Positions 1 to 64,000 of a DNA stretch of 64,000 bases are shown here, one piece after another (the stretch's first letter is position 1; each line of letters opens with the position of its first letter). The position numbers and the translations under genes were made by a program. Under the pieces are notes generated by a model. It did not search any database and was not told the DNA's origin. It was given only the letters and a program-made list of their open reading frames with translations. Where the stretch lies: the NCBI GenBank assembly GCA_951804945.1, contig OX638152.1, positions 44,640,001 through 44,704,000 on the forward strand, in the 5' to 3' direction. The stretch is from Podarcis cretensis. Lineage: Eukaryota.

Positions 1-46
1 AGGATTTGGTTAGCAATTGATAGGAAGAACATGCTGGATTAGATAC

Positions 47-47
<1 letters not shown>

Positions 48-79
<32 letters not shown>
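48..79. repeat. (GT)n microsatellite
   Basis: Pure GT dinucleotide run. Confidence 0.95.
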
Positions 80-80
<1 letters not shown>

Positions 81-720
81 AAAAATCACCCCAGAAATCT
101 GCCTCCAGCTATCACACAGCATCACAGTCCCTCATCTTTCTCTCTTCTCCCCCCCACCCACCAGCCGACTCCAAAGTGGGATTTTCACTGCTCAGCCCCA
201 GGAGAAAATCCTGCCCAAATCCCACCCCCTCCACATCCACTTCTGACCCAATGCAGCATCATTGGTTGCCAGACAGGGAAGTCCAGGAAATGAAATCATG
301 AATGCTCTCCCTGCTTGGAATAGATTTGTAGACTTTGGTTTGGCTTTAGAGCTTCTTCTGATGTCTCCATTGTTGTGTCGTGTGTGAAGAGCCCCCACCC
401 CCTTAGGCAGTTCCAGCTCTGTTGGACTGCGTAAGGTCTCAAGTTTGGACAGCAGTTGAGAGCTGAGTGGTAGGAGAAATGGCAAGGTAATATGAAGGTT
501 GACTGCTGCAGACTATGGAGCATAGATGCCATAGTAGATTAATTTGCTTCAGCAAAGGCAAGAAAAGTGAAATTGTAACTTTTTCACAAATACAAATTTA
601 GAAGTAATGAAATACTGTTTAAACACATTAAATCAGATGCTATTTTTAAAAACCTGCATCTCCATATTATACCACAGTAGATCAGTTTTGTGTTTTTTTT
701 TTTAAAAAAATAAAAGTGAA

Positions 721-755
721 TATCTATTTATCTATCTATCTATCTATCTATCTAT
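721..755. repeat. (TATC)n microsatellite
   Basis: tatctattta tatctatc... tetranucleotide run. Confidence 0.9.
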
Positions 756-865
756 TTAGTCACGCAAGCAGTAAACAATACTGTTAGTAGCAATGTAAGT
801 TTTATTCAGGGTTAGTAATCCAAGGTTAAGTTAATACATTGAATCCATGTATTATTGTGCATTAC

Positions 866-928
866 AGAATCATAGAATCATAGAACTGGAGAGTTGGAAG
901 GGACCCAGAGAATCATCTAGTCCCCTGC
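866..928 (-). mobile_element. CR1-type LINE/SINE 3' tail fragment
   Basis: agaatcatagaatcatagaa...gagttggaagggaccc...atcatctagtcc is the reverse complement of the CR1 3' end with its (ATTCTATG)n tail. Confidence 0.75.
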
Positions 929-1317
929 ATGCTTCTTACTTCATTTTACCTCCTATTTGCATGTCAGTAGAATGAAGAGGAAGGCAATTTTCAATGTTTC
1001 CTTCGCCTCCTACATTCTTCCCTCTGGAGCAGATCTAAAGCAGAGCAAGAATCAACTATAGAAGCCTCCTGCTGAATGCCTTCTCTAAGCAGATTGATAC
1101 CCAGTGAATTCCACCCATTGCTTAATAGACTTGCCATGAAAGAGGTATCAGTAGGTATTAAACAGAAATGATAATGGTGCTTTACTATGAACTTCTAACA
1201 GCAGTTGTTTCACTTTGCTGCTATTAAGCACTCTGCCTATTAAGAGCTACCACCCTCTTGAACTTTGTCCAATAAAGCTAAAAAGTGGGAGCCCTTAAAA
1301 TCATGCTTTAACTAAAT

Positions 1318-1455
1318 CAGGTGGGGAGGACCTTTGGCCTTCCAGATGTTGTTGAAACACAGATCTCACCATTCCTGGTCACTGGGCATGCTTGGTGGGG
1401 CTGATGAGAGTTAAATTGCAGCAATATCTGGAGGGCCAAAGGTTTCCCATCCCTA
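1318..1455. mobile_element. hAT (Charlie-like) MITE, diverged
   Basis: Imperfect inverted ends (cctttggccttccagatgttg / caatatctggagggccaaagg); 8-bp TSD aactaaat at 1310-1317 and 1456-1463. Confidence 0.8.
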
Positions 1456-2367
1456 AACTAAATTCACTATGCTAACATGATAGTAGGATTGCATCTGACA
1501 AGTGCCAGACTTAGATGGAATCCAATCACTTACTGGGCACATTATGGTGCTGTGGCTCATTCCCACAGTTGTTCAAAGATATATGTACTCAAGAGCCTTT
1601 CTCCTTTCTCTCTCCACTAAAGAACCCCAACCCATTTTGCTTCACTTTGAAAAAAATATAGAAAATATTTGTGTGTGTGCGCGCGCGCGTGTGCAGACAC
1701 TCCAGGACAATAAAATGAATATAATTTGAACATCTATATTTCTGGTGCTCTTGAGCTGTGGAAGTGACACTCTTTCCCCAGAGTTTCACAAAGGAGAGAA
1801 TTGTGTAAAAATAAGACTGAAACTCCGGGGCCTTGAGAAATACTGTCTCCATAAAATTCTTCTGGCCAGGGATAAGCGCTGAAAGTGACAGATACTCTAG
1901 CAGAGCAGAACAGGTTTTTTCCCCTCCTCGTGCCCTTGGCACTGATTGCTTGAATCCACAGTTTGGAGTTTAGGAGGTAATGACTCTCTAGAAAATTGGT
2001 ACCAACCAGCAGTATATGTGTGGAGCTGGGCAGAGCAGAGTCCTAGGAGATCTGTCTCTCAATAAAAGATAGCAAGATGCTTCTGTTCATAAGCCATTAT
2101 TTTTGCTCATTGTTTTCCTTCCACTTAATGCAGGCACTGAATGTATAAGATGTATCCTTTGACATTCACTCAGCTATGGAGTGTTTTGCTTTCCCCAATG
2201 AGTGAGAAATGCAACGTATTATTTTAAAAGAAAGGGGGGAATCTATTGAAAGCATCAAATTACTTTGGAAAGCATTTAAGATGAATGCAGACTTACTGTA
2301 TTCAGCCACACATTTTTTTTATGATACTTGCCTCCCAAGCTTCATCCAAGCTTGGGAGAGGAGTATA

Positions 2368-2592
2368 CAGTGGTACCTTGGGTTACATACGCTTCAGGTT
2401 ACAGACTCCGCTAACCCAGAAATAGTGCTTCAGGTTAAGAACTTTGCTTCAGGATGAGAACAGAAATTGTGCAGCGGTGGAGCAGCAGCAGCGGGAAGCC
2501 CATTAGCTAAAGTGGTGCTTCAGGTTAAGAACAGTTTCAGGTTAAGTACGGACCTCTGGAACGAATTAAGTACTTAACCCGAGGTACCACTG
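2368..2592. mobile_element. Tc1/mariner (Tigger/pogo-like) MITE
   Basis: TIR CAGTGGTACCT(T/C)GGGTTA ... TAACCCGAGGTACCACTG; TA on both flanks; internal ttcaggttaag repeats. Confidence 0.9.
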
Positions 2593-2741
2593 TATAGGGT
2601 AGGAGGATTATTCCACTTCATCCACACAAGCAACAAAGAATGTGGTATCCCCAGTCCACATCCAATATATTTTGTGCCAATAAACATACTATGAAGATGA
2701 CAGCAGAAGTTCCTATTTGGGCAACCTACTAATATGTAAGC

Positions 2742-2936
2742 AAGAGCTTTCCAAACTTTTCATATTGGTGACACACTTGTTAGACATGCATCATTTTGTG
2801 ACACAGTAATTCGGTTTTACTAGCAAACCAGAGGTTAAAACTAACCCCTTTCCAGCCCCGGGAGCATTCGTGTGACACACCTACACACTGTAGCCGACAC
2901 AGTAATGTGTCACGGCATGCAGTTTAGAAAGCTGTG
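2742..2936. mobile_element. hAT MITE
   Basis: Imperfect TIR agagctttccaaact / agtttagaaagctgtg; TSD atgtaagc / gtgtaagc (7/8); internal gacaca repeats. Confidence 0.75.
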
Positions 2937-4016
2937 GTGTAAGCCAATGCCAGGAACGATGAGGAGCTTTAGTTTCTTGCTGGTGATTATAGCACTATAG
3001 GTCTAGAGCATTCCTTGGCAGAGAAGCAAGCTTCACCAGGGCCTGTAGGGTACATATCCCCACTTTTGCTGCCACAGCCTCCTGCCCCTATCCTAAAACA
3101 CAAGTGCTTGGGGTAGGATAAGTGGAAAGCATAGGTAGTGGGTACTTTCTGAGTGCCTGTAAGCCTGTTGCACACACTCAAAGCTTTGTACTGGAGAGGT
3201 GAAATGTTCATTCATCCCTAGTTGGTTACATTGTTTCTTTTTTCTTTTTTCAATACGATTTCAATTGAACTGATGTTTCTTAGAGCTCAGTATTATCCAA
3301 AAATAACAAGACAGGAATATATGGAAATTTTGACAAGCATTTTTTTAAAAAATAAATAAATGGAAGGGTTTGATCCAGATAAAAACCACTTATCAAAGAC
3401 AAAGTTCAAAAGAAATGAATTGCTTTCCTGTTGTTTTTTGAAATGACACACAAAAAGGTGTTGTATGCAATCCCTGGATGTTACTTTCATTTTGGCTACC
3501 TTGCACTTGGGAGTTTACGACTCCTGACATATCACAGGTACAAATGTAATGTTTTCTTTAGGCTCAGTAGTCATACTGTGTCCAGCTCAATTATTCATAT
3601 TTGTGCTGAAACTTGCTAGACAAGTGACTGAAACTGTACAAATTGCCCATGCAAACCAACATGTGAAACAGTTTGTTTTGCCTCTGGGGCACATAATTTA
3701 TTGATTTTATCTAACATCCCCCACACCCCAGAAATTATCTCTTGAGACAATTGTCTCATTTTCTTGAGGTCTCTCAGAAGGCAATTATACCAAACAGGGT
3801 CACTTAAATATATTGCCTGCAAGTAGGTCAAAAGGGGTTTTATCTACAATGCAAGTGGCTTGGGTTTCTAAAGATGCAGGAGGAGAGACAGGTCAAGTGA
3901 GATGAGCTTCCCCCTAGTTGTACTTGCAGCAGAATATCTGAAGAACTTGCACAATCTGTTTGCATTACCAGATGTTGCCCATTCTCATCACCCATGACTC
4001 TTTTTGAACCACTATA

Positions 4017-4242
4017 CAGTGGTACCTCGGATTACAGACACTTCAGGTTACAGACTCTGCTAACCCAGAATAAGTACCTTGGGTTAAGAACTTTGCTTCA
4101 GGATGTGAACAGAAATTGCGTGGCGGCGGCGCAGTGGCAGTAGGAGGCCCCATTAGCTAAAGTGGTGCTTCAGTTTAAGAACAGTTTCAGGTTAAGAACA
4201 GACCTCCAGAATGAATTAAGTTCTTAACCAGTGGTACCACTG
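4017..4242. mobile_element. Tc1/mariner (Tigger/pogo-like) MITE, second copy
   Basis: Same family and orientation as 2368-2592; CAGTGGTACC...GGTACCACTG ends, TA flanks. Confidence 0.9.
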
Positions 4243-4668
4243 TATTGGAAGCATGGTCCTCAGCATCATATTACAATAGATTCTGAATAGGGGCACGCCA
4301 TATATCATTCAGAGTCATTAACACACTGTTACATGAAATCTAAGTTATCCTCCCTCAGGCAGAAACTGTAGGTACACGCAATATGATCTTCACAGTTGCC
4401 TAGGTAGGAAAGCAACAGTGGGTGTAGATAGTTGTTCAACCAGTTGCATGTTTGTGGTTTGGCAGTACTGTTGATGAAACAGTAATATATATGTTGTAGC
4501 TAAAATGAGTTCACTGAGGAACGTACATAACTGCTGATGATGTGCATACGCATGGACAATGTGCACAAACTGATAGCATAGCCATGAGGTTTCACAGGTA
4601 TCCCTGCCAACTGGCATAGACCATAAGTGTTGATGGAGAATATGCACAGTGGTATAATGTCAATTAGT

Positions 4669-4951
4669 GGGACGCGGGTGGCGCTGTGGGTAAAACCTCA
4701 GTGCCTAGGACTTGCCGATCGTATGGTCAGCGGTTCGAATCCCCGCGGCGGGGTGCGCTCCCGTCGTTCGGTCCCAGCGCCTGCCAACCTAGCAGTTCTG
4801 CGCTGGCTCGCCAGATGCAGCTTGTCACGCTGGCCATGTGACCCGGAAGTGTCTGCGGACAGCGCTGGCTCCCGGCCTCTAGAGTGAGATGAGCGCACAA
4901 CCCTAGAGTCTGGCAAGATTGGCCCGTATGGGCAGGGGTACCTTTACTTTT
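4669..4951 (+). mobile_element. Sauria SINE with internal deletion
   Basis: gggacgcgggtggcgctgtggg head, B-box ggttcgaatccc, acctttac tail; TSD tataatgtcaatt (4653-4665, 4952-4964). Confidence 0.93.
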
Positions 4952-7597
4952 TATAATGTCAATTGGCAACTACTCAAAGTACTTATTCTCTACTTGGCAA
5001 CTATGGGATGAATCCAAAAGAACATGAAGCACTAGCAGTTTGCTCATAGCTTTGTAGTATGGAACTTTTTGCACTTCAGCCATTAAAGGTGGTTTTGTGA
5101 ATGTGTGGAGAATTTAAACTGCAAAGTTATTGAGAATATTAGGTAACAATGTACAGTGGTTATGCAAGAACTTTTGTCTCTGGCCTTGCACACTTGGCGC
5201 TTGGAAGCTTGGCCAGATACAAATGCGGCCCTCAGTCTGAAAGAGGATCTCCACTTTCGGCTTCTGCTAACTGCAGAGAACATCAATGAATCTCTAGCAA
5301 TGCTGTCCCACTAAATCAAAACATTTTTACATAAGCAGAAGCGGCTTCCACTTACAGAAGTGTACCTTTTGATCCAAGCCTGCACACACTGTCTGACAAT
5401 ATCCCCATCCCCTCATACTACGGTTTGCTGTGTTATTCAATATGGTAAGTTCAGGATGAAGGGGCAACAGCTCCATGTGGACTCTCTGGGTGGAAGAAGT
5501 AAACACCTGTAAGCTTATCATATTTAAAATGTACCGGAGCTACAGCTACGACGAACATAGTCGTGACCAAGTTTTCAAAGAAAAGAAAAGTTGGGCAAAG
5601 AAGATTAGAGATTAACAGCCAGCATGGTTATAGAATTGAGATATTACAAACACTTGCAGATTTCTCTTTCCAGTTCAGATGTTTAGGGTAGCGGAAATGC
5701 TTCTAATGCTCAGTTAAATAGAATTCTGCGTTTGAAAAATTCTTTGTATAGTACTTGGATTTAAATCACAGGGCATTTCAGACCTGCTACTATGTTCAAA
5801 GGAGCTACTGTGAAAGGATTTAAGAAAGATATTGCTACTGAGAAGTAAATATAGCAAGCATTCTTGTGACTGGATTTGAAATGAAAGAGACTTTTCCTGC
5901 TTAAGCAGGAATCTCATCAGCTGAAACACGAAAAGATACTTATTGTCTGTAATATGGCTTGTTTTGTAGATGGTATAATTTATATGCTGGATGTGCAATT
6001 AAGGTTTCTCTAGTAAAAGCACATTCAAGTTCAAATAAAATAGTTAACTAGTGCAAAACGTTATTTATAGCTACTATCCCATTGATTAAAAATCTAAAAA
6101 CCAAATTTTACTTCAGTGCCTGATATTCATGACTTGCATTACCATTGTTCAGTGAGTGCACCCCATCCATAAGGATGAAAGAACAATTGGGAATTTCTAA
6201 ACAAAAAACAAAACAAAAAACCTGATGCCATCTTAAAACAAAGAGACAACGATACATTCCTACATTGCTTCATCTATGCAACAGATGGACAAATGTATCA
6301 AATCAGTTAAATGCAAATGAGTGCTTTGGAGAATTAGGCAAGGACCAAATAAAGGATAGAATGATTCTCTCTCTCTCATACGCACACAGAGAAATTGGGA
6401 GGGGGGGTAATCCATCATAGGGGATGTACAGTTTTCTAGTGAGGTATCTTTAAGCCTATATTGTTATCATTAACAAGGCACAGAAACACGAAAGAGAGCA
6501 CCAGCTGGCCTCCATTGTGGGTCCCACACTATAGTATTGGCTCAAAGGTCTGACTTTTCATTTCTAATCTTTGTATATCGTAGTGTTGTTTTATTGCTAT
6601 GGCTGATGGTTGACACAAATAAAGATTCATTCATTCATTCTCTGGAAATGTTACAGTGACCAGCCATATGCCCGTGGAAATCCTCTGAGCAGCACCTGAG
6701 TGCAATAGCACTAGCACTGCTTGTGGTTCCCAGCAGATGGTATGCAGACGCACACTGTCCCCAACACTGGAGGGAAAGCATAGCTTATCCTCCATGATCT
6801 AAATGGCCTTGAGGTGTCATTACTTTGAAATTTGTGTAGTTGTGTATTTTGCAGATTTTTGAAATTGTGCACAAGATACAAATTGTTGGTACCTTATTAT
6901 TGCATGGTCTGTGCTTGACTCCTTTTACGACAAATAATAAAATAGTGCAATAACTTATTTCAAGCCACAGTTCAAAAAGAACAGAAACCCTTGGCCAATT
7001 CACACATTTTTCTGTCAGTGACCAGCCCTAGGAAACCCTGGACATGCATACGTGTAGTAGACCAACAGGAACTCTCCATGTTGGCTGGGGTTGATGAAAG
7101 TTGTAGTTCAGAACATCTAGAGGGCACCAACTGGTGAAGGCTGATGTAGGTCAGCATTAACATGTGAAACAAACAATTGTGCATATGGCTGCTGGAAATT
7201 CCTGCCTTTGCAGCAGACAGGAAAAAAGGAATCAAAAAGCTGTAATCATGTTAATTGCTGCCGTCCATTTCCATGATTTCCTGGTTTGCATTGTCCATGG
7301 CAAAGAATGGCCAAGGAAGACTGACACTGATTGGAGACAATATTATGGCATCGGCCCTGAGCTTGTTGTTAAAGTGCATTCCTTTTTGGGCACCAAAGGC
7401 TTAATGTAATCCACTCAGACAGAATAGCTAATCATGGAATATGTCTTGCAACCTGTTTTTAAAGCTACAAAATAATATTCAGCATTGCTCAGATATAGAA
7501 CTTTACTGCTGTGCTTCTCCAGAGCTCCTTTAGACCTGTAAATGCTCAATTACCGGATGCATTTTTAAAAAGGTGAATTGCAGGGGAAATAGTACCC

Positions 7598-7729
7598 AGA
7601 ATCATAAAGTTGGAAGGGAACCTGAGGATCATCTAGTTAAACACCCTGAAATTCAGGAATATGAAGCAGGATCAAACCTGCAAACTTGGCATTATCAGCA
7701 CCACACTCTAACCAACTGAGCTATCCAGA
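7598..7729 (-). mobile_element. tRNA-headed SINE with CR1-type tail
   Basis: Minus strand reads ctggatagctcagttggttagagtgtggtgctgataat (A-box-like head) and ends in a CR1-like ttccaactttatgattct tail. Confidence 0.7.
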
Positions 7730-8544
7730 CTATGCCTCTAAGAAACAGAATACTGTGATTAATTAACAAGTGAAGAGGTCACCTTCCGGTAGCCAGCCAG
7801 ACCTGTGGAGATCTGAAGGAAACCAGCACAAATATTTTCAGCAATTACAGTTGTGGGCAGAAATGTTACTAAGGAGCAGCCTACAACTAGCTGTCGTAGG
7901 CGAGAAACTAACAGAAACAGGAAGGAAGGGAAAACAGGAATATCCAAATAAATTAATCTTCATGAGATGCTGTCGCTGTCCAAGGTAAGATTGAAAAATA
8001 AACAACTGCAAGAGAAAAAGTGAGATTCATATTGGTAATTTCTGAGGTGCTAATATTCGTAAGAAGGGTGGGAGAAGCTGGCAGAATCAATCAGAATAAG
8101 TCTCAGCACATATGCAGGAGGAGGAATCGTTCAGTTTGAAGCAAGTAAGCAGACAGAGGAAAGTTCATCTGGAGGGGAGATGGATTGCAGGGGAGAGGGG
8201 CAAACTGCATGTGATGGACATTACTGAGATACTTCATTTCATTGTAAAACTTAATAAAATGGAATTGTAGGAAGCAGAACTTGAGATCAGACCAGGGACT
8301 GCTTAAACCTTTTCCTTTCTGCCATTTGCTCCAAATCACACCTACTCATAGTCTACAAGATTTCCTTTTTACAACACTGAGGGGAAAGAAGGTGACTTAA
8401 ATAGATAGCTACTTCTCATTCCAACAGAATTTGCTATGGGCTGTATTCAGCCCATTGCCTGTATAAGTCAGGGCCCTGGAGTCTGCTACAATTGTGTGTT
8501 GGAAGCACCCAAACAATGTTATACAATGTTATTATATACATCTG

Positions 8545-9070
8545 GAGACACAGGTGGTGCTATGGTCTAAACCAGTGTTCCCCAACCTTGGGCCTCCAGC
8601 TGTTTTTGGACTACAACTCCCATCATCCCTCGCTAGCAAGACCAGTGGAATTGGTCCAAAAACAATTTTGGAATTGTAGTCCAAAAACAGCTGGAGGCCC
8701 AAGGTTGGGGAACACTGGTCTAAACTATTGAGCCTCTTGGGCTTGCTGGTCAGCAGTTTGAATTCGCATGAAAGAGTGAGCTCCCATTGCTCTGTCCCAT
8801 CTTCTGCCAACCTAGCAGTTTGATAGCACACCAGTGCAAGTAGATAAATAGATACCACTGCAGCAGGAAGATAAACAGCATTTCTGTGTGCTCTGACACT
8901 TGTCACAATGTTCCATTGCACCAGAAGTGGTTTAGTCATGCTGGTCATATGACCCAGAAAGCTGTCTGTGGACAAACACTGGCTCCCTCGGCCTGAAGCG
9001 AGATGAACGCCGCACCCCATAGTCGCCTTTGACTGAACTGAACCATCCAAAGGTCATTTACTTTTACCTT
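8545..9070 (+). mobile_element. Sauria SINE interrupted by a hAT MITE
   Basis: Sauria body (caacctagcagtt...gtgcaagtagataaata...) and acctttt tail; TSD tacatctggaga at 8537-8548 and 9071-9082. Confidence 0.9.
8573..8717. mobile_element. Young hAT (Charlie-like) MITE nested in the SINE head
   Basis: 44-bp perfect TIR CAGTGTTCCCCAACCTTGGGCCTCCAGCTGTTTTTGGACTACAA; perfect 8-bp TSD gtctaaac (8565-8572, 8718-8725). Confidence 0.95.
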
Positions 9071-12000
9071 TACATCTGGAGAGAGATACATTGCTTGTAC
9101 TTCCATTAAAATCTTGGACCCTAGGCTACCATTTCTGCCAACCTAAGAATCCTATATTTTGTGCTGTAGTTCACCTGAATTTAAATGACAAAATATGAAC
9201 AATGATTTGGTTGAGAAACTATACCTGTACACCCTAATAAACCTACTGATCTTGAGGTCTGTGAGCCTTGGCAGCTCTGGAAAGAGGAGAGAAAACCTGT
9301 TTTGGGCTACTGACCAACTTTCTGCCAGAGATCACTGCTTAAGGGACATTATGACAGAGTGAGAGTCTGTTGGCACAGAATGGAGACCGCTTTGTGTGAG
9401 AGACAGAGAATGAGAAGTGGGGATGGGGAATGCTGCTAAAGCTGTTTGGTTGCTTCAGTCTCTTAGATGTCCTGTTTTTCTTACCCAGGTATTTGGTTCA
9501 ACATTCTGATTGTCATCTCTAATGGAGTTTAGTTTTGCTTCTTTTATGATTAAGTTGTGAAGTTGTTTGTGTTATTTATTGGACTTGGGCTTTTTATGGA
9601 TTCTGTAATTTTTGTATATTCTTGTTCTTTTTCTGTGTAATTTTAAATATTGTTTCATTACATTGTCCCCCAGTGAAGAGCTGGTTATTAATACTTAGAA
9701 ACAAGCAAGTAAGCAAGCAAACAAACAAAACATTGTTCAAGATCTGTATTAAAATACTAGGATTTCACCAAGTATCTTTCTGGGTTTTAAATCAAATAGC
9801 ACCATCAGTAACTAATGTGAATAAGAAGAAAAATCATGTGTGGCAGTGCTGTGACATTAAGGCAACCAGTCTGTCAAACAGGCACATTTATTAAGACGAG
9901 CTCGGTTATCTGTTGCAGCACAGCCACAGTGATCTACTGGGTAGCCGTAGTTGTCAGTTGGTGACAGTGAGATCATAAAGTAACTTGATCAAATGTTGCT
10001 AAGTCTAAGATCACATTTACAAAAGAATAATATATGCAAAGCTTTTGTTCCTTCCTAAGCTGGTGACACATTCCTGGAATCAAACTTTACATTTTGTTAA
10101 AAGAATAGTATATTGGTTGAACATATTCTTGCATGAATATACAAAATAATTGCTAGTGCTGTGTGCTGGATTCACCTGAGTCCGGAGCCAGAAAAATTGG
10201 CATATTCAGAGGGACTTGGGTGCGGGCTCAGTTGAGTTGGGTGCGGACAGCCACAGGTGCTACAGGTCAGGATTGTATGGCCCAGAGTGATCCTTCACTG
10301 TCTGGTAGTGGAACATCAGACAGGAAAGAGAAGCAGACACCTGGCAGCGAAGCTCTGCTAAAAGAGCTACCCTCAATGCTCGATGGGTTATCCAGAACAA
10401 GGTAGGAGCCTCTTTTCAGACTCTCCTGTGTGGTGCAGGCTGTCCAGCTGCAAGTGCCTTCGCTGCAGAAAAGCTGCTTTGAAACAAGCACTATGCATGA
10501 GGCTGGAACGGCACCTCCAAGTTAATTTGGGATGGGATACCAGGGAGGAGAGATTGAGGCCATGGGGCAGACTGGGGTCTGTGCACAGCCCTGATAAATA
10601 TTTGGCACTAACGGGCAAAACGTGATGAGTCAAACTACACTCAAGTCCCCTCTTTGTGTTACTTATGTGAAAGGGAGGCCATACACCCCCCGTGGAACTG
10701 GACACATTGCCCAGCCCTTCCTGGACATATTTGCATTAGTGTGGCAAAGGATGGACGCATGATCATTCCGGTGTCCCATCTGCACTGAGCCAGCAGCTGC
10801 TCACTGTAAAATGGTGCTGTGGTGAAAACTTTTTCTCGTCTCGAAGGGATAAAATTTGCTCGCTTTAAGTGGGTGAAAAGTTTCCTAGCAACCCAGATAG
10901 TGATGGAGGCGTTGTGGGATGGTTTTTGCTGTTCATAAGCTAGCTTTTGAAATTAAGAAAGAAATAAAACTTTGTTAGAGAATACCTTCATTTAAAAGGT
11001 CAGAGCTCAGGAAATGCCAGCCATTGCTTGCCTGCCCTCTCCATCTCTATTTTTCCTCCCAAACAGCAATAGACAAACGGTTTAATTGAATACCTGGGCA
11101 ATTTAATGAGAACACTTATGTGCCGACAAGCTGGTTAATAAGAGTGGGCAGTCAGAATTGAATATGTTTAGAGAACAAATGGTAGTTTTTAACCCTGCCT
11201 GTTCAATTCCAAATTCCAGGCTACTCCCCTCAGGGTTTTCCAATCAACTGGGAAAGAATCCAATAACATATGTGAAATCGTTCCCTTCCACTTAACACTG
11301 TTTACCCATCCCATCACCTGCTTATTGAATACGGCTAATATATATCCTATCTGGATTTTGCAGTCAGTCACTTTTTCTGAGTTACTGATCTGCCCCCTCC
11401 CCATTCTTCCGCAGCACTGATTTTTTTTTTTAACATTTTTTTTTTTTACTTCTTTGTCATTGAGAAGGTCAACTTCTTTCCTGCAGCACGGCTCATGTTC
11501 AGTTATGTACAGTTTTAAGCATTTCTGTCTTGTACTTTTCACCCCCTGGAGGAATATTGCATAAGTTTTCATGAGTGCTTTCTGACCAAAAAAAAAAGCA
11601 CCCAGACTCAAAAATACTGATATAAGAGGTTTTGGGGATCTTGGTGAGTAATACTCATAACCTCTGAAGTCAGAGTTGCACGGCTTAACTTCGGCTCTTG
11701 GGTGTAACTGGAAAGAGACTTACGGCTTTAGTGGCATTTCTAGTACATAATATTAGAGAACAAAGAAAAGAATGTCACAAGAAAAGTTCCGAACAACAGC
11801 ATGAGATGTTTTATTTCCCTCAAAAAGTCCCCACCACCACCACCTTCATAGCAACTACAGCACTACCTAAGTTCTCCATCAGATGTTTTCTGCTTTGCTG
11901 ATGTATTTGGAACCACAACGGAATCCTATAATTGAAGATAAGAGTTTGCAGTGTGCTTTTCTTCCATTTGTAAATCCTTAAATCGTGTTGCAAAATGAAA

Positions 12001-14401
12001 TAATGCATAGGAGAATGAAATAATAGATGTGTGCACAAATCTTGTTTTAATTATAATCTTTGGGTGGAATTCAGTGTTGAGTGAGTGGCCTTTGACTTGT
12101 GCAACACGATTTCACCTTCCTATCCATACACCCCAGTCCTTGCATGCCCCCCAAATCGGCTCCCGAGATCCCTAAAGTTTCTGGGGCAGATTTTCTGAGC
12201 ATGCCGGGGGGGGGGGAGCAAATTAAAGTTTCATTGTGCCTAGTTCACCATTGGGTGTTTTTTTTAAAAAAAGATATGAACTATTTGGCAGTGAAGCATA
12301 TATGAGCCAACTAGTGAAGAACGCAGTCAGTGGATTTGTGACCATTTTCTCAGTTCAATAGGTTTAAAGGTTGAGAGAAGTGTGGATATAGTAAAATATT
12401 GGATGTTGGGTTCTGATCAAATTTTTGAAAATGCTTGTTTACATGCACTAGTTGTCAGATATAATATTCTCCCAGATATAACAACTGAAGGTTGTGTATA
12501 TTCTGTGATTGTACCCCAGTTGTGGGATGCTCTTGCTAGAGATGTTTGCTTTGTCAGTAACTCTGCTAAGTGAAAACAATTCTTGTTGTTTCTGCTTTTA
12601 CTGAGCAGTGATGACAACTATATTGCTGCAATTGAATTTGATTTCTGTGAGGGTTTTTAGTGCTGTTTTACTCTGATTTTATGCTGCTCTCTTATGGTTT
12701 TGAATTAGTGTATTGTGTTGTTTATGATGTTTTCTACTCAGTTACATTTTATTTTGGAAGATGCCTTGTGAATTTGCTTGTAACTCTGAAATTTACAGGG
12801 TATATAGATATTTTGAATAAATAAGAAAAATGCAATATTCTCATTAAGTTATTAACTGTTTTATATATTCCTTTTAATGGCGCAGTTGTCCTCCCAAGGC
12901 AGCACAGTAATAATAGACCATAAAAATATAGGGCTGTAGCCATATTCTATGCCTACTTAAGAGTAGACCCATGGAAGTTAATAAACATAACTAAATTAGC
13001 GTCATTTAATGGATCTCCTTTGAAGAGAAGTGAGTTGGCTACAACCCATTAAACGTCTAGTTAAAAACCACATTATACCCCTTAAATATACAATTTATTA
13101 TTAAAGCAATTAATTCATATAGAAACAGCAGTTATTTTTAAAAGTAATTAATCAGCAGGAGGCTAAAATAAAAATGTTATTTTTTTCTTTAATATTTAAT
13201 ATTAATGATGGGACCATGGGCATTTTGATCAGTGATCAAAACATGTCAGGTATAAAATATTGATAATCAAAAATCAAAAATTTCCAAATATAAACTATCA
13301 GCTGTCAAATAATAATATTGGAAGTTGAATACTGCTGGAGTAGAGTGATAGAGATGCTGAACTGCAAATTCATTTCAGTTGTTATACATTTGGTATCTTA
13401 AAATTGTGCCATCTTGGAAAATGCTGAATTGCAACACTGAAAATTAGACACAGCTTTCATTCTCAAAATTATATACAGCAGCATATATGGATTTCTGTAA
13501 GATTTTTTTTTATCAGTTTGGATACAGCTAATCACATGAACAAGAGCATGAAGTTAAGACCTAATTGCTGCATTTGTAAGACATTAGCCTATAGTTTATT
13601 TCTATTATTCCAGTTTTCGGTGCTTATCTTTCTGTACAGCAAAGCACAACTTCTTAAATAGAGAGCTAAGGATCTTAGTGAACAGTTAAAAAGGTGATGT
13701 TGTTATTAGCCATATTTTGCACAGTTGTGTCACAACGAAGCAAAACCTTTTCAATGGTATCACGCAGCCCTAATATGAATTGCATTAACACAAGCAGCAG
13801 CTATAAAAATGGCAACAAAGATTATTTTTGATGACTAAGCACTTCCTCAAAAATCCCAATTGAGCAGAGGGTTTCAGAATAACTTAAAATGATTTTTAGA
13901 GGCTTTAACATGCATAGAAAGCATTACAGTTAATAATGTCACAGATTAAGTAAAAGTAGCATAATGTGAGTAAATTATACTCTATTGTAGCTAAGAAATC
14001 ATTAGAAATGGACCAGAATATATAAAGAAGTTTAACATGTAGAATTCTATCAGCAAACACAGAAGCTCTTCTGAAGACAGAGGATGGATATATTGAAAAT
14101 GATTTTTTGGGGAGATGGCAATATCCAAAACAAAGAAGGCATACTCTGTGGTTTGTCCCAAGATTCCATTTCCTCCAAACCATGCCCACTTGTCTCACAT
14201 CTAATATTAATTATTATGCCTGGTGTACAGCACTTACATGGGAATATGTACCTGTGCAGGACAGGTAAAGTCATGGATGCAAAGGAACAATCAGGATATT
14301 AAAGTGTGCTCTCAATTTTCTCTTGTTAAGTGGGGCTTTCCATATTGAAACCATGCCTTCACATACAGCTTTGCGAAGTTGAAGCTTTGATAACCTTTAG
14401 C

Positions 14402-14749
14402 CAGGACCGGCCCAGCCATTAGGTGTGATGAAACCACCGCTTCACGTGGCAGAAACCCCCGCGGGTGCCCCGTTGCCTCCAACAGTGGCAGAGAAGTGGC
14501 ACTGATGCAGATTTTGGGCCAGATCTCACTAAAATCTCACGAGATCTTGTGAAACACACAAGATCTCGCATGATTTGGGTGAGATCTTACCTGAAATTGG
14601 TGCCAGTGCCAGTGCTGCTTCTCTGCATCTCTGCTTCTCTCTGGTGTAGGTGGTGGTGGCGGCGGGCATAGTGGTGCTGGCAAGGTGGCAATTGAAGTGC
14701 GGCACTACCTGTTTTGCCTCAAGGGGCAAAATGGGATGTGCCACCCCTG
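14402..14749 (+). mobile_element. Non-autonomous hAT (Tip100-like) element
   Basis: caggaccggc...gccacccctg ends; TSD cctttagc / cctttaga; related copy at 27660-28007. Confidence 0.75.
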
Positions 14750-15699
14750 CCTTTAGAATTACATCTGAATGTAACCACACTTTGCTCTTGTACAGGTCTA
14801 GCAATCAGCACAGGTTGATTTTGTTATCCATTCATGATATTCAGCCTACCGTTGGTCTCTGTGCTGAAGCAATCATTTTTTTGCCTAGCGAGTAGGATAA
14901 TTTCATGAAACGCCTCCACATAACATTGTCAGTTACTGTACTTTATTTCCTTAATCCATCTCTCATAAACAATACTTGATTTTATTTTAGAGGACAAAAG
15001 CAGGGAAGGCTGAGAGAGCTGGATTTTCTGGTGTTTCTCTCTTTTTATGAGGATGACTTTCTTGCATTGAGGCGGTACTTACACATTTTTATCGAACTGC
15101 ATGCGAAGCGCCCTGCTGTTCCCCAGAAACATTGCTCACTCCTTAGCTAATGGCATCATGTACTGTAGTGAGCAAATCCTATTAAATTTACTTTGGAATT
15201 GCTAGCAACTTCAGTTGCATTTAAGATTGTCTTCTCATCAAAGAATCTCCTCACTTTTTGGTAATTATTGCACTGTTTCCAAATGCATGATTAAAAATCT
15301 TAATTGCTATCCAGAAGGAAAGTAGCTTCTGTGGGCTCTTGGCCAGGGAAGACTCTGCAGTTTTCCTCAGCTTTGCATCTATTCTTGAATCTGGAAGAGA
15401 CACCTCCCTCTCCATAGCAGACACGGAATAGTGAGGACATTTGTGCAGTTGGTAAAATGCCACAAGAACAACACAGTTATCTATTTTTCTCCCCCTTCCA
15501 AGGTTTATTTCTACACTGTCCACAGTATGTGTCAAATATGGGTGTTTTTTACAATTTTGATATTGTGGTGTGTGGTTTTGGTGGACTTCCCCCAACCTAT
15601 GCGTGAGGTCTTTAGCACAGGCCCTTTTATTCTTCTCTGTCTCTTCACTTAAGACTTTAAATTGTCACAAGAAATTAGAACCTCCTCTGATCCAGGCAG

Positions 15700-16030
15700 C
15701 CCATCTAGGAGAAGGAAAACTCTGATCCTAAACCTTTGCTGCCTTGTGCAATCTCTACGGGAGAAGAAAAGCCTAGGGAGTAAACCCTACACAAATCTGA
15801 AGTGGAATCCCTAAGATGGTTGGATGGTGCCATGTAGGCCTTCATCTGACAACTTGTGCAGCCAAGCTGGTGCCAAACGTATTGCTTTGCTTTCCTTTGG
15901 ACCACAGCAGTGAGGCTGAGAGGAGGCTCTTGTCGTTTGGGTAGCCCAGGACCTCCATACACACTGCCTAGGCTCGCACCCCAAGAAGGTCACTTCAGTG
16001 CTGCTAACACAGTTGTTTGATGTCACCCCC
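15700..16030 (-). repeat. Unclassified interspersed repeat (copy 1)
   Basis: Reverse complement matches 44870-45130 (shared tacgtttggcaccagcttgg, gcctaggcagtgtgtatgg, agggactccactc). Boundaries approximate. Confidence 0.7.
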
Positions 16031-16484
16031 AGATGTGCACTCCATTGTGTCCTGAGATGGACGGATGCCAAAAACAAGAACACCAGATAAGAGACACCTG
16101 TGACCATTCCACAATTTGGATCTCCTCCTGCGTGAATTCTGTCTCCAAAAACTTTTCAGCAAGTACAGTGTACATTTTTCAAAGCCATGGCATTAGATTT
16201 TGCAGTATTATTTTCCCCACCTGTGCTGTAAGTTAGAAAATACACCAAGAGTATAGTCCTCTACTTTGGTAAGTCTCATTGAATACAGTGAGACTTACTT
16301 GTGAGGAAACATACATATTAGAGGGTAATATACTACACAACAGCACTCTGCCCTGCCACAGTTTGCAACAAGTGGCAGAACTTGACACACTGGTCAGCAT
16401 GACCCACAAACAGAGAAAGAGAGCAAGTTTTGCCCTATACTACGTGAACCACATGAAGCAACCAGAACTCTCTGTTCATCATCT

Positions 16485-16860
16485 GAGGTACTTCTCTATG
16501 TGCCCTCTCCAAAGGAGTTACAGAGAATAGCAACAAGAGAATGGGACTTCTGCCCAAGGAAGTATGGCTGGCACCTTCATTATCTGTTTTTAAATGCCAG
16601 GCAAAAACATTTCTTTTACCCATGCTTTCGGCCCTTAGTTAAGACGATTTGAAGTATATGTGGCCTCTTCTTTGCCAGTTTGTAGTGGAGTGGGTTGTAT
16701 TAGAAGAGCATTTTAGACATGTTTAGGTGGGGTTTTTTAGGCTTTTATCCCATTCTGGTTTTTTATATTTGATTTTAATGTTGTGCTAAGTTGTTTTGGG
16801 TTACTTTTTGTAAAACTGAAAATGACTAAAATGAAATGATGATGATGATGATGATAATAG
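16485..16860 (+). mobile_element. Old L2 LINE 3' fragment
   Basis: ggcaccttcattatctgtttttaaatgccaggcaaaaacatttctttt matches the L2 3' end at 36480-36530; ends in a (GAT)n tract. Confidence 0.6.
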
Positions 16861-18373
16861 TTGAAAAAATATATAAATAGGTCTATTCAAAATGTTGAGT
16901 GGTGCCACATGCTTGACCTGGCAACTGTTTGCTGGGGTAGTTGAAGAGCTTCAATGGCGATTTTGTCTGCCTGCCCGCCTGCTACTTCTTCTTCCCATTC
17001 ATATTAGTAAATGCAAACTTAAAAGATTGGTATTGCATGCTGAATGTCATGAAGACGAGAAAGATGTGGAACACTCTGCCTCATCACCCATGGCACTTTT
17101 CTCAGCTCCCTAGTGCAAAAACAGCCAGTCAGCTGGGTCTGATGCTGAACCCTCCCTGCTCAAGTGTGTCTGTCTGTCCAATTGTTCCCTCTTCTCACCC
17201 CATATTCCAGCATTCTCCCCAAACCCTCCCAAGCTTATCTGACTCCTACCTCTGATTTACTAAGGTCAATAACAAGCTTACTTTTTAGGCAAAGCAAGGA
17301 GCTCTTTAGATTTTGCTCTCACCACTTGGGAGCTCCCCCCCCCCCATGAGTAAATCATGCCTCAGATAAGATTTAAAGAACAAAACTAATTGTTTTGCTC
17401 ACAGGGTTGGCAGCCCTCTCAGTGCTGATGTCATGGGAAAGACCTGTGTTACTGTACCACTGCCCCCTTTTTGTTACTACACATTACTGGAACCGTAAAG
17501 GAGTTCCCCCACAACTAATGAAAGATTTAAAACCCATTTCCCTCATCCATTGGTGAATCCCTGCTGACTTCCTTTTGCTCTTCATCTTAAGCTATTTCTT
17601 TCCTTTAATCAAGAATGCGATATAACATATATCTATTTACAGCTGGCATGGAAAACTGGAAATCCAAATAAAACTGTTTTTCAAGAGAGCAATTAGCAAT
17701 GTAGGTGAAAAGGCTCTTATTAACAGCCTATTTCATTGGCGAATAGGGCATTTGGTAAAATACTTGCTGCTAATGATTTTCTTCGCCCCAAAGGTCAGAA
17801 AATGCATTCAAAAACTTCATTAGTGCAAACAGAAATGAACGTGGTCCCCTATATTATGACAACTGTAAGTAACAAACTTGAGTCTGATTTAAAAATAAAA
17901 TGATAATTTGTCAGCCAAATTGGGTTTATCAGGGTCTAAATCAAAAGTAATTGCTCAGAATAGCAACACTACAAATGAAGGAGTAAATTACAGCATCAGT
18001 TTGTTACTTTTGAATGACGTATAAAGTCATATCATGTAGGGCAGAAGTAGGCAATATGATATTATCTGTGTTGCCTTGTGTTGGAAGGGAATGCTGTTTC
18101 GAGCTTGCTCAGTGAAACTGTGGAGTGCTCTTGTCCATTGTGCTGCTTTTTGCATCGGAAATGTGTTGCTGCAGTGTTAAACACTGTGCTCTCCTGTTCT
18201 GATTTTTCACAGATGAATATGCAAAATGCAGTGTAGGTAAAACAGAGTTCGATGTTTGATTTCCAAAGGAAAGTCTTTTGGAACAGTATGCACTTAACCC
18301 TCAGAAACATCCAGTCTATTATACCCTCAGGGTCTGCCCTTTGTTCATCAGGTCCTCTCTTAAAGAGGGCACG

Positions 18374-19085
18374 TGTTGCGTTGAGACCTGGCAACCAAAC
18401 CCTGTGTTGTGGGTGGGTATGTTTGGATAGCCACAACATCCAATTGGCAGGCCCCTTGATGCAGGGTTTAATCAGACCAATGGGATGCAAGCTAAATGGA
18501 TCAAGGGACCTATATATGCACGTGACCCAGAGCTTCCTCTTTCAGTATGTGCATTGGAACACCCGCCCACCTCTCCCTATATTTAGGGCTTGCGCGCTTG
18601 ACCTTGCTATGCCATTGTGTGTCGTCTGTCGTTGGGACGGGGCACAGCAGGAATTTTCCCCACTTGGCTGATTGGCTGGTGCCATTTGGGTTTCGCCTGC
18701 ACTGGTTCAGGTGATAGGGATAGGGGAACGCTCTTGCCATCCCTATGTGAAGGGTATTCCGTTAAAGGAATCCAGGGACTCAAATGCTTTGATCAACCCT
18801 GTGAGGGGGGTTGTGTCCGTGCCAGAGTCCAGGGGGACATCTGGGTGGTAGACATAGCCTGTTGCCGGCTTTCTGCCTATCCGGGTGTTCTAGGCTGACC
18901 TATGCTGATGCCCTGGGTCAGCGCTACCTGCAACGGTGCAGAGAGCTAGTTGAACCAGAGCCTATTCAACCACTCACGTGCTGTAATCAATAAAGTTGTG
19001 GCCTAAATTCTTCCAAAAACCAAACCAAAATTTTTTGTCTTGTCTGAATTTATTTAAGGGGATGGTTCAAAGGTCTGAACACACA
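18374..19085 (+). mobile_element. Solo LTR (Gypsy-like)
   Basis: Starts tgttgcgttgagacct, ends aggtctgaacacaca (inverted termini); TATA-like tatatat at ~18511; polyA signal in aataaagttgtggcc at ~18989, shared with 60164-60760. Confidence 0.75.
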
Positions 19086-19335
19086 CTGGAAAGTATTGCT
19101 GAAAAGAGCAGCCATTTTTTACTTTAAAAAAGCAGTTACAGATACTTTTCTATTCATGTTTTTATTTTTATCATATAGAAAAAAGTTTTTCACTCAGGTA
19201 TTGCTGGTTTTTAAAATAAAAATGAACCCTACCTCCCCAACCCCTGCACCTCTTTATACTTAAAATGGCTGACAGTCTGTGTAGGGCAACCCTATGCACG
19301 ATTGCTCGGGGGGGGGGGATCCCACTGTGAGGCTT

Positions 19336-19520
19336 AGGAACATAGGAACTTTCTTATACTGTCAAACCATTGGCGATCTAGTTCAGTATTGTCCACAGAG
19401 GCTGGCAGTGGCTTTCCAAGATTTCAGAGAGAAATTTCTCCCAACCCAACTTGAGAATGCCAGGGACTGAACCTGGAGCTTTCTTCATGTAAGTTAGATG
19501 ATCTACCACTGAGCTTAGGC
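19336..19520 (-). mobile_element. Old tRNA-headed SINE with CR1-like tail
   Basis: Minus strand gctcagtggtaga...aggttcagtccctggca head; cctatgttcct tail; similar fragment at ~29280-29375. Confidence 0.6.
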
Positions 19521-19989
19521 TCTTCCTCTGAAGTGTGTTTAGAACTATAAGCTAAAAGTAGCCCATTCTATGTGTGTATTTAGGGTGTGATATATTCATT
19601 TACAAGAGTTTGAATCTCAGAAGCAACCTAAAGTTTATCAAGTAACAAGAAAAGACACCGGACAAGTTCATACATGCACTTTTGACACTCATTAACTATA
19701 GTATCAAGTGATATGTTGCATGTGGGGATGAGATGTCAAAAATTTATCACCACGGACAAACATTTCATATCATCTAGGGATAACTGAAACTCGGTATTTT
19801 GCAGTGCAGAATACGTATGTTAAATGTTGAATAATCAAATCACAACTGAGTGAAGGGAAACATACTTATTTAGTTATTCCATTTAGTTATTCTACATAGG
19901 CAAATCTGCCTTTTAATGTATGTTTGCAGAGTTCACAGAGCCAGTCACAGTTTTTTATTACCTCAAAACTGCAATCTTATTCTCAAAAG

Positions 19990-20222
19990 AATATAAGAAC
20001 CCGCCTCAATCAGGCCAAAGGCCTATTCAGTCCAGTAATCTGTTCCCACAGGCGCCATCCAAATGCCCAAAGCAAAACCTGAGTGCAACCGCATTCTCCT
20101 CATCTGTGATTTCTAGCAGCTGGTACTGAGAAACATATTAAGAGGTGGAACATAGTCACCATGGCTAGTAGCAATTGATATTGATAGCCTTATCCTTCAT
20201 GATTTTGTCTAATCCTCTTTTA
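19990..20222 (-). mobile_element. CR1-like 3' fragment
   Basis: taagaa...tcaggccaaaggcctattcagtccag...atggctagtagcaattgatagccttatcc...gtctaatcctcttttaa. Confidence 0.6.
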
Positions 20223-20318
20223 ACTTGACAGTAACTTTCACTGATCCAGTAAGGCTAACTTCTCAGTAGATATATATAGGATTGCAATCTATACAGCTGC
20301 AATCTATACATACATTCT

Positions 20319-20701
20319 GGGATGTGGATGGCGCTGTGGTCTAAACCACTGAGCCTCTTGGGCTTGCCAGTCAGAAGGTCAGCAGTTTGAATCCCCGCGA
20401 TAGGGTGAGATCCCATTGCTCTGTCCCAACTCCAGCCAACCAAGCACTTTGATGGCACACCAGTGCAAGTAGATAAATAGGTACCGCTGCAGCAGGAAGG
20501 TAAATGGCATTTCTGTGTGCTCTGGTTTCCATCACGGTGTCCTGTTGCACCAGAAGCGGTTTAGTCATGCTGGCCCCATGGGCCGGAAAGCTGTTTGTGG
20601 ACAAACGCCAGCTCCCTCAGCCTGAAAGCTAGATGAGCGCCGCAACCCCAGAGTCGCCTTTGACTGGACTTAACTGTCCAGGGGTCCTTTACCTTTACCT
20701 T
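20319..20701 (+). mobile_element. Sauria SINE, full length
   Basis: Head, body and (acctttt) tail; TSD ta(c/t)attctggg. Confidence 0.93.
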
Positions 20702-21263
20702 TATATTCTGGGTAAGCCTGACAGAACATGGAGGGACTGTGCCTAAGATGGTGCTGAAAATATGACATGTGCGAAGTTCTAACCAAATCAAATGTAATGC
20801 AGCTAAGTATAGTTGCCAGACCTTTTAACCTATGTGCAACAAGCAGGATCTCGACAGAGTCTGGCGATCAGGCTAGGATTTTCATAGATTAATAAAAATC
20901 TGCCTTTTCCTCTGATAAAATTTCAGGATGGAAATTTCCTTGTCCACTGTAACATTTAATGTCTCAGAACTGCACTCTGCCAGGACAGAAACTCTAAACC
21001 CTGAAATAAATTGATATCATTATAAACACTATTCAGCAACCTTATTTCCTAGCACATGGCTTATGGTTTAATTTGCCAAATATGATTCTTGTTTTAGCTT
21101 TCTAAACATCTGCAGATTCAGATCTAATGAAATAGAAGATCCATCGAAGATGCAAAAGAAATAAATGCCATGCCATTGATTGCTTTATGAAAACAACTTC
21201 GTGAGGGGGTGGGTGGAAATGGGGGTTCTCTATGATAATATGAATCCAAGGAAATAAATATTA

Positions 21264-21930
21264 CCATGTTTTTCCGTCTATAAGACACCCTCGTCTATAA
21301 GACGCGCCTTATTTTGGGGGCCTCAAAATTTAGAAAATAGGGGGGATTGAGCTTTGGGGAAGGGTTATTTGGGGGGAATGCCAAAAATTGCTCACCCAGC
21401 AGAACATTGGGGCAGCTGTCTATTGGCTGCCGCAGTGGCAAGCAGGAGGGCTAAGGGCGGCGATCAGGCAGCTGCGATGCAAGCAGCTGTGTGTGTTCCG
21501 GCAGGCGAGTGATTTTCGGGATTCCGCCCCCCCCCAACAACAATCAAGCGGCCAATGCTGAAAATCACTCACCCGCCAGAACAAAGCGCAAGCCTGAGTT
21601 TTTAAGTGGTGATTGGCCACTTGATTGTTGGGGGGGAGATGCCAAAAATTGCTCACCTGTCGGAACGAAGTGTGAGCCCGAGATTTTAAGCAGCAATTGT
21701 AAGTGATGTGAGCGGTTGTGTGCTGCGTTCTGGCGGGTGAGTGATTTTCTGCATCCCCCCCCCCCCAACAATCCAGCAGCCAATCGCTGCTTACAATATC
21801 GGGCTCGCAACAACAACAACAAAAAAACATTTGTGTGACCCCCATTAGTTACCTGTGTATAAGCTGAGCCTAAATTTTGAACCTAATTTTTGGGTCAAAA
21901 AAAGCTCGTCTTATACATGGAAAAATACGG
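21264..21930. mobile_element. Non-autonomous Tc1/mariner (Tc2/pogo-like) element with internal repeats
   Basis: TIR ccatgtttttccgtctataagac / gtcttatacatggaaaaatacgg; TA flanks. Confidence 0.85.
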
Positions 21931-23065
21931 TAACTTCTTGAAAATAAAAGTCACATATCATGAAATAAATGTCTTACCCTACTATACCCCAACAGCATTT
22001 GCTGCACCCTGCTGGGTTTTGACCCCAGGCATGAAAGGATGCTGACAAAAATGGTGGGAACACTTCATACAACATGACATCGAAGTTTTTAAACGCTAGG
22101 TTCATATATAATGGAAGAGAGAGATTTTGATTTGGAAAGGCGACCTATAAATATTTTAAATAAAATAAATAAATATTAAATAAAACCACATTGAAAACTA
22201 GCAATATCTAATTTATATTTTGTTTCCCTCAAATAGTTCCAGTTTAAGCTTTCCAGGAAGCCTTGCATTATGACCTTCATCTCTGAGAGAAAAGCACTTC
22301 ATTGTTTAGTTAAAGGAAAACCATACTTCTCCCCTTCCCTTATTAATGCTGTGTAAAGGTAGTGAAGACAAGCCACAACATTCTGTCCACTGGAAATAGC
22401 ATTTTATACCTGTTCTTGTGCACTAATTGGAGACTCTACAGAGAGATTCATTGCATTGCCACCGTGTAATTGCCACTGTATGCCAATTAAACAGCCACCC
22501 CCTCCCTTGTAATGGTCAGAAAGCCTTTTAAAAACATTAGGCCTGGCTTGCTTTCCCATTTTACTTCAACCAGAAAATACTAATGTAGCTGTCAGAATGA
22601 GACCTACAAAAGCAAATAGCAATGCCAAAAAGCTACGGGGGGACAGCAGCAACAGGCCCTTCAGTACTTTTTTCTAAAAAAAACACACACCAAAGTCTTA
22701 CATTTTCATTTTTATTTTATTTCAGCGGTAGAATAGGTTATTAGTACGTATACAAGTGTTAAAGAAAACAAGTGATTATATCTCAGTGCAGTCTACTGAG
22801 AATTATAGTATTAGTGCCAGGTTCTTGCTCCTGTAGAATTAAATGAAAATCTTATATCCACAAATTCAATTGCTTTGATTGCGGAACAGAAAGTATTTCA
22901 GGTCATGTTTTGCATTTGTGCCTTTCTTTGTAGCAAATAGGAGGTATTCATGGCCATAGAATTTAAATACATGTTTTAATATTTATTTCTCTAAGAACAG
23001 GCATTTCTAAATGGGATTTTTTAATCTGCATTTTAAAATGTATTTTGATACCTTTGTTTTTTAGT

Positions 23066-23323
23066 GAGAAGAAGAGGAGGAGGAGGAGGAGTTTGGATTT
23101 GATATCCTGCTTTATCACTACCCTAAGGAGTCTCAAAGCGGCTAACTATCTCCTTTCCCTTCCTCCCCGACAACAAACACTCTGTGAGGTGAGTGGGGCT
23201 GTGAGACTTCAAAGAAGTGTGACTAGCCCAAGGTCACCCAGCAGCTGCATGTGGAAGAGCAGGGAAGTGAACCCGGTTTACCAAATTATGAGTCCACCGC
23301 TCTTAACAACTACACCACACTGC
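23066..23323 (-). mobile_element. tRNA-derived SINE (MIR/Squam3-like) with (CCT/CTT)n tail
   Basis: Minus strand cagtgtggtgtagttgttaagagc head, ccgggttcac B-box-like motif, gggtgaccttgggctagtcac core, simple-repeat tail. Confidence 0.8.
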
Positions 23324-23541
23324 ATCAGGACATTAAGGAAGTGTGAAAGAGAGCAGCTAACTTACAGTACAGTTCTAACCATGACTGTTCAGAGGTGTCC
23401 TTAACCCTCTTGTTTGCTGCACCAGATGGGCACTTCTGGGTGAGACCAGCTCCACCCAGCTCACCCATCCTTGACTCAGTGATACAGACCAGATCAGCCT
23501 CCTCATTTTACATTAAGCTGCTATAAGTTACCAACTTGTAC

Positions 23542-23568
23542 CACACACACACACACACACACACACAC
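23542..23568. repeat. (CA)n microsatellite
   Basis: Pure CA run. Confidence 0.9.
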
Positions 23569-23918
23569 TGCCAGGGACCTGGAAGAGGATTCCTCTTCTT
23601 CAATGACATGTAGGGCCAGCCCCCAATGCATCGCTACTAGAGAACTATTTTATCAATCTACTGTAACTTCTTTAAGAAAAGCATTCACCACTTTATGTGT
23701 CTGATGTGTGTCCTCTGATTTATTTATTTTAGATGAGAGGGTGAAAAACATTCCAACCCACCATAAACTTTGTATTTTTAAGCCTAGTGAGGTTGAGGTT
23801 GTATCCCACTACTTACTGAGTTGTCCTTTATAATTCCTTGTGTCCTTCGGTCCAAGCAGACCCCTCCTGGAACAGATATGCAAACTGCTTGCAAGCAAAA
23901 GGTGTATTCACTACTACC

Positions 23919-24087
23919 CAGTCCTTTTTTCTAAAAGAAATGTTTAGGGGCACTCTCATTTTGACTCAAGAAAATCACCATTTTATAGTTCAGGAAAAAT
24001 AAGTACAGTAAATGGACAAAAGTACAAAGATTCACAAAATGTTTAGGGGTATGCGTACCCCTGTGTCCTCCCCAAGAAAAATCACTG
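23919..24087. mobile_element. hAT MITE
   Basis: cagtcctttttttct / agaaaaatcactg ends; perfect 8-bp TSD ctactacc (23911-23918, 24088-24095). Confidence 0.88.
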
Positions 24088-25690
24088 CTACTACCCAAGT
24101 AGCAAAGTTTGCTCTGGCAGCCATGAAAATATGAACCAGGCTCCAAAAAACTTAGTGGTGTGGATGGGATGGGATTTTGTTCTACTGCATTTTTAATGCC
24201 TATATAGTTTGCTGTAGATGTGTTATTTAAATGGAGTGGAGTATCATATCATTTTTTGTTTCTTTTTGTATACCACTTTGCTTCTAAATAATATTGCTGG
24301 TTGGTGATATTTATATTGTAGTAGCCTTTGGCTTTAAGAAATAAAGTTAATTCATTCATTATTCAAGGGAATCTACTTGAATTCAGTAGGATTTACTTTC
24401 AAGTAAGTGTGTATAGGATTGCAGGTTGAAACTCTAAGGAAATAACCTGCCAGATGAGGCACAGCCAAGATTTGGCTCTTTTTGTGCTCAGATTTTAGAA
24501 GGTAGTTTTTTATTTTGATTTACTCAGAACGATGTGTTCTGTTTTTCCTTTTTTCTTTATCCGTCTTCCCTCATTTGCAGTTTCTTTTGCTGTTTTTCTT
24601 CTCCAGAAGCAATCTGTGCATTGTTCCACAATAATTCATACTCCTTCTGACAAGCTATTAATATTTTTTTTCTTAATATTTCTAAACTCATTTCCTATTA
24701 TTCTTTCCCAACAACCTGAATTATTCCTCATTGAAAATCAAATTAATTTAGGGTAGCAATGCACATGACCTGCATTTTTGTGAGTAATTTCTGGCTTGGA
24801 TTATCTATTGGAGGCAGATATTTTCTTCCGACCCACAGGCATTTTTGACCAGGTAATTTTACCTGTTACTCCAAAGGTGTTCCCATTTGAGCATATGTTG
24901 ATTCAGTGGACTGGTTTGCCTAGTGATAAATGCAGTCTTGTGATAAGCTAGTGTGCTATTATAATCAAACATTGCTTGCATTTTAAATTACCATGATTTC
25001 TCATGCAAAGTATAATGAAGGATAATGCACGTACCTTTAGAGCTCATTCTGAGTTTCAAAACAAGTTACAATGCAATCACCTGTTAACCTTTTCATCCCA
25101 TGGGTTTTTCTACAAAAAAGCTAATATCCCTGACAGCCCCTTGTTTATTTTCAGATCCATGCGCTGCTTGCCACTTACGACCTTGCAAGCAGATTCACAC
25201 CTTGCAAAGTCCCTGACCTTGTAGTCATTAAAATCCAATCACACACTGGGCAGGTTTCCATATTCATTAGGACAGCAAGAAGATAGATTTGAACATGCCT
25301 CTGAAGTGACCAATACATTCATCAGCCAATTTCCATCTTCTTCAACAATTCCAGCTTGCTTAGGGATATTACGAGATTAATTGACACTGAAAATCTTTTG
25401 CACCCAAACACTAGCAATGTTAAGCAGATGCAATATGTTCCTAATTAAAAGGGCTGTGATCAAACATAAGTTGTCAATTATACTTTGTCCTGCAAATACC
25501 TGCACAAAGTTATAAGAACAATCACTTTTGCTTATCCCTTTGATGTAGCAGCCAGGAGTGTCTTGAAATAAGAAAAGACTTGCCATAATAATTTATAACT
25601 GTCTAATACTTCCAATAGAAAATCAATGCAAAGCTCTGACATTTGAGGAAGGTGTTTGGTGTTCATTCTCATTGTCTTTGCCTTCTTTAG

Positions 25691-25789
25691 ATCATGCCAC
25701 AATTGGTGGCATTTTGGCAGCAGTCATTCGTAACCGGAGAAATTGGTGCTGGAGTGCTGTGTCCTTGCCCACCCCACAAGTGGTGATAG
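25691..25789 (+). other. Candidate 99-nt exon (unassigned gene)
   Basis: Polypyrimidine acceptor ttgtctttgccttctttag and donor atag|gtaagg; length divisible by 3; one frame open. Confidence 0.3.
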
Positions 25790-26149
25790 GTAAGGACACT
25801 AGCATTGTCTTTCTACTTCCACTTAAACGTTTAAATCTGACCCATAGTTTGATATTAATGGATGGTTATTATTCTGTTGTTGTTTTTTAAAAATCTATTT
25901 TTATTGTGCCCTACTTGGGATTTGTTGTCTAGGAAAGGCAGGCTAGAAATTGCTTAAAACAAATGTAATTAACCTGGTGCAAGTATGCCCCCAGGTTGCC
26001 TTCAGAAGCATTTAATTATTTAGAATGCATTTATTATGAGCATCATTCAAATTCCCAGGGGGACTTTTCTGAGGGGGGGAATCAACAAAACATTTAAAGT
26101 AATTGTGCTTTTTTAAAAGGCCAGGCAGTAGCCATGATAACATAGCATA

Positions 26150-26407
26150 TAATCCATCAGCAAAAGGAAATCAAGTCTAAACGTCTTGGGGAGATATAAA
26201 GGTCTTTGCCTCGTGCCAATAATGCAATGTAGGCACCAGGTGATCTTTGCTGGGGAAAGAATTCCACAGCTGAGATGCTGTCCCTGAGTAGGACCCCTCT
26301 CTGATAGCTGCCCCCTCACCTCAGATGGCAGAAGAGTCCATAGAAGGCCCTCTACTTTAGACAGGCAGCTATTCTAATCAGTACGTGGGTGGCAGGAAGG
26401 GGAGAAG

Positions 26408-26408
<1 letters not shown>
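26150..26408 (-). mobile_element. Old L2 3' fragment (target of the young L2)
   Basis: ggggaaagaattccacagc...gagtaggacccctct...agaaggccctc parallels 26627-26730 of the young L2. Confidence 0.6.
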
Positions 26409-26457
<49 letters not shown>

Positions 26458-27622
26458 TTATTATTTATACCCCGCCCATCTGGCTGGGCCTCCCCAGCCA
26501 CTCTGGGCGGCTTCCAAAAGAATATTAAAATACTATGATACATCAAACATTAAAAGCATCCCTGAACAGGGCTGCCTTCAGATGTCTTCTAAAAGTCTGG
26601 TAGTTGTTGTTCTCTTTGACATCTGGTGGGAGGGCATTCCACAAGGAGGGCGCCACTACCGAGAAGGCCCTCTGCCTGGTTCCCTGTAACTTGGCTTCTC
26701 GCAGTGAGGGAACCGCCAGAAGGCCCTTGGTGCTGGACCTCAGTGTCCGGGTAGAACGATGGGGGTGGAGACGCTCCTTCAGGTATACTGGACCGAGGCC
26801 GTTTAGGGCTTTAAAGGTCAGCACCAACACTTTGAATTGTGCTCGGAAACGTACTGGGAGCCAATGTAGGTCTTTCAAGACCGGTGTTATATGGTCTCGG
26901 TGGCCGCTCCCTGTCACCAGTCTGGCTGCTGCGTTCTGGATTAGTTGTAGTTTCCGGGTCACCTTCAAAGGTAGCCCCACGTAGAGTGCATTGCAGTAAT
27001 CCAAGCGGGAGATAACCAGAGCATGCACCACTCTGGCGAGGCAGTCCACAGGCAGATAGGGTCTCAGCCTGCGTACCAGATGGAGCTGGTACACAGCTGC
27101 CCTGGACACGGATTTAACCTGTGCCTCCATGGACAGCTGTGAGTCCAAAATGACTCCCAGGCTGCGCACCTGGTCCTTCAGGGGCACAGTTACCCCATTC
27201 AGGACCAGGGAGTCCTCCACACCTGCCCGCCTCCTGTCCCCCAGAAACAGTACTTCTGTCTTGTCAGGATTCAATCTCAATCTGTTAGCCGCCATCCATC
27301 CTCCAACCGCCTCCAGACACTCACACAGGACCTTCACCGCCTTCACTGGTTCTGATTTGAAAGAGAGGTAGAGCTGGGTATCATCCACATACTGATGAAC
27401 ACCCAGCCCAAACCCGCTGATGATCTCTCCCAGCGGCTGCATGTAAATGTTGAAAAGCATGGGGGAGAGGACAGAACCCTGAGGCACCCCACAAGTGAGA
27501 GCCCAGGGCTCTGAACACTCATCCCCCACCACCACTTTCTGAACACGGCCCAGGAGGAAGGAGCGGAACCACTGTATGACAGTGCCCCCAGCTCCCAGCC
27601 CCTCAAGACGGTCCAGAAGGAT
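26409..27622 (-). mobile_element. Young 5'-truncated L2 LINE
   Basis: (ATT)n tail at 26409-26456, short 3' UTR, open RT frame up to the truncation point. Confidence 0.93.
26543..27622 (-). CDS. L2 ORF2 reverse transcriptase, C-terminal part (partial, no true start)
   Basis: GVPQGSVLSPMLFNIY, QYVDDTQLY, LNPDKTE, SRLDYCN, HITPVLKDLHWLP motifs; frame stays open upstream of the listed ORF (ILLDRLEGLG...QWFRSFL). Confidence 0.9.
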   Translation of the reverse strand: MLLDRLEGLGAGGTVIQWFRSFLLGRVQKVVVGDECSEPWALTCGVPQGSVLSPMLFNIYMQPLGEIISGFGLGVHQYVDDTQLYLSFKSEPVKAVKVLCECLEAVGGWMAANRLRLNPDKTEVLFLGDRRRAGVEDSLVLNGVTVPLKDQVRSLGVILDSQLSMEAQVKSVSRAAVYQLHLVRRLRPYLPVDCLARVVHALVISRLDYCNALYVGLPLKVTRKLQLIQNAAARLVTGSGHRDHITPVLKDLHWLPVRFRAQFKVLVLTFKALNGLGPVYLKERLHPHRSTRTLRSSTKGLLAVPSLREAKLQGTRQRAFSVVAPSLWNALPPDVKENNNYQTFRRHLKAALFRDAFNV

Positions 27623-27659
27623 CTTCTAACTGCCCCCCAACCTGAAACCCCTCTGTAGC

Positions 27660-28007
27660 TCGGGGCGACTGGAGCCTTTTTGGTGCCTGAGGCAAAGCGT
27701 CTCACCACCACCCACCCACATGCCACCGGGGATGGGGAGGACTCTGCAAAGACTTCTGGAATGCTTCCCTCTTGCCAGAGAGCTTTGCCACTGGTCACTT
27801 TCTGCCACTAGGGATGAGGAAGACCAGCAGCAAACCCATGGGGAAGAACACTGTGCCACTGCCACTGCCTCCCTTACCTGGGTTGCTTCTCCAGCAGCAA
27901 TGGAAGCTGTGAGGCAGACAGGATGCCCATGGGGGCACCGCCTCTTGCATTTCTGTTGCCTGAGGTGGCTTCTCCACTCCACCTAATATGTATGTGGGCT
28001 GGCTCTG
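27660..28007 (-). mobile_element. Non-autonomous hAT (Tip100-like), related to 14402-14749
   Basis: Ends ...gggctggctctg; TSD tctgtagc / tatgtagc (7/8); shared ttgcctcagg-type subterminal motifs. Confidence 0.65.
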
Positions 28008-29569
28008 TATGTAGCTATGAGGTGCAAGCTGGAGTTTGTGCCACTATAATTACAAGTTCCTATAGAGACTGAAATGTAGGAAACACCATCTTCTGTTTGA
28101 TTATTTTCCACATGGAGGCTGGTACTTCACAAAGGTAGAGCTACACAAAGCACTGTTTGCTATGGTAACGTTTAATGATAGATAAAAGTCACTGTACTTT
28201 TTCAAAATAAACTATAATTACATAAATTGTTTTTACAGCTTTTTCTGCTTTTTTCTTCTCACTTTTTACGTAGCCAAAGTCACCCACATCTGAGCCACAA
28301 AGAGAAATGGCCTGATTTTGTTTTCATGCTCCATGTGTTCTGTAAACAGATGCCAAGATGGCAGTTTGGTAGTGAGCAGATGCAGGCTATTATTACACAA
28401 AAACCCAGGGCAAACTTTGCCATTGTTCTACTGCCCAGTCACTATCTATGTGTTTACAGAAGATAAACAAAAAATAGTCCTGGAATGCAGCTAGACATCA
28501 ACAGTGTTTATCATTGAACAACCCTTCTGTTAACTAAAATAATAATAGTCTTCATTTTCTTAACAGTCTTTCTTTCTTTCACAATAACCAATGTACTTCT
28601 TCTTCCATCATCCTTTTTTTCTTTAATTTATTTAATATAGAAAATCTCAAATTATTCACATAAACCTGTACCAAAACTTTTATATTTGATTGACTGTAAA
28701 TAAATCCACTTGCATGGCCATGTAGCAGAGATTATATTGATCCTATACCTAGCATCTAAAAGTCTTTGGGTCCATAATCCACATATAACCTGACACACCC
28801 ATGTCATAATACATGGGCAGCACATTTTAGCCATGTAGCAGAGAAAATTTACAGAAGAACAAGGCAGTAATCTGAAAGACAAGGAACATAATAAGCAGAG
28901 GGAAAGAGGGGATTCTTGGGGTACGGCATCATCATAACCATGTGGGTATGTGGAACTGAGATGTCATTGTGCTTGCTATATGGTCCTGGCTGATAAAGAC
29001 CACGCCACTCAGATCTACTTAGAAGTCATTTTAAGTAGAAATAATTGTGTATTTTATTTGTTATATTAATATATAGTATTAGTATGATAAAATACAATTC
29101 TTCAAAGCAGCTGAAAAATAGGCATAGAGAATGTGGGTGGGGGGGGACCATAAGTTACAAAACTGAAATACAAGAAGCAACAAAATACAATTAAAATCAA
29201 TATACATTCTGCAGACCAACTGTATAAAGCTTGTGGACCACTTGATTTATTTCATTATTGTCTACATTGGAAACAGACAGGATTCTTTCCCAGGCCTACC
29301 TGGAGATGCCAGGAACTAAACCTGAGATTCGCTGCATGAAAAATGCAGTGATTTACCACTGAGATGCAGCCCTTTGCCAGTGAGAAAGGCCATGCCAAGT
29401 AAAATGGTTATGTCTACATATTAAAAAATGGAGAAGCATAATGAGCAAAGCTTATAGAACTCTGTGGGCTTTGATAGGTCATATAGTTGTGCAATCACTT
29501 CCTTCATATCGAGTGTGAGGTGGAGTCACCTGAACTGGAAAGTGGAGATAGCTAACCAGGGATGTATAA

Positions 29570-29920
29570 TTAAAGCTATGAAGAGTTTCTGAAAGACTTG
29601 TCTTGTTCTGGGATACGGATGGTAGGATTCAATGATTTGGAACAGAGGTGTGGGATATAGCTACTAATGACAAATTAACATGTGCCATTAAGGTAAGGTG
29701 TGGAATATGCAGGAGAAATGATTCTGAGACATGAAAGGTGCTTGTAGAATTTGTACTGTTAAAACAGAAAGAGGGCAAACCATCGCAAGAGGTGTTGAAA
29801 TTTTGGGAGATTGGATAGTTAACAATGGAATGGTCTCGAGGGTGGGGTGCACATTTTTATTCTCATTAATTTATGATTATTACTTTGTCAAAATAAAAAT
29901 AAAAAGCATTCAAAAAAACC
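29570..29920 (+). mobile_element. L1-type LINE 3' end, degraded
   Basis: Translates EVWDIATNDKLTCAIKVRCGICRRNDSET*KVLVEFVL...FWEIG*, resembling squamate L1 ORF2 C-termini; followed by aataaa and an A-rich tail. Confidence 0.65.
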
Positions 29921-30947
29921 ATATCTCCCTTCACATTTAAAAGGTCCTCCTGACGTCAAAGATGCTGGATTTAAGCCACTCAACAGATAATAAGCTTGTG
30001 TTCATCATTTCCCTGATAACTGAGAAAGTCTCTCATTAATCATTAAATGTGTGTATATTTATTTTTGTACTCATAGAGGTGGGGGGTTCATCTTTAATTG
30101 CTCAGGTACCAAGTAATGACAGTTCTTTTTGTCCCCTTGCTGTGGGCTAATTAGCTATTGGAATAAGATATAGGAATGATTGATTTGTGAGATTCTTTTT
30201 TTAAAAAAAATTGTCATTGTGAGCAGGCATTCTCAATTCTTCAGACTTAACAACATACTATTTACTTTTTATACTTTCTTGGGAGCACTAGCAAAATGCT
30301 AGGTGAGGATATTCCTTTCTTACAAAAGGAAGAGGTGCTAAAAGCAACAGTTGGCAACATAATGCAGTAAAATCTGTTAATAGAGTACAATTCTTTGGGG
30401 GAAATGCTACATTTAATTCCTAGGATCTTTATCGCAGATACTGTCTATTCGCAAGTTTTATTGACAGCCATCTGATACATTTATTACTTGTGGCATATTA
30501 ATAGTGTTATGAGCATAGCTCCCTAGGTTTATATATTCTAAGAAACTCATATTGGAATGATGTGACTGAAAGGATTTTCTTCTGAGATAACCCTTATAGT
30601 AATTCTTCAATATATTGTTTCCAGATTTTAACTTGAAAGCATCAGACATCACATGCTTGTGTCAAAATGTTGAAGAGTTATCAGTGTTCTGTTTTTCTCT
30701 AAAAATCTGAGGTGGGCTCTAGGAATAAACACTAGGAACAAGTCAACAATAACATTAAAGCACATCCAAAGCACATTTTTCACCCTCAAAGAATTCTGGG
30801 CACTGTATTTACCCCTCAAAGAGTTATAATTCCCAGCAGCACTTAACAAACAGCAGCACCTATAATTATTTGACGGTGTAAAATATATAGTGTTTATGTG
30901 ACCTAAGATTACAATAAATGTAAAGTAACAATGCAATGTTAGAATTA

Positions 30948-31321
30948 TAGGTAAAAGGTAAAGGTAAAGGACCCCTGGATGGTTAAATCCAGTCAAAGGC
31001 AACTATGGGTGTGGCAGTCATCTCGCTTTTCAGGCCAAGGGAGCCAGCGTTTGTCCACAGACAGCTTTCCGGGTCATTTGGTCACCATGACTAAACCGCT
31101 TCTGGCGCAACAGGAAACCAGAGCACACGGAAATGCCATTTACCTTCCCGCTGCAGTGGTACCTATTTATCCACTTGCACTGGCGTGCTTTCAGATTGCT
31201 AGGTTGGCAGGAGCTGGAACAGAGCAACGGGAGCTCACCCCATCACGGGGAATTGAACTGCCGACCTGCCTATCAGCAAGCCCAAGAGGCTCAGTGGTTT
31301 AGACCACAGCGCCACCCGTTT
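30948..31321 (-). mobile_element. Sauria SINE, full length
   Basis: (aaaggt)n tail on plus strand; TSD tgttagaatta (30937-30947, 31322-31332). Confidence 0.93.
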
Positions 31322-31739
31322 TGTTAGAATTAAATAACTACATAGGCATATCTACATAGATGTATGCACCATTGAACTTAATTGAACTTACTTCACACAA
31401 ACAGGTATAGAGTTCTGTTGTAGAGTTAATAAAAATAGGAAGTTTACCTGAGAGGCAAGAGCATAGAATGAAACCTAGGATTGCATAGAGACAGAGGAGG
31501 CCTGACAGAAGAAGGAAGCAATTGAACATATTTTATTCATTTATTTATTTAGAAGCAATCGAACATATCACAGTCAGCTTTTGCATTGAAAGATGCATGA
31601 GTAACCAGCAACAAAATGCAGCCATTTATCCTCATCTTTTAGGAGGAGTACTCCTGTTCAGGGAGTCAGCCAAACAGTCAAGCCCTCCTCAAGGATGCCA
31701 CAGTTTGTAAGGGCCTGAAGCAGAACATTATATTCCAAC

Positions 31740-32175
31740 TAGAGATGGACAAATCTATCATTTTCAGTTTCTCTAAAGTTTTCATTTTTCCAATCTTAAG
31801 TTCCATTTCCCACATTTTTGGCATCCGTTTGCATTCAAAAAACTCCTCCTGAAAATTTTTCCTAATATAAAACATGTCTGAATGTTGTTTTCACCAATGT
31901 ACACCTATTTCTGCAGACATTTTCTAGCAGACATTCTTTTTGTACATATTATTTTGGCTGGAGAGCTGCATCACAAAATTCAGAGAGGTGCAGATCTTGA
32001 CGAACAGCTGGATTTTTGTCAATGCATTGTTTTGAGACATGCAAATTAGGTAGGCTCATGTTAAAATGAAGATCCCCAAAACAGCACATGGGGGTCAGGG
32101 GGGTCATTCCATGTGGCAAGTTGAAATGCTTGTGCAGACAGAACAATATGAAAAACACGTTAAATTAGACCTTAT
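31740..32175. repeat. Old interspersed repeat, possibly DNA-transposon derived
   Basis: tagagatggacaaatctatcattttcagtttctc... resembles 49040-49180 (inverted) and 53285-53590. Confidence 0.45.
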
Positions 32176-33294
32176 ATGTTTCAAACCTTTTAAAGAGGTA
32201 GCATATCAAATATTTTTCATTTGTGATTATTGGATCAGTTACACAATCTGCTTAATGATGTGCATAACCAATGGATCAAAACTAATTGATCTGAGTATAA
32301 CCTACATTTGTGGAGCAGATTATTCTTTCCTGGAGTCATAGTGCCTCCTTCCTTTTAAACAAAACAAGTAGCTTTTCAACATTCCTGTCCAAATCTGAAT
32401 GGACATTTCAGTGCTCCACAGAGCTTACGCTAGGATTTATTAAACCAGCAACAATCAGTCTAGGATTGTGTTTTTGTGTTTTCAATTCCCCGATACTGAA
32501 GTGCTTGTCCTCTGTCTTGTTCCTGTCAGAGCTGATTGCTTATCTATTGTGAGACTTTAAAATTATATGCTTGTTAATGAGTCCAAATGTGGTGAACCTG
32601 TTTTTAAAGAAAGGATGGACAATCACAAATATGCCGAATGGGCAAGCTGCAGCCCAGAGCCTTACTGTATGCTGTTTATGTGAGAAAATGAAGCAACAGA
32701 TAATTTGTTCATATTTTCATGCATTTATTTTTTTGTAAAAACAAACGAATATTACACAGACTCAACAGCTTCTTATCTATTGCTAACACTTGGGATGCTT
32801 AACCTTTCCTTGCCAGCCCATTTTCTTCTGAAATTAACCCAGCTGCTGTAGCACCCTGCTTGTGGTTAACGCTTAGCTGGAATGAAATATTCAACGCAGC
32901 AATAGAGAAATTAAAATAATAATTTATTTGTCAGACAAATAAATATGAGGCACAGTGGTATATGGTTACCAAGCTCTGGCCTGGCCTCCTGCCATTCTGG
33001 CCAGCACTTATATTTCCTTAATCCAGCCCCCTTGCTCCTCCTGTGGCTGCCTCTGTCCAATCAGCCTGGTTGAAATTCCTATTGGCTGTTTGCTAGAACC
33101 AATCACAAAAGATACACCCATTTCCTCTTGTCCTTTTATGGGAAACAAAAAGCTATATATTCTTCTATCTATAAATGACAAATAAGTAGTAATATATCTT
33201 ACATGTGTCTCAGCAAGGAACCTTAATTACCAGCTCACCTCGCCCTATTGCCCTCCAAAACAGATGGTTAATCTTAAATTTTTATCTTAAACAG

Positions 33295-33450
33295 ATGTCA
33301 AGGATCATCATTGAAAGATCTCCTTCTCTTGAAGGTCTTTTAAACAAAGGCCTGACAACTATATGTGTGCTCTAATGATGTTTCCTGCTTGGCAAGGGGG
33401 GCTAGGCTGGTGGCTGATGGCCCCTGTGATCTCTTCCAACTATATGAAAT
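33295..33450 (+). mobile_element. CR1 3' fragment
   Basis: tctccttctcttgaaggtcttttaaacaaaggc...ttcctgcttggcaagggggg...tcttccaactatatga. Confidence 0.7.
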
Positions 33451-34483
33451 AAGAATCTAGCATAAGGATTTAACATTTCTTAGCTTCTAATTCCTTTGCA
33501 TAATTACATTTAAGCCAATATATTTAATACATAACATAGATAGCTTTTTAAAAGGAAAAGAAATCTTAAAAGGATCTCAATTTAAGAAAGAAACAACTTT
33601 AGAAAAAGACTTCCCAAAATACTCTCTTCCTTTCTGCCAGCTAGATGCTTTTCCATTGCTCTTGACCTTTGAACCTTAGGAAAATATGGCTCAAGTTGAA
33701 TGGGAGGCACATGATTTTATTTTACTATTTACCCACTCTTAATTATGTTTTTCTCTGCTTTTTTATCTTCTGTAATATGTAGGGTCAGTGTAACCTTGGC
33801 TGTCAGCCTGTAATTCCCTTTGACTTTGAGAATTGTTTTCTGCTATAAATCAGGGGGGCCCCTTATCCAGGAGAATAAACATCTTGCCAAGGTTCTTAGG
33901 CAGCTGCTCTTCTGCCTGGCATGAACATTTGAAGATCTTTAAGCTCATTTTAAAATACAGGCCCTGATCAAGCCTTAATAAAAATGCAGGCTATGATTAG
34001 ATGCCTCACTGCCTCACTACCACAGGATTTCAAACAAGGGAAAATAACCACAGGTGTAGGAAATTACTGGCTGGAAAAAAGCTCTGGATAACGTATGAAG
34101 AAGAAGATGGCAGAAAGAGGAAGGGTTAAGTACTCCCTTTCTGTCTCCTCTAGTATAGGTTGACCTTCTCCAAAGGGCACTTTGTAGTAGAGCAACCAGG
34201 GCTGTCTTCAGATATGGCTGTTGTGTCATGTGTCTCAAATTCACAGTGAAATCCTTTGGTGGGAATTATTTTGGTGATGGGTCCAAAGCAATGTCAACAG
34301 ACAATATTTGGATTTTTAAAAGGTCACAGTTTTAGTTTTGAGTTCCCAACAAATCATCAAGAAAGGCATGACATCAGCCAACATAACAGAGTTAACATTG
34401 CAAACTTGTCCAGTTTCATTGATAACAATATGGCATAGGACGTGGTTCCACTGAGAATGAAGAATTGACTTTGGCCATTTTGT

Positions 34484-35889
34484 TGTTAGGAGTTTGTGGG
34501 TGCCAGACCTTTTAACCTCTGGACCCAGCAGATTTTAAATTTAAACCATGTAAAATATAAGCCAGGCTGGCTTCCTGATGAAGTAGGCACCTGTGGAGAT
34601 TGCCCATTAAAAGGGGGGAAAGGGAAGGGTGATGACCCATTAAGAAAGCTATTAAGAAGGCAAATACTCTGTGCCAGATGAAAAATGGGAGGAGCTCAGC
34701 CTGCAGCTCTGAGCAGAAGACAAAAAGAGACTTTCTGAAGCAGACTGGAGAGTTTAGGATGTGGTGTTGCAAGCTGTAAAATGCAGCAAGATGCAGAGGC
34801 AGAGCCAGATTTCAGAAACAAATTGAATTCAAGGCTGCAGATATCGGAGAAGCACAAACATCTTGAGGTGTGAATGCTGTGCACCTTTCCATGGTGGGCT
34901 CAGGTTGCATATATGTGTAAATAAGCCATATATCATAAAGACACCATAGTGTCTGTTGTGTCTCATTTCCAAAAGGAAACATCGACCCTAGGCAAGTGTT
35001 CCTGGACTGTAACACCACTCAGAGATTCTGACACCAATACTGGTGTTAGAAGTGGGATCTGTGTTTCCTGGAGAAAAGACTCCTGAGCAAGATGTGCCCG
35101 AGTCAAGGAACAGCAACATTTCTGAAGCAGGTCAGGTTGATGCTTTAGCAGCAGAAGCAGCAGAAACAAATGAAGCAACTAGAGCAAATGATCCAATGCC
35201 TGAGCCAGTGGTTTGATAAAACAGACCACCTGCTGACAGAGTGTGAGAGAAACCTTCATGGAGAGGGAAGTTTGACTCTACGCCAATTGAGAGCCCTCTT
35301 TGATGAGATGTTACAAGGGGTTAAGAGTGACCCAGGTGCCCTGCCAGAGATCCAGAACATGGATGGTCACTCCAAAGCATTGCAGTCAGTAGCTGAAGGC
35401 AAGGAGGCAAGTGGCTCTGAAAAGGGCTAGCTGGTTGGAAATGTGAAGCTGCTGCTAATTGATTTCTCCACTGCCTAGGTGCCTGCTGTGGAAAAGGAAG
35501 AGTGTTGTGGAGAAGGACTGACTGGCTGGAAATGAACCTCTTCTGATAGATTTATTGGCTCCCTGGGAGCCTTCCAGAAAAGGGGTGCAGCAGGAAGAAT
35601 TGGAGATGTGTGAGAACAAGCATGAAAAGCTCAATGGGTTGGGAGTGTGATATGCTAGGAGAACAGCAGCAGCAGCAGCCAGCGCCAGAGAGAAAGGTGA
35701 TACTTCCCCGTGTGGCTGAGGAAAAGGCAGTGTTTTCCTGTACCAGAGGAGCAGCTAGAGGAACAGTGGCCTCCTGCTGAATTGGGTCAGATACCTCATA
35801 TACATTTTGCCCCTTGGATGCCCTAATATGCTCTTGGGGGGGGGACCTGTCCCTATACAAGGTGCAGCCCTTAAGCAGGCTCCAGCAGC
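34484..35889 (+). mobile_element. Internally deleted Gypsy-type LTR element (5' LTR, PBS, gag-like relic, PPT, truncated 3' LTR)
   Basis: LTR ~34484-35039 homologous to LTRs at 60.9-62.1 kb; PBS at 35041-35058; G9 polypurine tract at 35836-35844 followed by tgt. Confidence 0.7.
35041..35058 (+). other. tRNA-Leu primer binding site
   Basis: tggtgttagaagtgggat is 17/18 complementary to the vertebrate tRNA-Leu 3' end ATCCCACTTCTGACACCA, directly after the LTR. Confidence 0.85.
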
Positions 35890-36072
35890 CATAGACCCTA
35901 CAAGTGTCCCTATTTTCTAGGGACAGTCCAGGATTTACAGAAGCCATCCTGGCTTCTGATCAGATCCCAGAATGTCCCGCTTTTCCTTAGGATGTCGCCA
36001 TCGTCACTGGAGAAATATTGGGGGGTATGGTAGGCTGTCCCTATTTTCATGTGAGAAATGTTGGAGGGTATA
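35890..36072. mobile_element. hAT-like MITE
   Basis: catagaccctacaa / ttggagggtata inverted ends; repeated tgtccctatttt motifs; TSD not preserved. Confidence 0.6.
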
Positions 36073-36082
36073 AAGATTTGTG

Positions 36083-36249
36083 ACTCCCAAGCCAAGGAGA
36101 TAAGTAGCTAGACAAGTTTTAGAAAACATCTGAAGACAGCCCTGAATAGGAAAGGTTTTTTTTAAAAAATAAGTTAAATGCTTTATTATGTTTTTATAAA
36201 TGTTGGAAGCTGCCCCGAGTGGCTGGGGCATCCCAGTCAGATGGTGGGG

Positions 36250-36298
<49 letters not shown>
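36083..36298 (+). mobile_element. L2 3' fragment (same family as 26409-27622)
   Basis: ttagaaaacatctgaagacagccctg and ggaagctgccccgagtggctgggg...ggggtataat match the reverse complement of 26460-26600; ends in (AAT)n. Confidence 0.8.
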
Positions 36299-36815
36299 TT
36301 GAATTAATTTATATCCTGCCATATACTTGGAGGTCTCAGGGCAGCTCACAGAACAAAACGAGAACACAACACCACAAAATACATAATCACAATAAAAGCA
36401 ACAACCCAATAACCCCCTTAAAAATGCATTTTAAAAGGGCATAGGATGTCAATCAAATCCACCAAATGCTTGGTTAAAAAGGAACATTTTTGCCTGGTGC
36501 CTAAAGGTGTATAATGAAGGTGCCAAGCAAACTTCCTTGGGGAGAGCATTTCACAGACAGAGAGCCACTGCAGAGAAGGCCCGTTCTTGTGTTGGCACCC
36601 TCCGGACATCTCAAGGAAGGAGGCACATGAAGGAGGGCCTCAGAAGATGACCTCAGGGTTTGGGTAGGTTCATATTGAAAGAGGAGGTCCTTGAGGTATT
36701 GGGGTCCTGAGCCATTTAATGCTTTATAGGTCAAAACCAGCACTTTGAATTGGGCCCGGAAACTAATTGGCAGCCAGTGCAGTCGGACCAGGTTCGGTGT
36801 AATATGCTCAAAGCT
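36299..36815 (-). mobile_element. L2 3' fragment, second subfamily
   Basis: ORF 36501-36824 EHITPNLVRLHWLPISFRAQFKVLVLTYKALNGSGPQYL, frameshifted downstream. Confidence 0.88.
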
Positions 36816-39648
36816 ATTATGCAATAGGATGTCCCAACTTTCATCAGAAAATGTTGCTCAGGGTCACTCAAGGACCCCTGAGCTTTGGCATCAAGAGCAA
36901 CTGGGAGGCTACCTGCCTTTGTCTGTGTCCATGAGGCATTCCAGAGATGTTGGAAGCAAGCAGAGAGGGGAATTCCTGGCCACCAGCTGAACAACAATCC
37001 TAACAAAATGGTGGGTGCAGGATAGTGCTAAAGCAGCACCATTCAGATCAGGTTGTTCATACAGGTGCCCACCCTCCAAATTAGAGTTAGAGGGATTTCA
37101 CTCCACTCACAAGCAATATTTAACCCTGAAAACATTCAGTAGAAAATAATAAAAAAGTAAGGGCGGGGGGAGGAACAGTCTGAGCACTTAAACGAAATCG
37201 CTCAGAGAATGTTTGAATAGCCTATGAAACATAAAGTCATAACGTTATAACATAATATTTCTAGGGAAGAATGTGAGAATAGGATAGTTACTGATTCCCC
37301 TGTATTAAGAATGCTTATGTTTGCAATGTCAATATGAAACAATACATTTTCATTCAGACGTTGACATGGTTCTTATTTTAATGGAAAAGGGGATCCCTCC
37401 AGCTATATGAAAGGGTTTGCTGACTGCTCGTGATAGATTTACTACTACTGTATTATTGAATACATGGACTATATATTTTAAAGGTGTAATCGTGATATCA
37501 TTGTTGTAAAAAAGAATGGATTTCGATTGAATCTTCTTAGATATTTTATTATCATCAATGAGATGTGAAAGTGCGTTTTAATGCGCCAGCATATTATTTA
37601 TGACAACGGAAAGTTTCTACAGCTGCATTGCTTCCTATAAGAAGCAATATCTTATACAGTAATACTTTGGAAAGAGTTAAAGTAGGACATGTCACATAAA
37701 TCATGTGGGGTTTTTTTAATCTTTAAAAAATAAACTCACAGGCCATGCAGCTGGGAAATTCAAAGAAAGAATTCAGTTCAATACCTTGGTTCAGACGATA
37801 ATTCAAAGCTTCATAAACCATGATCAGAGCTTGGCTCACTATTCTGGGTTGTTAACTGACAATCCCCAGTTCTGACATAATAGGAAACTCTGGCTTAATA
37901 CAACCTAGGAGGCTCTGGAGTGGTATATGTAGGGAGAAGAGGAGGGGCTATACAGAAATGCTCAGCCCCAATGCTCATTCCCTGCTTCATAAATCATCAT
38001 TTATCTCGTCCAGATCTGCTGGACCATTATTCACAGCCAGAATACTGGAGAAAACAGCACCAAAAATAACTGTAGTGAAATTTTCTAGATGTCCTGAAAA
38101 TGTATTCTAGATTGACTGGGTATACTTATATAGGCATTCAGAAGACACATTGTAAAAATGAGAAAATGAAATTAATGGATTCATCCATCCCTAATTTTCT
38201 GCACATGCACACAAGTCCCTTCCATCTAGGCAAGCAAGATAAATTATCACAGTTCAATGACACATTCTTAGTAGGCAAAAGTTCTCAGGGAGGGTGTGGA
38301 TCAGTGTATGTGAGGGTTGTGGCCCAGGGAGGGGTGAGGACTGAGGAGGGTCCTGAGGTCTGGATAGAGAGGCCACATCCAGCCCTGGTATACACATTTA
38401 ACAAGGAGTCTCATTGAACTCAGTGGGCCTTACATGAGTAGACATGCATATGATTTCTCTGTAAGTCTTAAAGCACTATAGAACTGCAGCATGAAATTGC
38501 AAAACTAAGGCAAGACAATCAGTAGAATTACTCAGTCCCAATTGCTTTTTAAAAAGAAAATCCTTACTGTGTATACTATGGACAAAGTGACCTTTAGATT
38601 AAAATGCTGGTGTTTAAAAGTGATTTACATAGGAATAATAGGACTCAGTACATTTTCTGAAGGCAGTTCTTATAAGCTTGCTGCCAAAATCATCACTAGA
38701 CTTCTAAAACCAGATTTCTTCTTCTTTTCAAATGGGGTGATTTGTTAAAGAGAATGTCTGGGAGGATCAGGGCAGCCTTTTCACTGGTTATTTCCTCACA
38801 TGTTTGCTCATTGCTCCAAGAATTGATGTATTCTAAGATTATTATTTTTTTAAAAAAATAAACCCACCCTCAAAGTAAATTTATAGAGCTAATACATCTA
38901 CTGATTTTAAAGATGAATAATATTTTTGCCGCAGTCTTATAGGAAGCACTCACACCTAAATGATATTTGTGCAATCTGTTCTTAAATTGACAACCCAACC
39001 TTGAACATATTTACCAAGAAGTAAATCCTATTAAACTCCATGGAACATACTTGCTAGTAAGCATCTTAGGATTTTTGCTAGGAGCCTTTAATTCAGAAAA
39101 GTTCTCCTTACTAAGGTATATGTAGCCTTTATCAAGTGGTCTATGGAGGAAATTAAGTTGCACTGGAATACAGTGCTTGCTGATCGCTATCCCTTAAGTA
39201 TAACTGCGCACTTGCAATTTCAACAGAAATGCATCTGTTATTACATGGTAAAATGTGTTTTTAAAATGAGTTGTACAGTACTTCCAAACATATACCGGTA
39301 AGTGTTTGCTATAATATGAGGAACATAGTGACAAGATATATTTGTGATTTAACTAAAACTGAATAAAGTAATGATATTTAATGTATCCAATTACGTTTTG
39401 GTTAAAAAAAAATGGTACCTGTAGTCAAGCGTCCTTCAACCAAATTAAATGCTTAATGTGATGTGCGCTGCCTCATCTTTTTCCTTGCTGGGTTTACTCT
39501 GCTATATATTGACTTGCATAGGAGTTATCACTCAGTCTTGGTGTCTCTAGCAATAAAAGTGGTTTATAATCTTATGCCTACTTACTTGGGAGTAGCAGCA
39601 CAATCCTATATGTATCTACTCAGAAGAAAAGTTCATTGACTTTCTAGT

Positions 39649-39748
39649 AAAATGTGGGCTGGATGAGATAACTTTTAGGTGGAATTGTAGCTGGTTGACT
39701 TACTGAACCCAAAGGGTGCTCACCAATGGTTCCTCATCATCCTGGAAA
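39649..39748 (+). mobile_element. CR1 RT fragment
   Basis: aggtggaattgtagctggttg...caaagggtgctcaccaatggttcctcatcatcctgg, homologous to 44150-44245. Confidence 0.6.
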
Positions 39749-41118
39749 AATATTGACACAAAAACATTGCACATAGCTAAAAGAATGAAAGTTTACTACA
39801 TCCCCTCCCTCCACGTGGTCTCTCTCTCTCTCCCCACCTCTCTTCTCCCCCAACCTTATACTGTATCAAAATATTAAAGTCTCATATCAAATATAACTGA
39901 TCTGTAGAAATGATTTTATGATCTGAAAATAGAGATGGTGTATGTACTTTTCAACCCTGGATTTTTTTTTAATAAAAACTTTTTTTAAAAAAAGAATTAG
40001 GTTGAACTACCTGATAGAGTTCTTGTAAGGATGAATACAACATACCAAACTAATTTATTTGTACATTAAAAGTGCTGCTGCTGTTACTACTACTACTGGA
40101 GAAATAAAAATAATCGGTCATTAAAAGCAATTTGGAAATACAGTGAATTGTGTGCAAAACATATAGCCTGTCCATGTGTATGAACAATCAAGTTGGTTTT
40201 GAAAACATTATAAACAGTCTGCTTTGTTCCCTTCTAAAATATGTGGGAACATTCCTCTACTGTATCTGAAAAATAACAGATTTTTTTTTCCTGTTATAAA
40301 AAGTTTAGAACAAGTCAGCTGAGGGCCAAGATACTCCATCTGTCTTATGATAATACCATTCTTAGGATGCTCACTTGCATTATAATATGAAACGATGCTC
40401 TTCTGATACAGTTATCGTTGGATAGATTGGCCGTCAGATTTCAGATCTCATTTGACAGGGTGTGATCAAAAGAAATAGTTAGCATGGGAAATGGAAAATA
40501 AGAGGCAATTTGGGGTGATTTCAGCATGTTGGGACCCCAGCCAAATAAAAGGTAGTAGAGGCAGAGAGAAATCCTACAGGGGAGGGGACTTTAAAATGGA
40601 GAAACTGCCATATTCAGAGCCCCACTTCATTGGTTCCAACAGGGGAAAAGATGGTGGAGTGCTATTGTTCCCTTTTATCTCCTTGCCACGTCTGCTTCCT
40701 TTTAAAAACAATGCATATCTCCACTGGATAGCAGGAAGTATGCTAGCAGAGGGTTGGCATACTTATTCACCACTCCACCATCTGGTTCTAAGGCATGCTA
40801 GGGGAACAGCAGGGTTTGGAGTCCAACCTGCCCCCAGAACACCACCCTTTTGCCCTCTCCGCCAGCAGAACACTGACAGTGTAGAAGCAACACCAACATG
40901 CCTTTCTGCAGCGGCGCTCTCACTGCCTGTGGAGAGGGAGAGCCACAAAATCCTATACCCTCCAAGATGCCCTCCCAGGGACCATAGAATTGTGTTCTAA
41001 AGATCATACTGAAATGGTTTCATTTATCTCAAAATGTCATTCCACTTATTGAAGGTAAACCATATCTATATTCCTGGAATTAATCCATTATGCCCATGGT
41101 CAACTACTTAAACACTTA

Positions 41119-41313
41119 CAGATAGGTAGCCGTGTTGGTCTGCCATAGTCAAAACAAAAAAAATTCCTTCCAGTAGCACCTTAAAGACCAACTAAGTTAG
41201 TTCTTGGTATGAGCTTTCGTATCTGAAGAAGTGTGCATGCACACGAAAGCTCATACCAAGAACTAACTTAGTTGGTCTTTAAGGTGCTACTGGAAGGAAT
41301 TTTTTTTTGTTTT
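41119..41313. mobile_element. Penelope-like element, inverted pseudo-LTR insertion
   Basis: ggtagccgtgttggtctg end motif; ~70-bp near-perfect inverted repeat (41151-41220 vs 41243-41313); 14-bp TSD tacttaaacactta (41105-41118, 41314-41327). Confidence 0.88.
41219..41256 (+). ncRNA. Minimal type I hammerhead ribozyme motif
   Basis: GUAU-CUGAAGA-A-GUGUGC-AU-GCACAC-GAAA-GC-U-C-AUAC: stem I GUAU/AUAC, core CUGANGA and GAAA, stem II, palindromic AGCU stem III. Confidence 0.8.
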
Positions 41314-41575
41314 TACTTAAACACTTAAAATTTAAAATCCATTTCATGAGTAATGAAATGAGCATGTCCTAGGAATGTCACAAGAGCTTGGCCAGCTGTG
41401 AGAAGTTAGGGCTGCGACCCTATATAGCTACTTACTTTGGGGGAAAGTCTTCTTTAATGTAATGGAACTGCCTTCTGAGTAGACATGCATAGGGTTTCAT
41501 TTTAATTTTATCATGGATTATTATCATCTCGGCTGATCTTATAAATTTGCCCTTGTTTTTCTTCCTGTGTATTTA

Positions 41576-41939
41576 AAGGTAAAAGGTAAAGGTACCCCTG
41601 CCCGTACGGGCCAGTCTTGACAGACTCTGGGGTTGTGCGCCCATCTCACTTAAGAGGCCAGGGGCCAGCGCTGTCCGGAGACACTTCCAGGTCACGTGGC
41701 CAGCGTGACAAAGCTGCATCTGGCGAGCCAGAGCTGCACACGGAAACGCCGTTTACCTTCCCGCTGGTAAGCGGTCCCTATTTATCTACTTGCACCCGGA
41801 GGTGCTTTCGAACTGCTAGGTTGGCAGGCGCTGGGACCGAGCAGCGGGAGCGCACCCCGCCGCAGGGATTCGAACCGCCGACCTTTCGATCGGCAAGCCC
41901 TAGGCGCTGAGGCTTTAACCCACAGTGCCACCTGCGTCC
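41576..41939 (-). mobile_element. Sauria SINE, young and CpG-rich
   Basis: Full head and tail; TSD cctgtgtattta (41564-41575, 41940-41951). Confidence 0.95.
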
Positions 41940-42969
41940 CCTGTGTATTTACTTCCTTTTAAATACCTGGCAATGGTCAGACAAAGAAGAAAAACTCAGT
42001 ATTCACATAAGGTTCTTAACTCTTTCCCGCCATTAATTCTCTGTTCTATAGGTCCCTTAAATCTTTAGCATCTTTCTATTAGTAAGCAGTGCACTCCCAC
42101 TGATTAAATGTGCCCATGTAAATAATTTAATCCTTTGATGAACTGCACTTTTATTTATATATATAAAAAACATTTTCATTGGTTCCTAGACAGAGTTATA
42201 GTGAGGACATTTCACTTCTAACATACCTTTTGTAATTATCCATGTTCCACATATAGTTATTTATTGTTTAATTAAAATGTATACTAGGGATATAAAGGCC
42301 ATTAGGATAAAACATCATGTCAAATCCAAAAAGTTGCAATAAAATTTGAATACAAGACTGCCTATGCCTTGCTTCTGTGTGTTTATGGCCAATGTCTTGC
42401 AATAAGCCTTGGTGGGGTGGGTGTGTTGTTATATGGTTTACTGACAAAAACAAAGGTTAGGTGGTCAGCTCTTGAATTACTAATTCAACCAGTCTGACCA
42501 AAATAATGTGCTTTAATTGGTTTATATAATTATCTCCCTGTTTAGTGATAGCAGGGAGATAAATGCTTATTTGAAAACTGTTCAGGTGGCCTTAAAAGGA
42601 AAAGCAAACCTTTTGGATAGACATCAGTTTAGACACTTTTCTTATCAATTAATCCAGATAGATATCTTTGTGTAAACATTTGTAGCTGTGTTTGATTCAA
42701 ACACCCGCTCTTCAAATTTGAAGAGCCTTACATTTCCTGAAGTGTATCCCCTATACTTGCTTAATATGATTATTGACACTGTTAAGATGTTACATATCAG
42801 CTCAAGATGAAAATCAGTTCTTATTGATGGATGTATTTTCATTTATACTGTTAATGTTAAGTAGATTCACATATTTTTTGTAAAGTGGCAGTTTTTAATC
42901 TGTTATGAAATTTTAGCTTTAATTGAAAATCCCACTTTCTTAAATCATGTTGTCTTAAATTCTTCATAT

Positions 42970-43245
42970 GTTGTTGCTGTTTAGTCATTTAGTCGTGTCC
43001 AAGTCTTTGTGACGCCATGGACCATAGCACGCCATACACTCCTGTCTTCTACTGCCTCTTGCAGTTTGATCAAACTCATGCTGGTAGCTTCAAGAACACT
43101 GTCCAACCATCTCGTCCTCTGCGATCAGCCTTCTTTATGGTCCAGCTCTCACTTCCATACATCACTACTGGGAAAACAATAGCTTTAACTATACAGACCT
43201 TTGTCGGCAAGGTGATGTCTCTGCTTTTTAAAATGCTGTCTAGGT
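42970..43245 (-). mobile_element. BovB (RTE) LINE 3' end with internal deletion
   Basis: (gtt)n tail, ttagtcgtgtcc...ccatggac, cagccttctttatggtccagctctcac...aatgctgtctaggtt; TSD ttcttcatat (42960-42969, 43246-43255). Confidence 0.88.
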
Positions 43246-43469
43246 TTCTTCATATAGGTGTTTGTTTTCCAAATTTTATGCATACCTGAAACATGATGCT
43301 ACTCTTATGCATTTTTAAATACAACTTTATTCCCTAAAATGTTGGTATTATCTATTACTTCCTCTTCTGTTTCCATAAAGAGATACTTTTCTTTCAATTG
43401 TGGTTTGTATCTTTACCAGTTCACATAACTTGCATGTGCTCCTTAGGTTGGATTGTCTTTTCAACTGTT

Positions 43470-43842
43470 AAAGGTAAAGGTAAAGGTACCCCTGCCCGTA
43501 CGGGCCAGTCTTGACAGACTCTGGGGTTGTGCGCCCATCTCACTTAAGAGGCCAGGGGCCAGCGCTGTCCGGAGACACTTCCAGGTCACGTGGCCAGCGT
43601 GACATCGCTGCTCTGGCCAGAGCCAGAGCCAGAGCCAGAGCCACACACGGAAACGCCGTTTACCTTCCCGCTGGTAAGCGGTCCCTATTTATCTACTTGC
43701 ACCTGGAGGTGCTTTCGAACTGCTAGGTTGGCAGGCGCTGGGACCGAGCAGCGGGAGCGCACCCCGCCGCAGGGATTCGAACCGCCGACCTTTCGATCGG
43801 CAAGCCCTAGGAGCTGAGGCTTTAACCCACAGCGCCACCTGC
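43470..43842 (-). mobile_element. Sauria SINE, near-identical to 41576-41939
   Basis: Same subfamily sequence; internal (CCAGAG)4; no TSD found. Confidence 0.93.
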
Positions 43843-44139
43843 TTTTTTATTACATACGTTCAGTGAAAACCTACATTGTATAAAAAATAAGCAGGACCAA
43901 TAGTAATAACAGTAGCAGTAGCAGGTTTTATTTCTTCAGATTGTAGGTCATAACAAAATAATAATAAAGAAATAAAAAGGAAGCACTAATAATAAAATGA
44001 ATCATATAGAGAGCCCAACACTTATGAAACACACTAAGAAGAGAAGCCATTTTAAAAATAACATTTTTAACCACAACTTGCTAATAGAAATGTAATTTAA
44101 TTTAATATTGTATTACATTGATAGTCCTTTCCAAGCAAC

Positions 44140-44500
44140 AGATGGTGTGAAATGTGAGCTAGATTATGCTACTGTTAGGTGGATTTCAAGGTGGTTGATG
44201 GACTGTACTCAAAGAGTGCAAATCAATGGTTCCTCATCAACCTGAAGAGAAGTGATAAGTGGAGTGCCACAGGGCTTTGTCTGGGGCCTGTTGTTATTAA
44301 ATATCTTTAAAATACTTTTGGAAAAAGAATGGAGGTGATACACATCAAAGTGCCTGGGCTAGCTAGTACTTTATAATAACAGAAAAGGGATTCAATACGA
44401 TCTTGAGGGGATGGAAAACAGGTGAAGATAAGTGACATGATTATAAGCAGAAATAAATGTAGTGCTAGACAGGAATAATCAGATGCACAAACGCAGGCTG
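44140..44500 (+). mobile_element. Degraded CR1 RT fragment
   Basis: VRWISRWLMDCTQRVQINGSSST*REVISGVPQG motif with stop codon and frameshift. Confidence 0.8.
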
Positions 44501-44723
44501 GATATATCTGACTTGAAGGTTTACAAACATGAATCAGTCAGTTCCGACATTCATCCATCCGTATTTTCATTTGGTATTTTCCGTTCAACAGCTAATGGTT
44601 TATTTTGCTGTCTTCCATTTCATTGTAGACTGACATTCAACTGCATGTTTTAGTGTACATCCTAGCACAAAACAGACTTATATTTCTGCCATCAACTTCT
44701 TGTTGACATCTGTCTGTCTTGAG

Positions 44724-44856
44724 TAAGGTTACCAGGCGTCCCTGTTTCCCGGGGACAGTCCTCGGATTTACAAATCAGGCCCCTGACAAAATCCACTGAA
44801 TTTGACTGAAGTTGAAAAGTGTCCCCAGATTAATTGAAAAAAATCTGGTAACCTTA
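44724..44856. mobile_element. hAT (Blackjack-like) MITE
   Basis: Perfect 12-bp TIR TAAGGTTACCAG / CTGGTAACCTTA; internal tgtcc/ggaca motifs; TSD not preserved. Confidence 0.75.
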
Positions 44857-44869
44857 CAATGGAGTGCAC

Positions 44870-45440
44870 CTCAAACTGCTAAATTAGCAGCACTGAAGCA
44901 AACTCCCAGGCATGCAAGCCTAGGCAGTGTGTATGGGGTCCTGGGTTGCCCAGATGACAAGACATCTCTCCCCCCCCCCCCCGACTCACTGATGTGATCC
45001 AAAGAAAAGCAGAGCAATACGTTTGGCACCAGCTTGGATGCAGGAATTGCAAGAAGAAGGCGTACAATACATCATCCATCTATTTTAGGGACTCCACTCA
45101 GGATTTGTGTAGGGTTTCTTCCTTAGCCTTTCCCCCCCTCCTAGATGGGCTACCTTCTCGGGTTAACAAGCCCCATCTACCCCTCAGTTACCACTACAGT
45201 ACATGCAGAAACAGTCTTCTTGACCACTGAACCCAATATTAGTCTCATTTGTGCCATCTGCTAGAGCCTGTCTTTGCATGCAGGGGAAGTCCCTAATTCA
45301 TGGCGCGTTTAAGACTCATCAGTTATCCTCACCTGGTTTTGCCGGCCAGCTGAAGCTGTTCCTGGGGTGTGACCATTGTTGCATGCTGGCAGCTTCTAGG
45401 AGCCACAAGTGAGAGCTGAGTGTAAGGTGGGAACCAAAGA
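44870..45440 (+). repeat. Unclassified interspersed repeat (copy 2, longer)
   Basis: Homologous to 15700-16030; boundaries approximate. Confidence 0.6.
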
Positions 45441-45581
45441 TAAGCTAACCATCGCAAAAGGAGCACAATGTGTCCCCCCACCAAAGGTGCTACCCCTTCC
45501 ATAACACCCCACACACCCTATCAATGGATATTTATAAATCACTTACCCTTCATATGTGTTTCCTTTCAAACTTAATCAATT

Positions 45582-45670
45582 TCCAGAGGGGTCGCCCTTT
45601 TAGTCTTTTGCAGCAAAACAAAGAGTCTTGTAGTACCTCAAATACAAACTTAATGATGTGGCTAAAGGCC
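45582..45670. mobile_element. Degraded Penelope-like pseudo-LTR fragment
   Basis: ccagaggggtcgcccttttagtc...gtagtacctcaaatacaaac loosely parallels 41119-41200. Confidence 0.5.
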
Positions 45671-47611
45671 TAACACAAAGCTATCTATGGCTATGATTCT
45701 AACCATTTCTCCTCAGAAGTATGTCCCATTGAATTCAATGGGGCTTATTCTCAGGTAAGTGAGGCTAGGATTTCAGCTGATCTTGCTAGCTCGATTTCAC
45801 AATTCTGTATATAAATGTCATCCTGTCTTGTTTAGCGTACCATTGATAGCTTGCTTTTTGTGTCTTGAATTCTTTGAATTATTCCTTCAGTCAGTGTAAT
45901 GCCATTTAACCACGAATAAGTCATGCTTTATTGTAACATTTTATTTATATCATAAATGTATATTTCAATAAGAAAATGGTTTTGTGTGTGTGCTGAAACA
46001 TAATGCCCGAGCCAACTTATGTTATAAATATTTGTAGTAAACATGATTTTGTGTCTGACAGCATTAAAACTCTTTTTGACCCAATGTGAAAGAAACAAAA
46101 AATCACAGTGAGAAGCAGATTAAGGCTGCAATCCTAACACTACATACTTGGGAGTAAACCCAGTTTTAAAGAAAATACACTATAAAATTACGGTAGATAT
46201 AAAAGGCTACAGTTCTTGTTCATTAAAAAAAAAATGGTGGGGGACCTACCTTGTGTTTTCCTACAATTGTCAGAATTTTTTGTTTTGTTTTTTGCTTTCC
46301 TGGCACAATGTTTAAAGTGGCTATTTGAAAAAGACAGAACACACAGTGGAATCTGTGAAAAAAAGTATTGAAGGCATCTGCTTAATTTGCATTTGTACTT
46401 TTCCATACCAGCTAATGTTCAAAAACAAAACAAAACATTTTTCTCACTCGCTGTCAAACATAAAAAAAAACCATTAGTTTTTAATTCCATTGTGTTTGTC
46501 TTCTGATTACAAGGAAACAATGCTTAAATCAAGAGCTCTCAGCACTCCTGTTTCTAATGCATGAAGTCTTACAAAGCCACGGTTTCATGGAGTATAGATG
46601 CTTAGAACAGATAACTTTCCCCAAGGAGTCATTATACTTTTTCCCTCTTTCACTTTTAAGAAGCAAAGGAAATATCATACTGCATAACTAACTACTGATC
46701 ACATTCATACTGTTTACATAATTAAAAATGACTGTCATTTACCTTGCTTAATATGGATTTCTAAACAGTTATGACTACATTATATAGCACTGACATAAAC
46801 CCATGCTGAATTTTTTAAAACCTTTAAAGTTTAAAGGAATGAGCATTCAAAGTAATCAACACTTCCACTTTCTCAAAACTAATTTTAACATGCCAGCTTG
46901 TATGGCTCCAATCTCTTATTTTTGTACCATGCTATAAGTACAGTGGATACAATAAAGGCACATACCTTGAAAAAGAAGGAAAAAAATACATGTTTCTTCT
47001 GTGCAACCTGCATTCCTTAAGGTGGTTCCATAATTGCCCACTCCTTATTGCATGCAAAGATGGATGAAGGTTTGGTCACAGATAACTAGACTTTTTGCCA
47101 AAACTTATCAACCAAGGAATTCAAACTGAATTGCAGTTCCGGCTGTTTTGATCCCTGCTTTGAAAGTTCTGGACATCACCAAGTCACTTACACTTTTGAA
47201 AGATCAGAGAGTTTTATAGCCGCTGCTGTTAATTAGCATGGTGGATACTTGACCATTTTCACATGTCTCCTGTGTCATCAGATTCCATGATATTTGGTGA
47301 CATGATTCAGCAATCTAGAATAAAATACACAGATGAAAGAAACAAAGAAAATCCAATTTAAGAATAAAAAGCCAATGAGATTAGTAATAGTAATAGTAAT
47401 AATAAGATTGTGTAACCTAGGTTGTAGCTGACAGATTCCTTGGTCTCTGTCATGCAATCATGAGGGTACCTGCAGCAGGATTCTCACATGCCCTGGTCAG
47501 ATGATCTGCAGAAGCATTATGAACAGTAGAATTAAGGCTTTGAACATCTTGACCTCTTGGTGATCAGGAGGGACTAGTGGCAAAGATTAACATTGCCCTA
47601 AACTTTCACAA

Positions 47612-47948
47612 GGGACATGAGTGGTGCTGTGGGTTAAACCACAGAGCCTAGAAGGTCGGTGGTTCGAATCCCTGCAACGGGGTGAGCTCCTGTTGATCGG
47701 TCCCTGCTCATGCCAACCTAGCAGTTCGAAAGCACGTCAAAGTGCAAGTAGATAAATAGGTACTGCTCCGGCGGGAAGGTAAACAGCATTTCCATGCACT
47801 GCTCTGGTTCGCCAGAAGCAGCTTAGTCATGCTGGCCACATGACCCGGAAGCTGTACGCCAGCTCCCTCGACCAATAAAGCGATATGAGCGCCGCAACCC
47901 CAGAGTCAGTCACGACTGGACCTAATGGTCAGGGGTCCCTTTACCTTT
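47612..47948 (+). mobile_element. Sauria SINE (different subfamily)
   Basis: Head, B-box ggttcgaatccc, cctttacctttt tail; TSD taaactttcaca (47599-47610, 47949-47960). Confidence 0.95.
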
Positions 47949-48814
47949 TAAACTTTCACATCCTGCTGCTTAGACAGAAGCTTTGGAATAGAGATAAATT
48001 TCCCTAAACACTGTGTGGTGAACCTAGGAATAGCCTTCCAGCTGCTTTGGAATACAGCTCCCAAAACAACCTCAGCCAGCATGACCAGTGGTTAGGTTGA
48101 TGGAAGCTGTAGTCCAAAACACCCTGGAAGTCCAAATATCTCAAGGATTGCTTCTCCCCATATGAACCAATCCATACCCCGTGATGATCATCTTGAGGTC
48201 CTAAGGGTGGCAACACAAGAACAGGCCTTTTCTGTGGTGGCTCCCCATTTGAATGTGCTCCCCAAGGAGGCTTGTTCACATCATCTGACATCTGCACAAG
48301 ATGCAACCTATGAGCAACTGCATGACTGCTACTTGCGTACCTATGTTCCTTCACTTTTCCTTGGTGTGGTGGCAGACCTTCTGGCTGCATCTATATGAGA
48401 TGGCTAATAGTACCTTTGCACCAGTAAAAGTAATTTGGTTATTATTCTCAGTCATTTATTTCTTGATACTCAGTAAGACTGGGCCAAAAATATTTATGTA
48501 TCACACTCCCCATAATGGTGATTACCGCTTCCACCTCTAGTAAGTCTTACGGGCCTACACACTTATGCCAATCCGACCTCATACTGTGTTTTTGAAGTAG
48601 TCTCAGTCTCTGCACAACAAGGATGAGTTCCTGTGTTCTTCCTGAGATGAGGATAATGCACAATATCTCACCTCACAGTCCAAACGTGTTACATCAAAGA
48701 ATATATCCCACCAAGTTCAGAGAGGGTCTGGGCCATGGTGGCCACAATTTTTGGCAGACAAGCTATGCCAGCCAAATCATGCAGTCCATAATGGCAGACT
48801 CTCTGCATGAGATC

Positions 48815-49015
48815 CAGTATAGTGTAGTGGTTGGGGAGACCCAGGTTCAAATTTGCACTCAGCCAGGAAGCTCATTGGGCAGCCTTGGGCCAGTCACATT
48901 GCAGCATAATCTACATCATAGGGTTATTATGTAGGTAAAGCCCAGGGGTAACATGTAGGGAGGGTAGAATTTCATGAAGAGAAGGTGGGATATAAATGTT
49001 ATACATAAAATAAAC
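48815..49015 (+). mobile_element. Old tRNA-derived SINE (MIR/Squam3-like)
   Basis: cagtatagtgtagtggtt...ccaggttcaaat...ccttgggccagtcac...gggatataaatg plus A-rich tail. Confidence 0.65.
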
Positions 49016-49584
49016 CTAAGGAACATTAACCTGCAAAAGCAATATGTGGAAAAATCCATTTGGATCTTTAACTGAAGAATTGATATTTGAGGAATGATGG
49101 AGCAAACAGATTTGCAGAAATTCAAATAGGCAATAAGGCTTGAAAATAGAATTCTTCCTCCAGGTTTCACAATCACTAGAGCTGACCTAATCTGAAGGAC
49201 ATTCTGTCAGTCTGAATAAACCAGCACTTTATGAAGCAAGACAACAATATTCAGGGAGTTCATTAATAGGCAATTCTGACTATAATTTAGCATCTTTTGG
49301 TATGTTCGTTTTCCTGGTAGCTGTGATGATGAGCTCATTGAAAAAGGTCAGACCAAGAAATGGGAAAGTGAGAAGATGTGGAATGGCAGCAATTATAAAT
49401 AAATTGCATGATGCATTATTGTGGGAATTTGAGCATGCTGGAAGTCAGGAGGATAACCCTGTGTACTTCGGATAAAGTTCAAGATAAATGTATGAACCCG
49501 AAGTAGAAACTGGTTTGATTACATTTGGGGCAATATGGAGATTTGCAGCATATTGTTCTTTTAAGGCAAGAAAATGACTTTCAG

Positions 49585-49586
<2 letters not shown>

Positions 49587-49621
<35 letters not shown>

Positions 49622-49622
49622 T
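49587..49622. repeat. (ATTT)n microsatellite
   Basis: Pure tetranucleotide run. Confidence 0.9.
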
Positions 49623-49801
49623 TGTTTTGAAATGCACAGTATGAGTCTGCTTGCAGCTGACCTCTTTCTTAAGCATTCAGCCTGACTTATATGCCCAAAA
49701 TATGTGAGGGGGTTAGACGATGAGGGCTATTTATTTAACATTCATTTTTATTTGTTTGCATGGAGTTTAAATGACATTGTGTCAAGTACTACCTTCTAGT
49801 C

Positions 49802-49937
49802 CAGGCATCCCCAACCTTTGGCCCTCCAGATGTTTTGAACTACAGTTCCCATCATCCCTGACCACTGGTCCTGTTAGCTAGGGATCGTGGGAGTTGTAGG
49901 CCAAAACATCTGGAGGGCCGCATGTTGGGGGTGCCTG
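49802..49937. mobile_element. hAT (Charlie-like) MITE
   Basis: caggcatccccaac...gttgggggtgcctg long inverted arms; perfect TSD ttctagtc (49794-49801, 49938-49945). Confidence 0.92.
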
Positions 49938-50289
49938 TTCTAGTCCATTTTACCATCACTTTCCTTAACACAAAAAGTTCAGTTTAGAGTGGGAAATGCA
50001 TTTGTTATTCCATCTGAACAGTGGTTGAACATGGTTCAGCTGGTCCTAAGGGTGTCAAGTCAACTTTAATAGCACAACCTGAATCTGCTGGTATGTGATT
50101 GAATCCCAACCCCAAATGATGAATATCTGGAAGCTCCCGGCATAATTTGTAACCATTTTAGATGCCAAATCTGTGACCTGCTAATGACATAACCTACATC
50201 TATTTTAAGAATCCAATTGGTCAGTTTCAACATTTTTCTGTACTTGGTCACCAGTCTATATTCTACAATATGATGCATTCACCACTGAG

Positions 50290-50292
<3 letters not shown>

Positions 50293-50334
<42 letters not shown>
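50293..50334. repeat. (CA)n microsatellite
   Basis: Pure CA run. Confidence 0.95.
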
Positions 50335-50335
<1 letters not shown>

Positions 50336-53116
50336 AAGTGCACATTTAGTGAAGTATTTCTTGGTGTTTGAGGAAAATAATTCCCTGGTTCCTTCCCCAG
50401 GAACCAAGAAGAGAAGTTTCAAAGGAAGCTCCTTTGAAAAGATTGACCCTGGTTTGTACTTCTAACTAATTAGCAGAAAGCTCACAATGTTCATTCAGAC
50501 CAGATGCTGGGTAAAGAAGGCCATTAGGCACATAAATCAAAGAGATGATGATTAGGGTGACAAGGCAGGTCATCTGCTTGGTCTATAGCAGAAATATCTT
50601 TCCTTGAAATGCTCTTTCCATGTGCCCAAATTCCCACGCGGGCTCCCATCTCCGACAACCCCAACTCATTAACATGAAATTCCATGACTCTTGTGCCTCG
50701 TTACGCATACCACATTCTCTCCAGCAACAGTTTTCCATTTATTTAAAATTTATTTTGCCCTTCTTTGTCCCACACAGCAATATCCCCGTTTTGACAATTA
50801 TCGGTAAGAAGGAAAGAGGCTGAGGCTCTATCTCTCTTACAGAAGAAGGTTCTGACAGTTTCGATTTCAAGTTTCATCCACATTTTAAGATACAACAGTT
50901 GCTATCCACTGTTTGGTATGTAGAAGATAATCTCACTTAATGCTTGTCAGACTCCCTTAACCTTGCTGTACTGTTTCTGATGCATATTGAGGCTATTAGG
51001 AGGAGAATTATAGCTTTCCATTGTGAACAGGTTTTTAAGATTCTCATAAAGGTAGAGGCTATGAAGCTGAGAAATATTTTATTCTTTTCAGTAGGCAGCT
51101 TAGACACATTTTAATCTTCATTTTACTCCACTTGATCACATTAATGCTTTCTAAATATTAGGCCCTCGGCTGAAGATGCTCCATAAGAGAGAAAGAGAGG
51201 TTTGGTTTTTTCCCCCATCTAACCAGTTACAGTAGCATGAAACTTAGTACAGCTAATATTTCTTAAGGAGTTTGGATATTACATTAATTACTTAGGCTTA
51301 TACTCCTCATCTTTAATAACTCCCCAGCTCTGGATGTGGGTTGTTGCTTTGTGTGCTTTTGTTAGCTGGTTGTTATTCTACTGCTTTTAATCTTGTAACC
51401 TGCTCTGAGGTCTTCTGACAAAGAGGATATAAATTCAGGGTGGATAAATTCAATGTCACAGTAATATGATCATTCCATTAGTGCAACCATTTCTACTTGC
51501 TGGACGGAACCAGCTCACCACCCCCTCCTGCCATTGTACTGTTCTGGGAGTTTTCCCAACCTCCCAGAGAAGTTTTTGGGGAGTTGCAGGGGGCATTGAG
51601 AGGGGGTGGGGGGAAAGCTCTATGTGCTAGTAGGAGTCCTTTCATTGCCTTCTGCTAGCACACTGGTTTAGTTGAACCAGACCCCTAAAGAATAAATAAG
51701 CTGCTGTGCTCCTTATGCCAGGTATGATAGGTATTACACAGAAAGGTGCTTTCCCATGCCCACATAAAGAGAATTCCTTTGCGTACAAAGATATATGTTA
51801 TAAGAGTGGCCTCTGCAGTCCAAACCATTGCTACCATGCTTGTTTGGGACAGGTGTCTGCATTCAAAAAATAAGCCCTTCTAGAATAAGAATGCCTGGAT
51901 ACAACCTGTGGTTCGCAGTGAGTTCATTTTTCCTTTGCTACCTGCCCTAGAAAAACCTGTAATAAAATGTGGGTAATAGATATATTTTACAGATCTTAGA
52001 AAACAAGTAGAATTGTTTTTTTAAAAAAACCAGAACTGATAAAACACACCACATTTAAAATATGTGTGTTCCAGACAGACAGCTGGATGAGAAAATTGGA
52101 AATAAATGCTTGTCATTGGTCTAGGCATTTCAACTGGTTACATAACAAGAGATTTTATTGCAGCTCTGCTGCACAGAATATGCATATAATGTTTGATAAT
52201 ATAGGGTAGCCATATTCCAAAAGACCCTGAACTGAGATTCCCAGTGCTGAAGCTGTGAAATATTGCCAGACATACGTACCATTCCCCTCCAATTACTTGC
52301 TGCTGTGCAACTCTAGTGTTTAGGGTGGTGCACACAGAATGAGTGGCTGCCACCACATAAACAGTGCTTTTCAGCACAAACCTAAACTTGTCTACTCAGA
52401 AATAAGTCCCATTGAGCTCAGTGTGCTTAATGACATGTGAGTTGTTATAGGATTGCAGCCTTAAATGATTTCCCATGGCCGTCATCTTGTGACAAACCAG
52501 GTGCACCCACTATACAATAGGGGGATGTTTTGATTTTTATGCAGTTCTTTCTTATAATTCCCATGGTGCCATTGTTTTGTCAAAGCCTTCTGCTCATTGG
52601 TCATGACCCCAGATGCCAAGGATCCCCCCACCAGCTGTGCATTGTCAGAAAGCCCTATACACAGATGCATGTGCATAAGTATTTTCATGAAAATGAATCC
52701 TGGACAATCATGGCTCTACTCTCCTATCAAAACACACCAAGATCACCACACTCCTGCCAAATTGTAGGGGCCTGGCTGGATGTAACAAGGTAAGAAACCT
52801 GACTAGCAGGCATAAATCCTTCTGTAACGGGTGAAGGGGTCATCTGAATGATCCCAAACCCAGGCAGTGCAACAAATATGGGTCTGGAGACCTAGAAGAG
52901 GAGTGTCTTAGAGGGACATTAGAAGAGGACTTGTTTGTTCCATAATCAAATGGCCTACTATCTAGTTTTATTTTACATACAGAGTGAGTGAATGACACAT
53001 TCATTCATTATCTCCTGAGTTTTCAGGCTATAGCTCTTCTGCACACAGTGGTAAATCAATTCAGCAGCAGCAGGAGGAGAAAGACCACAGCAATTGAGAC
53101 ATGTGGAAAAGTCACA

Positions 53117-53286
53117 GTGTATGGTCTGAATGTACCTGAGGTGACCACCTTACTGAACTTAAGCGTGTCTTGGTCTGGTCAATGCCTGGATGAGTGACTG
53201 CCTCGGAACCATATGTTCTGCCTTGGGTTTCTTGATGGGAGAGAGGAGGGATATAAATGTAAGAAAATACATAAATACATAAATAG
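53117..53286 (+). mobile_element. 5S rRNA-derived SINE (SINE3-type), old
   Basis: gaacttaagcgtgtcttggtctggtcaatgcctggatgagtgactgcctcggaac aligns to the 5S internal control region; followed by gggatataaat and an (AAAT)-like tail. Confidence 0.65.
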
Positions 53287-56200
53287 GGATGCTTGAGGAA
53301 TTTGATCTTTGCAAATTCTGATATGAACTGACCCGATCCACAGGTTTCAGACTGATGTGCAGATCAAACTTATTTGTCTCTCAGCTTTTACATTTCCCAA
53401 ATGTTCCAAGCTGAAAAAAGCATAAAAGTACATTTTAAAATGTGTGTTGTGATGAAAATTGTATTTTTAAAAAAACACTGTTTAGTTTCAAATACCCAAG
53501 CATAGTTTTTATTTTGTTCAAATCTGTGCAGAAATGAAGAGAATGGGTTTATGGGTGAAAACATATGAAAGAAACATGAAGTAGTAGCCCAGCCTTAACA
53601 ATTACAGAGCACACGTGTCCTGCCTTTGCAATAGCTAGTGGGAAAGCTCAAACATCACTAGCAGCAGCCAACCCAGGATTCAGGACTTTTGCCTAGATCT
53701 GCCTATTTTGCATGCATTCATCTCTGTCTCATCACTTTCTATGTTAATTACAGCAATTATCATGGGTATATTGAAGCAGTGGGTGCTGTTGCCCAGTGGC
53801 AACTCTCACGATGGTGGCCTGTTCGCTAATATTTTGAAAAAGTCAGCTATTATTTTTTTTTGCCCTGAAAGTTTAAAAGTCATTTTCCCTCATGTAATTT
53901 TCTTATCCTGTCGGAAGAAAATGTAGCGAAGAGGAACTAGATGACAACTGCCAGCAATTTTTAGGAAATCATCCTTGAATCAGTGAGTCAAGTAAAGTTG
54001 CCAGCACATAATTATCCCCTTCATATGTCCCACTGATTTTAGAGTCAGAGAGCAATTCTACATGTTTAGTCTTGATTTTGATTTTCTACAAGTTTAACAG
54101 CAGCAATATTTCTTCATTAACGGGTAAAAAAAAAAGCATCATTCAAATAGTAGGAAACCTGTATTCTGGCTTTCTTCAGGTGATTCCCCCTTGCTTCATT
54201 TTTACCGTGTGCCTCCATCCTCAGGCACTCTATTTTTATGCTGTCATGTTGCCTCTTCCTGCTCCCCCCACCCCCGTTTCTATAGACAATTTAACACCAG
54301 CCACAGCCAGGTAGTTGCCGTGCTTCTATTAAATAATGCTTGTGCAGCAGATGGCAGGAATGACTAAGCATGCATTTGCTACAATAATATAAGGAACAAC
54401 AGCAACAATAACAAATCTGCCAGCTGGCTTTCTTCATTGCTATTACATAGTGTTGTGCTGCTTAAGAATAACGTTTCAAGACTGGCTTTCTGGAGGAAAG
54501 AGGAAGAATGACAAATTAGGAATGCATCACAAATGTCCATCTATATGGGATGGGATCAGAGACAAAGTTAGTGAAATCATAGCTATGGAATGGGGGGAAT
54601 AGCACAAACCTAAGGGTGAACTGGACGGGACTGTAGGTTGGGAACTACAGAACAAGAACTTCGTAATATAGTTAAGTTGACATAGGTTTAAGTCACAGGA
54701 GAGAGACTGATTCTTGACCTGGAATGGCCCCATTAGGTTTTCCAATGACAGGGGGCTCAAGGGCAGGTCTGCCCAGGCAGACTGGTAAAAGTGATGACAA
54801 AATGTGATAAATATTGTTGGAACTCATATTCTCTGTTCTGAAAATAAATGTGATAAAATGCAGTGGCTATGGGTTCAAAGAGCTTCCATCATATAAGATG
54901 CAAGATACAGTGGCTAAGTTGAGAATCTTGTCACAAGCCCTTCAAGTATTTCCCCAACCTGGTGTCCTTGTTGGACTATAAATTCCATCATCTCTTATCA
55001 TTGACCATGGTGAGAGTTGGAGTCAAGCAACACCCGGAAGGCACCATATTGGAAAGAAAAAAACCCTGGCTTATATAATATGTATCACTATAGATGATGG
55101 CTGAGAATAGGGTTCAAGCACTGGATGGCGTGAATTCAAAATATACAGTGAAAATTTGTATGGAAGTGAGTTCTGTTTTCATTTAGATTTTAATTCAGTT
55201 TAGATGAACAGTATGAAATACCTCATGGTTGAAGGATGTTTTTGACTATAACTCCCATTAGTCATATCCATAAAGGGATGATGGGAACATTGTGTTGGGG
55301 AAAACTAGACTAGATATTAGAAGTAAAAAATTCAGGAGTATGAAGTCTTTGTTTACACACCCATTCTGATTATTCAGGCATTGCTATATTCAAAGCATCT
55401 TCCTGTGCACTGTCTCCTGTCCCTGTTTTTGCATCATTCTGAGATTTTTCAGTCTCTAATGGGCCTCTTTTATTTAATAGTTGGTTGGAGCAGGACAAAA
55501 GCTGGCGGTGTGACAGTTGGGAGCTCCATGTGCAACAGGAGTAAGGTCTTTTTAGCATGTGTTATCTAAGCAGCAGGTTTTGGTCTTTTCTGAGTTTATT
55601 TTGTGATGGCAGGTTACAAAGAAGGAGAAATAATCCCTGGGTGCTGTTTAATTAGAATGAGTGATGTTTGTTCTGAGGTTTGCAGACAGCACTGACACTC
55701 CAGTATGCTTTTGCTAGGTGATAGCCCAGTGACAATTGACAGAACAACAGCATCTGCAAAACTAGGGGATAATAACATTTCTGTTTTTCAAGCACTTCTG
55801 GGAGAACAGATAAGCCCTGCTAAAGGATCTCAAGGTCATAAAGCCAGGCTCAGTTGCAACAGAGAAGAAGCAAGTTCTAGATTTGACGCCTCCTCTGAGC
55901 TATAACTTTATGGCTTACATTTTCACTCCCCCCACCCCAAGTTATATTAAAAAATACTTTTCAGACTTGGGTCTCCTAATTAGTGAAAGTCAAAGAAGCA
56001 CTCAGCAAAGGTAAAGCAAAGGTAAATGTGGTCATGCAAAACAAGGAGAAGTCAGAGGAAGAAATCCAAGTCTTCTTGTTGCATGGACAAAAGGGCAAAC
56101 CTGATTCAGCTTTATAGGGACCTTGCTTGTCATTTGAGTTACTCTGGCCTATCAGTGTTTCAAGAGGCTTTTTGAAGGCTGAGCTGGTCATCCTGAGGTC

Positions 56201-57759
56201 ATCCAGAAACATTATGTTGCTTCCTGCATTGGTCAATGCCCAGTGGCTGCCCAGTTTCTACCCACCATGTTCTTTGTTCAGGATGCTGGCAAGGGGAAAT
56301 ACTGTGGTCCTCCAGAACTATTTTCTCCAGAATGAGAGAAAACAGGTGGAGGGGAATGTGTTGGTGATAGTAGTGCTACTGATGCCACTCAGATCTGCCA
56401 CTCCAGGGAACGAACCTGAGTTGCCCTCTCATAAATATGTCTCTGCGTGTGGATCATGTTTAGGTAATAGGTTAGGGGCAAAGATTGTCACCCTCTCATG
56501 CATGTGCTTTGAATGGGGGAGGCGAAGCAACAAAATTACTAGAAATAGCTTTAGTAGAGAAGCTGTAGCCACTCATTAGATTTCTGTGCTAATGTGGGAA
56601 ATTACACAAAGCTGTAATGAGGTCACAATGTCAGTACCATCCTGGTGAGTCACTGTGCTGGTCCGCAATAGAAAATATCCCCTCTCCTCTCTCTTTGATG
56701 TGCTTATCTCCAACTCCCAATCTCACACCTTGGCAAAGTGGTTGGTTTGGCTGGAGGAAATAATGGATGTCGGTGATGGTTATGTTGATGACAACAATTA
56801 TGATGATTACACTATCCGTCAGTTAAAAAAAAAAGTACATGGATGATTTTCATAAAAGAAAATAGAAAAACAATTAAATTATAAATATTACAGCTGGATA
56901 ATAAAAGACACAAGAACTAAAAGGCAGCAGGATCTTAAAAGCCAGATAACAGTAAGGGCTAAAATTAGGGGATGGATGAATCTGTCCCATTCTCTTGCAC
57001 ACTTTTTTTTCCACATGTGGCTTTCTTAAAGTACTCCTGTCCTGTTTCTGTGCAATATTTTTAGGATAAATGAAGGAAATCATTTTTTAAAAAAGAAAAA
57101 CCAACCTTCGCACAGAGACACAAAATGAGATATGGTTATGAGGGATACTGAGGGCTGTTCTTTCTTTCCTGCCTCTTAATAGGGTGCAATTGCTTGGAGC
57201 AGCTTTTAATGCCCTTTAAAATGTAGTGTGCTGTCACTTCATGTGTAATTCTATGCATAAAGGGCTAGTGTACGTACAAATAAATGGCCAGTGTTACATC
57301 TCTTTAAGAGGCTTGTTATGTTTTAGAGAGACACACCCTCCGGGTGCTTTAAGTAGGAGGGTGGAGCCCCAGCCAGAGGGAGACTGCAGGTGGGAGTTGT
57401 GGAGAGGTTGCTATCTTGGAACAGGACCATGTTAAAGTAAAGTAAAGACCTTTGGGTATAGGGCAGTATAGAAATAAAACAAATAAAATATGAAAACTGT
57501 GTTGAAGAAATCTGACACCCGTCTTTACTGGTGCATATGAAAACATTACAGATGCCCTTATGTTGAACTGATGGGGCAGACAGCTTTTGCATGTAATTTT
57601 CACAGGAATATATTACACAGGAGGTTATGTGTAGCCCATGCTCAGTTCCAAGAACTCATGTGACAGGACAAAAAATGGGGGCAGGGGGAGGTTCAAAGCA
57701 AATTGGGGACTGGATCCTCTAACAGCCCTAGCTAAAATGATGTCAAAAGGCATGGGAAG

Positions 57760-58090
57760 AGTAGAAAGGTCTTGCCTGTGTCAAGAGGCTGAGCAAATAA
57801 GGCACTAGGTGGACCTCTCGGAGGAAGGTATTCCCCAACTGGGATGTCAACAGTAAAAAGGCTCTCTTCCTTGTAGCAAGGGCACCCTCAGATGTTAAGA
57901 TCTTAGCATACAGAAAGACACAGAGGGACCTTTGAGTCTGTCATTCCTAAGCCAAGAAGGGCTTTGAATTGGATCCAGAAATGGACTTGCAGCCAGTGCA
58001 ATTGGCATAGCATCAGCATGATGCCCAGTCCCAGTCAGGAATGTAGTTACCACTTTCAGAAGTACCTGCAATTTCTGAGTTGTCTTCAGT
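57760..58090 (-). mobile_element. Old L2 fragment
   Basis: ggaaggtattccccaac...aaaaggctctct...ttgaattggatccagaaa...gcagccagtgca parallels 36540-36790. Confidence 0.6.
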
Positions 58091-60058
58091 AGCTCAGGGG
58101 GGCATCTTTATAGGGCGCTTCACTTAGAGTTCATTGCATTGGTCTAACCTGGAAGTTCCCACAGCATGGATCACTTAGAGTTATGTTACCTTCAAGGAAG
58201 GAAAGAAAGAGACGGCAATGACAGTGACAGTAGCGCAAGTGGAGCGTTAGTCCCAGGAATTCCAAAAGTAGATCAGATCCAGGTGATGTCAGAGGAAGTA
58301 ACAGGGCTACATGTGTAGCAGATACCATGGACAGCTCAAAAGGAAGAGAAGTCATGTCACAGGATTAGGAATTGGGGTACTTTAATAGTCTGTATAGGTA
58401 TTATTCCCTGACTCCTTCCTCCAAGAAATGGGATTTGAATATAAAATAAAAACCACTTACTATGTCACATCTTCTATGCCTAGACTGTCTTTTTAAAGGA
58501 GCATATAAATTTTAAAATAATAATTTACATTTTATTTGAATGTGGGAAAGTTCCTTTCTGTTGGGAAACAGTGCCTCACTGAGCTCATACACATATTGGC
58601 AGAGATTTTTATATGCTCCTGTAAATAAAGCAAGGCTAATATGCTCACCATTAGCTCTTTTAAGAGCTAGCAAATAGGCTAAATGGCCCTTTCTCAATTG
58701 TAACATTTTACATTGTTTAGGCATCATGGGCTTTAAGCCGACATCCTGGTTTTTGTTTATGTTTTTAAGATGATAGTGGCTGCAGATGATTCTGCTTGGA
58801 AGAAAACCGAGTCTCTTAACACTTTCATATACCCCCAGTGAGCAATCAAGAGGTTGAGTGCAGCACTGTAAGGTTTAATGTGAGACCACCCCTTGCCCCC
58901 TTTTCCCTAGGGAAATTAGAAAACAATCTCTTTCTAATGGTGCAAATTTGGGAGCCCAATCTCCTTTAGCCTTCATAAAAATCTAGGTCTCACATGTATT
59001 CTTTTATCTTTAAAAATCAGCTGTATGGATGAAGTGTTCCACTAAAAAAAGAAAACAGTGTACTCTCAGATAGCCATTTGTTTATTTTGTTTTCTCAAAT
59101 ATGAACTTCGAGTTCATTATTTATCTAGTAGCTGTCAGACATTCCAAACAGATGGTTAATTTTCACTCTTCCCCCACCTATTCTGTTGAGAACAGGCTGT
59201 TTCTTTTTCTTTCGTTCTTTAAAAAAACCCAAACACTACAAAGATTGCCCATTAGACAATACCTGTAATCAGAAGAAAAGCATGTTCAGAGATGACAAAG
59301 TATGCAGTTTATCTCCAGGGCCTACGCATCAAAACAAGAATGCACTAGAGAACCTCTTGGTTTTTTTAAAAGAGAAAAGTTGCATTCCATCTACATATGG
59401 ATGGATCAAGCTCAGTGTGTACTGAAAATAATTCAGGAAAACTGAATTATTTTATTGAACGTCTGCTGGAGGCAAACGAGCGAACTTTAAGCCAAGTCCA
59501 TGATAAACTGGGGCTTCAGACCTTTTGCAGTAGTTCCAAACTTCCTCAAATTTATTGTGGTCTAGAGGACTTCGGGGAATTGCTTTGAATACTCATGGGC
59601 CCATAAACACCACTGTAGATTTTCGTGGCAGCATTAAAAAGCTGGCAGGAGTAATGGGAAATGTTGCTCTTGTGGGTCCCAGCATCCATGGACCCTGTTG
59701 CAGTAGTGGCTGGTGGGGTGCAGAGGGGTGGGACACTGCCGTTTACCTGCATTCCAAATGTGAAGATTGCTTGAGATAACCAAGAGGGGGAGAGTAGGAG
59801 TGAGGTGGCAGAGCAATCAGGGTGGTGTAGCTGCAGTGGTGAGAGAACTGGATTGGCTCCACTGCCACACCAGCATCATTCCACCTCACCCCTCTCCTTT
59901 GTTACTGGCAGCAACCTTTGTGTTAGGAAGCCACATAAGAAACACTGCCCCACCCTGTGCCACCAGCCACTGTTCCTTATGCTTGTATGATTCCCAGCAT
60001 CCCACAGCTTAGCTATGAGCATATGTAGCCATTTCCAGGAGATATATTCCATTTGCAT

Positions 60059-60062
<4 letters not shown>

Positions 60063-60108
<46 letters not shown>
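60063..60108. repeat. (CT)n microsatellite
   Basis: Pure CT run. Confidence 0.95.
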
Positions 60109-60111
<3 letters not shown>

Positions 60112-60163
60112 CTCGTAACTCCATCCTCCATCTCCACACACACATATCTTCCAGGGATACACT

Positions 60164-60760
60164 GGTTGCGTGGTGAGTTCCCACCCCCACCCCCAGTGGA
60201 AATAAAGACACATGACACAATTATTAAGGTTAACGGGCAAAATAAGGCCACAACTTTATTGGTTACAGGTGATGAGCGGTATTGGCTTAGGCATTGGTCC
60301 TAAGTGACTATATCCGGCTTCAGCCCATCCGCTTGAAGTCCGGGAAGGGTTAACCACCAGTAGGGGAGTCCTGCTGATGCACATCAACTAGGAACTCCCC
60401 CGGGGTCACCGCTCGGGGGCATGCCTTGGGCCCTCACCTCCATAGGCTTTGGGCAGGGCCACGCCCCCCCCCCCCGAATCCTTTATCGGACTACCCTTCA
60501 ATATGTGGGGCAGGTGATGGTGTTTCCTCCCCTCTTCCATCTACATAACAATACCAATACCAATGCTTAACCGCCACCCGAGCAAAGGCTCACCGTCAAT
60601 ACCTTCAAACCTGCAACCAATTGGCTGGCCAGAGAGTGACGCGGCTGGGGATTCCCCAAACCATGCGGGGGATGGGCTCCAGCCACCGCACACGTGGTAG
60701 GAGTGTGAAGCCCGCAACCCCACCTCCTCTGTAGGGCGGAAGTGGCTATATCACACAAAC
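60164..60760 (-). mobile_element. LTR (Gypsy-like), related to 18374-19085, 5' end unclear
   Basis: ggccacaactttattg (reverse of aataaagttgtggcc) at ~60246; gttgcg terminus; TATA-like element near 60748. Confidence 0.7.
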
Positions 60761-60864
60761 CCCTCCAGTATGTCAGGCTCTTTCAGGAAGGGGGAAGAAT
60801 GTGGAGGGTGAAATTATGTTCTCCCCCCTGATTTTCCCCTCTCCCTGAAAGACCTTGATATACT

Positions 60865-62082
60865 TGGGACAGAGAAGGGGGGTGCCAGATCCATTCTAAC
60901 CCCTGGACTCAGCAAGTGTTAAAATATGTTACACACCACCCCCAATCTCTTCCAAGAGATGACATGACTCCAGGGGGTTCCAGACACTCACCAAAGGTTG
61001 TGTTTTCATCTAGAAAATTAGACATGGCGGAAGCTGTAGTGTTTTTAAGATGCATGGCTTTATTTACACACATATATACACATAGAGAGGGTTCTTAAGA
61101 GAAGCCAGCTCCAATCTGCAAGGAGCTGAATCAGCAGTGGATGCTTCCTGCACCTCGTGCTGTTGGCTTCTTCTCCTCAGCCCCCACATGACGTCCCCCT
61201 ACTTCTGACTTCTTCCAAGAACACCTTGCCAAACACAACCCCCTTTTTTTGTTACATCTTCACCCACCATAACCCTGGCAACCTCCATTTCATACACACA
61301 AAGGGTTTTTCCTCCAGCTGCATTCTCCACCAAGCCTCTGGCAAAGGGATGCTTTCCCCCTCTTCCTTACCTCAGGAAACAACAATTGCCCACACCATCC
61401 AAACTTTGTTCCCTGTTAATGGTCCTTATATAACAGCTATGCCAAGCTGGCCTCAGCTTTTATCATAAGCATAACCCAGGGATTTTCGCACTTGGCACAG
61501 TTTTAACCAAACCTTGATTAATTATACCTTTTACTAACTCCAAAACTTATGGGAAGCCTGCCCTCTTTGAAACTCATAACAAATATAAGGCAGGCTAGCT
61601 TCCCGTGTTCAGGTAATTGCCTGGGTGATGGACCATGAAGAAAACAAAGGAAAGGTGATGGGCCATTAAAAGAGAACAAAGATAAAATAATGGTCCATTA
61701 AGAGAGCAATGGAAAGGGGGCCCTGTACCAGATTGCAAATGGGTGGGGCCCCTCTTCCGGCTCTTAGGTCCAAAGCTAGAGCAACATGTAATGTGACCTA
61801 CAAGTAAAGCTTCAGGCTGGAAAGGCAGGGGGGAAGCCACAGCTGATTTCTGCTTGAATCCAAGGCTGTGGCTATGGAAGAAACAGGACCCTCTTTGTGA
61901 TATTAATGCCATGAACCCCTCCATCATAGACTCAGGTTGTACATATGTGTAAATAAACCATATATTCTAAAGACACTGCAGTCTCCACCATGCCTCATTT
62001 CCAAAAGGAAACACAAATCCTGAGTAAATGCCTGGAACTCCTGGAATCTTGCACCGCTCAGAGATTGAGGTGGCACACAACA
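60865..62082 (+). mobile_element. LTR split by an inverted LTR of the same family
   Basis: 60880-60926 joined to 61582-62082 is collinear with the 34.5-kb LTR (ggtgccaga...taaaata|taaggcaggctagcttcc...gtgtaaataaacc...tcatttccaaaaggaaac...acaaca). Left boundary uncertain. Confidence 0.75.
60927..61581 (-). mobile_element. Solo LTR inserted in inverted orientation
   Basis: tgtta...taaca termini; 4-bp TSD aata; 60927-61080 matches the reverse complement of 61935-62082. Confidence 0.85.
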
Positions 62083-62248
62083 TGCCTCTGAATACCTGCT
62101 GCTGGAGAAAACTAGTAGGGAGAGTGATGTTGTACTCAGGTCATGCTTGTGGGCTTCCTAAAAGCGTGTGGCTTGCCTGTTCCATTGTGAGAACAGAATG
62201 CTGGACTACATGGGCCTTTGTCTGATTCAGCAAGTCTCATAATGTTCC
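62083..62248 (+). mobile_element. CR1-type 3' end
   Basis: cctctgaatacc...tgtgagaacagaatgctggactacatgggcc...tgattcagcaag...atgttc. Confidence 0.65.
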
Positions 62249-64000
62249 CAATGTGCTCCATGGATAGACAATTCCTGCTCCCAGGGTCTTTCATGTGCCA
62301 TAGCCTGGAGATCGTCCTGATGTTGAACCAGTTGTTTATACCATTGTGACACATTTCACGAGTAACTGAACTGCTGATGAATCAAAGACCTATTTAGGCC
62401 ACCACAGTCTTACAGCACAGAAGGCAGATTTGCCTGTTTGCTAGAGATGAACAAACCTGCCCAACCGGCTGAAGCAATGTATAGTCTGTCACATAACTTT
62501 ATAAGTGTCTCTCCCTGCTGGCCAACAACAATTAATCTACTGGCTCAAGCCTGATCCCATTAAAATCTGTCAAAACAGCAACAAAAACATTGCCTATTGA
62601 CCCCAGTGGGGACAGGATGGAATCTCAGGTTTTATTTCTGATAACAGTGTTTTAGCATGGCAATTTCAATGCTTGTGAAGGAGAAACTTGCCACTAGCAA
62701 GTGGGGCTATTTTCGGCATGGCAGGGAGCTGCTCAACTCTTTTCACTCTCCCGTGAGCATTCTTACTATACAGTGTTTCTTACATGCCAACATTTTCTAA
62801 TGCAGCAACCCTGATGGGATCATAAATGAGAGTTTGAAAATGACACACCTCAGGGGTTAACGAGACGTTACATGCAAATGCATGTAACAAAGCTCCCCTT
62901 GACTTTTCTTATTTAAAAGAAAAGTAGCTTCAGGATAAGAGAATTTAGAGCAGAAAAAAGCCTTTCCCTGCCTGCCTTTTCTGCACTATACATTTTCCCA
63001 CATCAGAGGAAGCAAATATGGATTTGAAGGGCGAAAGTGCTTGCAATCCTTACAGTTCCTACAAGCAACTATATCCAAAGCGTTGCATTGCTGGTAGTGG
63101 GCAGGGTGATCTGAGAACATGGACTGAAAAAGCAGAAGATACCTTTGCAGCAGCCTTTGCCAACCTTAGTGCCCTTCAGATTTTTTGGACAACAATTTTA
63201 TCTGTAAATCACACAATTAAAACAATAGACCAATTTATACAGTGAAAAACTAGAGATTCATTGGTTCAACTTGCTGAGCATGGAGAAGTTGAAACAATCA
63301 ATGTCAACAAGTGGAGCATTTTATAATATAAAACAGCTGCAAATATGAAGAGGCCCAAAGATAGAAACGGCAACTAATCCCTCTTCAAAACTAAAGCAGA
63401 TATGGGAATCTTCAGTTCATCTTTGTCATAAAACACTTTCTTACCTGCTCTCGATTGAGGTTTTGGTGTTCCATTCTATAATAAAGTGGTGCTTTTGTCA
63501 GTTGCTGCATAGGAAAATGAATCTCTCCCCCTTCTTTCTTTTGCATTGACATTGGATGGTTTAATTTCCCACAAACTGCTCTAGACATCTCTATGTATAA
63601 AAGTATAAAGCAAAAATAGGCAGCCTACTATTATTCAGGAATTGTTATAAATTGTCTTAAATGTTGAATTACCCCCAAACCCTTTCTCCAGCACTGCTAA
63701 AATTGAGTGAGATTAATAGTTGCTAGACATGAAGGGTCACTCTTTTTGAAAATCTAAGTCATCTAAGTCATAAACTCAATGTGATGAAGGCAAAGTTTGC
63801 TTTATGGGTGGTATGTCAATCACTTAATTCATTAGGTTCAAACCCCTTAAGCCTATTGTAAATCAGGATTAAAATCTTACAGAGTCTGAGGATGTGTACT
63901 CCCATTTGTAGTAGGAAAAAATGTAGTTTTTCTCAATCTGGAATCGTTAATTCACAACCCTAATAAACTGCTTTCAATCTTGATTGGTTCTAGGCCCTGC

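Follow-up and report, generated by a model that had tools for sequence, protein, structure and literature searches.

A 195-bp head-to-head Penelope-like insertion, probably recent, with a minimal hammerhead predicted to be masked by its own inverted arm

The minimal type I hammerhead at positions 41219-41256 (plus strand) forms the centre of a 195-bp insertion, 41119-41313, in which two copies of the same element end are joined head to head. With good confidence we regard the insertion as a recent Penelope-like stub whose hammerhead is predicted to be switched off by pairing with the arm upstream of it. By its layout and motif it is almost certainly a truncated endonuclease-positive (EN+) Penelope-like insertion with a minimal hammerhead, and likely an ordinary inactive copy of an already-known kind of element. 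All positions refer to the window, which is the whole 64-kb stretch of DNA that was analysed, and comparisons with published work draw on the available parts of the cited papers.

Re-reading the sequence gave the letters and coordinates of the motif exactly as the first-pass annotation had them. On the plus strand, stem I consists of GTAT (41219-41222) and ATAC (41253-41256). Between them lie the core box CTGAAGA (41223-41229) followed by A 41230, the palindromic stem II GTGTGCATGCACAC (41231-41244), the second core box GAAA (41245-41248), the stem III remnant, which is the palindrome AGCT (41248-41251), and the cut-site base C 41252, with the predicted cut between 41252 and 41253. Stem II had been read as 6 bp, which would force a 2-nt loop; the stem is present, and it is predicted to fold with 5 bp closed by a loop of 4 nt. 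The A before stem II, earlier pointed out as extra, is there as described and is no oddity, since the published consensus is CUGANGAH (PMC4209133, available part).

Minimal hammerheads (min-HHRs) are characterised in the available part of PMC4209133 by a stem I of 3-5 bp, a G-C pair opening stem II and a palindromic stem III remnant. All of these are found here, and so are both core boxes, CUGANGA(H) and GAAA, an NUH cut site and the base left unpaired ahead of stem II. In the consensus of Fig. S3 of that paper (Cervera and De la Pena 2014), the elements shared with our motif are CUGANGAH, G10.1-C11.1, GAAAN, the palindromic 15.2-16.2 positions, NUH and the short stem I. The turtle (Chrysemys) row of the figure is close, agreeing with our motif in the core and in G C at stem III, and its stem I is GCAU/AUGC compared with GUAU/AUAC here, one pair being changed on both sides; among the rows of the figure that were compared, none is from a lizard. 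Two features differ from the min-HHRs described in the available part of the paper: stem II is here a perfect 14-nt palindrome, and the motif has its own antisense arm directly upstream. The earlier assignment to the minimal type I hammerheads of Penelope-like elements is borne out by both the consensus fit and the layout of the insertion.

A custom minimal-hammerhead descriptor, run over both strands of the window, matched at 41219-41256 only, and just one of 200 dinucleotide shuffles of the window produced any match. A search with hammerhead models had been proposed as a check, and Rfam gave no hammerhead match at gathering score across the whole window. Within 41050-41400, none of 26 weak Rfam matches was a hammerhead, and 41219-41262 searched alone gave no hammerhead match either; the Rfam models may be unable to score variants lacking stem III. 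A scan for the core pattern found no loci in a metagenome collection, and prokaryote genomes gave none. Shorter patterns hit three metagenome and six viral loci, all nine limited to 16-24 nt, and these were judged to be chance matches.

No variant at or above 5% was seen in the four sequencing runs described below at 41231-41243, and the stem II palindrome may be able to pair two element RNAs. An ATG sits in loop II, and the frame that it opens (41237-41266, plus strand) ends in this copy at a stop codon at 41264-41266, of which position 41264 is variable in about 38% of the family depth in run X3. The reading frame of the Anolis Poseidon element begins at stem II (PMC11167929, available part).

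While the first-pass annotation recognised the hammerhead itself, it missed the 70-nt inverted repeat that covers the 3' half of the motif. The forward arm (41219-41313, plus strand) is, by its sequence and by the contigs of the family, the 3' end of a pseudo-LTR with the hammerhead and without the tail. The inverted arm (41151-41220, minus strand) is truncated at its 5' end, has no CUGA core and is antisense to 41243-41313 on the plus strand. In the orientation of the hammerhead, the right arm extends from stem I as far as 41313, and the left arm is reversed and begins at the base of stem II. The arms are 70 and 71 nt long over their shared part, and their sole difference is one T within a run of T. 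At the head-to-head junction they overlap by two nucleotides, GT at 41219-41220, which fit both arms. The left arm alone continues into a 32-nt tail (41119-41150, minus strand), so that each arm has private sequence: the tail on the left and 22-24 nt of the ribozyme on the right. One-sided tails are also described in the available parts of PMC8557442 and PMC11167929, and the length here, 32 nt, or 35 with a 3-nt overlap, is inside the 30-40 bp given for EN+ elements. An inverted, 5'-truncated copy joined head to head is a further hallmark of EN+ Penelope-like insertions.

The insertion is flanked by an exact 14-bp target-site duplication, TACTTAAACACTTA, with its left copy at 41105-41118 and its right copy at 41314-41327, and this word occurs at 41105 and 41314 only within the window. 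The DNA beside the insertion has an AT content of 66% and 79%, compared with 59% for the window. Contigs of the family fit from 41116 onwards, with 85, 96, 97 and 15 loose ends before 41116 in the four runs, so the last three bases of the left duplication (41116-41118, minus strand) match the end of the family tail. It is possible that this 3-nt match reflects pairing between primer and template.

Exact pairs of 14-mers lying 100-400 bases apart occur at four places in the window (ten overlapping pairs), and proof of the duplication was therefore needed from outside. We aligned the contigs of four public runs (X3, X5, X11 and X15, out of 23 matching runs) to 40880-41560. Record 24 of run X5 (organism B) joins 41104 to 41314 and thereby skips 209 bases, that is 195 + 14, and record 1 of run X11 (organism F) joins 41117 to 41328, skipping 210. 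Both are empty sites with a single copy of the 14-bp word, and their flanks differ from the window at 6 of 472 (X5) and 8 of 471 positions (X11). A duplication combined with an empty site elsewhere is again what is found for EN+ Penelope-like insertions. In run X3 (organism A, a different sample from that of the best-matching run), a contig aligned rightward from 41314 leaves 32 letters over, and the depth in the bin 41064-41086 is 36.1, compared with 36.07 expected from the contigs starting at 41073. The empty-site joint is absent from the joints listed for X3, and a further contig of depth 8 begins at 41073. From the leftover letters and the depth we infer an empty allele, and hence polymorphism within the species label: a second individual of the same label probably carries the empty site. 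The earlier suggestion of a young insertion is thus supported by the perfect duplication and by the empty site in two related species, and the insertion is probably both young and polymorphic within its species.

These joints also bear on whether the palindrome could be an artefact of assembly or library preparation, which we consider highly improbable. Assemblies do struggle with long palindromes, the filled site is spanned by none of the contigs listed, and the best-matching run may be the source of the window itself. An artefact would nevertheless have to come with a perfect 14-bp duplication and with empty sites that skip precisely the insertion and one copy of the duplication. Furthermore, all 101 sampled words are present in run X1, and similar junctions are found in other copies in three runs.

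The insertion belongs to a dispersed multi-copy family. In the four runs, 8873, 8904, 25788 and 1008 contigs matched, nearly all of them on the insertion; they amount to thousands of contigs, many with long unique flanks, and the pattern holds in all four runs. The run with 1008 contigs (X15) is RNA by guess and from another species, and it leaves the unique flanks of the locus uncovered. No RNA run is listed as matching the locus itself, and neither result bears on expression. Dividing the summed depth by that of the flanks yields about 86,000 or, on the assumption that 31 overlapping short contigs count each place, about 2,800. These ratios are not copy numbers, and the size of the family is stated only as thousands. 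The fit of the family contigs begins at 41219, so the GT of stem I belongs to the element and did not arise by chance at the junction. No reverse transcriptase or GIY-YIG gene is attached to the 195-bp copy, and its membership among Penelope-like elements therefore rests on layout and motif.

Among the joints listed, 15 of 211, twelve link a place in the left arm to 41219-41234 and three link it to 41275-41284. The twelve are what would be expected of further head-to-head copies truncated at different points. Seven of the 15 joints listed fall at 41219, as do nine of ten in the table rows with at most five letters between. We rejected this pile-up as proof that 5' ends cluster just before stem I, because the family sequence in the reference stops there and because a contig of 31 letters can reveal a copy only if the start of that copy is no more than about 10 bases from 41219.

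Variants at or above 5% affect 3 of the 39 sites in 41219-41257, compared with 6 of 23 in the downstream sequence (p = 0.066), a difference that does not establish selection on the motif. Positions 41244 and 41245, a CpG, vary at 11-16% in the three DNA-like runs, and C 41252 is replaced by T at 8-14%; the turtle row of Fig. S3 in the available part of PMC4209133 also has U there. No compensatory pair was seen among the family variants of 41219-41257 in the four runs. Conservation of the motif across the family is therefore only suggestive.

Before 41219, the loose ends of X11 and X15 have an identical pyrimidine-rich word of 8 letters in the same position, and both finish with AG and then T just before stem I. 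In three of the four runs the loose ends finish with AGT, at an agreement of only 0.35-0.45. Together the pyrimidine-rich word and AGT resemble a 3' splice site beside helix I, which is a lead only; a 3' splice site next to helix I is described for Penelope of Drosophila virilis in the available part of PMC4209133.

The first-pass annotation had proposed a possibly active ribozyme that could cut a host pre-mRNA if transcribed in sense, and had noted that motifs of this class are proposed to work as dimers. Taken alone, the 38-mer is predicted to form both stems, with probabilities of 0.64-0.73 for stem I and 0.97-0.98 for stem II; all folding figures given here are equilibrium predictions without proteins. 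In its own sequence context the hammerhead fold is not predicted to form: it lies 23.7 kcal/mol above the ensemble in all four contexts that begin at or before 41180 and extend to at least 41313. The upstream arm is predicted to sequester the GAAA box, the cut site and the 3' strand of stem I. In an RNA ending at 41252, A 41247 of the GAAA box is already paired with the arm at a predicted probability of 0.996. As the upstream arm is made first and would capture GAAA before the cut site is complete, no kinetic window for cleavage is predicted. At least 7 bases of the left arm before 41219 are predicted to suffice for the arm to win. An RNA starting at 41214-41219 would escape it, and with the downstream sequence of the element its stem I would still be only about 0.01 probable. 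The minus strand, which has no CUGA core, is predicted to fold as one long hairpin at -121.4 kcal/mol. Read-through RNA of either strand would thus fold into a hairpin of about 70 bp and not into a ribozyme, and on these folding predictions this copy very probably does not cleave in such RNA.

Working as a dimer within this locus would need a partner, and no second core is present within the 64 kb. For two isolated copies, the double hammerhead with swapped stem III is predicted at -11.1 kcal/mol, compared with -28.0 kcal/mol for a duplex of the stem II palindromes. In the available part of PMC4209133, such motifs were inactive as monomers in vitro and showed low activity as dimers. The Anolis motif was inactive without the protein of the element, and RNA-seq reads ending at its cut site were not found, according to the available part of PMC11167929.

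Host-gene domains were sought with Pfam in all 378 stop-to-stop frames of at least 55 aa in the whole window and in 42 crude exon candidates, and none was found in either set; the sole Pfam match overall is a LINE reverse transcriptase. This result leaves room for exons that are short or non-coding. None of the 2-kb bins of the window qualifies as a CpG island, the highest ratio being 0.48. The predicted masking, the missing second core and the lack of any host exon found together make the cutting of a host pre-mRNA unlikely. That this copy is an active ribozyme which cuts a plus-strand host pre-mRNA or lncRNA, alone or with family RNA in trans, strikes us as very unlikely. It would agree with the intact core and stems and the predicted fold of the isolated 38-mer, and partner RNAs may abound, judging from the 1008 contigs in the presumed RNA run of the other species. 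Against this stand the antisense arm, which is transcribed first and predicted to capture the GAAA box and the cut site, the more stable stem II duplex, the published absence of cleavage by monomers and little cleavage by dimers, and the absence of host-gene domains above the cut-off in the window.

How the two arms came to be joined can be approached from their private sequences. Each arm contains sequence that is absent from the other, so neither is a plain fold-back copy of its partner. We lean towards priming from both target ends. The endonuclease would have cleaved the two strands of an AT-rich target with a 14-nt stagger, and each 3' end so released would have served as primer for copying uncleaved element RNA. 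Synthesis from the top strand would have begun at the far start site, produced the tail and the inverted arm and halted at the base of stem II. Synthesis from the bottom strand would have begun 32 nt further in, at the near start site, and passed through the ribozyme as far as stem I, yielding the arm without a tail. The two products, templated by one RNA or two, would then have been joined via the 2-nt overlap. The Anolis protein does cut and extend both target strands and prefers AT-rich DNA, and its reverse transcription, templated by uncleaved RNA, begins at two internal sites, one at each limit of the tail (PMC11167929, available part).

A doubtful alternative for the same silent element is that a single cDNA folded back and primed itself, after which the endonuclease trimmed the product. 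The AC at the 3' end of the cDNA would pair with the GT at the base of stem II, and the trimming would leave the one-sided tail. The 2-nt overlap is compatible with this, the arms are identical except for one T, self-priming is how inverted junctions are interpreted in the available part of PMC3846280, and the available part of PMC8557442 attributes the tail to endonuclease resolution. Fold-back, however, starts from a strand that lacks the tail which its copy has, and the sequence logic then requires an extra trimming step. In addition, the 3-nt match at the tail end suits direct priming by the target, and in vitro the two start sites account for the tail (PMC11167929, available part).

In a literature search with subscription papers largely outside it, we found no statement of two-end priming for Penelope-like elements, and 'twin priming' appeared solely in a human TE review. 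In L1 twin priming, both target ends prime cDNA, and the product is an inversion with a flanking duplication and microhomology at its joint. The parts of an L1 inversion are copied from neighbouring stretches of the RNA that do not overlap, whereas both arms of our insertion copy the same 70 nt.

Rotifer insertions with an inverted pseudo-LTR and duplications of 8-10 bp are described by Arkhipova et al. 2013 (PMC3846280, available part), and Craig et al. 2021 (PMC8557442, available part) give a tail of 30-40 bp at one end; a one-sided tail of 31 bp is part of the description in PMC3846280/PMC8557442. The insertion studied here shares with these truncated EN+ insertions the head-to-head arms, the short duplication and the one-sided tail. 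It differs from them in having no reading frame, a total length of 195 bp and a duplication of 14 bp instead of the 8-10 bp of rotifers. Poseidon of Anolis carolinensis (Frangieh et al. 2024, PMC11167929, available part) is likewise a squamate element with a hammerhead near the tail, an AT-rich target, two reverse transcription start sites bounding the tail and an uncleaved RNA template, a likeness that need not mean membership of the same family. Poseidon was primed without homology, in contrast to the 3-nt match at the tail end here, and the motifs of our element had no match in three supplements of PMC11167929, as far as these were available.

Non-LTR retrozymes (PMC7229834 and bioRxiv 10.64898/2026.07.22.740005, available parts) are also short, non-coding and derived from the ends of Penelope-like elements, with a type I hammerhead. 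They are tandem head-to-tail units with at least two hammerheads, whereas we see a single inverted stub with one core; with no tandem array and one core in the window, the retrozyme assignment was rejected. Long inverted arms would also suit a MITE (a non-autonomous DNA transposon) or a microRNA precursor in which the hammerhead is incidental, and Rfam gives weak matches to microRNA hairpins, for example mir-559 at 62.7 bits. All of these matches are below their gathering scores (95 bits for mir-559) and arise by pairing alone. As for a MITE, a 32-nt non-repeated tail keeps the repeats from reaching the left end, the duplication measures 14 bp and copies differ from one another at the centre. 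We rejected the MITE, which would have terminal inverted repeats at both ends and a fixed short duplication, and hold either of the two identities to be hardly credible.

As a ribozyme, this copy carries little weight, being one of thousands of copies and predicted to be masked. It advises caution, as an intact hammerhead in a Penelope-like stub is no guide to activity until the flanking inverted arm has been folded along with it. The insertion is clean and datable: its empty sites are known, its two ends and its junction can be placed to the single base, and it is usable as a presence/absence marker. Its value is modest, in that it preserves a trace of reverse transcription that was likely primed from both DNA ends, and it bears on the origin of inverted ends and one-sided tails in Penelope-like elements. 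Tentatively, such micro-palindromes might be the footprint of a mode of reverse transcription found only in Penelope-like elements, in which the two cut DNA ends, using two start sites, copy one and the same stretch of 70 nt from uncleaved RNA. The antisense arm would then disarm the insertion's own hammerhead from birth and would yield dsRNA of about 70 bp against the end of every active element. If this were true, a family that still inserts in this lineage of lizards and is polymorphic within a species would make both the in vivo mechanism and any small-RNA feedback testable.

Other repeats are found in the window. Two young SINE copies, 41573-41935 and 43468-43842, lie 1.9 kb apart and are 98-99% alike in ungapped blocks. 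Both are reversed and end in (ACCTTT)n like Sauria SINEs, from which the host is probably a squamate, in line with the lizard origin given by the first-pass annotation. Older relatives are present at about 4668-4961, 8716-9079, 20326-20711, 30945-31326 and 47607-47960. Two related palindromic elements of about 150-160 bp, 8566-8727 and 49796-49943, are 72% alike, the former being flanked by an exact 8-bp repeat; they resemble hAT-type MITEs. The reverse transcriptase domain mentioned above (PF00078, E 1.5e-17) lies in a 360-codon open frame on the minus strand, 26546-27625, which corresponds to the 3' portion of a LINE. At 7656-7730 (minus strand) ARAGORN predicts a tRNA-Ile (anticodon GAT), which in a vertebrate is more likely to be a tRNA-derived repeat or pseudogene.
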